From positions 1 through 36,437 of the forward strand of contig CAYWWB010000005.1 in NCBI GenBank assembly GCA_964462045.1: a stretch of 36,437 bases of DNA. The letters are read 5' to 3'. Positions 1 to 36,437 of this stretch are shown here, piece by piece. This DNA is from Candidatus Woesearchaeota archaeon. Its GTDB lineage: Archaea > Nanobdellota > Nanobdellia > Pacearchaeales > GW2011-AR1. The first letter of the stretch is position 1; every line of letters starts with the position of its first letter. Both the position numbers and the translations under genes were made by a program. The notes under the pieces are model-generated. The model saw only the letters and a program-made list of their open reading frames with translations, did no database searches and was not told the origin of the DNA.

Positions 1-25
1 GACAAAAACGAGAACTCACCATGAA

Positions 26-46
26 GATCTTTTTCAAAAAAAGATT
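26..46. repeat. Hairpin element copy A (gatcttttt-caa-aaaaagatt) upstream of uL1
   Basis: 8-bp stem plus a G-T closing pair, 3-nt loop caa, followed by agacaaaa. Relative to copy B it has one extra T in the left arm and one extra A in the right arm. Confidence 0.8.
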
Positions 47-130
47 AGACAAAAAGTAAAATTAAGGGTTTTCAATTCATTTGTCTTTCCAAAAGAAATT
101 CAAATGAAACGAGAAACCGAGATATAAAAA

Positions 131-763
131 ATGGCAGAATTAGAAACACAAATAAAAAAATCATTAGAAAATTTAAGAAAGAATAGTAAAGAAAGAAAAT
201 TTAAACAATCAGTGGACTTAGTTATAAACCTACAAAAATTTAGTGTAAAAAAAAATAATATTAATACATTCATAACTCTCCCTCACAAAATCAAAGAAAA
301 AAAAATAGCAGGATTTTTTGAAGTAAAAAACAATAATGTTGAAACAATAACTCCTGAAGAATTTAACCAATATAAAGACAAGAAAAAATTAAAAAATCTT
401 GCTAAAAAATATGATTTCTTTATTGCTGAAGCAAAAGTAATGCCTAAAGTAGCTTCTACATTTGGGAGGGTTTTAGGACCTGCAGGAAAAATGCCTTCTC
501 CACAATTAGGAATAATTTCAAATGTAAATGATAAGGCTGTTCAAGAATTAGTTAGTAAATTAAATAATAGTGTTAGAATAAGAACAAAAGAAGCAAGCAT
601 AAAATTAATCATAGGAAAAGAAGATTCTAAAGATAACGAATTAGTTGAAAACATTATGGCTGTTTATAATAATATAATTCAACAACTTCCAAAACAAAAA
701 GAGAACATAAAAAACATTGAAATAAAATTCACTATGAGTAAACCTGAAAAAATAAAAGTTTAA
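131..763 (+). CDS. rpl1: 50S ribosomal protein uL1
   Basis: 210-aa ORF with an L1-like sequence (GRVLGPAGKMPSP). It sits directly upstream of the P0 and P1 stalk genes, as in the archaeal L1-L10-L12 cluster. Confidence 0.93.
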   Translation: MAELETQIKKSLENLRKNSKERKFKQSVDLVINLQKFSVKKNNINTFITLPHKIKEKKIAGFFEVKNNNVETITPEEFNQYKDKKKLKNLAKKYDFFIAEAKVMPKVASTFGRVLGPAGKMPSPQLGIISNVNDKAVQELVSKLNNSVRIRTKEASIKLIIGKEDSKDNELVENIMAVYNNIIQQLPKQKENIKNIEIKFTMSKPEKIKV

Positions 764-764
764 A

Positions 765-1658
765 ATGAGTTTAAGAACAAAAGAAATTCCAAAAAAGAAA
801 GTTAAATTAGTTGAAGATTTAAAAGAATTAATAAAAAAAAATAAAACGATTTTAGTTGTTTCTATAAAAAATATTCCTGCTGCAAAATTTCAAGAAATTG
901 CAAAAAAATTAAGAGGAAAAGCAGTAGTAAAAGTTCCAAAAAAAAGTTTAATTAATAGGGCAATAGAAGAATCAGGAAGACAAGAAATTAAAAAATTAGA
1001 AGGAAATATTGATGAGAGTTTTTCAATTTTATTTTCAAATGAAGATGCTTTTGATTTGGCTGCTGAATTATCTAAAATAAAGAGTCCTGCAAAAGCAAGA
1101 GCAGGACAAGAAGCTCCAGAGGATATTGAAATTCCAGAAGGCCCAACAGATTTGCCTCCAGGACCTGCAATAAGTGAGTTAGGGGCAGTAGGGTTACAAG
1201 TTAAAGTAGATAAAGGAAAATTAGCTATTCAAGAACCAAAAGTAGTTGTAAAAGAAGGGGAAGAAATCAAGCCTGCGGTTGCAGATGTTTTAAGTAAACT
1301 AGATATTAAACCTTTTTCAATTGGATTTATTCCTTTAGGGGCATTTGATACTGAAGAAAAGAAATACTTTGGAGAAATAAAGATTGACACTGAAGGTTAT
1401 TTAGAACAATTAAAACAAGCTCATTCAAAAGCCATTCCATTTGCATTGGAAATTGGATACACTACAAGTGAAACTATAAAAATTATGATTCAAAAAGCAG
1501 GGGCTCATGTTAATAAAATAAATAGAATTATGACTGGAGAACCTGAATCTCCGGCTCCAGCTGAAGAACCTAAAAAAGAAAAAGAAGAATCACAAGAAAC
1601 TAAACAAGAGGAATCAGAAGCTAATGCTGGAGAAGGGCTTAGTGCTTTGTTTGGATAA
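765..1658 (+). CDS. rplP0: 50S ribosomal stalk protein uL10 / P0
   Basis: 297 aa. Starts 1 nt after the uL1 stop. Has an acidic C-terminal tail ending in the stalk peptide GLSALFG, shared with the next gene. Confidence 0.93.
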   Translation: MSLRTKEIPKKKVKLVEDLKELIKKNKTILVVSIKNIPAAKFQEIAKKLRGKAVVKVPKKSLINRAIEESGRQEIKKLEGNIDESFSILFSNEDAFDLAAELSKIKSPAKARAGQEAPEDIEIPEGPTDLPPGPAISELGAVGLQVKVDKGKLAIQEPKVVVKEGEEIKPAVADVLSKLDIKPFSIGFIPLGAFDTEEKKYFGEIKIDTEGYLEQLKQAHSKAIPFALEIGYTTSETIKIMIQKAGAHVNKINRIMTGEPESPAPAEEPKKEKEESQETKQEESEANAGEGLSALFG

Positions 1659-1696
1659 TCATACTCCAAAAAATAAATCGGAGGAAATAAACTAAA

Positions 1697-2002
1697 ATGG
1701 AAAACATATACGCTGCATTGTTACTGCATAAAGCAGGACAAGAAGTTAATGAAGAAAACTTGAAAAAAGTTGTTGTAGCTGCTGGTTTGGAAGCTGACGA
1801 GGGACAGATAAAATCTCTTGTAACAAGCTTAAAAGATGTAGATATAGAAAAAGAACTAGAATCTGCAAGTATGGTTTCTGCTGCTCCTGCTGCCTCAAGT
1901 GGAAGTGCTGAAGGTGGTGAAGAAAAGAAAGCAGAAGAGAAACCAAAAGAAGAAAAGAAAGAAGAAGCTGCAGCTGATGGCTTGTCTGCTCTGTTTGGAT
2001 AA
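1697..2002 (+). CDS. rpl12: 50S ribosomal stalk protein P1 (archaeal L12)
   Basis: 101 aa. N-terminus MENIYAALLLH, an Ala/Glu/Lys-rich hinge and C-terminal GLSALFG. A GGAGG lies upstream of the ATG. Confidence 0.93.
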   Translation: MENIYAALLLHKAGQEVNEENLKKVVVAAGLEADEGQIKSLVTSLKDVDIEKELESASMVSAAPAASSGSAEGGEEKKAEEKPKEEKKEEAAADGLSALFG

Positions 2003-2114
2003 TTTTTATTTTTAATTTTTTAAACAGGCAAGCCTTTCATAATCCTAGTTAGAACTTAAATGAGAAAATATAATAAAAAATATTTCTGGAATTTCTCTTA
2101 TTTTAATAGTCTTT

Positions 2115-2134
2115 ACACCGATTAATTCCGGTGT
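2115..2134. terminator. Small hairpin (acaccg-8 nt-cggtgt) followed by a T-run, downstream of the stalk operon
   Basis: 6-bp inverted repeat at 2115-2120 / 2129-2134, followed by ttcttttttatt. T-runs also directly follow the P1 stop. It is a GC-rich island in an AT-rich spacer. Confidence 0.3.
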
Positions 2135-2211
2135 CTGAATTTCTTTTTTATTAGTTTTTTTTTCTTGTAAGAACAAAATCTTTATAACACTACATAGTTT
2201 TTTCTTAATCT

Positions 2212-4146
2212 ATGGAATGGAATTTGTATAAAAGAGGGGAATTTCTTGAACCATTAAAGTTCTCAAATGGAAAAACACAAAAAGATGTTGTAGAGGAAAT
2301 TTTAAAAGAAATTGAAAAAGGTGAAAGAGTAATTTTTATTCATGGGAAGTGTGGAACAGGTAAAAGTGCTATTGCCTTAAACTTAGCTAAGGAAATAGGA
2401 AAAACCTCCATAGTAGTTCCTGGAAAAAATTTACAACAACAATATAAGGAAGATTATGAAAATGAGAAATATATTTTAAAAGAAAATAATGAAAAACTAA
2501 AAATTTCAGTTATAACAGGAAGAAAAAACCACAAATGCAAATTTCTTGAGGACAATAAAAAATTTTTTTCAGAATCAAAACAAGAAAAAGATTCTAATTT
2601 ACTAGACATATTTTCTAAAAAAAGGAATTCTATAAATGAAGAACTTTCAGATGATTCTTCTGCAGATAATAATAAACTTCCGTGTAAAATAGAGATAAAA
2701 GAAAAGAATATGGGTAAGATAAGGGAATATTTAAAACAAAATAAGAAAGTGAATATAAAAAATTTTGAAAAAGTTTCTGATGTAAAAAGAATGTCTGTTG
2801 CCCCTGTTTGTCCTTATTGGTCTCCTGTTTTTCCTGAAGAATATGAAATAAATCTTGAGGCAGAAAAGAAAAAATATCTTGGGTTGAACAATACTATGTT
2901 TACATATTATAAAAGAAAACCTGGATGCAAATTTTATGAGCAATTCCAATATTATATAAATTCAGATGTTATAGTTTTTAATTCATTAAAATATCAATTA
3001 GAATCTTTAATAAATAGAAAACCTACCACAGAATTAGAAATAATTGATGAATGCGATGAATTTTTAGATAGTTTTTCAAATATAAAAAAATTAAATGTGG
3101 ATAGGCTTTTAAATTCTTTAAACCCTCTTTATCTTGAAGATATTAATATTGAAAAAATCAAAGAAATGCAAGACATTTTAATGCATTTGAAAAAAGATAA
3201 AAGAGTAAAAGAATCTAAAGAAAATTCTAAAATACTTAAATTGAGAGAGACAGGAATTTATGATTTGTTTAAAATTCTTCTTGAAGATGAAAAACTATTG
3301 AAAAATGTTGATGAAGAAAATTATGTTTTTGATATTGAAAATATTGCTAAAATGTTCAAGGAATTTTTTAATGAAACATTTATTATTTTTGAAGAAAAAC
3401 ATGAAAGCTTAGTTGCTAATATAGTTACAATAAATCTTTCTAAAAAATTTTCTGAATTATTAAATAAAAATAAAATTCTTGTTTTAATGTCTGGGACACT
3501 GCATTCCAGGGATGTTTTAAAAGAAGTTTTTGGAATTGAAAACTTTAAAATAATAGAAGCTGAAAACAAACACCAAGGAGAAATAAAAATAAAAAGAATA
3601 GGAATTGAAAAAAATTGTAAATATTCAAATTTTTTTAATGGAACTACAAACAGGGAAGAATACCTAAAAAATTTAGATAAATGTGTTGAATTTGGAAAAA
3701 AACCTTGCTTGGTTCAAGTCAATGGATACAATGATTTGCCCTCTAATTATGAAATAGAAAAACTAAATCTAAAAAATCTCATTGATAAAGAAAAACTAAA
3801 GGAATTGCAATTTGAAGATAAAACCGGAGAAAGGGTTAAAGAATTTAAATCAGGAAAATTTAATGTCCTTTTTACAACAAGAGATTCTCGGGGGGTTGAT
3901 TTTCCAAAAGAAGAATGTAATAGTATTGTGTTTACAAAATACCCTAATCCCGATGTAAAAAACCCTTTTTGGAAAATCCTTAATAAAACTAAACCAGAAC
4001 AATATTGGAAATTCTATAAAGATAAAGCAAAAAGAGAAGTTTATCAAAAAATTTATAGGGGATTAAGGTCTGAAAAAGATTATGTTGAAGTATTAAGTCC
4101 TGATTCAAGAGTCCTAGATTCCTTTGAAGAAATGGAAAATAATTAA
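2212..4146 (+). CDS. Superfamily-2 helicase, Rad3/XPD/DinG-like (putative)
   Basis: 644 aa. Walker A GKCGTGKS; RKNHKC context like the first Fe-S cysteine of XPD; four Cys between motifs Ia and II; DECD box (IIDECDEF); SGTL motif (LMSGTLHS); C-terminal RGVDFP helicase motif. Confidence 0.55.
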   Translation: MEWNLYKRGEFLEPLKFSNGKTQKDVVEEILKEIEKGERVIFIHGKCGTGKSAIALNLAKEIGKTSIVVPGKNLQQQYKEDYENEKYILKENNEKLKISVITGRKNHKCKFLEDNKKFFSESKQEKDSNLLDIFSKKRNSINEELSDDSSADNNKLPCKIEIKEKNMGKIREYLKQNKKVNIKNFEKVSDVKRMSVAPVCPYWSPVFPEEYEINLEAEKKKYLGLNNTMFTYYKRKPGCKFYEQFQYYINSDVIVFNSLKYQLESLINRKPTTELEIIDECDEFLDSFSNIKKLNVDRLLNSLNPLYLEDINIEKIKEMQDILMHLKKDKRVKESKENSKILKLRETGIYDLFKILLEDEKLLKNVDEENYVFDIENIAKMFKEFFNETFIIFEEKHESLVANIVTINLSKKFSELLNKNKILVLMSGTLHSRDVLKEVFGIENFKIIEAENKHQGEIKIKRIGIEKNCKYSNFFNGTTNREEYLKNLDKCVEFGKKPCLVQVNGYNDLPSNYEIEKLNLKNLIDKEKLKELQFEDKTGERVKEFKSGKFNVLFTTRDSRGVDFPKEECNSIVFTKYPNPDVKNPFWKILNKTKPEQYWKFYKDKAKREVYQKIYRGLRSEKDYVEVLSPDSRVLDSFEEMENN

Positions 4147-4946
4147 GTTTTATTAAGTCCTGAATAAAATTCTTCTGTCTGTTTTTCTATTTTTTCCATA
4201 TTTTCTTTTTTAAAAATTACCTCTTTAAGAAAGAAATATGCTATTAAAACTATAAATAAAATTGTTAGAACAACCAAAATAGAAAAAAATACAGTGTTAG
4301 TTTCTAAAAATTTTCCTCCAAGATAGGATTGAATATATATTAATGGGGCAATTCCCAATCCTGTTGCTAAAAGAAATTTTTTCAAAGAAATATTTGTTAA
4401 ACCGTAAAGATAACTAAAAATATCAGTAGAAGTTATGGGATTCACTCTTAATAAAAATAAAGAGAAAGCTCCGTGTTTATGTGAAAACCTGTCAAATTTC
4501 TTTAATCTTTTTTTACTTACATTTTTTTCAACATAAGACCTACCATATTTTTTAACAAGTTTGAAAACTATGAATGCTCCAATAAGGTTCCCTATTAAAA
4601 CTAATGTTCCTCCTAAAAAAGGCCCAAACACAAGTCCTCCTGCAACATATAAAACCAGAGGTATTAGAGGTGCTATTATTACTTCTAAAATAACAAGCAA
4701 AACAAAAATAAAACCAGCAAAAAACCCTAATGAACTTAAAAAGTTTTGGATATCTGAAGGAGATAAATTGAACAAAGTGTGAATTAACCCTTCATTGTAA
4801 AAAGAATAAAACATCCAAGAACCTATAAGGATTATAATTATAATAAATGGTAAACTCTTTTTAAATTTTTGATGATCTTTAAAAATATTTTCTTTTTTAT
4901 TATTTTTCTTAGAATTTTTTTTTGCTTTTTCTTTATTAATAGACAT
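4143..4946 (-). CDS. TVP38/TMEM64 (DedA-related) family membrane protein
   Basis: Multi-TM ORF with the family core VAGGLVFGPFLGGTLVLIGNLIGAFIVFKLVKKYGR. The track ORF extends to 5006, but that N-terminus is poly-Ile/Phe junk. The likely start is MSINKEKAKK at 4946. Confidence 0.7.
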   Translation of the reverse strand: MSINKEKAKKNSKKNNKKENIFKDHQKFKKSLPFIIIIILIGSWMFYSFYNEGLIHTLFNLSPSDIQNFLSSLGFFAGFIFVLLVILEVIIAPLIPLVLYVAGGLVFGPFLGGTLVLIGNLIGAFIVFKLVKKYGRSYVEKNVSKKRLKKFDRFSHKHGAFSLFLLRVNPITSTDIFSYLYGLTNISLKKFLLATGLGIAPLIYIQSYLGGKFLETNTVFFSILVVLTILFIVLIAYFFLKEVIFKKENMEKIEKQTEEFYSGLNKT

Positions 4947-5094
4947 ATTAAAAAAAAACATATGAATTATATAAATCTTATTAAATATAAAAATAGAAAA
5001 AATCAAACGTTCCCCGAATCAGGCCTCACTCACTTCGTTTGTTCAACTTATTTCGTATTTCTAACAAGTGAAGAAGAAATCCAAAATAAACCTT

Positions 5095-5149
5095 GTTCGA
5101 TTCTCCTTCTTTTTGTTGAATAGGATAACCGCCCCCGCCCCGAATCGAA
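5095..5149 (-). repeat. 55-bp direct repeat, copy A (orphan tRNA-Ser 3' fragment plus the same 35 bp)
   Basis: Perfect copy of 5229-5283 at a 134-bp offset. It lacks the 5' strand of the T stem and everything upstream, so it is not a functional tRNA. Confidence 0.95.
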
Positions 5150-5228
5150 TAAAAAGTTTCCGAAAAAGAGGAAGTTTTTAATTCGCCCGTATTTCCTTAC
5201 ATAGATGCGGAAATCCAGACGAAACCCA

Positions 5229-5283
5229 GTTCGATTCTCCTTCTTTTTGTTGAATAGGATAACCGCCCCCGCCCCGAATCGAA
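5229..5283 (-). repeat. 55-bp direct repeat, copy B (last 20 nt of tRNA-Ser plus 35 bp downstream)
   Basis: gttcgattctccttctttttgttgaataggataaccgcccccgccccgaatcgaa, identical to 5095-5149. Confidence 0.95.
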
Positions 5284-5344
5284 CGGGGATGCCCCGAAGG
5301 GCCTCGGTCTCAAGCCGAGTGCAATACCATTATGCGACGGAGGC
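5264..5344 (-). tRNA. tRNA-Ser (anticodon UGA), class II with long variable arm, no encoded CCA
   Basis: Hand-folded on the minus strand. Acceptor GCCUCCG/CGGGGGC (one G-U pair). Anticodon stem CUCGG/CCGAG with loop CUUGAGA. Variable arm CCC-UUCG-GGG. T arm CCCCG-UUCGAUU-CGGGG. Discriminator G. It is a GC-rich island in AT-rich DNA. Confidence 0.85.
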
Positions 5345-5388
5345 TTAATTAACTAAAATATTAGAATAAAAAGCAGTTAAAAATCTTA

Positions 5389-6864
5389 CTATTTTACAAA
5401 AATTTCTTTAGTCCTTTTATAATAATTTTCTGCTTCTTTTAATCTTTTTTTTGATTCTGAATAAATTGTTAAAACTTTTTCTCCTTTTTTTACTTTTTCT
5501 CCTTCATGAAAATATAAATACAAACCGGATTTTTTATCAACAGGACATCCTGCAATCCTAGCAAGAGTATTAATTTTTTTTGTATCTATTTCCCTTATCT
5601 TAAAAGATGAATTTGCAAGAATATCTTTTTTATTTCTTGCAGGTTTTAATTTATTAAAATCAATATCTCCATTTTGTGCTTTTATAATTTCTTTAAATTT
5701 TTCTAAAGCCTTTCCTGAATTGAGAATTTCTAAAGCTTTCTCTTTCCCTTTTCCGTTTTTCACTTTTTTTGTTAACTCTAATAATTCTCCTGAAAGTTCG
5801 ACTGCTTTTCTTCTTAATTCTCTTGGGCCTTGTTTTTTTGGATTAAGAACTTTTATTACATCAATCATTTCTAAAACAGGGCCAACCCCTTTCCCATAAG
5901 GTCCTTTATTATAAGAAATCATACATTTCATTTTAATATTGAATTTTTTTGCAAGTTTTTGAAATTTTGATTTCAATCTTTCTGCTTTTTTCTTATTTAC
6001 TTTTGCATATTTTCCATAAGGCAAATGAATCACTATATGATTGCTTCCAGAAGCTAATTTTTTTGACATTATAGAAGCTAAAAGTTGTGCTTCAGGATCT
6101 ATCCCTAATAATTTTTCTACTTGGATAATTTTACTATCTGCGGGAACCATCTCTAATCCTCCTCCCCAAACAATACATCCTCGGGTCTTTCTAACTATTT
6201 TTTCAACTTCTTTTGGGCAGAATTCTACTTCACAAAGAGTTTCCATGGCATCTGCAGTTCCTGAAGGAGTTGTTATTGCTCTTGAAGAAGTTTTAGGAAT
6301 AGTTAATCCTGCAGAAGCACATATTGAAACGACAAGAGGAGTTACTCTTCCAGGAATGCCTCCAATAGAATGTTTATCTGCTATTATTTTATCCCTTAAA
6401 TTTAATTTGTTTCCTGTTTCAAGGATTCCTTCAATTAAATATTCTGTTTCTTTCATGTTCATTCCGTGTTGATACATACCAGATACAAAGATAGCTATTT
6501 CAGGTTCTGATAAAGAATTCTTCACAATGTCTTCCATAATATCTTTTATTTCTTTTCTAGAAAGATGATGTCCTTGAAGTTTTTTCTTTATCCATTCCAA
6601 ACTTTTTGGGGAAGAAGCCAAATTTATATCTACTTTTTGATTTTTGTTTAGTTTTAATTTATGTATTATTTCTTCTGAAACTGCTATTTCATTATCCTTA
6701 AGTAATTTCCCAACAGTATCTACAACTGTAACAAGTTCTCTTGTAGAAGTTTTTATTTCAATCCTATCCTTTTTTCTTACTCCTAATTTCTTCGCAGTCC
6801 CTTCACTAATCATTGCAACAGGAGCCCCTGCATACCAATTCAAATCTCTTATTTTTAATTCCAT
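5389..6864 (-). CDS. deoA: AMP phosphorylase (thymidine-phosphorylase family, archaeal type with N-terminal extra domain)
   Basis: 491 aa. Has the N-terminal domain typical of archaeal AMPpase (MELKIRDLNWYAGAPVAMISE...) followed by a nucleoside-phosphorylase family II core (DKHSIGGIPG, TSSRAITTPSGTAD). Confidence 0.85.
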   Translation of the reverse strand: MELKIRDLNWYAGAPVAMISEGTAKKLGVRKKDRIEIKTSTRELVTVVDTVGKLLKDNEIAVSEEIIHKLKLNKNQKVDINLASSPKSLEWIKKKLQGHHLSRKEIKDIMEDIVKNSLSEPEIAIFVSGMYQHGMNMKETEYLIEGILETGNKLNLRDKIIADKHSIGGIPGRVTPLVVSICASAGLTIPKTSSRAITTPSGTADAMETLCEVEFCPKEVEKIVRKTRGCIVWGGGLEMVPADSKIIQVEKLLGIDPEAQLLASIMSKKLASGSNHIVIHLPYGKYAKVNKKKAERLKSKFQKLAKKFNIKMKCMISYNKGPYGKGVGPVLEMIDVIKVLNPKKQGPRELRRKAVELSGELLELTKKVKNGKGKEKALEILNSGKALEKFKEIIKAQNGDIDFNKLKPARNKKDILANSSFKIREIDTKKINTLARIAGCPVDKKSGLYLYFHEGEKVKKGEKVLTIYSESKKRLKEAENYYKRTKEIFVK

Positions 6865-6865
6865 T

Positions 6866-7903
6866 TTAAATTATTTTTTTTTGAATAAAAACATCTGGAG
6901 TCTTTTTGTTTTTATATAATTCTAACACAATTAAAAGATATGCTAAAATAAGAGGGCCCAAAATAACTCCCAAAATTCCAAACATCAAAAGTCCTCCAAT
7001 CATTCCAATTAAAACTATTGAAGAATTTAATTGAGTTCTTTTAGAAATAAAAATAGGTTTAAACATATTTTCTATTAATGCAGAAAGTATTCCAAAAATA
7101 AGTATTCCTATAGTAGCTATTACATCTCCTTGGATTAAAAAATAGATTGTCATAGGAACCCAAACTAAAGCTGTTCCAATAATAGGAAAAATACCTGCAA
7201 GAGCTGCAACCAGTGTTAAAAGTAATGCGTTAGGAACTCCAAAAATAAAAAAACCTATCCCTACGACTAAACCCTGAACAATACCTAAAACAACTTGTCC
7301 ATAAAGAACAGATAAAGTTATATCTTTAGAAGATTTAAAAAGTTTGTTTTTAGTGTTTTCAGGAAAAGGCAATAAGTTTTGAATATATTCCAATAACAAT
7401 CTTCCATCCCTTAAAGTAAAAAAGAAAGTAAAAAGCACAACTAAAAATTGTAAAAAAAGTGTGGGGAAATTCATAATTAAATCTGTAAAAGAATTCATTA
7501 TGGTATTGGTTGTTTTGGTAATAAAAGAATGAATTACAGAAGCCATTTCATTAGACAGGTGTTCTGAAGAAAAAAATTCAGGAAGCAAATTTTTTATAGG
7601 AGTTATATAGTCTGCTTGTTGTGAGGCTGTGTAAACTTTTATTGATTGATTAATAACTGCAGGGGTTAAATACCAAATTGGAATTATAATTAAAATCACT
7701 AAAATCAAACACATTAAAAAAGCTGCCCAATTTTTAGATTTTAGTTTTTTTCTTGTCCAAATAAATATTGGAGAAAAGATAAACGCTAACAAAATACCTG
7801 TAATTATAGACATTAAAATTGGTTTTAATAAAAAGAAAGACAAAACAATCAATGCTATTAATAAGATTGAAACCATTACTTTCCTATAAATATCTTGTTC
7901 CAT
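6866..7903 (-). CDS. AI-2E family (PerM/UPF0118) transporter
   Basis: 345-aa polytopic membrane protein with typical AI-2E architecture. Its stop lies 1 nt before the AMP phosphorylase start, so the two are probably co-transcribed. Confidence 0.7.
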   Translation of the reverse strand: MEQDIYRKVMVSILLIALIVLSFFLLKPILMSIITGILLAFIFSPIFIWTRKKLKSKNWAAFLMCLILVILIIIPIWYLTPAVINQSIKVYTASQQADYITPIKNLLPEFFSSEHLSNEMASVIHSFITKTTNTIMNSFTDLIMNFPTLFLQFLVVLFTFFFTLRDGRLLLEYIQNLLPFPENTKNKLFKSSKDITLSVLYGQVVLGIVQGLVVGIGFFIFGVPNALLLTLVAALAGIFPIIGTALVWVPMTIYFLIQGDVIATIGILIFGILSALIENMFKPIFISKRTQLNSSIVLIGMIGGLLMFGILGVILGPLILAYLLIVLELYKNKKTPDVFIQKKII

Positions 7904-8014
7904 TTTTTCCTCTTTTAAATAAAGAGTTTTTGAAATTTATAAAGGTTTGTTTGAAAATTTCTTTTTTATAAAATAAAAGTTTTAAAAAAATCTTTCCTCT
8001 TTGTTAAAATAAAG

Positions 8015-8764
8015 GTGAATAAAATTTATAAAGGCAAACCATTAAGAGATATTATGAATTTTATAAAAAAAGTTGTGGAGAAAAATTTTGATGAATCTGT
8101 TCATCTTCAGTTTCAGAAGTTTTCTAAAGGAGAATTTAAAAATAAAGCTATGATTGAAGCCAAAAACTCTAATGGTAAATATACAATTAAAACTTCTCCT
8201 GAATTTGCAAATGAACTTGTAAGAACAATGGCAGGAAAATTAGGAGATGAAAAAACAAAAGTTACTGGGGCTGTTGTGTCTACTCTTGACTTGAAAAATG
8301 ATTTAGATTATAAAGAAGTAAAACAATTTCAAGGAGTTAAAAGATATCTAATTGATAAAGAAATGTCTGGGGATGAAATTACTAACCTATTAAATAAATT
8401 CCCTAAGAATTTTTTTGCCTTGAGTTTTTCTACTCCAGATGGTTCTATTTTAAAAATTAAACCTAAAGCTCCAAAATCAGGAAAACCTGGTTCAAAAGGA
8501 GATAGTAAACCTAAAGTTGATTTTTGTTCATTAAAAACAACAGATAAAGAATTAGCTAAAGAATTTATATTTGAAAATCCTGAATTTAAAAAAGCAGATA
8601 TCTCTCATAAATATATTATTGAAAAACTAGAAATACCAGAAGAAGCAAAAAGTTCAGGAGATTTCAAAAAAATGAGAGAGGCTGCTAAAAGGATTGGAAA
8701 AATTATCAGAGAATCTGAAATAGATGGTTCTGTTAAAGAAGAAGGATTTGAGTTGAGGGCTTAA
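8015..8764 (+). CDS. Hypothetical protein (two domains joined by a Lys/Pro/Gly linker)
   Basis: 249-aa ORF with normal composition and no family I recognise. The track start is GTG; an alternative ATG is at 8054. Confidence 0.6.
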   Translation: MNKIYKGKPLRDIMNFIKKVVEKNFDESVHLQFQKFSKGEFKNKAMIEAKNSNGKYTIKTSPEFANELVRTMAGKLGDEKTKVTGAVVSTLDLKNDLDYKEVKQFQGVKRYLIDKEMSGDEITNLLNKFPKNFFALSFSTPDGSILKIKPKAPKSGKPGSKGDSKPKVDFCSLKTTDKELAKEFIFENPEFKKADISHKYIIEKLEIPEEAKSSGDFKKMREAAKRIGKIIRESEIDGSVKEEGFELRA

Positions 8765-8828
8765 TTAAAATAAATACTATTTTTTTAACACAATAATACT
8801 TATTAATAAAAATTTCTAAAATATTTTA

Positions 8829-9155
8829 ATGGCTGGGAAAAAAATATATCAAATTTCAAATCAAATAGCTCACATAAAGAGGAAGATTAAAATAAAATAC
8901 AAACACATTTTTCAAGCAGGGCTTGGAGGAGACTATGACATTGTTTCAAAAACTTTAAAATATCATTCAAAAGGATTACTCATTAAAAAAAACGAAGTAT
9001 CTTTAAATCAAGGTAGAGGGATTTCTGAAAGATTAACAATATATGAAAAAGGATTTTTAGGAATTAAAAAGAAAATTGTTTTTGATAAAGAGGGCAATAA
9101 AATATCTGTTTTAGAACCTGGAGCTTGGCAAAATAAACTTGAAGAACTATTATAA
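8829..9155 (+). CDS. Hypothetical small basic protein
   Basis: 108-aa ORF directly upstream of the uL3 operon. No recognisable family. Confidence 0.55.
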   Translation: MAGKKIYQISNQIAHIKRKIKIKYKHIFQAGLGGDYDIVSKTLKYHSKGLLIKKNEVSLNQGRGISERLTIYEKGFLGIKKKIVFDKEGNKISVLEPGAWQNKLEELL

Positions 9156-9251
9156 ACAATACACAATAACCTTTAAAAACCCTCATTTTCTCATTAATTC
9201 TATTCCAGGGAACAAATAAAATGATAATCTCCGTATTTGAAAATATAGGAA

Positions 9252-10208
9252 ATGCCAAAAAGAAAATCACCAAGAAAAGGAAGTTTGCAATTTTGGCCCA
9301 GAAAAAGGGCTAAAAAAATTTTGCCTAGTGTAAACTGGAATGCTATTAGTTCTGGAAAAAACCTCAAAGGATTTATTTGTTATAAAGCGGGAATGACTTC
9401 TGCTAAAATAAAGGATAATACTCCGGATTCAAGAACAAAAGGAAAAGAAATTCCAATTCCTGCAACAATTCTTGAATGTCCAAAACTAAGAATTTTCTCA
9501 GTTAGATTACATAAAAATAAACAAGTTGTTTTAGATATCTTAAATACAAATCTTGAAAAAGAATTAAAAAAGAAATTAAAACTTCCAAAAAATGCTTCTG
9601 GAAAACTTGATGATATTAAACCTGAAGAATACGATGATGTAAGTATCATTGTTTACACTCAAATTAAAAAAACAGGATTAAAAAAGAAACCTGATTTATC
9701 TGAAATAGGTCTAACAGGTAAGGATGTTGAAGAAAAATTAAATTGGGTTAAAGAAAATTTAGGGAAAGAAATTTCTATTTTTGATGTATTTGAAGAAGGG
9801 CAATTACTTGATGTTAGAGGATTAACAAAAGGAAAAGGAACTCAGGGCCCTGTTAAAAGATTTGGAATCCAATTAAAAGTTAGAAAAGCTGAAAAAGGTA
9901 GAAGAAGACCTGGAAATGTTGGACCATGGCATCCTGCTCGTGTTACTTTCAGAGTTCCAATGGCAGGACAATTAGGATTATTTACAAGAGTTCATTATAA
10001 TCAAAAAATTCTCTCTTTAGGAAAATCTGAAGATTTAAAGGAGGGTCTAAAAGGAATTAAAAATTATGGAGATATTAAAACTGATTATTTAATTGTTTCT
10101 GGAAGTGTTCAAGGACCTTCAAAAAGACAAATCTTGATGACTGCTCCCTTAAGAGAAAGTAAATTCCAGAAAAAGAAAAATTATGAATTTGGAGGGATTA
10201 TAAAATGA
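9252..10208 (+). CDS. rpl3: 50S ribosomal protein uL3
   Basis: 318 aa. Archaeal L3 N-terminus PRKGSLQFWPRKRA. First gene of the conserved L3-L4-L23-L2-S19 order. Confidence 0.96.
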   Translation: MPKRKSPRKGSLQFWPRKRAKKILPSVNWNAISSGKNLKGFICYKAGMTSAKIKDNTPDSRTKGKEIPIPATILECPKLRIFSVRLHKNKQVVLDILNTNLEKELKKKLKLPKNASGKLDDIKPEEYDDVSIIVYTQIKKTGLKKKPDLSEIGLTGKDVEEKLNWVKENLGKEISIFDVFEEGQLLDVRGLTKGKGTQGPVKRFGIQLKVRKAEKGRRRPGNVGPWHPARVTFRVPMAGQLGLFTRVHYNQKILSLGKSEDLKEGLKGIKNYGDIKTDYLIVSGSVQGPSKRQILMTAPLRESKFQKKKNYEFGGIIK

Positions 10209-11014
10209 AATCAAAAGTTTTAGATTTACAAGGAAAAGAAAAAGGAAATATAGATTTACCAAAAGCATTTGAAAAAAAAGTTAGAGAAGATATTGTTGCT
10301 AAAATAATTGAAGCAAAAAAATTAATACAACCTTACTCTCCAAGTCCTGTTGCTGGAAGACAAAACTCTGCTCAAGGACAACAAATTCATAGAAGAAAGG
10401 TTTGGAAAAGTCAATATGGGAGAGGTATGTCAAGAATACCTAGAAAAATAATGATGAGGAGAGGTTCTCAATTTCATTGGGAAGGAGCGGTTGTTCCAAA
10501 TACTAAAGGGGGTAGAAGAGCCCACCCTCCAAAAACAATTTCTATGACTAATCTTCCTAAAATAAACAAAAAAGAACTAAAAATTGCTTTTGAATCTGCA
10601 TTATCTGCAACAGCAAATGAAAAATATATTTTAGAAAAATATTCATCTTTAGATAAATTAGATAAAAAAATTCCTTTAGTATTATCACTATCAGAAAAAA
10701 CAAAAATCAAAGAAATGTTAAATGGAATAAAAAAAATTCTTGGAGAAGAATTATATAAAGTAGCTATAAAAAACAAAAAAATAAGAGCAGGGAAAGGAAA
10801 AATGAGAGGAAGAAAATATAAAATATCTGCAGGTATGCTTTTAGTTACTGGAAATGATGAAGAATTAAAAACAAAAATGTTTGAAGTTAGAAAAGCAAAA
10901 AATTTAGGGGTTATGGATTTGGCTGAAGGAGGGTTAGGCAGATTAACTATTTATACTGAAAAAGCAATTAAAGATTTGAATAAAAAATTAAATCCCAAGG
11001 AGAAGAAAGAATGA
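10205..11014 (+). CDS. rpl4: 50S ribosomal protein uL4
   Basis: 269 aa. ATGA overlap with uL3. L4/L1e motifs (SPVAGRQNSA, GRGMSRIPR). Confidence 0.95.
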   Translation: MKSKVLDLQGKEKGNIDLPKAFEKKVREDIVAKIIEAKKLIQPYSPSPVAGRQNSAQGQQIHRRKVWKSQYGRGMSRIPRKIMMRRGSQFHWEGAVVPNTKGGRRAHPPKTISMTNLPKINKKELKIAFESALSATANEKYILEKYSSLDKLDKKIPLVLSLSEKTKIKEMLNGIKKILGEELYKVAIKNKKIRAGKGKMRGRKYKISAGMLLVTGNDEELKTKMFEVRKAKNLGVMDLAEGGLGRLTIYTEKAIKDLNKKLNPKEKKE

Positions 11015-11253
11015 GTTTAATTCCTTTATCAACGGAAAAAGCTGTAATGAAAATTGAAACAGAGAATGTTTTAACATTCAAAGTTGAAATAAATAAAACA
11101 AAACCAGAAATTAAAAAAGAAATAGAAGAACTTTTTAATGTCAAAGTAGAAAGAATAAGAATAAAAGTTATTGGAAATAAAAAATATGCTTATATTAAAT
11201 TAAATCCAGAAAATTTAGCTATTGATATAGCAACTAAATTAGGAATGATGTAA
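11011..11253 (+). CDS. rpl23: 50S ribosomal protein uL23
   Basis: 80 aa. ATGA overlap with uL4. Conserved position and L23-like sequence. Confidence 0.92.
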   Translation: MSLIPLSTEKAVMKIETENVLTFKVEINKTKPEIKKEIEELFNVKVERIRIKVIGNKKYAYIKLNPENLAIDIATKLGMM

Positions 11254-11254
11254 A

Positions 11255-11950
11255 ATGGGAAAACGAATAATTCAACAAAGACGTGGAAGAGGAACTTCAA
11301 CTTACAGAGTTAAGAAAAAATCATATAAACATAAAATCCAGTTTCCTTCTATAATTGAGGGGGAGGGAGAAGTTGTTAAATTAATTAATTCATCAGCCCA
11401 TACTGCTCCACTAGCTCAGATTAAATTAAAAAATAAAATGTTTATTATTCCGGCTTATAACCAAATATATGAAGGAGAAAAAATTAAATTCAATAATGAA
11501 TTAAAAACAGGGAATATTGTAGAATTAGGTAATGTTCCAGAAAAAACAAGAGTATATTGTATTGAATCTAAACCGAGAGACGGAGGGAAATTCATAAAAA
11601 CAGGTGGAACTTCAGGAGTTGTAACTAGGAAAGTTGGAGGGAAGGTTTTTATATCAATGCCTTCAAAAAAAGAAAAAGGATTTAATCCAAAATCAAGAGC
11701 AATTATAGGGCAGATTGCTGGACATGGAAGATTAGAAAAACCGGTTCTTAAAGCAGGAAAAAAGTATTATATTAAAAAATCAAAAGGTAAATTATGGCCA
11801 AGAACTTCAGCTGTAAAGATGAATGCAATTGATCATCCTTTTGGTTCTGGTAGAGCTAAAAATCCAAAAAGTAAAATTGCTAAAAGAAATGCTGCACCTG
11901 GTAAAAAAGTTGGTTTATTAAGACCAAAGAGAACAGGTAAAAAGAAATAG
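11255..11950 (+). CDS. rpl2: 50S ribosomal protein uL2
   Basis: 231 aa. MGKRIIQQRRGRG N-terminus and the HPFGSGR motif near the C-terminus. Confidence 0.96.
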   Translation: MGKRIIQQRRGRGTSTYRVKKKSYKHKIQFPSIIEGEGEVVKLINSSAHTAPLAQIKLKNKMFIIPAYNQIYEGEKIKFNNELKTGNIVELGNVPEKTRVYCIESKPRDGGKFIKTGGTSGVVTRKVGGKVFISMPSKKEKGFNPKSRAIIGQIAGHGRLEKPVLKAGKKYYIKKSKGKLWPRTSAVKMNAIDHPFGSGRAKNPKSKIAKRNAAPGKKVGLLRPKRTGKKK

Positions 11951-11955
11951 TTAAA

Positions 11956-12348
11956 ATGGAACATAAAAAAGAATTTACATATAGAGGAAAGAATATTGAA
12001 GAATTAAAAAAACTTAGTTTGAAAGAGTTTGCAGACTTGTTAGTCTCAAGACAAAGAAGAACTCTTTTAAGGAATCTTCAGGAAACACAAAAATTTATTG
12101 AAAGAATAAAAAATAAAGAAAAGAAAAATAAAAGGATTAAAACCCATAAAAGAAATGTTGTTATTGTTCCAGAATTAGTTGGAAAAGAAATTAATGTATA
12201 TAAGGGGAATGGTTTTGGACAAATTAAAATTACAGAAAAAATGTTGGGACACAAATTAGGAGAATTTGCACTAACAAGAACAAGAGTCAACCATGGAAGT
12301 GCAGGAGTGGGTGCAACCAAAGGAAGTAAACATAAATCAATGAAATAA
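11956..12348 (+). CDS. rps19: 30S ribosomal protein uS19
   Basis: 130 aa. Motif GHKLGEFALTRT. Conserved position after uL2. Confidence 0.95.
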   Translation: MEHKKEFTYRGKNIEELKKLSLKEFADLLVSRQRRTLLRNLQETQKFIERIKNKEKKNKRIKTHKRNVVIVPELVGKEINVYKGNGFGQIKITEKMLGHKLGEFALTRTRVNHGSAGVGATKGSKHKSMK

Positions 12349-12349
12349 A

Positions 12350-12433
12350 ATGACAGAAGAAAATTCAAAAAATTTGAAAGAAATTTTTAGTTTGTTCGCT
12401 TTTCCAAATAAGGAAAATCAAATAAATCAATGA
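12350..12433 (+). CDS. Micro-ORF 1 (27 aa, MTEENSKNLKEIFSLFAFPNKENQINQ) inside repeat cassette copy 1
   Basis: Its ATG lies 1 nt after the uS19 stop. It reads through the cassette in the same frame as micro-ORFs 2 and 3. Translation is unproven. Confidence 0.4.
   Translation: MTEENSKNLKEIFSLFAFPNKENQINQ
12366..12422 (+). repeat. Intergenic repeat cassette, copy 1 (uS19|uL22 junction)
   Basis: The 46-nt core caaaaaatttgaaagaaatttttagtttgttcgcttttccaaataa is identical to copy 2. There is a 7-nt deletion relative to copies 2 and 3, then the shared ggaaaatcaaa. Confidence 0.9.
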
Positions 12434-12439
12434 AATAAA

Positions 12440-13126
12440 ATGACAGAAGAAAAACAAAACAAAACAACTGAAGAAAAGAAAAAACCAAATGAAAAGAAAG
12501 AAGAAACAAAAAAAATAGTTAAAACTCAAGAAAAACAAAATCCAGAAAAAACTAAGGCAAAGAAAACTGAAAATAAAGAGGAGAAAAAACCAGAAATTAA
12601 AAAAGAAAAAACTAAAGAAAGGGAAAATAAGGAAACAAAAAAGGAATCTTCACAAGAAAAAAAAGAAGAGAAAAAACCAGTAACAAAAACTCAAGAAAAA
12701 GTTACAGAAAAAAAAGAATATGCTGTTGTTAATGGGAAAAATCTTCCAATTTCAACAAAACAGGCAGTTGCAATTTGTAAATTTATTGTAAAGAAAAAAA
12801 TACCTCAAGCAATAAAAGATTTAGAAGAAGTTGTCAAAATGAAAAAAGCAGTTCCAATGAAAGGTGAAATAGCCCACAAAAAAGGGAAAGGAATGATGTC
12901 AGGAAAATATCCTGTCAAAGCTTCAAAAATTTTCATTAGATTATTAAAAAATCTCGGAGGCAACACAATTACAAACAATTTAGATAACCCTATAATTTCG
13001 GAAGCTATTGCTAATCAAGCATCAAGACCAATGGCAAAATTTGGGAGATGGGAAAGAAAAAGAACACATGTCAAAATAATTGCAAAAGATAAAAAACAAA
13101 ACAAGGAGAATAAAAAACAAAAATGA
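12440..13126 (+). CDS. rpl22: 50S ribosomal protein uL22 with ~95-aa Lys/Glu-rich N-terminal extension
   Basis: 228 aa. The C-terminal ~130 aa are L22-like (AVAICKFI..., GRWERKRTHV). The N-terminus is low-complexity K/E/T. Confidence 0.92.
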   Translation: MTEEKQNKTTEEKKKPNEKKEETKKIVKTQEKQNPEKTKAKKTENKEEKKPEIKKEKTKERENKETKKESSQEKKEEKKPVTKTQEKVTEKKEYAVVNGKNLPISTKQAVAICKFIVKKKIPQAIKDLEEVVKMKKAVPMKGEIAHKKGKGMMSGKYPVKASKIFIRLLKNLGGNTITNNLDNPIISEAIANQASRPMAKFGRWERKRTHVKIIAKDKKQNKENKKQK

Positions 13127-13176
13127 AAACAAAAATAAATTTTTTCATCCAATCAAATAAGGAGGAATTTTATTAG
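13123..13176 (+). CDS. Micro-ORF (17 aa, MKTKINFFIQSNKEEFY) in the uL22|uS3 spacer
   Basis: Its ATG overlaps the uL22 stop (ATGA). Its TAG lies 1 nt before the uS3 ATG. The spacer resembles the 3' half of the cassette (ttttc..caaataaggagg). Confidence 0.3.
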   Translation: MKTKINFFIQSNKEEFY

Positions 13177-13177
13177 A

Positions 13178-13915
13178 ATGGAAGAAAGAAAATCAGTTAA
13201 ATTAAAGAAAGATGAGTTTGCTATTAAAGAATATGTTAAAAGAAATTTAGGAAAAGGGAAAGCAAGCAAGGTTACTATTGAATATACCCCTGTAGGAGAG
13301 AAGATAGTTGTATCAACAAGTCGTCCAGGTTTGGTTATTGGTAGGGGGGGAGAAAAAATAGATGAATTGACAAGAGTTTTGAAAAAAGAATTTAAGTTAG
13401 GAAATCCAAAAATAGAAATAGACCAAATACAAGAACCAGAATTTGACGCTCAGTTAATGGCAGATAGTATTGCTCTTGCTTTGGAAAAAAAAGGCCCACT
13501 AAAATTCAAAGTTATTGCATATAGAACCCTTCAAAAAATCATGGATACAGGGGCATTAGGAGTAGAAATAAGATTAAGTGGTAAACTTCCTAGCTCAAGG
13601 GCTAAGAGTTGGAGATTTGCTCAAGGATACCTAAAAAAAACAGGAGAAACAAAAGGGATTGTAGATAAAGCGCAATCAATCGCCCAAACAAGACCGGGAA
13701 CTGTGGGAGTAAAAGTAAGTATTATCTCACCTCATGTCAAACTTTTAGATAGAATAAATATTGATGAAGAATTAATTAAAAAATTAAAAGAAAATTCAAA
13801 AGAAAAAGAACCTGAAGAAGAAAAAACAACAAGCAGAACTAAAGGTTCTACCTCGCCTGCTAAAAATGTCGGACGAAAGAAAAAATCAACTAAAAAACAA
13901 GAAAATAAAAAATGA
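13178..13915 (+). CDS. rps3: 30S ribosomal protein uS3
   Basis: 245 aa. KH-domain motif GRGGEKIDEL. Has a K/E-rich C-terminal tail. Confidence 0.95.
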   Translation: MEERKSVKLKKDEFAIKEYVKRNLGKGKASKVTIEYTPVGEKIVVSTSRPGLVIGRGGEKIDELTRVLKKEFKLGNPKIEIDQIQEPEFDAQLMADSIALALEKKGPLKFKVIAYRTLQKIMDTGALGVEIRLSGKLPSSRAKSWRFAQGYLKKTGETKGIVDKAQSIAQTRPGTVGVKVSIISPHVKLLDRINIDEELIKKLKENSKEKEPEEEKTTSRTKGSTSPAKNVGRKKKSTKKQENKK

Positions 13916-14001
13916 AAATCAAAGAAAATTCAAAAAATTTGAAAGAAATTTTTAGTTTGTTCGCTTTTCCAAATAAAAATGGAGGAAAATCAAACAAATG
14001 A
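13912..14001 (+). CDS. Micro-ORF 2 (29 aa, MKIKENSKNLKEIFSLFAFPNKNGGKSNK) inside cassette copy 2
   Basis: ATGA overlap with the uS3 stop at its 5' end and ATGA overlap with the uL29 start at its 3' end. Confidence 0.4.
   Translation: MKIKENSKNLKEIFSLFAFPNKNGGKSNK
13931..13997 (+). repeat. Intergenic repeat cassette, copy 2 (uS3|uL29 junction)
   Basis: 67 nt, identical to copy 3 except for one base (g/c). Contains agaaatttttag and a GGAGG about 12 nt before the uL29 ATG. Confidence 0.92.
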
Positions 14002-14180
14002 AAACCAAAGAAATAAGAGAAATGAAAAAAGAAGAAAGAGATAAAAAAATGAAAGAATTAAAAATGGAATTAATCAAATCAGGAGCAAGTGATCAAAATT
14101 CAAACTCAAAGAAAAAAGAAATTAAAAAAACAATTGCTAAGATACTTACCATAAATAAATCAGAGGAGGAAAAAAAATAG
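13998..14180 (+). CDS. rpl29: 50S ribosomal protein uL29
   Basis: 60 aa. MKTKEIREMKKEERDKKMKELKMEL is a typical L29 helix. Conserved position after uS3. Confidence 0.92.
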   Translation: MKTKEIREMKKEERDKKMKELKMELIKSGASDQNSNSKKKEIKKTIAKILTINKSEEEKK

Positions 14181-14483
14181 ATGGAGATTTGTCCTAAATG
14201 TGGATTACCTCAACAAGCTTGTATTTGCGAACAAATCACAAAAAGTTCACAAAGAATAAAAGTTACAACAGACAAAAAAAGATATGGTAAAATTGTAACG
14301 ATTGTTAGTGGATTTGAAAGTGAAGTTGATACAAAACGTATTGCAAAGACATTAAAAAACAAACTCGCTTGTGGAGGAACATATAAGGAAAATTCAATAA
14401 TACTCCAAGGAGATCACAAAGGAAAAATAAAACCTGTTCTTATCAAAGAAGGATTTGATGAAGACTCTATTGAAGATGAATAA
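14181..14483 (+). CDS. Translation initiation factor aSUI1 (eIF1 homologue)
   Basis: 100 aa. N-terminal Cys knuckle CPKCG...CIC followed by a SUI1 fold sequence (RYGKIVTIVSGF..., LACGGT). The position between L29 and S17 is known in archaea. Confidence 0.9.
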   Translation: MEICPKCGLPQQACICEQITKSSQRIKVTTDKKRYGKIVTIVSGFESEVDTKRIAKTLKNKLACGGTYKENSIILQGDHKGKIKPVLIKEGFDEDSIEDE

Positions 14484-14484
14484 A

Positions 14485-14823
14485 ATGACTGAAGAAAAAC
14501 AAACAAAGAAAAACAATAAAGAAGAACTAGCTAAAGCCCTAAAAAAAGATAAAATAAGTACAAGAGGGAAAACTTTCCAAGGTAAAGTTATAAGAAAATT
14601 CTATAAAAGAATAACTATAGAATTTGAAAGAATGATTTATGTTAAAAAATATGAAAGGTATATGAAATCTCGAACAAAAATACATGCAAGACTTCCTGAA
14701 GAATTTGAAAAAGAAGTTAATGTGGGGGATTTAGTAAAGATTCAAGAATGTAGGCCATTGAGTAAAATTGTTCACTTTGTATTCCTAGAAAAACTAAAAG
14801 ATGCCTCAGAGGTAACACAATAA
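14485..14823 (+). CDS. rps17: 30S ribosomal protein uS17
   Basis: The track ORF starts at 14455 inside SUI1. An in-frame ATG at 14485, 1 nt after the SUI1 stop, is the likely start (MTEEKQTKK...). S17 core: GKVIRKFYKRITIEFE...VKIQECRPLSK. Confidence 0.92.
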   Translation: MTEEKQTKKNNKEELAKALKKDKISTRGKTFQGKVIRKFYKRITIEFERMIYVKKYERYMKSRTKIHARLPEEFEKEVNVGDLVKIQECRPLSKIVHFVFLEKLKDASEVTQ

Positions 14824-14824
14824 A

Positions 14825-14911
14825 ATGAAATCAATAAATACAAAAAATTTCAAAGAAATTTTTAGTTTGTTCGCTTTTCCAAATAAAAATGGAGGAAAAT
14901 CAAACAAATGA
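14825..14911 (+). CDS. Micro-ORF 3 (28 aa, MKSINTKNFKEIFSLFAFPNKNGGKSNK) inside cassette copy 3
   Basis: Its ATG lies 1 nt after the uS17 stop. Its TGA overlaps the uL14 ATG (ATGA). Confidence 0.4.
   Translation: MKSINTKNFKEIFSLFAFPNKNGGKSNK
14841..14907 (+). repeat. Intergenic repeat cassette, copy 3 (uS17|uL14 junction)
   Basis: 67 nt, identical to copy 2 apart from one base. Confidence 0.92.
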
Positions 14912-15309
14912 AATCAGTAAATGCAAGGACAACAGCAGGATTAAACTTAGGAGCAAAAGTTTTTGCTATAGATAATAGTGGAGCAAAAATGGTTAAAATA
15001 GTTTCAGTTAAAGGAGGAAAAGGAACAAAAGGTAAACAAGGAAAAGCAAAAGTAGCAGATCAGGTTAAAGTAGCTGTTAAAAAAGGTAAACCTGATGTAA
15101 AGGGAAAAGTTTTTCCTGCGATTGTTTTAAGACAAAAAAGACCCTACAGAAGATTAAATGGGGAAGTGGTTTCATTTGAAGATAATGCAGTAGCATTATT
15201 AAAAGATGAAAAAGGAAATCCTAAAGGAACACAAATTAAAGGAGTAATAGCTAGAGAGGTTCAAGAAAGATGGCCTCAAGTTGCTAAAATAGCTAATATA
15301 GTTTATTAA
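14908..15309 (+). CDS. rpl14: 50S ribosomal protein uL14
   Basis: 133 aa. L14-like sequence and conserved position. Confidence 0.95.
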   Translation: MKSVNARTTAGLNLGAKVFAIDNSGAKMVKIVSVKGGKGTKGKQGKAKVADQVKVAVKKGKPDVKGKVFPAIVLRQKRPYRRLNGEVVSFEDNAVALLKDEKGNPKGTQIKGVIAREVQERWPQVAKIANIVY

Positions 15310-15310
15310 A

Positions 15311-15745
15311 ATGAAGAAAGAATTTAGTAAAAACTGGAAATCAAGTAAGCAGCCAAGAAAACAAAGAAAATATTTAGCTAATGCTCCATTACATTTAAAG
15401 AAAAATTTTGTAAATGCAAATCTTTCAAAAGATTTAAGAAAGAAGCATGATAAAAGAAGTTTACCTATTAGAAAGGATGATGTGGTTCAAGTTATGAGAG
15501 GAAAATTCAAGGGAAAAAAAGGAAAAGTTCTTGAAGTTAAATTAAAAGAATCTAAAATTATTGTTGAAGGAATTCAAGCAACAAAAATAGATGGCTCAAA
15601 AACAAGTATCAAACTACAACCTTCAAACTTACAGATAACAGAATTGAATAAAGAAGATAAAAAAAGATTAAAAAGAAAAAATAGCATACCTAGTGAAGAA
15701 ATAAATAAAAAACAAAAAGAAAATGACACATCTAAAAAGAAATAG
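15311..15745 (+). CDS. rpl24: 50S ribosomal protein uL24
   Basis: 144 aa. KOW motif VMRGKFKGKKGKV. Has a K-rich C-terminal tail. Confidence 0.94.
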   Translation: MKKEFSKNWKSSKQPRKQRKYLANAPLHLKKNFVNANLSKDLRKKHDKRSLPIRKDDVVQVMRGKFKGKKGKVLEVKLKESKIIVEGIQATKIDGSKTSIKLQPSNLQITELNKEDKKRLKRKNSIPSEEINKKQKENDTSKKK

Positions 15746-16373
15746 TTTAACAAGAACTTGGCCAATTTCAAGAAAAGGTTCAAAATTTATAGCCAAGCCT
15801 AAAGCAAATCAAAAGAAAGGTATTCCAATATTATTTGTATTAAGGGATATGTTAAAAATAACTCAAAACAAAAAAGAAGCTAAAAGAGTTTTACATGAAG
15901 AAAAAGTATTACTTAATGCAAGAAAAATCAAAGATGTTAGAAATTCAGTATTATTATTTGATATTATTTCAATTGTTCCTTCAAAAGAATTTTATCAATT
16001 GAGTTTAACAGATAATGGAAAATTTAAATTAGAAAAAATAGATAAAAAGGATTCAAATAAAAAAATAGCAAAAGTTTCAAATAAAAAAATTATAAAGAAA
16101 GGGAAAATACAGATAAATCTTGAAGACGGAAAAAACTTTATTCAAAGTATAAAATGTAATACAGGGGACTCTGTAATAATTGATTTAGAAAAAAGAAAAA
16201 TAGAGAAATGCCTTCCAGTAAAAAAAGGGAATAATGCAATAATTATTGCAGGGAAACATTCTGGAAAAAAAGGAAAAATAGAAGAAATAGATGAAAAACA
16301 CCAAATGATTACAATAAAAACAAAAGAAAATAAATTAAATGTCTTAATGAAACAAATGATGGTAATAGAATAA
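15723..16373 (+). CDS. rps4e: 30S ribosomal protein eS4
   Basis: 216 aa. MTHLKRNSLTRTWPISRKG is the typical S4e N-terminus. Archaea/eukaryote-specific protein. Confidence 0.94.
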   Translation: MTHLKRNSLTRTWPISRKGSKFIAKPKANQKKGIPILFVLRDMLKITQNKKEAKRVLHEEKVLLNARKIKDVRNSVLLFDIISIVPSKEFYQLSLTDNGKFKLEKIDKKDSNKKIAKVSNKKIIKKGKIQINLEDGKNFIQSIKCNTGDSVIIDLEKRKIEKCLPVKKGNNAIIIAGKHSGKKGKIEEIDEKHQMITIKTKENKLNVLMKQMMVIE

Positions 16374-16374
16374 A

Positions 16375-16887
16375 ATGGCTGAAAAAAAACAAAATACTAT
16401 GAGAGAAATAAAAATAGAAAAGGTTGTATTAAGTGTTGGGGGAGTTGGAGCAGAATTAGAAAAAGGAATTAAATTACTTGAAAAACTTTCAGAAGGAAGA
16501 AAACCAGCAAGAATAAAAGCAACAAAAAGGATTCCCTCATTTAATGTACGTCCGGGTTTGGAAGTTGGAACTGTAGTTACAATCAGGAAAAATAAAGAAG
16601 ATATGTTAAAAAAATTATTATCTGCTATAGACAATTCATTAAAAAAATCACAAATAAGTGAAAATAATTTTTCATTTGGAGTAAAAGAATATATTGAAAT
16701 TCCAGGAGTTGAATATGATAGGGATATTGGGATAATTGGTTTAGATGTAACAATAGTATTCAAAAGAGCAGGAAGAAGGGTAAAGTTAAAAAAAGCAAAA
16801 AGAGGGAAAATTCCAAAAAAACAAAAAATCACTAAAGAAGAAATAATTAAATTTATGGAAGATAACTTCCAAACAAAATTTCAATAA
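16375..16887 (+). CDS. rpl5: 50S ribosomal protein uL5
   Basis: 170 aa. L5-like sequence ([24 protein letters not shown]). Confidence 0.95.
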
Positions 16888-16888
16888 A

Positions 16889-17119
16889 ATGACAGCTAGT
16901 AATCATGAAAAAATTTTAAAACAATTAGAAAGTAAGCCTGCTGTAAAGGCAAAATTTTTGAAGCATTGTAAACCTAAAGAAAGAAAAACAGGGAAAGCTT
17001 CAAAAAGGTGTGAAAGGTGTGAAAGATTTGGCGCCCACATAAGTTCATATGGAATAAATTTATGCCGACATTGTTTCAGAGAAATAGCTGAAGATATCGG
17101 ATTTAAAAAATATAGTTAA
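16889..17119 (+). CDS. rps14: 30S ribosomal protein uS14 (zinc-binding type)
   Basis: 76 aa. CERCER...CRHCFRE four-Cys motif. Conserved position between uL5 and uS8. Confidence 0.92.
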
Positions 17120-17120
17120 A

Positions 17121-17501
17121 ATGGCTCAAGATATAGTTGCTGATGCACTAAACATAATGAAGAATGCTAAAAAAGCTGGAAAAGAAGAAGTAGAGATAAA
17201 GATATTTTCAAATATGTTAATTGAAATTCTTAAAATAATGAAACAGCAAGGAGCAATTCAAAAATATAAAATAAATAGTAAAGACAATAAAATAAAAGTT
17301 GTTATTGGAGACATCCAAGAATGTAAATCAATAAAACCAAGGATAAATGTTAAAAAAGAAGATATTGAAAAATATAGAAGAAGATTCCTCCCTTCAAGAA
17401 AATTAGGTACTATGATTGTTTCTACAAATCAAGGGCTTAAAACGCATGAACAAGCTGAAGAAAGTAAAATTGGAGGTTGCTTAATAGCATACTTCTACTA
17501 G
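17121..17501 (+). CDS. rps8: 30S ribosomal protein uS8
   Basis: 126 aa. Starts DIVADALNIMKNA and ends GGCLIAYFY, both typical of S8. Confidence 0.95.
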   Translation: MAQDIVADALNIMKNAKKAGKEEVEIKIFSNMLIEILKIMKQQGAIQKYKINSKDNKIKVVIGDIQECKSIKPRINVKKEDIEKYRRRFLPSRKLGTMIVSTNQGLKTHEQAEESKIGGCLIAYFY

Positions 17502-17512
17502 GAGAAATTAAA

Positions 17513-18055
17513 TTGAAAAAAGAAATATATCAAGAAATAGAAATTCCTGAAGGGGTTGAAGCAAATATAGAAGGAAATACAATATCTATAAAAGGAGAAA
17601 AAGGAGAAAATAAACGAGAATTTGGAATTGGAAAATTAACTTTTGAAATAAAAGATAAAAAAATCTTTCTAGGATATAAAAAAGCAACAAAAAATGAAAA
17701 AAAGAGAATTAATACTATTACTGCCCATATAAACAATATGATAAAGGGAGTTCAAGAAGGATTTGAATATGAATTAAAGGTCTGTTCAGGACACTTTCCA
17801 ATGACTGTTGAGCCTAAAGGAAAAGAAGTAATAATAAAAAATTTTATTGGAGAGAAAAAGGAGAGAAAAGTTGTTGTTCCAGAAGGGGCAGAAGTAGAAG
17901 TTAAAAAAGATGCAATTAAAATAACATCTCCAAACAAAGAAATTGCTGGGCAAGCCGCAGCAAATTTTGAAAATGCTACAAAAATCAGAAATAAAGATAA
18001 TAGAATTTTTCAAGACGGAATTTATATAATTAAAAAAGCAGGCAGGGAATTATAA
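17513..18055 (+). CDS. rpl6: 50S ribosomal protein uL6
   Basis: L6-like repeats (IEIPEGVEA..., VPEGAEVEV). The track start ATG at 17477 overlaps uS8 by 25 nt. An in-frame TTG at 17513, preceded by GGAG at 17501-17504, is a plausible alternative. The start is uncertain. Confidence 0.9.
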   Translation: MKKEIYQEIEIPEGVEANIEGNTISIKGEKGENKREFGIGKLTFEIKDKKIFLGYKKATKNEKKRINTITAHINNMIKGVQEGFEYELKVCSGHFPMTVEPKGKEVIIKNFIGEKKERKVVVPEGAEVEVKKDAIKITSPNKEIAGQAAANFENATKIRNKDNRIFQDGIYIIKKAGREL

Positions 18056-18528
18056 TGAAATTTTTAAGAAAAGATTCACATAAAATGTCTAAATTAGGAA
18101 AAAGAAGAAAAAGTAAACAAGTTTGGAGAAGGCCTAAGGGAAGAGATAATAAGATGAGGGAAAGGAAAAAAGGGCATCCTGCTTCAGTTAGTTTAGGATT
18201 TAGAACTGAAAAAAAAGAAAGGGAAAAAATTCAAGGGAAAAACCCGGTAACAATTTACAAACCTGAAGACTTGAAAAAAATTGGAAAAGAAAATATTGCT
18301 ATTTTAGGAAAAGTTGGGAAAAGAAAAAAAATACAAATACTTGAAAAAGCAAAAAAAGAAAAAATATCTATTAATAATATTAATGAAGAAAAATTATTAA
18401 AAAAACTTCAAAAATCTATTGAAAAAAAGGATAAAAAAGAAACAAAAACTGAAAACAAAAAATCAAATTCAGAAAATGAAAATAAATCACAAGAAAAAAC
18501 TAAAGAAAATAAAACAAATAAAAAATGA
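18055..18528 (+). CDS. rpl32e: 50S ribosomal protein eL32 with K/E-rich C-terminal extension
   Basis: 157 aa. WRRPKGRDNKMRERKKG is the L32e signature region. Confidence 0.92.
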   Translation: MKFLRKDSHKMSKLGKRRKSKQVWRRPKGRDNKMRERKKGHPASVSLGFRTEKKEREKIQGKNPVTIYKPEDLKKIGKENIAILGKVGKRKKIQILEKAKKEKISINNINEEKLLKKLQKSIEKKDKKETKTENKKSNSENENKSQEKTKENKTNKK

Positions 18529-18932
18529 ATCTTCGAAACAAAAAAGAACTAGCTGCAAGAACATTTAAGGTAGGTAAAGATAGAATTTCTTTTGTTGAAT
18601 CAAGAAAAGAAGAAATAAAAGAAGCACTAACTAAACAAGATATGAAGGATTTAAAGAAAGATGGAGCAATTATAATAAAAGAAATAAATGGAAGAAAAAA
18701 AAATATTAAAAAGAAAAAAAGAAGAACTGCAGGAAATATAAGAAAAAAAGTTAACAACAGGAAAAAGGAGTATGCAGTAATAACAAGAAAATTAAGAAAA
18801 TATGTTAAAGAAATATTTAAACAAGATAGGATAAATAAAGAAGAAAAAAAAGAATTAAGAAAAAAAATTAGAAATAGAGATTTTAAAAATCTAGCTCAAT
18901 TAAAAAAACACATTAAGGACATACATAGATAA
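18525..18932 (+). CDS. rpl19e: 50S ribosomal protein eL19
   Basis: 135 aa. MNLRNKKELAARTFKVGKDRI is the typical L19e N-terminus. ATGA overlap with eL32. Confidence 0.93.
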   Translation: MNLRNKKELAARTFKVGKDRISFVESRKEEIKEALTKQDMKDLKKDGAIIIKEINGRKKNIKKKKRRTAGNIRKKVNNRKKEYAVITRKLRKYVKEIFKQDRINKEEKKELRKKIRNRDFKNLAQLKKHIKDIHR

Positions 18933-18933
18933 A

Positions 18934-19422
18934 ATGAAAACACTAAAACGAAGAAGGAAACAAGGAAAAACTGATTATGCAAAAAGAATGAATTTGCTTA
19001 AGAGTGAAAAAAATAGAATTGCATTCAGAAGAACTAATTCCTATTTAATTGCTCAATATATTGAGAGTGAGGAAGCACAAGATAAAATTATTTTAGGTAT
19101 TAATTCTAAAAATCTTTTAGATTATGGATGGCCAAAAGAAGCAAAAGGAAGTTTAAAATCGATTCCAGCAGCATATTTAACAGGTTACTTGGCAGGTAAA
19201 AAAATTCAAGAAAAAAAATTAGAAAAACCTATAATAGATTTTGGGATGATTAGAATAGAACATAAAACAAAAATATTTGGATTCCTTAAAGGAATTATTG
19301 ATTCAGGAATAGAAATAGAGTGTAAAGAAGAAGCATTTCCTGAAGAAGAAAGAATAAAAGGAGCAAGCTTAAAAAATAAAATAGATGTTGAAAAAATTAA
19401 ATCAAACATAGACAAAAAATGA
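18934..19422 (+). CDS. rpl18: 50S ribosomal protein uL18
   Basis: 162 aa. RRRKQGKTDYAKR motif of archaeal L18 / eukaryotic L5. Confidence 0.94.
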   Translation: MKTLKRRRKQGKTDYAKRMNLLKSEKNRIAFRRTNSYLIAQYIESEEAQDKIILGINSKNLLDYGWPKEAKGSLKSIPAAYLTGYLAGKKIQEKKLEKPIIDFGMIRIEHKTKIFGFLKGIIDSGIEIECKEEAFPEEERIKGASLKNKIDVEKIKSNIDKK

Positions 19423-20225
19423 CTGAAGAAAAAGAAAATAAAGAAGAAAAACAAGAAACTGTAGATAAAAAACCAGAAGAAGTTAAGAAAGAAGAAGAAA
19501 AAATAGAAACTCCTGAAGAAAATAAAATTGAAATTTCTGAATCTGGAGAAGGAACTCCTTTAGAAGAAGGAAAAGAAGAAGAGGTTGGAGGATGGGAACC
19601 CAAAACTGAATTAGGAAGAAAAGTTAAAAATGGAGAAATAAAAAATATTGATGAAGTAATTGATAATAATTATAAAATACTTGAACCAGAAATAGTTGAT
19701 TCATTGTTGAATGTTCAAACTGAATTAGTTGCAATGGGACAATCTAAAGGAAAATTTGGTGGAGGGAAAAGAAGGGCTTGGAGGCAAACTCAAAGAAAAA
19801 CCAGAGAAGGAAATGTTCCAAAATTTTCTGCTATGGCGCTTGTAGGAGATGGAGAGGGACATATTGGAATGGGTGTTGGTGAAGCAATGGAAACTCTTCC
19901 TTCAAGAGATAAAGCAATAAGGAAAGCAAAACTAAATATTCAAAGAATTGATAGAACTTGTTCTGCATTTGACTGTTCTTGTACTGAAAAACATACCCTA
20001 CCATTTAAAGTTAAAGGGGATTGCGGAGGAGTGAGAGTAGTATTAATTCCTGCACCTCAAGGAACAGGATTAGTTGTAGCAGATGAATTAAAAAATATCT
20101 TTCAATTAATTGGAATTAAAGATGTTTATAGTAAAACATTTGGTTCAACCAGAACAACATTTAATCTAATCAAAGCCTGTTTAAATGCTTTAGAAAAAAC
20201 TAAAATAAAGGAGAATAAAAAATGA
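19419..20225 (+). CDS. rps5: 30S ribosomal protein uS5 with ~60-aa acidic/K-rich N-terminal extension
   Basis: 268 aa. S5 dsRBD and C-terminal domain (GKRRAWRQTQ..., VVLIPAPQGTGLV). ATGA overlap with uL18. Confidence 0.94.
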   Translation: MTEEKENKEEKQETVDKKPEEVKKEEEKIETPEENKIEISESGEGTPLEEGKEEEVGGWEPKTELGRKVKNGEIKNIDEVIDNNYKILEPEIVDSLLNVQTELVAMGQSKGKFGGGKRRAWRQTQRKTREGNVPKFSAMALVGDGEGHIGMGVGEAMETLPSRDKAIRKAKLNIQRIDRTCSAFDCSCTEKHTLPFKVKGDCGGVRVVLIPAPQGTGLVVADELKNIFQLIGIKDVYSKTFGSTRTTFNLIKACLNALEKTKIKENKK

Positions 20226-20566
20226 GTAATATTGCAGTAATAAGAATTAAAGGACAAGTAGGATTAAAAAAAGATATAATTGAAACTTTTAAAAGATTAA
20301 ATCTTCCAAAAAAATATTCTTGTGTTATTTTAGAAGATAATGAAATTAATAAAGGAATGGTAAACAAAATAAGAAATTTTGTTGCATTTGGAGAAATTAA
20401 TGAAGAAACATTAAAAAAACTCAAAGAAACTCGTGAAAAAAAAGAAAAAAAATTCTTTGGATTACATCCGGCAAGAGGAGGGATTGAAACTAAAAAACAT
20501 TTTCCAAAAGGAGTTTTAGGAAATAATAAAGAAAAAATAAATGAATTAATTGAGAGGATGTTATAA
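20222..20566 (+). CDS. rpl30: 50S ribosomal protein uL30
   Basis: 114 aa. IAVIRIKGQVGLKKDIIETFKRLNL is typical L30. ATGA overlap with uS5. Confidence 0.92.
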   Translation: MSNIAVIRIKGQVGLKKDIIETFKRLNLPKKYSCVILEDNEINKGMVNKIRNFVAFGEINEETLKKLKETREKKEKKFFGLHPARGGIETKKHFPKGVLGNNKEKINELIERML

Positions 20567-20567
20567 A

Positions 20568-21176
20568 ATGGGATTAAAAAAAACACATAAGACAAAAAAA
20601 GCAAAGAAACAAAGAGGAAAAGGAATGGGAACTTATGGTAGAGGAGCAAGAAAAGCAGGAAAAGATAAAGGACATCATGGAGGAATAGGTATGGCAGGAA
20701 GTGGTAAAAGAGCGGACCAGAAAAAAACATTAATAATAAAATTATATGGTAATAATTATTTTGGAAAACAAGGTGTTACAAGTAAGGGAACAAGAAGAAA
20801 AAAGAGAGAAGATATTAGTTTAAGAGAAATAAATGATAAAAAAGAAAAATTAGGAAAAAAGACTCCAAAAGGTTGGGAAATTAATTTAGAAAATAAAAAG
20901 ATTCTTGGAAATGGTGAAGTTAAAGATAAACTAATAATAACTGCAAAAGCTGCTTCAAAACCTGCAATTGAAAAAGTTGAAAAAGCTGGCGGAAAGATTA
21001 TTCTTCCAAAGAAAAAAGAAAAAGCTGGCGGAAAAAAAGAAGAAGCTTCTGAAGATAAAAGTAAAGAACCTGTAGAGAAAAAAGGAAAAGAAAAAAGTTC
21101 TAGAAAAAAGGAAAAATCTAAAGATAAAGAATCTAAGGAAAAGGGTTCTGGAAAAAAAGAGAAGAAAAAAGAATAA
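20568..21176 (+). CDS. rpl15: 50S ribosomal protein uL15 with K/E-rich C-terminal tail
   Basis: The track ORF starts at 20550 inside uL30. The ATG at 20568, 1 nt after the uL30 stop, gives MGLKKTHKTKK... L15 Gly-rich region: GRGARKAGKDKGHHGGIGMAGSGKR. Confidence 0.93.
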   Translation: MGLKKTHKTKKAKKQRGKGMGTYGRGARKAGKDKGHHGGIGMAGSGKRADQKKTLIIKLYGNNYFGKQGVTSKGTRRKKREDISLREINDKKEKLGKKTPKGWEINLENKKILGNGEVKDKLIITAKAASKPAIEKVEKAGGKIILPKKKEKAGGKKEEASEDKSKEPVEKKGKEKSSRKKEKSKDKESKEKGSGKKEKKKE

Positions 21177-21184
21177 ATTTTTTG

Positions 21185-21202
21185 GTATGACTGCAGTCAT
21201 AC
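21185..21202. terminator. Perfect 18-bp palindrome between convergent genes (candidate bidirectional terminator)
   Basis: gtatgactg|cagtcatac, flanked by a T-run on the left (aattttttgg) and T-runs on the right (ttattttttatttc). It lies between the uL15 stop and the stop of the minus-strand hypothetical gene. Confidence 0.5.
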
Positions 21203-21216
21203 TGGGTATTACTTAA

Positions 21217-21549
21217 TTATTTTTTATTTCTGTAGATGAATTCTGTTGAGTCTATTACATAATCTTTGTTTTTGTCTAATTCGTGGAATTGTTTTCTGTA
21301 AAAATTTTGTTGATGGGGGGTTTTTTCTAATTTTTGTTCTCTTTGAAATTCCCTTACATTTTCTTTCCATTTCCAAGGATTAAAACCATGATTTAAAGCC
21401 ATAACAAAATAACCTATAACTATTGTACTTCCAATCATTGTAGAAACAAAATTATTTGCTCCTTGTTTTGATGAGAATCTTTTATTGTATTTTGGATTAC
21501 AACTTAAGAAAGGAACATATTGTAATGTTTCCAGTTTTTGTTTTTTCAT
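21217..21549 (-). CDS. Hypothetical single-TM protein with C-terminal EF-hand-like loop (third gene of a 3-gene operon)
   Basis: 110 aa from the ATG at 21549, 1 nt after the upstream stop; the track start 21576 overlaps the upstream gene. TM segment FVSTMIGSTIVIGYFVMAL. Loop DKNKDYVIDSTE at 21241-21276. Confidence 0.6.
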   Translation of the reverse strand: MKKQKLETLQYVPFLSCNPKYNKRFSSKQGANNFVSTMIGSTIVIGYFVMALNHGFNPWKWKENVREFQREQKLEKTPHQQNFYRKQFHELDKNKDYVIDSTEFIYRNKK

Positions 21550-21550
21550 T

Positions 21551-22174
21551 TTACTTTTTCTCCTTGTTTTGTTCAATAGTCTTATTTACAAAATAATCTT
21601 TATAGTGATGTTCAATAAATGAATCTGCATTCTCGCATGCATTATATAATGTTTTAAATTCGTCAAAGCCATTGTCTCTTGGGAATAAAGGGGGTTTAAT
21701 AAGAGTACGATAACCTAAAAAACCAGCCCCTATTGTCAGAGGGATTCCAATAGAAGGGTTTTTTAAAGAATAAATTGCTCCTGCTCCAGTACCAACCATA
21801 CATCCTAAATGAAGGAGGGTTCCAGCAAGTCTACCAGGCCAAGATTTTTTAAATGATTTATAGCCCCCTCTAACAGAATTATATTTTAATTGGTCTTTGT
21901 CTAAATCTCTTTCCAAATAAGAAAAAGGATTAACTATATTTATGAGTTCTAAAGGAGTTTCATTGAAATTTTCTTTGCCTTGTTTTTCAAAATAATAATT
22001 TTTATAGGGGCCCAACCTAGTAAAATGAGTTTCAACATTTTTTACATCATAAAAATCCCTGCATTCGTTTGTAAATTTATTTGTTCCTAAAAGAGCCTCT
22101 TGAACTAGAGGAGAATTTTCATATTTTTCAATGTGATTTATGTGTTTTTGGATTTTTGATTCTTTGTCTTTCAT
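21551..22174 (-). CDS. Hypothetical protein with Gly-rich two-TM hairpin (second gene of the operon)
   Basis: 207 aa from the ATG at 22174 (MKDKESK), 1 nt after the upstream stop. Gly-zipper-like hydrophobic stretch LAGTLLHLGCMVGTGAGAIYS...IGIPLTIGAGFLGY. No family recognised. Confidence 0.6.
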   Translation of the reverse strand: MKDKESKIQKHINHIEKYENSPLVQEALLGTNKFTNECRDFYDVKNVETHFTRLGPYKNYYFEKQGKENFNETPLELINIVNPFSYLERDLDKDQLKYNSVRGGYKSFKKSWPGRLAGTLLHLGCMVGTGAGAIYSLKNPSIGIPLTIGAGFLGYRTLIKPPLFPRDNGFDEFKTLYNACENADSFIEHHYKDYFVNKTIEQNKEKK

Positions 22175-22175
22175 T

Positions 22176-22538
22176 TTATTTTTTCTCCTTGTAGAATTTA
22201 GATTTTTGATATGCTTCCCGATATCTTGTTTTTTCTTTTTCTGTTGCTTGTTGAATTGATACAAAACCATTTATAGGAAATTTCACTCCGACATAATCCA
22301 ATTCTCCATTTCCCAAAATATCTAACCCGGAAGATCCAAAAAGAAGATTATATTTAATATCTCCTTTGTTAATATTTACACTCTTATAATTAAAAGAGCA
22401 ACTTTCAGGAGAATCATCTCCAAATCTTTTTGAAGTTTCTCCTACATATTTTGTTAATAAAATAGGGAGTCCTCTAGAGAAGATTATTTGCCTTTCAGTT
22501 TCCTTCTCTAATTTTGATTTTTTATTTGCCATTTTCAT
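22176..22538 (-). CDS. Hypothetical small soluble protein (first gene of the operon)
   Basis: 120-aa ORF with normal composition. Divergent from the Lrp-type regulator across a 98-bp spacer. No family recognised. Confidence 0.55.
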   Translation of the reverse strand: MKMANKKSKLEKETERQIIFSRGLPILLTKYVGETSKRFGDDSPESCSFNYKSVNINKGDIKYNLLFGSSGLDILGNGELDYVGVKFPINGFVSIQQATEKEKTRYREAYQKSKFYKEKK

Positions 22539-22636
22539 TACTTTATAATAATTACTAATTTAGATTATATAAAACCTTTTTCTATATTTTTTACATAATC
22601 GCAATATTTATATAAGATATTTTCATTAATGTTAAT

Positions 22637-23593
22637 ATGAATAAAAAAGATGAAAAAATACTCAGGGAGCTTATCTTAAACTCTAGAATTCCTTTAAATC
22701 AACTTGCTAAGAAAGTTGGAGTTTCTCGGGAGGTTGCTACGTATAGATTAAATAATTTAATTAAAGAAAAATTAATCTTGGGTTTTTATACAATAATTGA
22801 TGTTGAGGCATTGGGTTTTGAAAGATATGCTTGTTTCTTTGAATTAAAAGGGGTTTCACATAAACAAGAAAAAGAATTTATGGATTATCTTAAGAAAAAT
22901 GAATTTGTAACTTATATGGGCCCTGTTATTGGAAGATGGAACATAATCTTTGATATCTATGCAAGAGATAAAAAACATCTACAAAAAATTCTTAATGAAA
23001 TTGTAGATAAAATTGAAAAGAATTTAGAAACATATTCGGTTGTTCCAATGGGAAATTCATTAGAAAGTTTTCCAATTAAAATTTTTAGCTCTAAACAAGA
23101 GGCAAAATATAAAGAATCTAAAAAAATTAGTTTGGATAAAAAAGATTTGAAAATTTTAAAATTACTTTCAAATAATTCAAGAATAGAATACAAAGAGATT
23201 TCTGAAAAATTAAATTTAAGTGCAAATGCTATTAAATATAGAATTAAAAATTTAGAAAATTCTGGAATTATTAAGGGTTATACTATTTCAGTAGATAAGA
23301 AAAAATTAGGTTTTGAATTTTATAATTTACAATTGAAAATAAAGGAATACAAAAGAGAACAGGCATTGAAAAATTTTGTGAGAAATAACAAACATTCAAT
23401 TTATTTGTATAAATATACTGGAAATGAAAATTGGGATTTAGATATTGGTTTAATTGTTAAAAACTCTGAAGAATTAAGGAATTTTATTTTAGAATTAAGA
23501 GAAGAATTTGGAGATATAATTAAGATTCATGATTTGTATGTCGTGGTTGAAGAAACAAAGGGAGATTATGCACCTGAAGGGGTTTTTCAATAA
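22637..23593 (+). CDS. Lrp/AsnC-family transcription regulator, tandem (two HTH + two RAM-like domains in one chain)
   Basis: 318 aa. Residues ~5-60 (DEKILRELILNSRIPLNQLAKKVGVSREVATYRLNNL) and ~165-220 (DKKDLKILKLLSNNSRIEYKEISEKLNLSANAIKYRIKNL) are both AsnC-type HTHs. Each is followed by a beta-alpha-beta effector-like domain. Confidence 0.8.
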   Translation: MNKKDEKILRELILNSRIPLNQLAKKVGVSREVATYRLNNLIKEKLILGFYTIIDVEALGFERYACFFELKGVSHKQEKEFMDYLKKNEFVTYMGPVIGRWNIIFDIYARDKKHLQKILNEIVDKIEKNLETYSVVPMGNSLESFPIKIFSSKQEAKYKESKKISLDKKDLKILKLLSNNSRIEYKEISEKLNLSANAIKYRIKNLENSGIIKGYTISVDKKKLGFEFYNLQLKIKEYKREQALKNFVRNNKHSIYLYKYTGNENWDLDIGLIVKNSEELRNFILELREEFGDIIKIHDLYVVVEETKGDYAPEGVFQ

Positions 23594-23632
23594 TTTTATA
23601 AGCACAAAATATCTTATATTTTAGAGGTGAAA

Positions 23633-24286
23633 ATGGAAGTTTTAATTTTTTTACAAGAAGTTTTTAAATTCATGTGGAAGATTTTGATTACTCCTTGGTT
23701 AAGTTCTGATGGTTTGTGGGCTATTTTGCCCTTAGTTTTAATTTTGATTTTTATTAATTTCTATTTTGGAAGAAATCGTGCAGAAGAACTTGGATGGAAT
23801 TCTGCTTTTGGAAATACAATTTCTTTGTTATGGGTTTGTGTTATACTTTGGAAATTTTTAATTACAAACCACACATCAGTTGAAATTTTTAGTCATCCTC
23901 TTGTAAGAGATTTTATTTTACTTAGTATTCTTAGTCTATGGGTAATATTACTCTCTGTTTTTAATTTCTTTCATGTCTTACCAAGAAAATTTGCATTTAT
24001 TATTTCCTCGTCATATTCTCTTTATATCTTAGGATATATTGTAATCTCATTTGTTATTGGAGGGGTTGTTATAACAAAAACATCTCTTTTAGGAGCAATA
24101 ATCTTATTTTTTCTAATGTTTCTTTTATTGCAATTCATAAAATGGATGGTTCCAATAGATCCCACTGATAAACCTGTACTTGAAAAAAGAAAGAAAAAAA
24201 AGAACAGAAAAAAGGGAGCAAAAAAAGCTGCTAAAACTAGGAAAAGAAAAAATATTTTTAGAAAGATTTTTGGGAAAAAGGAATAA
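23633..24286 (+). CDS. Hypothetical polytopic membrane protein with poly-Lys/Arg C-terminal tail
   Basis: About 5 hydrophobic segments. GAGGTGA lies before the ATG at 23633; the track uses GTG at 23627. No family recognised. Confidence 0.6.
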   Translation: MEVLIFLQEVFKFMWKILITPWLSSDGLWAILPLVLILIFINFYFGRNRAEELGWNSAFGNTISLLWVCVILWKFLITNHTSVEIFSHPLVRDFILLSILSLWVILLSVFNFFHVLPRKFAFIISSSYSLYILGYIVISFVIGGVVITKTSLLGAIILFFLMFLLLQFIKWMVPIDPTDKPVLEKRKKKKNRKKGAKKAAKTRKRKNIFRKIFGKKE

Positions 24287-24291
24287 CTTTT

Positions 24292-25149
24292 TTATTTTTT
24301 ATTTTTTTTATGTTTGTGTTTTTTAACAAACCACCTTATAATTAAAAATAAAACAACTACTCCTAGTAAATAAACCCACCAAGAAATTTCTTTTCCATTT
24401 TCTTGAGTTTTTTCAAAATATTTTGGATTAAATTCGATTGTTTTATTCAAACTTCTTCTTTCATTTATCTCGTCAGTGTAATTTATGTGTAAAGTAATAT
24501 CTCCTTCAAAAGCTTCAGCAGTATAAGTAAACTCTGTTTCTTCATTGTTATCTAAAGAACCAACAATTTCTTTAGGAGACTGATGTAAAATAAAATTTTC
24601 TTGTTCAGGAATTTCAATTGTTAGTGCCTCAATATCATATTCTCCTGTATTTAATATTTCAAAAGTAATTTCATGATTTGATTGGGAAAATTCTTTAACA
24701 TGAATTTCAAAATCTACTTTCACGTCTTCTATTTTTATGTCAAACTTTTTTGAAAGAGAAAAATCTTTGAATGAACTTCCTTGACTAAATCTTGCTTCAA
24801 TTTGATTAAACCCATCTATTGCATTTTTATCAACTCTCAATTTATATGGAATCATCCAGGTTTTTTTATAATCATTTACATAAGTAGAACCAGGTAAAAT
24901 TTCTAAAGCACTTTCTCCTTTATCTAATGAAAAAGGATACTGAGGAATTAATTCAAAAACAGCTCCATTGCAATTAGAATTTTGCAATCCACTTAATTGA
25001 AAAACAACTTCAACATATTCTCCTGGAACAGCAGGATAAGGGTCTTGATTTACTAGAGAAGCATTTAAATCACAGGTAGTAGTTCCTGCAGAAACTAAAC
25101 TCATAAAAAACAAACTTGCTAAAACAAAAATAAAAAAATTTTTACTCAT
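24292..25149 (-). CDS. Secreted, C-terminally anchored surface protein (CARDB / COG1361 S-layer-domain-like, tentative)
   Basis: 285 aa. Signal peptide MSKNFFIFVLASLFFMSLVSA, a beta-rich body, a C-terminal TM segment (WWVYLLGVVVLFLII) and a basic tail. It is divergently adjacent to a MacB-type ABC transporter, a pairing common in archaea. Confidence 0.5.
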   Translation of the reverse strand: MSKNFFIFVLASLFFMSLVSAGTTTCDLNASLVNQDPYPAVPGEYVEVVFQLSGLQNSNCNGAVFELIPQYPFSLDKGESALEILPGSTYVNDYKKTWMIPYKLRVDKNAIDGFNQIEARFSQGSSFKDFSLSKKFDIKIEDVKVDFEIHVKEFSQSNHEITFEILNTGEYDIEALTIEIPEQENFILHQSPKEIVGSLDNNEETEFTYTAEAFEGDITLHINYTDEINERRSLNKTIEFNPKYFEKTQENGKEISWWVYLLGVVVLFLIIRWFVKKHKHKKNKK

Positions 25150-25217
25150 CCTCTTTTAGTTAAATTTATAACTTTAATTATTTTAAATAAATAAAAGAGG
25201 TTTTTAAAGTTTATTAA

Positions 25218-25907
25218 ATGGAAAAAGAAATCATAAAACTCAAATCTGTGCATAAACATTATCGTATGGGAAATAATATTGTTAAAGCTGTTGATGGGAT
25301 AAATATTACAATTGAAAAAGGAAAATTTGTTTCAGTTATGGGTCCTTCTGGAAGTGGAAAAAGTACAACAATGAATTTGATTGGAAGTTTAGATATTCCC
25401 ACTAAAGGTAAAATTTATCTTGATGGAAAAGATATTTCTGAATTAAGTGAATCTCAATTAGCACAAATAAGGGGAAAGAAAATAGGATTTATTTTTCAAC
25501 AATTTAATTTAATTCCTAATTTAACTGCAAAAGAAAATATAATGCTTCCCATGGTATTTCAAGATAAAGAATATTCTCAAAGAAACAAAAGAGCAAAAGA
25601 ATTGCTAAAATTAGTTGAATTAGAAGATAGAGGAAATCACCTTCCCCAAGAACTTTCAGGAGGACAACAACAAAGAGTCGCTATAGCCAGAAGTCTTGCA
25701 AATGATCCTGAAGTTATTTTAGCAGATGAACCAACCGGAAATTTAGATACAAAAACAGGTGAAATTGTTCTGGATTTTTTGAAAAAATTAAAGAAAAAAG
25801 GTAAAACAATAATAATGGTTACACATGATGCAAATCTTGCTGAAGAATATTCTGATGTGGTTCATTATCTTATTGATGGAAAAATCAAAAAAACAAATGG
25901 AAAATGA
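25218..25907 (+). CDS. ABC transporter ATP-binding protein (MacB/LolD-type, COG1136)
   Basis: 229 aa. Walker A GPSGSGKST, signature LSGGQQQRVAIARSL, Walker B ILADEPT. Confidence 0.92.
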   Translation: MEKEIIKLKSVHKHYRMGNNIVKAVDGINITIEKGKFVSVMGPSGSGKSTTMNLIGSLDIPTKGKIYLDGKDISELSESQLAQIRGKKIGFIFQQFNLIPNLTAKENIMLPMVFQDKEYSQRNKRAKELLKLVELEDRGNHLPQELSGGQQQRVAIARSLANDPEVILADEPTGNLDTKTGEIVLDFLKKLKKKGKTIIMVTHDANLAEEYSDVVHYLIDGKIKKTNGK

Positions 25908-25913
25908 TTCAAG

Positions 25914-27122
25914 ATGGTAAATTATCTTTTAATAGCTACAAAAAATTTGAAAAAAAGAGGTATTAGAAGTTGGCTAACCCTATTAGGAATTTTTATTGGA
26001 ATTATGGCTGTTGTTTCTTTAATAACTCTTGGAAGTGGGTTAAAGGCAGCTGTTAGTTCTCAATTTGGAGTTAGTTCTACTCAATTAATTTCTGTTCAGG
26101 CAGGAGGTTTATCTTATGGCCCTCCCGGAACCGGAATAACAAATCCTTTAACAGAAGAAGATGTAGAAGCGATTGAAAAAATAAATGAAGTGGAATTAGC
26201 AATACCAAGAAATATTGAAACTTTGAAAGTAAGTTACAATGATAAAACAAATTATATTACAGCTACTTCTATTCCTGTTGAAAATAGAAAAGAATTCTAT
26301 GAAATTTTAGATATAGAAATAGAAAAAGGAAAGTTTTTAGAAAAAGAAGAACAAGGGGAAGTTCTTTTGGGATATAGTTATTCTAAAAAAGATAATGAAT
26401 TTCAAAAACCTTTTGAAATTGGAAAAGATATAGAAATAAATGAAAAAAATTTTGAAATTAAAGGGATTTTGAAGAAGAAAGGAAGCTTTATTTTTGACAA
26501 TGCTTTTTTTCTGGATTATGATGATTTAAATGATTTAATAGGGAATGGGGAGGATGTTGATATTATTTCAGTTAAAGTTAAAGATAAAGAATTAATTGAT
26601 AAAGCAAAAAAAGAAATTGAAGATTTGTTGAGAGATAGAAGAGATGTGGATAAAGGGGAAGAAGATTTTGAAGTAAACACCCCTGAAGCGAGTTTAGAAC
26701 AAATAAATAGAATACTTAATGGAATTCAAGCTTTTATTGTAATTGTTGCATTAATATCTATTATTGTGGGGGCTATTGGAATTATTAATACTATGACTAC
26801 TTCTGTTTTAGAAAGGACAAGAGAGATTGGAATTATGAAAGCTATTGGTGCCAGAAATAATCATATTTTTAATCAATTTTTATTGGAATCTGGATTGCTT
26901 GGATTAATTGGAGGGGTATTTGGTACTCTTTTTGGAATCTTAATTGGTTTTGCAGGAATATCTGGAATAAACAATTTTATAGGATCAGAAGTTCAAATGA
27001 ATTTTAATTTAATCTTAATTTTTTCCTCACTTGCAGGAAGTTTCTTAATTGGGGCTATATCCGGAATTGTTCCAGCAAATAAAGCAGCTAAAAAAAATCC
27101 AGTGGAGGCATTGAGGGGATAA
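25914..27122 (+). CDS. ABC transporter permease, FtsX/MacB-type with large extracytoplasmic domain
   Basis: 402 aa. An N-terminal TM, a ~230-aa external domain and a C-terminal FtsX-like 3-TM bundle (REIGIMKAIGARN). Confidence 0.88.
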   Translation: MVNYLLIATKNLKKRGIRSWLTLLGIFIGIMAVVSLITLGSGLKAAVSSQFGVSSTQLISVQAGGLSYGPPGTGITNPLTEEDVEAIEKINEVELAIPRNIETLKVSYNDKTNYITATSIPVENRKEFYEILDIEIEKGKFLEKEEQGEVLLGYSYSKKDNEFQKPFEIGKDIEINEKNFEIKGILKKKGSFIFDNAFFLDYDDLNDLIGNGEDVDIISVKVKDKELIDKAKKEIEDLLRDRRDVDKGEEDFEVNTPEASLEQINRILNGIQAFIVIVALISIIVGAIGIINTMTTSVLERTREIGIMKAIGARNNHIFNQFLLESGLLGLIGGVFGTLFGILIGFAGISGINNFIGSEVQMNFNLILIFSSLAGSFLIGAISGIVPANKAAKKNPVEALRG

Positions 27123-28328
27123 ATGGCATCTAGAGATTTATATAAATACCCTTTGAAAAATTTAAAAGAAAGAAAGTCGAGAAGTTTATTGACAATAGTT
27201 TCAATTTTATTTGGGATAACAACAATTTTTATTTTTGTAAGTTTTGGGCAAGGGCTTTATGATTATATTGATGAGATGACTTCAAGTTCTACTGCAAATA
27301 AAATAATAATTCAAGCCAAAGGTATGGGGGCTCCTGGAACAAGTGATTTTAAATTATCTGAAGATGATGTAGAAGTTATAGATAAAACTACTGGAGTTTA
27401 TGAAGCAACAGGAGTTTACATGAAACCCGCAGAAATAAGGCAAAATGGAAATTTAAGATATGTCTATCTCACAGGGTATAATCCTAACAAACCATTAATA
27501 AAAGAATTATTTAATGTTGAAATAATAAAAGGAAGAGATTTGCAAAAAGGTGATAAGGGTAAAGTTGTTCTAGGTTATAATTATCTTATAGAAGATAAAA
27601 TATTTGAAAACTCTTATGAAATAAATGATAGAGTAGAAATTCAAGGGGAAAAATTAAAAGTTTTAGGATTTTATGATTCTATTGGAAATCCTCAAGATGA
27701 TTCAAATATTTATGTTACAGAAAAGACTCTTGAAAAATTATATTCAAATGAAAACATCTCCTATGCTTGGATAATTGCAAAAGTAGATATGAATAATTTA
27801 GAACAAATTATTGAAAAAGTTAAGGATAATTTAAGAGATGAAAGAAATCTTGAAGAGGGAGAAGAAGATTTTTTTATTCAATCTTATCAAGATATGATTG
27901 AAAGTTATACTCAAGCTTTAGACATTGTTATTATTTTTGTGATTTTAATTGCATTAATATCGATTGTTGTTTCAGCAATAAATACTGCAAACACAATGAT
28001 AACTTCAATATTAGAAAGATTTAAGGAAATAGGAATTATGAAAGCTATTGGTGCTAAAAATAGTTCAATCTTTAAAATTTTCTTGTTTGAATCAAGTGTT
28101 TTAGGACTTATTGCTGGAAGTTTGGGGGTTGGTTTAGGTTTTGTGTTAACTCTTCTTGCTAAAACAATTCTTAATTCATTAGGCTGGGGATTTTTGTCTC
28201 CACACTACTCTCCTGCATTATTTTTAGGTTGTATTGGATTTGCTGTTATTACTGGAGCTATATCAGGGGTTCTTCCTGCAAGAAAAGCCTCAAAAATAAA
28301 TCCTGTTGATGCTTTAAGATATGAATAA
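27123..28328 (+). CDS. ABC transporter permease, FtsX/MacB-type (paralogue of the preceding gene)
   Basis: 401 aa. Same architecture as the preceding gene (KEIGIMKAIGAKN). Starts immediately after the previous stop. Confidence 0.88.
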   Translation: MASRDLYKYPLKNLKERKSRSLLTIVSILFGITTIFIFVSFGQGLYDYIDEMTSSSTANKIIIQAKGMGAPGTSDFKLSEDDVEVIDKTTGVYEATGVYMKPAEIRQNGNLRYVYLTGYNPNKPLIKELFNVEIIKGRDLQKGDKGKVVLGYNYLIEDKIFENSYEINDRVEIQGEKLKVLGFYDSIGNPQDDSNIYVTEKTLEKLYSNENISYAWIIAKVDMNNLEQIIEKVKDNLRDERNLEEGEEDFFIQSYQDMIESYTQALDIVIIFVILIALISIVVSAINTANTMITSILERFKEIGIMKAIGAKNSSIFKIFLFESSVLGLIAGSLGVGLGFVLTLLAKTILNSLGWGFLSPHYSPALFLGCIGFAVITGAISGVLPARKASKINPVDALRYE

Positions 28329-28366
28329 CTAAAAACCTTTAAAAATATAACAAATTCCTTAATATA

Positions 28367-29812
28367 ATGGGTTTAAAAGATATATTTACATTAATACCTG
28401 AAGTAAGAGGACCTGAAAAGAAAAAAGTTAGTTTTAATGTTAAATTAAAATGGACAATAATAATTTTAGTAGCATTCTTTGTATTAGCAAATATTCCTTT
28501 ATTTGGATTATCCCATAATGCTTTAGAGAGATTTAAATATATTGCAATGATTTTAGGTACTGATTTTGGAAGTATTATTTCTCTAGGAATTGGTCCAATA
28601 GTAATGGCTTCTATTATTTTGCAGTTATTAGTAGGTTCTGAAATTCTTTCAATTGATACATCAACAACAGAAGGTAAAAAGTTTTTTCAGGGATTGCAAA
28701 AAATAGTTACTCTATTTTTCATAGTTTTTACTGCTTTAGCTTATGTTTTAACTGGAGCACTACAACCTATTCAAGGGTATGCTTGGATAATTTTAATTCA
28801 ATTAATTTTAGGAGGTTTAGCAATTTTTTATATGAATGAGGTTTGTGAGAAATGGGGATTTGGTTCAGGTATTAGTTTATTTATTGGTGCTGGTGTTTCG
28901 TGGAGATTATTTACTCAAGCATTCCAGTTTGTAAATCAGCAAGGACAAAATTGTTTATTTAATTTTAAAGAAACAGCATGTTCTGGTAAGGTTTGGGTTT
29001 TGATTCAATCCCTAATTAATAAATATCCTACTGAATTTTTATCAGCTGCTGCTGCAATTCTTGTAACAGTTGGTATATTTTTACTTGTTGTTTGGTTGCA
29101 ATCAATGAAAGTTGAAATTCCTTTATCTTATGGAAGGATTAGAGGTTATGGTGTTAAATGGCCTTTGCCTTTCTTTTATGCATCAGTAATTCCAGTTATT
29201 TTTGCTGCTGCTTTAGTTGCTAATTTACAATTATTTGGGGGTTTGGTTGAAAATGCTGCTGCACCTTGTTTAGAAAATGCTGGAGCTGCTGCTTGTTCAG
29301 GAATGGCTAAATTTGCTTCTCATTTTACTTGGTTGGGAACTTTTTCACAAGGGCAAGCAGTTTCTGGTTTAGCTTTTTGGGTAGGACAAACAAATATAAT
29401 GGAATTATTAATTAGAGGAGGATTTATGCCCAAATATATTTTACAAGCTATAGGACATATAGTTTTCTTTACTATATTCTGTGTTTTATTCTCCATATTT
29501 TGGGTAAAAACTTCTGGAATGGATGAAAAAGGACAAGCTAAAAAAATTTCAAATTCAGGATTACAAATTGCAGGATTTAGACAAGATAATAGAATTTTAG
29601 AAAGCATATTAAAAAGATATATCCGTCCTCTAACGGTGATGGGGGGAGCTGCAATTGGTATTTTAGCTGCATTTACTGACTTACTTGGAGCTTTAGTTTC
29701 AGGTACTGCAATGTTATTAGTGATTATGATTTTTTACCAATTCTATCAAAATATTGCTCAACAACATATGACTGACATGAATCCTGGAATGAGGAAGTTT
29801 ATGGGGCAATAA
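28367..29812 (+). CDS. secY: Preprotein translocase subunit SecY
   Basis: 481 aa, 10-TM protein. Archaeal SecY N-terminus LIPEVRGPEKKKVSFNVKLKWT. Confidence 0.95.
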   Translation: MGLKDIFTLIPEVRGPEKKKVSFNVKLKWTIIILVAFFVLANIPLFGLSHNALERFKYIAMILGTDFGSIISLGIGPIVMASIILQLLVGSEILSIDTSTTEGKKFFQGLQKIVTLFFIVFTALAYVLTGALQPIQGYAWIILIQLILGGLAIFYMNEVCEKWGFGSGISLFIGAGVSWRLFTQAFQFVNQQGQNCLFNFKETACSGKVWVLIQSLINKYPTEFLSAAAAILVTVGIFLLVVWLQSMKVEIPLSYGRIRGYGVKWPLPFFYASVIPVIFAAALVANLQLFGGLVENAAAPCLENAGAAACSGMAKFASHFTWLGTFSQGQAVSGLAFWVGQTNIMELLIRGGFMPKYILQAIGHIVFFTIFCVLFSIFWVKTSGMDEKGQAKKISNSGLQIAGFRQDNRILESILKRYIRPLTVMGGAAIGILAAFTDLLGALVSGTAMLLVIMIFYQFYQNIAQQHMTDMNPGMRKFMGQ

Positions 29813-29851
29813 AATTATAAAATAAATCAAAAACAAAAAATGACACAAGAA

Positions 29852-29872
29852 TAATCTTTTCAAAAAAGATTA
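29852..29872. repeat. Hairpin element copy B (taatctttt-caa-aaaagatta) in the secY|DUF106 spacer
   Basis: 9-bp stem with a 3-nt loop, followed by gacaaaa. The same element occurs at 26-46. Confidence 0.8.
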
Positions 29873-29886
29873 GACAAAACCAAAAA

Positions 29887-30657
29887 ATGACACAAGAAGA
29901 TAAAGAAAAAGAAGTGAATGTTCCTGTGAAATATAATCCTGAAACTGGAAAGTATGAAGCAGATTCAGAAGAACTGAATAAGAAGATTGAAAAGATGAAT
30001 GAAAATAGCGAAGAGAAAAAGGAAAATTCAGAAGATAAAAAAACTGAAGAAAGTTCAGAAGAAGAACCTGAAAAAGAAAAACTTCAAGATAATAAACCAA
30101 AAAAAGAAAAGAAAAAAAGCGAGGGAAGTTTTGCGCCTATGATTTTTGTTATGTTAATTTCCCTAGTTATTGCAGGGTTGTGGGAAAGAGTTCCTGCAAT
30201 AGGAAATACTATTCATGCTGGTTTAGATCCTGTATTTGGAAATTTATTAGATTGGCATCTTGAAATTGGTATGTTGCTTATTGTGATTTTAATTTCTGTT
30301 TTAACAACAGTAGTTCAAAAATATACAACAGATCAAGAATCTCTTAAAGAAATAAAAAAAGAGCAAAAAGAAATACAAAAAGAAATGAAAGAGTGTAGAA
30401 AAAATGGAAATCAAAAAAGAATGATGGAACTTAATAAAAAACAAATGAAACTTGCTCCAAAGCAAATGAAATTAAGTATGAAATCTGTTGCTTATACAGG
30501 TGTTCCTTTTATTTTATTAATAAGATGGTTTCAGGATTATTTTGCAAATGCAGACGGAGAAAAAAAGTTATTTGGATTTATGGGATGGTTTATATTTTAT
30601 CTTTTAGGAGCAATAATAATTGGTTCTATACTTAGAAAAAAAATGGATGTTGCATAA
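29887..30657 (+). CDS. DUF106 / EMC3-TMCO1-like (archaeal YidC/Oxa1-like) membrane insertase with ~85-aa acidic N-terminal extension
   Basis: 256 aa. TM1, then a charged coiled coil (KEIKKEQKEIQKEMKE...MMELNKKQMKLAPKQMKL), then TM2-3. This is typical of the family usually found near secY in archaea. Confidence 0.8.
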   Translation: MTQEDKEKEVNVPVKYNPETGKYEADSEELNKKIEKMNENSEEKKENSEDKKTEESSEEEPEKEKLQDNKPKKEKKKSEGSFAPMIFVMLISLVIAGLWERVPAIGNTIHAGLDPVFGNLLDWHLEIGMLLIVILISVLTTVVQKYTTDQESLKEIKKEQKEIQKEMKECRKNGNQKRMMELNKKQMKLAPKQMKLSMKSVAYTGVPFILLIRWFQDYFANADGEKKLFGFMGWFIFYLLGAIIIGSILRKKMDVA

Positions 30658-30691
30658 TAAAACTTAAAAACCTCTTTCTTTTATCAATTTT

Positions 30692-31132
30692 ATGACAAAT
30701 TCACAACAAGAACTTAATCAAAAATTTCAAGTATTTGAACAGCAAATTAAAGGATTGAAACAACAACTTCAAGCAATTGAGCAAGCAATTTCAGAATTAA
30801 CAAATTTAGATGGAGGGTTGGATGACTTAGTCGGTAAAGAGGGAAACGAAATCATGGCGCCTGTTGGAAGAGGAATTTATGCAAAAGCAAAATTACTTTC
30901 AGAAGAATTAACTGTAGATATTGGAAACAAAAATCTTGTTAAAAAATCAATTCCAGACACAAAAAAGATACTTCAAGAACAATTAAAAAAACTTGAAGAT
31001 GTTAAAAAAGAACTTGAGAAGAACATGGAAAATCTTAATCAGGAATTAACTAATACTTTTATGGAATACCAAAAACAAGCCCAAGGGCAAGCTCAAAAAG
31101 GAGAACAAGAAAAAGAAGATAAAAAAGAATAA
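30692..31132 (+). CDS. pfdA: Prefoldin alpha subunit
   Basis: 146 aa. N- and C-terminal coiled coils flank a double beta-hairpin region (IMAPVGRGIYAKAKL...LTVDIGNKNLVKKS). Confidence 0.85.
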   Translation: MTNSQQELNQKFQVFEQQIKGLKQQLQAIEQAISELTNLDGGLDDLVGKEGNEIMAPVGRGIYAKAKLLSEELTVDIGNKNLVKKSIPDTKKILQEQLKKLEDVKKELEKNMENLNQELTNTFMEYQKQAQGQAQKGEQEKEDKKE

Positions 31133-31136
31133 ATTC

Positions 31137-31262
31137 CTACCATTTTTCCATTTCTTCAAATAAATTTTCAGAATCAACACTTATATATTCTCCCTTTTCA
31201 ATTCTGTTATGAGCTTCTTCTGTTCTTTTTGCAAATTCTAAATCTTCTTCAACTTCACTCAT
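31137..31262 (-). CDS. Small acidic ORF (41 aa, MSEVEEDLEFAKRTEEAHNRIEKGEYISVDSENLFEEMEKW)
   Basis: Not in the track because it is under 60 aa. Its ATG overlaps the TGA stop of the upstream isomerase gene (ATGA). It fills the whole gap to the convergent prefoldin gene. Confidence 0.45.
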   Translation of the reverse strand: MSEVEEDLEFAKRTEEAHNRIEKGEYISVDSENLFEEMEKW

Positions 31263-32125
31263 TTTTTCTTAGATTTTTTACTTTTAATACATTTAACTTG
31301 TTCTTTGTTTTGTTTTTTCCTTTCTTTAACAAATTCTGAAGGTTTTAGATTCCCTAATTCTGAAATTATTCCAGTTATGTATTTTTTTGGAACAAATTCA
31401 AAAGCAGGATTTTTTATTTTTACTTTTTTAGGGGCTTTGTCCCAGACTTCATTTAATTCTCTTTGTTCTATTGGAATTTCTTTTTTTGAATATTTCCATG
31501 AATCAGCTATTACATAAAAAGGAATTTTTTCTTGTTTAGCAATTCTTGCAATTACTTCACTTCCTACTTTATTTATTACTCCCTTGTCAAGTAAAGCGTC
31601 TGCTCCAATAAAAACCTTGTTTACTTTTTTTGTTCCCATTTCTTTTGTTAAGGCTATGCCCATTGCAGAATCAATAAACATTGTAACTTTTATTCCTGCT
31701 TTTCTTAATTCTTTAGCTGTTTTTCTTCCTTGAAATAAGGGACGAGTTTCTGTATTATAGACTTGAAACTTTTTTCCTTGTTTTTTTGCATGAATCAATC
31801 CTCCAGAAACATTTGTAGAATGGCAATGAGTAAAAATAACATCTCCTTTTTTTATTAGTTTTTTAACTTCCTTGTTTATTTTTTCTTGAGCTGAATCAAA
31901 ATGATTTAAAATTTCTTGTTTAGAATATTTTTCAGAAGAAGCCATATCAAGAACATGATGCATCATTGGTTCTGTTGGACGTAAAGAAAGAAGTTTTTGT
32001 TTTGATTTTTTTGTAGGAAACATATAATATGCTTTTAAAGCAGATTTAGCAACATTTCTTGCTCCCTGAATTTCAATGTTTTTAATTTTTTTACAAATTT
32101 CATTAAACCTCTTTTTCTTATCCAT
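31259..32125 (-). CDS. e2b2: Ribose-1,5-bisphosphate isomerase (eIF-2B alpha/beta/delta-like family, e2b2 type)
   Basis: 288 aa. IEIQGARNVAKSALKA N-terminal helix, FTHCHS and IGADAL motifs of the eIF2B-like isomerase family. MtnA-like or aIF-2B functions cannot be excluded from sequence alone. Confidence 0.7.
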   Translation of the reverse strand: MDKKKRFNEICKKIKNIEIQGARNVAKSALKAYYMFPTKKSKQKLLSLRPTEPMMHHVLDMASSEKYSKQEILNHFDSAQEKINKEVKKLIKKGDVIFTHCHSTNVSGGLIHAKKQGKKFQVYNTETRPLFQGRKTAKELRKAGIKVTMFIDSAMGIALTKEMGTKKVNKVFIGADALLDKGVINKVGSEVIARIAKQEKIPFYVIADSWKYSKKEIPIEQRELNEVWDKAPKKVKIKNPAFEFVPKKYITGIISELGNLKPSEFVKERKKQNKEQVKCIKSKKSKKK

Positions 32126-32176
32126 GTTAGTTTTAATTTAAGAAACTTTAAAAATCCTATTATCGTCAAAAGAAAT

Positions 32177-33043
32177 ATGTTAGAATCAATGATTAATCCA
32201 AAAAGAGCTGAAAAGGGGCCAATAAAAATGTTGCCTATTGGAATTCTTTATGCATCCTTATCAATACTTTTAGTGAATTGGTTTTTTTCTGGAGATCCTG
32301 TTTTATCTGAATATTCTGGTATTTTGGTTGTTGTTTTTTGTGTTATGTTCTCTTTACCTTTTATGTATTTTATAATTAAAAGAGAAGAAAGATTAGATGA
32401 AGGAGTAGAGGGAATTTTTAAAGTATGGAAAACACACCAAAAAGCTATTTATTCTCTAATGTGGTTGTTTTTAGGTTTTGTAATTGCTTTTGCTTTTTGG
32501 TATATTTTACTTGGAAATTCTGCTTTATTTAATGCTCAAGTTGGAACTTATTGTATGATAAATAATCCTGGGAATATTGAAGAGTGTGTAAAAGAATATG
32601 ATTTTAATAAAATGCCTGGAAGTATTTCTACTGGAGCTGCTTCTTCAAATACTCAAAGATTGTTTTCAATTATTGAGAATAATGTATATGTTATGATTTT
32701 TACTTTAATTTTTTCGTTGTTGTTTGGAGCAGGAGCAATATTTATTTTAGCTTGGAATGCCTCAGTAATTTCAGCAGCTATAGGAATTTTTACTAAACAT
32801 CAAATTGTAGATATTCCTTTGGGACTTGCAAGATATATGCTTCACGGTTTTCCTGAAATTGCTGCTTATTTTATAACTGCTTTAGCTGGGGGTATTTTTG
32901 GAGTGGGAATTATTAAAAATGGGGTAAAAGGGAAAAAATTCAGAAGAGTAATGGAAAATACTTTTATTTTGATATTTATTGCTTTAATCATCTTAATAAT
33001 TGCAGGATTGATGGAAGTTTATTTAACTCCGAGGATATTTTAA
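32177..33043 (+). CDS. SpoIIM-like (DUF95) membrane protein
   Basis: 288 aa, polytopic. Family-like core NNVYVMIFTLIFSLLFGAGAIFILAWNASV...LHGFPEIAAYFI. Confidence 0.65.
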   Translation: MLESMINPKRAEKGPIKMLPIGILYASLSILLVNWFFSGDPVLSEYSGILVVVFCVMFSLPFMYFIIKREERLDEGVEGIFKVWKTHQKAIYSLMWLFLGFVIAFAFWYILLGNSALFNAQVGTYCMINNPGNIEECVKEYDFNKMPGSISTGAASSNTQRLFSIIENNVYVMIFTLIFSLLFGAGAIFILAWNASVISAAIGIFTKHQIVDIPLGLARYMLHGFPEIAAYFITALAGGIFGVGIIKNGVKGKKFRRVMENTFILIFIALIILIIAGLMEVYLTPRIF

Positions 33044-34027
33044 ATGGAACCCTTAATGTTATTATCTATTATTGCAAGTTTTTTAATAACTTTTATAGCC
33101 TTGCCTATTTGGATAAAAAAAGCAAAACAAGAGGGGCTTTTTGGAAAAGATATTAACAAACCTCATAAACCTGTTGTAGCAGAGGGAGGGGGTTTTGTTG
33201 TTTTAGGAGGGGCTGCTATTGGTATCCTGTTATACATTGCATTTAATACTTTTAGATTTGGTAAAACTGATACTTTGATTAGTATTTTTGCTTTGTTAAG
33301 TGTATTATTTATTAGTTCTATTGTGGGGATTGTTGATGATTTTTTGGGATGGAAAAAGGGATTAAACAAATGGGTTAGAATCTTATTAGTTTTATTTGCT
33401 GCTGTTCCTTTAATGGCAATCAATGCAGGAACTTCTACAATTTCTGGAATTAATTTAGGTTTATTATACCCTTTAATAATAATTCCATTAGGTGTTGTTG
33501 GAGCTACTGTAACTTTTAACTTTCTTGCTGGATATAATGGATTAGAAGCTAGTCAAGGAATTATTCTTCTTTCTGCTTTAGCAATTGTAACATTTTTAGT
33601 TGGAAGTTCTTGGTTAAGTGTATTGGCTTTGTGTATGGTTGCGGCATTACTTGGATTTTTGGTTTTTAATATGTATCCTGCAAAAATATTTCCAGGAGAT
33701 GTAATGACTTATGCTGTAGGAGCTATGATTGCGAGTATTGCTATTTTGGGAAATATTGAAAAAATAGCTTTATTCTTTTTTATTCCTTATATTTTAGAAA
33801 CAATTTTGAAAGCAAGGGGAAAACTAAAAAAGGAATCTTTTGCAAAAGTTAATGAAGATGGGAGTTTAGAAATGCCCTATGAAAAAGTCTATGGTTTAGA
33901 ACACCTTGCAATAAAAGTTTTGAAAAAAATAAAACCTTCTGGAAAAGCTTATGAAAAAGAAGTTGTTTGGGTAATAAATATATTCCAAATAATTATAATT
34001 GCTTTAGGATTTTGGATTTTCTTGTAA
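33044..34027 (+). CDS. Glycosyltransferase family 4 (MraY/WecA-like) UDP-GlcNAc:dolichyl-phosphate GlcNAc-1-P transferase, AglH-like
   Basis: 327 aa, ~10 TM. GIVDDFLGWKKGL Asp-Asp motif and NMYPAKIFPGDV motif. Starts immediately after the previous stop. Confidence 0.8.
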   Translation: MEPLMLLSIIASFLITFIALPIWIKKAKQEGLFGKDINKPHKPVVAEGGGFVVLGGAAIGILLYIAFNTFRFGKTDTLISIFALLSVLFISSIVGIVDDFLGWKKGLNKWVRILLVLFAAVPLMAINAGTSTISGINLGLLYPLIIIPLGVVGATVTFNFLAGYNGLEASQGIILLSALAIVTFLVGSSWLSVLALCMVAALLGFLVFNMYPAKIFPGDVMTYAVGAMIASIAILGNIEKIALFFFIPYILETILKARGKLKKESFAKVNEDGSLEMPYEKVYGLEHLAIKVLKKIKPSGKAYEKEVVWVINIFQIIIIALGFWIFL

Positions 34028-34043
34028 AATAATTTTTTAGAAA

Positions 34044-35027
34044 TTAGTAGTCTTTATTTTGATTATCTATTTGTTCTTTTATCCAATTATATGTTTTTTC
34101 CATACCTTCTCTCAAAGGTTTTGTAGGTCTCCATCCTAATTTTTCTTCAATTAATGAATTTTCTGAGTTTCTCCCTCTAACTCCTGTTGGGCCCTCAATA
34201 TGTTTTATATTAATATCTTTTCCTGCAATGCCTGAAACTAATTTTACTAGTCCATTAATTGAAACTTTTTCATCTGAACCTATATTTACAGGGCCTGAAT
34301 AATCAGATTCCATTAGTTTTCTAACTCCATCAAGGCATTCATCAATGTATAAAAATGAACGAGTTTGCTCTCCATCTCCCCACATTTCAATTTCTCCTTC
34401 ATTTGAAGCCATTGCAACTTTTCTACACATGGCAGCAGGAGCCTTCTCCCGCCCGTCATTCCATGAACCTTCAGGTCCAAAAACATTGTGAAATCTTGCT
34501 ATTTTAACATCCATTCCTTTATTTTTTTTGTAGGCTAAATAAAGTCTTTCGCTAAATAATTTTTCCCAACCATATTCTGAATCAGGTTCTGCTGGATAAG
34601 CTGAAGATTCTTTTAATCCTGTAACTCCAGGGTCTTCTTGAGCATATTCAGGATAAACACAAGCTGAAGAGGAGTAGAATATTTTTTTAATATTTCTTTT
34701 ATAAGATTCATCTAAAACATTAAGATTTATTGAAGCGGAATTATGCATTATTTCTGCATCATTTTCTCCTGTAAAAACAAAACCTGCTCCTCCCATGTCC
34801 GCTGCTAGTTGGTAAACTTCATCGAAACCTCTATCAACAACTCTCTTAACTAAATCTAAATCTCTTAAATCTCCAACAACAAAATCATCTGCATGTGTTT
34901 TAGAATAACGAGGATATTTTAAATCAACACCCCTAACCCAATAACCTTCATCTTTTAATCTTTTAACAAGATGGCTTCCAATAAAACCCCCTGCACCACA
35001 AACTAAAGCTGTTTTTTGATTTTCCAT
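34044..35027 (-). CDS. GDP-mannose 3,5-epimerase-like NAD-dependent epimerase (SDR)
   Basis: 327 aa. GAGGFIGSH Rossmann motif, plus long collinear matches to plant and archaeal GME as I recall it: LAADMGGAGF, SSSACVYPE, ESSAYPAEPDSEYGWEKL, RFHNVFGP, GREKAPAAMCRK, VNIGSDE, GVRGRNS. Confidence 0.8.
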   Translation of the reverse strand: MENQKTALVCGAGGFIGSHLVKRLKDEGYWVRGVDLKYPRYSKTHADDFVVGDLRDLDLVKRVVDRGFDEVYQLAADMGGAGFVFTGENDAEIMHNSASINLNVLDESYKRNIKKIFYSSSACVYPEYAQEDPGVTGLKESSAYPAEPDSEYGWEKLFSERLYLAYKKNKGMDVKIARFHNVFGPEGSWNDGREKAPAAMCRKVAMASNEGEIEMWGDGEQTRSFLYIDECLDGVRKLMESDYSGPVNIGSDEKVSINGLVKLVSGIAGKDINIKHIEGPTGVRGRNSENSLIEEKLGWRPTKPLREGMEKTYNWIKEQIDNQNKDY

Positions 35028-35101
35028 AAAGAATTTCAGAAAATTAGGTATTTAAAGTTTATTATAATTAATTTAATAAATAAAAGCAGATTAAAATCAA
35101 A

Positions 35102-35854
35102 ATGAAAAAAGTAAAATTTAATTGTATGGGTTTTGAAGAGATAGGAAATAAAATAAAAAATAATGATTTTGGAAAAGAAGTCATATTTAATTTTATGAAC
35201 TCAAATGATATTTATAATTATAAAAAAGAGCTTTTGTTTAGAAAATCTCTTCAAGACAATGAAACAAAACAAATAAATTTTATTGATGGGTTTGTTGTTT
35301 CTTTAATTCTTTCATTAAAAAATTTTAAAAGGATTTTTAGAATGAGAGGTCCGAGATTTACTAAAATGTTTTTAGAAAACTCTGAATTAAATAAAAACAA
35401 AAAACATTTCTTTATTGGGTTGGATGAAAAAAAGAAAAAAGAGTTATTAAAAAATACTAAAAAACTAAATGAAGAAGATGTTTTGGGGTATAATCCTCCT
35501 TATGTGGAAGGAATTGAATTTTCTAAAGAAGAAATTAAAAAAATTTCAGAAAAAATAAACAAATCAAAACCTAATTATATTTGGATTTGTGTTGGATGTC
35601 CAAAACAAAACATCTTAGCAAAAAGTTTGTATAAAAAAATAAAACTTGAATCATTTTATATTTTTAATGTGGGAGCTGCTCTAGACTTTAAGATGAAAAC
35701 AAAAAAAGAAGCTCCGAAATTTGTTCAGGAAATAGGTATTGAATGGCTTTATAGATTTTTAACTGATTTTAAATATTCTAGAAAAAAGGTTTGGAGAAGT
35801 TTATTAGGAAGTTTTTATGCTTTATTTCTTGTTGAATTAAATAAGAATAAATAA
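35102..35854 (+). CDS. WecB/TagA/CpsF-family glycosyltransferase (GT26)
   Basis: 250 aa. C-terminal family signature GAALDFKMKTKKEAPKFVQEIGIEWLYRFLTDF. Confidence 0.75.
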   Translation: MKKVKFNCMGFEEIGNKIKNNDFGKEVIFNFMNSNDIYNYKKELLFRKSLQDNETKQINFIDGFVVSLILSLKNFKRIFRMRGPRFTKMFLENSELNKNKKHFFIGLDEKKKKELLKNTKKLNEEDVLGYNPPYVEGIEFSKEEIKKISEKINKSKPNYIWICVGCPKQNILAKSLYKKIKLESFYIFNVGAALDFKMKTKKEAPKFVQEIGIEWLYRFLTDFKYSRKKVWRSLLGSFYALFLVELNKNK

Positions 35855-35887
35855 ACTTTTAAATAAGGTTTTCCCTTATTTTTTATT

Positions 35888-36437
35888 ATGGAAGAAACTA
35901 CTTCGTCTGAAAATGAGAAAAAAAGAGTAAAAAAAGAGTCAGAATCTTGGAAAGAAATAAAAACATTTTTTAAATCAAAAAAAACACAAAAAGTTTTAGT
36001 TATCTTATTATTAATTGGGATTATTTTTATTGGAACATTTATTAGAGTTCAAAATTGGAATTTATTAGAAGACAAAACAACAGGAGAAAAGATTCCTTTG
36101 GCTTTAGATCCTCATTATTTTTTAAGAATTGCTCAGACAATGCAAGAATCAGGAGAAATGCCTGAATGTGATCCATTAAGAGTTTTAGGAAATGAGTGTA
36201 AAGGGTGGAGTCCTGAAATCCTCCCCCCAGTCTTAGTTGGGATGTATGGGATATCTAATCTTTTTGGAGACATTACATTAGAAGAGATAGATGTTATTTA
36301 TCCAGTAATATTTTTTATTTTATCAATTTTAGTATATTTTTTACTTGTAAGCAAATTAACAAAATCCAAAATTACTGCTTTGATTTCTTCATTAATTCTT
36401 TCTCTAACTCCTGCTTTTCTTTACAGAACTATGGCAG
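35888..36437 (+). CDS. aglB: Oligosaccharyltransferase AglB/STT3, N-terminal part (runs off the window)
   Basis: The ORF is open to the window end. First TM, then the external loop LALDPHYFLRIA resembling the conserved STT3/AglB first-loop Asp motif, then further TMs. It sits in a glycosylation-gene neighbourhood. Confidence 0.65.
   Translation, partial: MEETTSSENEKKRVKKESESWKEIKTFFKSKKTQKVLVILLLIGIIFIGTFIRVQNWNLLEDKTTGEKIPLALDPHYFLRIAQTMQESGEMPECDPLRVLGNECKGWSPEILPPVLVGMYGISNLFGDITLEEIDVIYPVIFFILSILVYFLLVSKLTKSKITALISSLILSLTPAFLYRTMA

Follow-up and report, generated by a model that had tools for sequence, protein, structure and literature searches.

Cassettes with duplicated gene starts in a Pacearchaeota-like ribosomal operon: candidate translational couplers copied between gene junctions

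The locus raises the question of why some genes of a compact archaeal operon begin twice, once before and once behind a short insert, and of what placed and kept the inserts there. The window, which is the whole stretch of 36,437 nt analysed here, is AT-rich and contains an archaeal S10-spc-type ribosomal operon with the gene order uL3-uL4-uL23-uL2-uS19-uL22-uS3-uL29-SUI1-uS17-uL14-uL24-eS4-uL5-uS14-uS8-uL6-eL32-eL19-uL18-uS5-uL30-uL15. A represents 49% of the operon coding strand. Gene names were assigned via Pfam matches on identical or near-identical genes in the loci L017 and L018, and the nearest named relatives of uS3 and uL24 carry the label Candidatus Pacearchaeota (DPANN group). Except at four long spacers, neighbouring genes overlap by 1–4 nt (in one case 23 nt) or are separated by 0–8 nt, usually in the form ATGA or TAAaATG. 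The first genes in the window mostly have a TATA-like box about 23–30 nt before the ATG and lack a Shine-Dalgarno motif, which suggests leaderless mRNAs.

The reading favoured here, with a probability of roughly 55% and drawn from comparison of sequences, is that the cassette is a non-autonomous repeat that is copied from junction to junction and kept as a natural "translational coupler". In this view, copying runs within the compact S10-spc operon of a Pacearchaeota-like lineage of narrow extent. Repeats of small size within operons are known already, as is coupling via short ORFs; the locus adds the anatomy of the cassettes, their presence/absence polymorphism, their recent copying within one genome, and a rule by which micro-ORFs bridge long spacers.

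Three cassettes with open micro-ORFs

uS19/uL22 junction: All features of the cassettes lie on the forward strand. The left 32-nt direct repeat (12332..12363) comprises the uS19 end and stop, followed by the ATG and 11 bases that open micro-ORF 1. The identical right repeat (12422..12453) contains the restored junction and the functional uL22 start, with its ATG at 12440. The two are separated by the 58-nt body of copy 1 (12364..12421). Micro-ORF 1 (MTEENSKNLKEIFSLFAFPNKENQINQ and a stop; 12350..12433) opens 2 nt past the uS19 stop. Its own stop codon lies 7 nt short of the uL22 ATG and itself forms an ATGA with a duplicated ATG-AAA-TAA.

uS3/uL29 junction: The left repeat (13911..13927) matches the right repeat (13997..14013) at 16 of 17 positions, and the latter carries the functional uL29 start with its ATG at 13998. 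Micro-ORF 2 (MKIKENSKNLKEIFSLFAFPNKNGGKSNK and a stop; 13912..14001) is joined to both neighbours by ATGA overlaps, its ATG to the uS3 stop and its stop to the uL29 ATG. The 3′ hairpin of copy 2 (13950..14004) has the arms TTTTAGTTTGTTCGCTTTTCC and GGAAAATCAAACAAATGAAAA, and pairs both the uL29 AUG and a GGAGG (13981-13985) located 12 nt before the uL29 ATG.

uS17/uL14 junction: The left repeat (14824..14843) and the right repeat (14907..14926), which has the functional uL14 start with its ATG at 14908, agree at 18 of 20 positions; both mismatches are A in the micro-ORF head and G in uL14. Micro-ORF 3 (MKSINTKNFKEIFSLFAFPNKNGGKSNK and a stop; 14825..14911) starts 2 nt past the uS17 stop and ends in an overlap with the uL14 ATG. 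The 3′ hairpin (14861..14913) sequesters a GGAGG (14891-14895) and the uL14 AUG.

These three repeat pairs had been described in the initial annotation, including the composition of the 32-mer as the last uS19 codons and stop with the uL22 ATG and first four codons, and all of them are reproduced exactly. Across the 36 kb of the window, 17-mer pairs that differ at no more than one position and lie 60–120 nt apart number only four; three of these bracket the cassettes, and the remaining one falls in the low-complexity N-terminal tail of uL22. Such pairs average 0.13 in first-order Markov simulations, and the flanking repeats thus exceed chance. The possibility that the duplications are an assembly artefact is extremely improbable. 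Every junction is reproduced in Logan unitigs of three separate runs of one study, with about 2–3x depth on the shared core, which indicates that the structure is real. Independent assemblies from other samples agree with it, L018 having the same cassette family and L027-L030 a homologous one. The window sequence is present in three DNA runs only, all from that one study, and none of the RNA runs searched contains it.

The cassette comprises about 60 conserved bases and extends over 83–95 bases from ATG to ATG, and is thus a repeat of roughly 85 bases. An identical 35-mer from its core occurs exactly three times in the window, where no occurrence is expected. Copy 1 at 12357-12411 is identical to copy 2 at 13922-13976 over 55 bases, which contain the 7-nt AAGAAAA that is also common to the uL22 start. 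Copy 3 at 14852-14913 is identical to copy 2 at 13942-14003 over 62 bases. The identity among the window's own copies is 97–100%.

The main regularity escaped the initial annotation: each copy forms one open micro-ORF, by which the upstream stop is connected to the downstream start. In every copy (three in the window and three in L018) the micro-ORF has 27–32 codons. It begins where the downstream gene begins at uninterrupted junctions, i.e., at -3 (ATGA) or +2 (TAAaATG) from the upstream stop. In five of the six family copies, its stop and the restored start overlap as ATGA, and copy 1 stops 7 nt short. The copies differ in length by 3 nt, 12 nt, and net 6 nt, all of which leave the frame open. 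The head of 4–10 codons resembles the 5′ end of the gene that follows, as had been noted earlier; compared with the 22 operon genes, the own downstream gene ranks first in all six copies, with one tie. Heads are likewise copied from the target in the L027 uL22/uS3 micro-ORF and in a 56-aa ORF of L018.

The body of the cassette contains an A/T hairpin and then a second, imperfect hairpin of 20–21 nt, both of which are retained despite a 12-nt insertion that falls in a loop. The AUG of the next gene lies within the 3′ arm of the second hairpin, and the GGAGG upstream of it is also paired in the minimum-free-energy fold. The Shine-Dalgarno-like motif (GGAGG, or GAGG in L018 uS3/uL29) lies 7–12 nt upstream of the start codon; no more than AAGGA is present in copy 1. 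Its pairing probability is 0.57–0.97 in six copies, five of the window family and the homologous L027 copy. The spacing of 12 nt between GGAGG and ATG is longer than the classical Shine-Dalgarno spacing, and uL10/P1 in the same genome is spaced alike.

The peptides are only loosely conserved between copies, and a protein search with the concatenated peptides gave no match at E <= 10. Some conserved DNA motifs of the cassette occupy different frames in the homologous L027 cassette, which points to maintenance of the open frame and the RNA features and not of the peptide. A search of the whole window against Rfam gave no family at its gathering score, ribosomal-protein leaders and sRNAs included, and ARAGORN and Rfam found nothing at the cassettes. 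Other origins were discarded. The T5 runs were rejected as terminators, as 13 such runs occur in the operon coding strand. A C/D-box sRNA, a bulge-helix-bulge intron, and a tRNA-like origin were rejected by eye, since the defining boxes or structures are absent. Local tandem duplication of the downstream 5′ region was rejected because one body precedes different genes without having a match in the coding sequence of any of them.

Filled and empty junctions in relatives

Contigs of relatives were collected via uS3 and uL24 homologues. They comprise three roughly equidistant close lineages, namely the window, L018 (Logan, SRR33304592), and L019/L020/L032, with a uL14 nucleotide identity of about 88% among them. 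L019, L020, and L032 are 98% identical to each other. The ribosomal genes of the window and L018 agree at 87% of all positions and at 74% of third codon positions.

The uS19/uL22 junction is filled in the window and empty in L018, the sole relative that covers it. The uS3/uL29 junction is filled in the window and L018, and empty in L019, L020, and L032. The uS17/uL14 junction is filled in the window only, and is empty in L018, L019, L020, and L032. The uL14/uL24 and uL30/uL15 junctions are filled in L018 only. The L019/L020/L032 lineage has no cassette at any junction covered, from uS3/uL29 through uL18/uS5. Alignment with these insert-lacking relatives, as the initial annotation had advised, finds a single junction copy at every empty site in L018, L019, L020, and L032. 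Together with the differing occupancy, including junctions filled in L018 alone, this indicates that the cassettes are insertions and that the duplications arose with them. The picture of gain and loss rests on the three close lineages, and recombination between flanking repeats, i.e., cassette loss, would leave identical empty sites.

The proposal that the insertions differ in age is in line with the perfect 32-nt repeat, which occurs at a junction that is empty in L018 and would mark the youngest copy. The 55–62 identical bases shared by the copies, against 87% identity of genes and 74% at third positions, indicate that copying in the window genome is recent. The 97–100% identity between copies far exceeds that of genes, so that copying or homogenisation in the window genome postdates the separation of the lineages.

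Older, non-mobile elements could yield part of this pattern. The cassettes would then be ancient regulatory leaders (attenuators or autoregulatory r-protein sites) that gene conversion homogenises and recombination between flanking repeats deletes. The uL22/uS3 spacer fits such a history: it contains a 17-codon micro-ORF (MKTKINFFIQSNKEEFY and a stop; 13123..13176) whose start overlaps the uL22 stop as ATGA and whose stop precedes the uS3 ATG by 1 nt. L018, L019, and L027 share this micro-ORF, which is older and fixed in at least four lineages. The cassette bodies of the window and L018 are 85–91% identical, above the 74% of third codon positions. A homologous cassette is found at eL19/uL18 in the distant L027 lineage, and the hairpins survive the 12-nt loop insertion. 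In contrast, the occupied junctions differ almost wholly among three equidistant lineages, one of which has no cassette from uS3/uL29 through uL18/uS5. The heads are taken from whichever gene sits downstream, and Rfam gives no match. The perfect 32-nt repeat and the bodies identical over 55–62 nt call for very recent copying of the repeat itself, beyond the body alone. Ancient leaders are therefore rather unlikely. The idea merits respect, and domestication and mobility are compatible.

Cassettes unrelated to the window family occur in other Pacearchaeota operons and obey the same plan. L024-L026 have a cassette family of the form MKIKNN..GVRI and a stop at uL5/uS14, uS14/uS8, and eL32/eL19. 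L027-L030 contain a homologue of the window cassette at eL19/uL18, and scaffold L030 has the filled and the empty allele of this cassette side by side. At uS17/uL14, L021 and L022 contain two tandem micro-ORFs, and the repeat there is perfect over at least 34 nt; slippage would yield such a double cassette. Larger ORFs, with 56, 92, and 110 codons, are found at such junctions as well. The ORF of 110 codons is present in L027 and missing in L030, and is flanked by ATGA only.

A spacer of at least 35 nt was counted as bridged when an ORF starts at -3..+8 from the upstream stop and ends at -10..+3 from the downstream ATG. Across five Pacearchaeota operons, 13 of 17 such spacers are bridged, compared to 1.15 expected from shuffled spacers, and four are unbridged. 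Such ORFs were also sought on opposite strands and elsewhere in the window, and none was found there.

Exact and degenerate core scans of GTDB representative genomes and JGI metagenome contigs gave chance matches, with no similarity past the pattern, and the element is therefore rare. An nhmmer profile run on the window and the fetched loci found no further convincing copy save a degenerate one at L018 uL30/uL15 and the homologous L027-L030 copies. Weak nhmmer matches lie near 5150 and 7740 of the window. Two more cassette-like pieces, partly readable and without the ATGAAA-type head, occur on other contigs of the same metagenomes.

Probable copying at gene starts

The direct repeats that flank the window family are 32, 17, 20, 17, about 8, and about 25 nt long, and those of related families have 8–13 nt or ATGA alone. 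Further copies without a long duplication, which by the initial annotation's own yardstick speak against its view, do occur in part: L018 uL14/uL24 has only AAATGAAA, and the L024 family has essentially none. The registers relative to the ATG are -18..+14, -1..+16, -2..+19, -11..+6, and -2..+6, and the duplicated stretch always includes the ATG. An inverted-repeat search of all three window copies found only a pair of neighbouring hairpins inside the element; its outer ends lack complementarity, and terminal inverted repeats are absent.

An enzyme-moved element, the idea put first in the initial annotation, would provide another explanation for the repeats. A miniature element mobilised by a transposase, integrase, or casposase would leave true target-site duplications from very wide staggered cuts, and direct repeats around an insert that is polymorphic among relatives are what such an element produces. 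Multiple copies and small size are typical of MITEs (PMC10969869). MITEs are defined by terminal inverted repeats of about 4–30 bp, a fixed target duplication set by a transposase, and a related autonomous element. The cassettes have neither the inverted termini, as only the two internal hairpins are present, nor a fixed duplication length, as the repeats vary from 8 to 32 nt and shift in register around the ATG. A casposon has a Cas1-type integrase, terminal inverted repeats, and a constant duplication of 14–15 bp. Within the window there is no Cas1-type or tyrosine/serine integrase, no inverted terminus, and no constant duplication, and the ORFs of its 36 kb include no transposase, integrase, or Cas1-like gene. 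The larger unrelated ORFs of sister lineages at the same ATGA junctions repeat ATGA alone, which points to selection on the junction and not to the geometry of an enzyme cut. The variable length, the lack of terminal inverted repeats, and the lack of a recombinase in the window argue against a fixed staggered cut, and a miniature element of this kind is distinctly unlikely. A trans-acting enzyme encoded outside the window is possible as the mover. Of the two mechanisms put forward earlier, the widely staggered cut by an integrase or casposase-like enzyme does not fit the varying length, and recombination or template switching at gene starts does.

The cassettes resemble MITEs and other small repeats (ERIC/RU, REP/BIME, RUP, Correia, and Rickettsia palindromic elements) in being short, multi-copy, hairpin-forming, of non-coding size, and located between operon genes. 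Some small intergenic repeats also carry open frames and are tolerated within genes (PMC2759123; PMC10969869). They differ in that the cassettes lack terminal inverted repeats and a fixed short target duplication, and in that every readable cassette is located exactly at a start codon, with a frame that is open and phased with both neighbours.

The junctions of copy 1 suggest how a copied repeat may have arrived. At the left junction, the 7-nt AAGAAAA is common to the donor-like copy 2 and the uL22 target, and at the right junction microhomology is limited to 1–2 nt. In the youngest copy, a segment of copy 2 would have been attached to the start of uL22 at AAGAAAA, and copying would have re-entered the target 32 nt further upstream. 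The DNA step would thus be copy-choice (template switching) or short-homology recombination across A-rich gene starts, with no cut by a transposase. The insertion would land a few codons inside the downstream gene and re-create the gene start behind the insert, so that a variable stretch around the ATG would be present twice. Selection would retain only translationally transparent insertions, and the strong regularity of the products makes selection the best explanation. FoSTeS/MMBIR template switching is similar in having a donor segment, a target duplication of variable length, and short homology at the junction, here 7 nt (AAGAAAA), and the tandem copy in L021 is also in line with it. In contrast, FoSTeS/MMBIR is known mainly from eukaryotic and bacterial rearrangements, and the process proposed here is the recurrent spreading of a defined cassette.

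A possible coupler role

In the favoured reading of a copied cassette kept as a coupler, the old start opens a micro-ORF of 27–32 codons that would be read through the cassette. Ribosomes that end the upstream gene would reinitiate on the micro-ORF, melt the hairpin that masks the GGAGG and the next AUG, terminate there, and reinitiate on the gene. The masking would make the downstream start depend on passage through the micro-ORF. In Haloferax and E. coli, termination-reinitiation coupling is nearly lost when genes lie about 20 nt apart (PMC10666635), and an untranslated insert of 85 nt would therefore uncouple the rest of the operon. The architecture is that of a coupler: the stop of a short ORF overlaps or abuts the downstream start, as it also does in the other Pacearchaeota cassettes, and the downstream Shine-Dalgarno motif is contained in the short ORF and masked by the predicted structure. 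As the peptide is poorly conserved and has no database relatives, translation of the micro-ORF is argued from the conservation of the frame, with the bridging excess of 13 of 17 spacers as further indirect support, and both translation and coupling are probable on these grounds. The sample is small, and function and mechanism are read from the sequences.

An internal promoter is a different role that the cassette body might have. The A/T-rich AAATAAAAAT at -27..-18 would then be the TATA box of a mobile promoter that drives a near-leaderless downstream transcript, and it lies at a distance similar to that of the TATA-like boxes of the first genes (about 23–30 nt). However, this stretch lacks the TTTA core of the other promoters, and the conserved GGAGG would lie upstream of such a transcript start and would hence be useless. 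The open frame, the ATGA ends, and the head duplication are left unexplained, and a promoter role is very unlikely.

The duplicated codons also recall programmed translational bypassing, in which ribosomes "hop" between matching sites. T4 gene 60 and the mitochondrial "byp" elements have identical take-off and landing codons around a hairpin-containing gap, and the same arrangement is found here. In contrast, the would-be take-off site is not followed by a stop or a rare codon, the frame is open up to the ATGA, and the downstream gene is equipped with an ATG and a GGAGG of its own. Bypassing is as improbable as the assembly artefact.

The coupler reading has a counterpart among engineered sequences, the original synthetic bicistronic design (BCD) being a short leader cistron that acts as a coupler. 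In such two-cistron couplers, the coding sequence of the leader cistron holds the Shine-Dalgarno motif of the next gene, and the leader stop overlaps the next start; the ribosome unwinds the structure and a second initiation follows (PMC5995908; bioRxiv 10.1101/2023.02.09.527918). The cassette ORF likewise holds the Shine-Dalgarno-like motif of the next gene and has a stop that overlaps the next start. Unlike the synthetic couplers, the cassettes are natural, repeated, and located inside an operon instead of at its 5′ end. They would be fed by termination-reinitiation from upstream, and they carry the first codons of the target gene. The uninterrupted junctions of the operon resemble the ATGA/TGATG overlaps of termination-reinitiation coupling in archaea and bacteria (Huber et al. 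2019, 2023), and the micro-ORFs repeat the -4 or +1 geometry of these junctions at both ends. Those studies concern pairs of full-length genes, whereas the cassettes would represent a relay by micro-ORFs. A relay via a repeated, recently inserted micro-ORF was not found in the literature on coupling that was searched, nor were repeats that carry the start codon of their target and relay coupling inside an essential operon.

A wider generalisation is possible, and is put forward tentatively. Pacearchaeota, and perhaps other DPANN, may carry undescribed self-copying coupler cassettes, enzyme-less or mobilised in trans, that home to the start codons of chained genes, duplicate the start, and persist in essential operons by relaying terminating ribosomes. 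If true, the cassettes would provide natural evidence that termination-reinitiation chains limit insertions into archaeal operons, and would represent a route by which repeats enter the most conserved operon of a cell harmlessly. They would also be ready-made natural coupler modules from an uncultivated lineage with a reduced genome, and might act as adjustable valves for the stoichiometry of ribosomal proteins. Some cassettes may in time turn into fixed parts of the operon, such as the uL22/uS3 micro-ORF. For annotation, the micro-ORFs fall under gene-calling thresholds, and the repeats break short-read assemblies inside the marker-gene operon of DPANN phylogenomics. The pattern of presence and absence could act as a strain-level marker.

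Inserted ORFs at ribosomal gene starts in relatives

At L018, the locus of a close relative (Logan, SRR33304592), the uL30|uL15 junction (a bar separates neighbouring operon genes) carries, at 14723-14957, a 56-codon ORF followed by a degenerate cassette micro-ORF. The 56-codon ORF has no Pfam match, and its opening 17 nt are a copy of the ancestral start of uL15 (14/17 against uL15 of the window). The degenerate micro-ORF on its 3' side also copies the uL15 start, in this case exactly over 17 nt. The presence of this copy in both ORFs points to two serial insertions at the single start codon of uL15.

Unknown ORFs wedged amid ribosomal genes occur in the operons of other relatives, with 110 codons in L027 (4855-5187), 92 codons in L024 (758-1036), and 81 codons in L031 (1586-1831). 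The L027 ORF has an ATGA overlap at each end and is missing from L030, another ribosomal-operon locus. At L030 9715-9869, a single scaffold comprises an eL19|uL18 junction filled with a cassette, ten Ns, and the same junction empty. Both eL19|uL18 alleles were probably present in the sample behind L030.

Cassettes at contig ends

Logan contigs of the window genome end exactly at cassettes: the end of contig L017 corresponds to window 12361, and other ends lie at window 13951/13974 and 14881. This coincidence indicates that cassette repeats fragment short-read assemblies within the ribosomal marker operon. Two additional cassette-like pieces (30/32 and 33/36 matches) were found at the ends of other contigs in X1-X3, the three metagenome runs of one study whose Logan unitigs reproduce the window cassette junctions. 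The contigs concerned measure 3287/3049/3868 nt and 2170/9099/2167 nt in X1-X3, and their depth equals that of the window genome. The left flanks of the pieces are ...TTCGCGAAATTGCTCGGACTC and ...GAAGATTATAGGGATTTATG, neither of which is an ATGAAA-type head.

Initiation signals in the window

The uL10|P1 spacer (window 1659-1696) matches the cassette-tail module, with CUCC, an A-rich loop, GGAGG, and 12 nt to the ATG, but is not bridged by an ORF. Possibly, this module is the standard internal initiation region of the genome. Most first genes in the window (upstream of 22637, 28367, 30692, 32177, 35102, and others) combine the lack of a Shine-Dalgarno sequence with TTTAAA/TTTATA-type boxes ~23-30 nt 5' of the ATG. 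Together, these two features suggest mostly leaderless mRNAs.

Other variable regions

The uL22 protein has a Lys/Glu-rich N-terminal extension of ~90 residues (window 12456-12700) with internal repeats of ~87-105 nt, and the length of uL22 varies from 228 aa in the window to 213 in L018 and 198-206 in other relatives. A ~7-kb block (window 21217-28328) separates uL15 from SecY; in the relatives' loci L021/L022, SecY is directly adjacent to uL15 on its 3' side. The block comprises three unknown minus-strand ORFs, an Lrp/AsnC regulator, two more unknown ORFs, and a MacB-type ABC transporter.

Near tRNA-Ser(tga) (window 5264-5344, minus strand), a 96-nt segment containing the 3' terminal 20 nt of the tRNA has a second copy 134 nt away (5054-5149 and 5188-5283, 84% identical). 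The repeat resembles either the att-type scar left by an integrated element or a duplication of local origin.

Follow-up and report, generated by a model that had tools for sequence, protein, structure and literature searches.

Among described systems, the nearest analogues of the DNA considered here are the MIRUs (mycobacterial interspersed repetitive units), reportedly described by Supply et al. in 1997 and summarized in PMC12548453 and PMC2734929. In-frame palindromic elements, the RPEs, occur in Rickettsia. MIRUs measure 40-100 bp (PMC2734929); they insert at start codons, and the ORF inside them is coupled at -4 nt (PMC12548453). Experiments in an archaeon and E. coli have demonstrated that such a -4 stop/start overlap couples translation (Huber et al. 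2019, PMC6728339; 2023, PMC10666635), and a spacing of about 20 nt nearly abolishes termination-reinitiation coupling in both (PMC10666635). The synthetic bicistronic design (BCD), or uORF “ribosome delivery”, is discussed in PMC12548453, and prokaryotic MITEs are reviewed in PMC10969869. Archaeal operons, those for ribosomal proteins (r-proteins) included, commonly contain internal promoters and terminators (PMC10450193).

The window, i.e., the whole stretch of 36,437 nt that was analyzed, derives from an archaeon whose closest named homologues are Pacearchaeota; the host is not a Mycobacterium. The original prediction described a 46-nt core at three r-protein gene junctions, and exact matches place it at 12366-12411, 13931-13976 and 14841-14886, all on the + strand, with none in 100 dinucleotide shuffles. 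As predicted, a single nt separates copies 2 and 3 across the 67 nt that precede the next ATG, and 7 nt are deleted in copy 1. This deletion takes away most of the GGAGG. The three micro-ORFs proposed to run through the copies are also present (Table 1), with the ATGA overlap at the 3′ end confined to copies 2 and 3, where the predicted GGAGG lies about 12 nt ahead of the downstream ATG. The remaining operon junctions were said to overlap or to be 0-5 nt apart. This holds for most of them (-26 to +5 nt), but uS8/uL6 is spaced by about 11 nt. The cassette is 78% A+T and measures 58-68 nt, or 83-95 nt if the duplication described below is counted. When the window and 180 kb of related loci were searched with an nhmmer profile, there was no further copy, and none that was antisense or off-junction.

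Table 1. Coordinates of the three cassettes, their bordering duplications and micro-ORFs, and the fourth spacer.
Feature	Position	Strand	Remarks
Copy 1, left target copy	12332..12363	+	Matches 12422-12453 at 32/32 nt
Copy 1, inserted cassette, 58-60 nt, edges blurred by microhomology	12364..12421	+	nhmmer E = 9e-14
Copy 1, right target copy	12422..12453	+	Real uL22 start at 12440
Micro-ORF 1, MTEENSKNLKEIFSLFAFPNKENQINQ and stop	12350..12433	+	Begins 1 nt past uS19 stop; ends 6 nt before uL22 ATG
Copy 2, left copy of uS3-stop/uL29-start junction, AAATGAAAAtCAAAGAAA	13910..13927	+	Matches 13996-14013 at 17/18 nt
Copy 2, inserted cassette, 68 nt	13928..13995	+	Two predicted hairpins and SD
Micro-ORF 2, MKIKENSKNLKEIFSLFAFPNKNGGKSNK and stop	13912..14001	+	ATGA overlap at both ends; ATG-to-ATG 86 (= 2 mod 3)
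Copy 3, left copy of duplicated uL14 start, AAATGAAATCAaTAAATaCAA	14823..14843	+	Matches 14906-14926 at 19/21 nt
Copy 3, inserted cassette, 62 nt	14844..14905	+	SD GGAGG 14891-14895, 12 nt before uL14 ATG at 14908
Micro-ORF 3, MKSINTKNFKEIFSLFAFPNKNGGKSNK and stop	14825..14911	+	Begins 1 nt past uS17 stop; TGA overlaps uL14 ATG; ATG-to-ATG 83 (= 2 mod 3)
Fourth spacer, uL22/uS3	13123..13177	+	Micro-ORF MKTKINFFIQSNKEEFY and stop; ATGA overlap with uL22 stop

Near-identity of this kind can arise from collapsed or chimeric repeats, and the original prediction had raised an assembly artefact. This suspicion was not borne out. Logan assemblies made independently for this strain (SRR15425352, SRR15425355) have contigs that end exactly at the repeated 30-mers, and a related genome from a different sample holds three diverged copies that were assembled through. 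An artefact as the cause of the copy identity is rejected on both counts.

Every cassette is bordered by a direct duplication of its target junction, the downstream ATG included, a feature that had been overlooked. The duplications span 32, 18 and 21 nt for copies 1, 2 and 3, and 32, 18, 21, 17, 13 and 4-12 nt overall. After insertion, the stop of the upstream gene is kept and the start of the downstream gene is intact. The left copy supplies a second ATG that opens a stop-free micro-ORF through the cassette, and the duplicated junctions thereby account for the MTEE, MKIKE and MKSIN starts of the micro-ORFs. At copy 1, the left target copy contains the last codons and stop of uS19 followed by the uL22 ATG and its MTEE codons, from which the start of micro-ORF 1 derives, while the stop of this micro-ORF at 12431-12433 comes from the duplicated uS19 tail.

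Empty counterparts of the occupied junctions are found in L006, L007 and L008, relatives whose uS3 is 95-97% identical to that of the window. The uS19/uL22 junction is empty and tight in L006, where it reads ...AAATCAATGAAATAAAATGACTGAAGAAAAA. At uS17/uL14 no insert is present in L006, where the genes overlap by ATGA, or in L007 and L008, where 8 nt separate them. L007 and L008 also lack an insert at uS3/uL29, which is again an ATGA overlap. L006 instead carries diverged copies at uS3/uL29, at uL14/uL24 and before uL15. As judged from this comparison of loci, the cassette is an insertional element, because close relatives have either empty tight junctions or diverged copies elsewhere. Of the four competing readings originally offered, with none preferred, that of a miniature mobile element is supported by the empty sites, by differences between genomes in the junctions occupied and by the target duplications.

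Inserts that are related in sequence or analogous occur at r-protein junctions across Pacearchaeota with uS3 75-97% identical. L014 has them at eL19/uL18 and uL22/uS3, L021 at uL4/uL23, uL5/uS14, uL22/uS3 and uL30/uL15, and L024 at four junctions, three of which share a repeat family of their own. The uS17/uL14 insert of L011 consists of two tandem units (7548-7662), the one such case; all other copies are single. All copies recovered to date come from r-protein operons, an apparent restriction that may stem from the sample: it covers 36 kb of the host genome and relatives sampled through uS3, and most of the tight co-directional junctions in the window belong to the S10/spc r-protein operon anyway. 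In L006, a 56-aa ORF adjoins a cassette between uL30 and uL15.

An ORF bridges the upstream stop and the next ATG in all 21 inserts, each in sense orientation at a gene junction, and ends -4 to +6 nt from that ATG. The 3′ ATGA is present in 13 copies, and the others, copy 1 of the window among them, end 0-6 nt before the ATG. For the 13 copies that run from ATGA to ATGA, the spacing is 2 mod 3 in every case, though lengths range from 35 to 95 nt. It is this spacing that places the micro-ORF TGA on the downstream ATG. The probability by chance is 0.02-0.18 per copy, with a product of about 5e-8 for six unrelated representatives. Outside the operon, none of the eight window spacers of at least 30 nt has even an ATG at the upstream stop. 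The relay proposed in the original prediction gains support from diverged lineages, in which the bridging ORF is retained as its amino-acid sequence drifts. Counting against it are three r-protein spacers of 35-47 nt in relatives, namely SUI1/uS17 (L019, L024) and eL19/uL18 (L024), which are without a bridging ORF.

The best reading of the locus, and a probable one, is that of a MIRU-like junction element which preserves termination-reinitiation coupling. The three cassettes would stem from recent copying of a small non-autonomous insertion element, which settles at stop/start junctions where co-directional genes are tightly packed, in this case within a Pacearchaeota (DPANN) S10/spc operon. 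At its 3′ end the cassette has a portable ribosome-binding module of GGAGG, a 12-nt spacer and ...AAATGA, and GGAGG with this spacer is the native geometry of the host genome (e.g., uS3 and the gene starting at 1697). Ribosomes arriving from the upstream gene would reinitiate on the micro-ORF, cross the insert while translating it and unwind the hairpin over the SD/start region. They would then terminate at the micro-ORF end and reinitiate on the next r-protein gene. From the arrangement of the frames, ribosomes probably read straight across each insert. An insertion of 83-90 nt may leave the termination-reinitiation chain unbroken because ribosomes would relay via the micro-ORF, and a relay would be needed since coupling is nearly abolished at a spacing of about 20 nt (PMC10666635). 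The chain would keep the r-proteins stoichiometric, with the peptide as a by-product. How the element spreads can be suggested with low confidence only: copy-and-paste via short homologies, such as A-rich ...AAATGAAA gene starts, might proceed by replication template switching or a process of that type rather than through a transposase of fixed stagger.

In architecture and logic, the cassette is best read as an archaeal counterpart of the mycobacterial MIRUs, and not as a promoter or peptide gene. The claim that nothing like it has been described stands for archaea within the literature searched, but not for bacteria, where MIRUs offer an analogue (PMC12548453). Both are short units, dispersed over many co-directional gene junctions, apparently mobile and placed at start codons. 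Both have a same-orientation ORF with a -4 nt (ATGA) overlap with the downstream gene and are read as minimizing the effect on expression. The single two-unit array, in L011, may be a further parallel to the tandem occurrence of MIRUs. The comparison is one of architecture, with no plausible sequence relationship, as it spans two domains of life and sets an AT-rich DPANN archaeon against a GC-rich actinobacterium. Unlike MIRUs, the archaeal cassettes show long and variable target duplications (up to 32 nt), bring their own SD at native spacing with a predicted hairpin over it, are mostly single units rather than variable-number arrays and lie so far within r-protein operons. The ATGA at both micro-ORF ends is the canonical -4 arrangement of overlapping stop/start pairs, of which the surrounding operon is built; the difference is that a non-conserved micro-ORF is interposed, which would impose two successive reinitiations across the insert. 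As in BCD, a short leader ORF holds the downstream SD, its stop overlaps the next start, and translating ribosomes would unfold the ribosome-binding site and hand over. However, BCD is an engineered 5′ leader, whereas the cassette is natural, repeated, mobile and located between two genes.

The cassette may instead be a selected cis-regulatory RNA, in which a hairpin occludes the downstream SD/start, or a binding or processing site, that tunes the operon, with the open frame as one part of it and mobility secondary. This is possible, though rather unlikely. In copy 2, the GGAGG at 13981-13985 is followed after 12 nt by the uL29 ATG at 13998, and the predicted hairpins comprise an A/T hairpin at 13932-13953 and GUUUG..UUUUCC-loop-GGAAAA..CAAAC at 13955-13995. 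All copies are predicted to fold with the U-rich 5′ half against the SD/spacer/start region, the z-scores are without exception negative (-1.0 to -4.2), and the SD or AUG lies in or beside a stem, a result on which both this reading and the MIRU-like relay draw. In L014, L024 and L011, a CUCC or CAUUC arm is predicted to pair with the SD or AUG. On this modeling, the SD/start region may plausibly be covered by a hairpin, and coupling through RNA unfolding is an established model in bacteria (PMC12548453). Covariation is thin, with one compensatory pair in each of two alignments, one per family, and an unfavorable RNAalifold covariation term, which weakens both readings. Rfam gave no match over the window at gathering score, and at E <= 5 the region 12300-15000 returned one chance miRNA-hairpin match on the minus strand.

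Nucleotide conservation is far above neutral, which favors a selected RNA. Family copies differ by 4-12% between genomes against 32-55% at synonymous sites of the flanking genes, and the orthologous uL22/uS3 spacer of L006 departs from that of the window at 2 of 55 nt. Instead of recent spread, so low a divergence could point to a role of the RNA or DNA itself that goes beyond “transparency”. The likeness between copies at different sites is, however, equally explained by recent copying. Presence or absence at the same junctions varies among the 95-97% relatives, so no junction needs the module. Copy 1 persists without the ATGA overlap and most of its SD, and the short L024 copy (uS14/uS8) has lost the hairpin arm; these losses count against a selected RNA and against the MIRU-like relay alike.

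A classical MITE or REP-like element, mobilized in trans by a transposase (or RAYT/TnpA) from elsewhere in the genome and with the micro-ORF as a survivorship filter only, would account for small size, internal hairpins, several near-identical copies and insertion polymorphism. The survivors in an essential operon would be benign insertions only. MITEs and RPEs, too, are small repeats that are non-autonomous and able to form hairpins; they survive only where gene function is spared, and some are read through by ribosomes. Yet the cassettes have no terminal inverted repeats (their ends are ATTCAAAAAATTT... and ...GGAAAATCAAAC, with internal hairpins only), their duplications are of no fixed length (4-32 nt), and all copies share one orientation. 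They also form a separate, doubly coupled ORF and not a segment of a host protein. The ends of the cassettes are imprecise, and fragments of earlier targets are carried along: L006 copies at other junctions have a uL14-like 5′ part, and another fragment is a KSNK 3′ end resembling the uS3 tail. The window contains no transposase, and searches of two large collections returned chance matches only. A classical element of this type is accordingly regarded as improbable.

An internal transcription signal is less probable still, be it a promoter (BRE/TATA and an SD-bearing leader) or an oligo-T terminator by which transcription is reset or attenuated. Like the internal signals of archaeal r-protein operons (PMC10450193), the cassette is a short intergenic stretch that could alter relative expression. 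Host promoters carry RAAACTTTAAAAAYC or TTTATAAA 25-38 nt before the ATG, as seen in about 12 operon-leading genes. The cassette is without the host motif RAAACTTTAAAAAYC (about 30 nt before the ATG); its GAAATTTTTAG, originally taken for a BRE/TATA box, is a poor fit. T5-T6 runs do occur in the cassettes, and the four spacers (about 2.6% of the length) hold 4 of the 13 sense-strand runs of at least 5 T in the operon. However, the other nine lie within r-protein coding sequence, and T5 alone is therefore no strong terminator. The related cassettes of L011, L021 and L024 are without runs above T4, and T-runs are unconserved across the family. The features that are conserved, i.e., open frame, phase and SD, are translational, and a transcription signal leaves the open frame and the mod-3 spacing unexplained.

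That the 27-29-aa peptide is the product of a real small-protein gene, functional in its own right and copied within the operon, is suggested by the frame being intact in all copies and by a KEIFSLFAFP core common to five, but is highly improbable: the peptides evolve almost neutrally (pooled pN/pS 0.77, from 12 synonymous and 46 non-synonymous differences, with 0 and 10 for the W3-L6a pair, against 0.11-0.25 for the flanking r-protein genes), the C-terminus of copy 1 shifts frame, related cassettes encode unrelated peptides, neither Pfam nor a six-frame search of 5.8 billion proteins at E <= 10 gave a match, and the Phe/Leu/Ile-rich core is the coding product of a U-rich hairpin arm in an A-rich genome.

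More broadly, Pacearchaeota, and perhaps other compact-genome DPANN archaea, might harbor a clade-wide class of self-propagating, “translationally transparent” junction elements. These might propagate through duplication of stop/start overlaps and travel along the r-protein termination-reinitiation chain, the host might use SD-sequestering hairpins to set r-protein stoichiometry, and the elements might act as landing pads for new small genes in core operons, as the 56-aa ORF of L006 may illustrate. This extension is offered tentatively.

The fourth spacer, uL22/uS3, is 51 nt long. Its micro-ORF ends in TAG 1 nt ahead of the uS3 ATG, a GGAGG lies 12 nt before the same ATG, and a hairpin is predicted around the SD and start codon (z = -3.4). 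It is absent from L011, L013, L018, L019 and L024 and is kept in L006, L007, L014 and L021, and it is apparently related to the cassette, though older and shorter.

The 46-nt core was recovered as three exact matches in the window, at the r-protein junctions and coordinates of the original prediction; 100 dinucleotide shuffles produced no match at all. With the cassette copies numbered in brackets, the operon reads uL3-uL4-uL23-uL2-uS19-(1)-uL22-uS3-(2)-uL29-SUI1-uS17-(3)-uL14-uL24-eS4-uL5-uS14-uS8-uL6-eL32-eL19-uL18-uS5-uL30-uL15. Besides the cassette junctions and a fourth spacer between uL22 and uS3, its genes overlap or lie a few nucleotides apart. As predicted, copies 2 and 3 differ by a single base over the 67 nt to the next ATG, and copy 1 carries a 7-nt deletion, which takes most of its GGAGG. 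Each copy is crossed by a micro-ORF running from the upstream stop to the downstream ATG. The three micro-ORF sequences were as first given, but the claim of double coupling in all of them needs correction: the 3′ ATGA overlap is present in copies 2 and 3 only, and the stop of micro-ORF 1 lies 6 nt ahead of the uL22 ATG.

The observation of three cassettes is confirmed and can be extended by a feature that had been overlooked, the target duplication around every cassette. The duplicated stretch of copy 1 comprises the final uS19 codons with their stop, followed by the uL22 ATG and MTEE codons. The micro-ORFs start with MTEE, MKIKE and MKSIN because the junction is duplicated, which copies the N-termini of uL22 (MTEE), uL29 (MKTKE) and uL14 (MKSVN).

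Positions of the cassettes and other features in the window and in related loci (L numbers: operons of relatives found via uS3)
Locus	Feature	Positions	Detail
Window	Core, copy 1 (uS19/uL22)	12366-12411, + strand	
Window	Target duplication, copy 1	12332-12363 = 12422-12453	32/32 nt
Window	Core, copy 2 (uS3/uL29)	13931-13976, + strand	Target duplication 17/18 nt (AAATGAAAAYCAAAGAAA)
Window	Core, copy 3 (uS17/uL14)	14841-14886, + strand	Target duplication 19/21 nt (AAATGAAATCARTAAATRCAA)
Window	Fourth spacer (uL22/uS3)	13123-13177	MKTKINFFIQSNKEEFY, then stop
Window	Genes sharing the promoter motif upstream	25149(-), 25218, 28367, 30692, 32125(-), 32177, 35027(-), 35102, 9252	
Window	Second small repeat	29836-29900	
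Window	Palindrome of second repeat	29854-29879	ATCTTTTCAAAAAAGAT + TAGACAAAA
Window	Gene with duplicated start	29887-30657	~24 nt (CAAAAaCAAAAAATGACACAAGAA / CAAAAcCAAAAAATGACACAAGAA)
Window	Palindrome variant	27-56	Repeat site 21-56; upstream of gene 131-763
Window	Weak cassette-like match	7739-7776	nhmmer E = 0.008; ~79% identity to TTTTAGTTTGTTCGCTTTTCCAAATAAAAATGGAGGAAAA
Window	AI-2E transporter gene	6866-7903, minus strand	
Window	96-nt direct repeat	5054-5149 and 5188-5283	84% identical
Window	tRNA-Ser(tga)	5264-5344, minus strand	
Window	uL22, N-terminal extension	12440-12740	~100 residues
L006	uL30/uL15 segment	14723-14960	~235 nt
L024 (NCBI GCA_964653965.1)	Own family, uL5/uS14	5602-5673	MKIKNNFQAFKLQKIGVWKGVRI, then stop
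L024	Own family, uS14/uS8	5905-5944	MKIKNNFQGVRI, then stop
L024	Own family, eL32/eL19	7325-7392	MKIKNNLQAFKLHLHGIWVGVRI, then stop
L014	Interposed ORF	1855-2187	
L018	Interposed ORFs	1628-1888, 2923-3270, 8013-8372	
L013	Interposed ORF	1586-1831	
L024	Interposed ORF	758-1036	

The host is judged from its uS3 homologues to be a Pacearchaeota (DPANN) archaeon. Three relatives with 95-97% identical uS3 (L006, L007 and L008) provide empty sites. In L006, the uS19/uL22 junction reads TAA-A-ATG, the empty form proposed at the outset as a check, and uS17/uL14 has an ATGA overlap. L007 and L008 have overlapping uS3 and uL29 genes and a gap of 8 nt between uS17 and uL14. Diverged copies are present in L006 at uS3/uL29 (MKQINIKNFKEIFNFFAFPIKCRGKSKK, then stop), at uL14/uL24 with an in-frame insertion (MKSGDTKNLRMNGKEFFSLFAFPSKYGGKSNK, then stop; the same junction is empty in the window) and ahead of uL15 (MAIKKTHKTKNLKIFSLYVLMEVKK, then stop). 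A family profile search of the window and 180 kb of related loci returned junction copies only, all in sense orientation. The cassettes are thus insertions, and the mobile-element reading offered originally gains support from the empty sites, the other junctions occupied in L006 and the target duplications. An assembly artefact is rejected: in Logan assemblies of the same strain (two runs), contigs end exactly at the repeated 30-mers, as expected for a real repeat in a k=31 graph, and the diverged copies of L006, a genome from another sample, were assembled through.

Two minor observations concern cassette-like sequence elsewhere. The uL30/uL15 segment of L006 is without counterpart in the window and holds a 56-aa ORF (MRLNKIIGNKIREFKEKYEIKNLRYGGFNKQANK...) with a family-A cassette behind it. 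This ORF overlaps the stop of uL30 with its start, cassette-like stretches lie inside it (KNLR..YGG..NK), and a Pfam search gave no match; it could represent several decayed cassettes fused into an array, or else a small gene that arrived together with a cassette. The weak match antisense to the AI-2E transporter gene is probably due to chance, as it is not conserved at that place in L006.

The comparison was widened to the r-protein operons of relatives whose uS3 is 75-77% identical. In L011 the uS17/uL14 junction holds two units in tandem, flanked by AATTTGAATGAAA; L014 has units at eL19/uL18 and uL22/uS3, and L021 at uL4/uL23, uL5/uS14, uL22/uS3 and uL30/uL15. Some of the relatives' inserts can be aligned to the window cassette, e.g., ATTATTAGCTCATTCA and TCCAAATAAATCATAGAGG, separated by a gap, against ATTTTTAGTTTGTTCGCTTTTCCAAATAAAAATGGAGG. 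L024 carries its own near-identical family at three junctions, the two long copies having a CUCC arm paired with GGAG in the SD, and an additional insert at uS8/uL6. In this family the same type of element has expanded independently. Junction inserts of this architecture are general in the clade.

The fourth spacer has the cassette layout and aligns loosely to the cassette, with a profile score of just E = 0.7, and can be read as a shorter relative of greater age. The window shares it with L006, L007, L014 and L021, and it is missing from L011, L013, L018, L019 and L024. Only 2 of 55 nt differ between the orthologous spacers of the window and L006. By our own binomial estimate, so few differences have a probability of ~2e-8 if the neutral rate is 0.35, so that real constraint on this spacer is favoured. 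Several Pacearchaeota operons also contain unannotated ORFs of 81-119 aa between r-protein genes (uL3/uL4, uL23/uL2, eS4/uL5, uL2/uS19), none with a Pfam family; the r-protein operon seems to accept gene-sized insertions too.

A bridging ORF is present in all 21 inserts examined, starting on or beside the upstream stop and ending at -4 to +6 nt of the downstream ATG. The ATG-to-ATG distance is 2 mod 3 in each of the 13 ATGA..ATGA copies (35, 50, 53, 53, 62, 68, 68, 71, 74, 83, 83, 86 and 95 nt). By shuffling, such an ORF is expected by chance at 0.02-0.18 per copy, with a product of ~5e-8 over six sequence-unrelated representatives. It is missing from three r-protein spacers of relatives (SUI1/uS17 in L019 and L024, eL19/uL18 in L024), and outside the operon none of the 8 window spacers of at least 30 nt has an ATG at the upstream stop. 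The constancy of the ORF and of its spacing supports the relay reading put forward originally; on this reading, ribosomes would reinitiate on the micro-ORF, cross the insert and reinitiate on the next gene.

The double coupling arises from the insertion itself. At the left end, duplication of a junction including its ATG recreates a start beside the upstream stop; at the right end, any gene starting ATGA... has a TGA in the +1 frame that overlaps its ATG. Whether the micro-ORF reaches this TGA depends only on length mod 3 and the absence of stops, and both are maintained in the inserts. A spacing of ~20 nt nearly abolishes termination-reinitiation coupling in an archaeon and in E. coli (PMC10666635). 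Therefore, an insert of 83-90 nt would uncouple the r-protein genes unless translated. The insert would bring, or regain via the target duplication, all that the ribosome needs to cross it.

A regulatory RNA role is possible and is compatible with the relay. The 3′ part of the cassette consists of GGAGG, 12 nt and ATG, the geometry of native sites such as uS3 and the gene starting at 1697; internal genes of this genome have GGAGG with a spacer of ~12 nt. The predicted fold has an A/T hairpin followed by GUUUG..UUUUCC-loop-GGAAAA..CAAAC across the SD and spacer. In all family members the fold sets the U-rich half against the stretch of SD, spacer and AUG, with z-scores of -1.0 to -4.2. Covariation is thin: each of two alignments has a single compensatory pair, and the covariation term is unfavourable. 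Rfam returned nothing for the cassette at the gathering or a relaxed threshold. The hairpin over the SD and spacer is a plausible prediction.

A functional peptide, also envisaged originally, is unsupported. With 12 synonymous and 46 non-synonymous differences pooled, the micro-ORFs have a pN/pS of 0.77, against 0.11-0.25 in the flanking r-protein genes. A six-frame peptide concatenate of the cassette found no homologue at E <= 10 among 5.8 billion proteins, and the micro-ORFs had no match in Pfam. The conserved property is the open frame and not the peptide, and the Phe/Leu/Ile-rich core is simply the coding of a U-rich hairpin arm in an A-rich genome. A Phe-type attenuation leader is discounted by few and scattered Phe codons, the lack of an alternative terminator structure and an unconserved peptide.

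The BRE/TATA-like box noted at first does not hold up as a promoter. The motif of this genome is RAAACTTTAAAAAYC or TTTATAAA, ~30 nt (25-38 nt) ahead of the ATG, which implies that first genes are mostly leaderless; the cassette's GAAATTTTTAG fits it poorly. An antisense RNA is rejected: on the minus strand one copy folds with z = -4.0, but z is -1.5 and +0.3 in the remaining copies. Runs of at least five T are enriched in spacers (4 of the operon's 13), but they occur in coding sequence too and are missing from related cassettes, which counts against a strong terminator.

As to how the cassettes spread, the duplications vary from 4 to 32 nt, and the cassette ends are imprecise, lack terminal inverted repeats and hold pieces of earlier targets, all of which speaks against a transposase that recognises defined ends. 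The L006 copies at uS3/uL29 and uL14/uL24 begin at the 5′ end with a uL14-like ATGAAAYMA.. segment, and the shared 3′ end AAAATCAAACAAATGA resembles the L006 uS3 tail and the native uS17/uL14 junction of L007. Copy 1 has 4-6 nt of microhomology at both joints; re-alignment of its right joint on ATGAAA within the uS19 tail would explain the unusually long duplication. Variable duplications, imprecise ends and microhomology are consistent with a copy-and-paste process, by way of template switching or of recombination in which A-rich ...AAATGAAA gene starts provide the short homology. In the comparison of the window with L006, copies of the family are 4-12% different, against 32-55% at synonymous sites; therefore, the copies spread or were exchanged once the two lineages had separated, or their nucleotide sequence is under constraint, or both apply. 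A plain tandem duplication at the junction is rejected, as the inserted core does not come from the adjacent genes. A BHB intron, translational bypass and off-target CRISPR-spacer integration are dismissed by the recurrence of the same insert and the intact starts of the downstream genes.

The exact 20-mer core gave one chance match among genome contigs, in a Nanosyncoccus contig with dissimilar flanks, and none among metagenome contigs, where a degenerate two-block pattern gave two chance matches inside a GC-rich bacterial gene. A search of viral contigs with uL14 returned nothing. A second small repeat with the same insertion signature lies outside the r-protein operon, its palindrome flanked by the duplicated gene start; the left duplication copy yields a 4-codon ORF, MTQE and stop. 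With the palindrome variant elsewhere in the window, this suggests that short hairpin cassettes are inserted in this genome by a general process, which duplicates long stretches of gene starts.

The closest described system is the mycobacterial interspersed repetitive unit (MIRU); M. tuberculosis H37Rv has 41 loci with such units, of 40-100 bp (PMC2734929). MIRUs are inserted at start codons and contain a co-oriented ORF that is coupled to the next gene by a -4 nt overlap, as summarised in PMC12548453. The archaeal cassettes share this architecture; homology is not plausible, and the cassettes differ in being mostly single units, with long target duplications and their own SD and hairpin. They lack the terminal inverted repeats and fixed-length duplication of MITEs. 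The relay ORF with an embedded SD mirrors the bicistronic design devised independently by synthetic biologists. In the literature searched there was no description of such elements in archaea, and the cassettes would be archaeal, MIRU-like, translationally transparent junction elements. A very conserved, densely packed operon could thus take repeated insertions while keeping coupled translation, which would mean that the principle of the MIRU holds in DPANN archaea as well as in mycobacteria, and imply convergent solutions to one constraint. The mod-3 rule and the presence/absence polymorphisms would amount to a natural experiment on termination-reinitiation in unculturable organisms. In practice, repeats of 30-70 nt break short-read assemblies within an operon of phylogenomic marker genes, Logan contigs ending at every copy, and the micro-ORFs are invisible to gene callers.

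Two further features of the window were noted. The 96-nt direct repeat adjoins and overlaps tRNA-Ser(tga), the sole tRNA called by ARAGORN, and the part common to both repeat copies has GC-rich sequence at its end; an additional tRNA, or a tRNA fragment, may have gone uncalled here. Rfam at the gathering score returned nothing in the window. The N-terminal extension of uL22 is Lys/Glu-rich with degenerate internal repeats (families D1, D2 and D4), and its length varies among relatives, whose uL22 proteins are 190-228 aa long.
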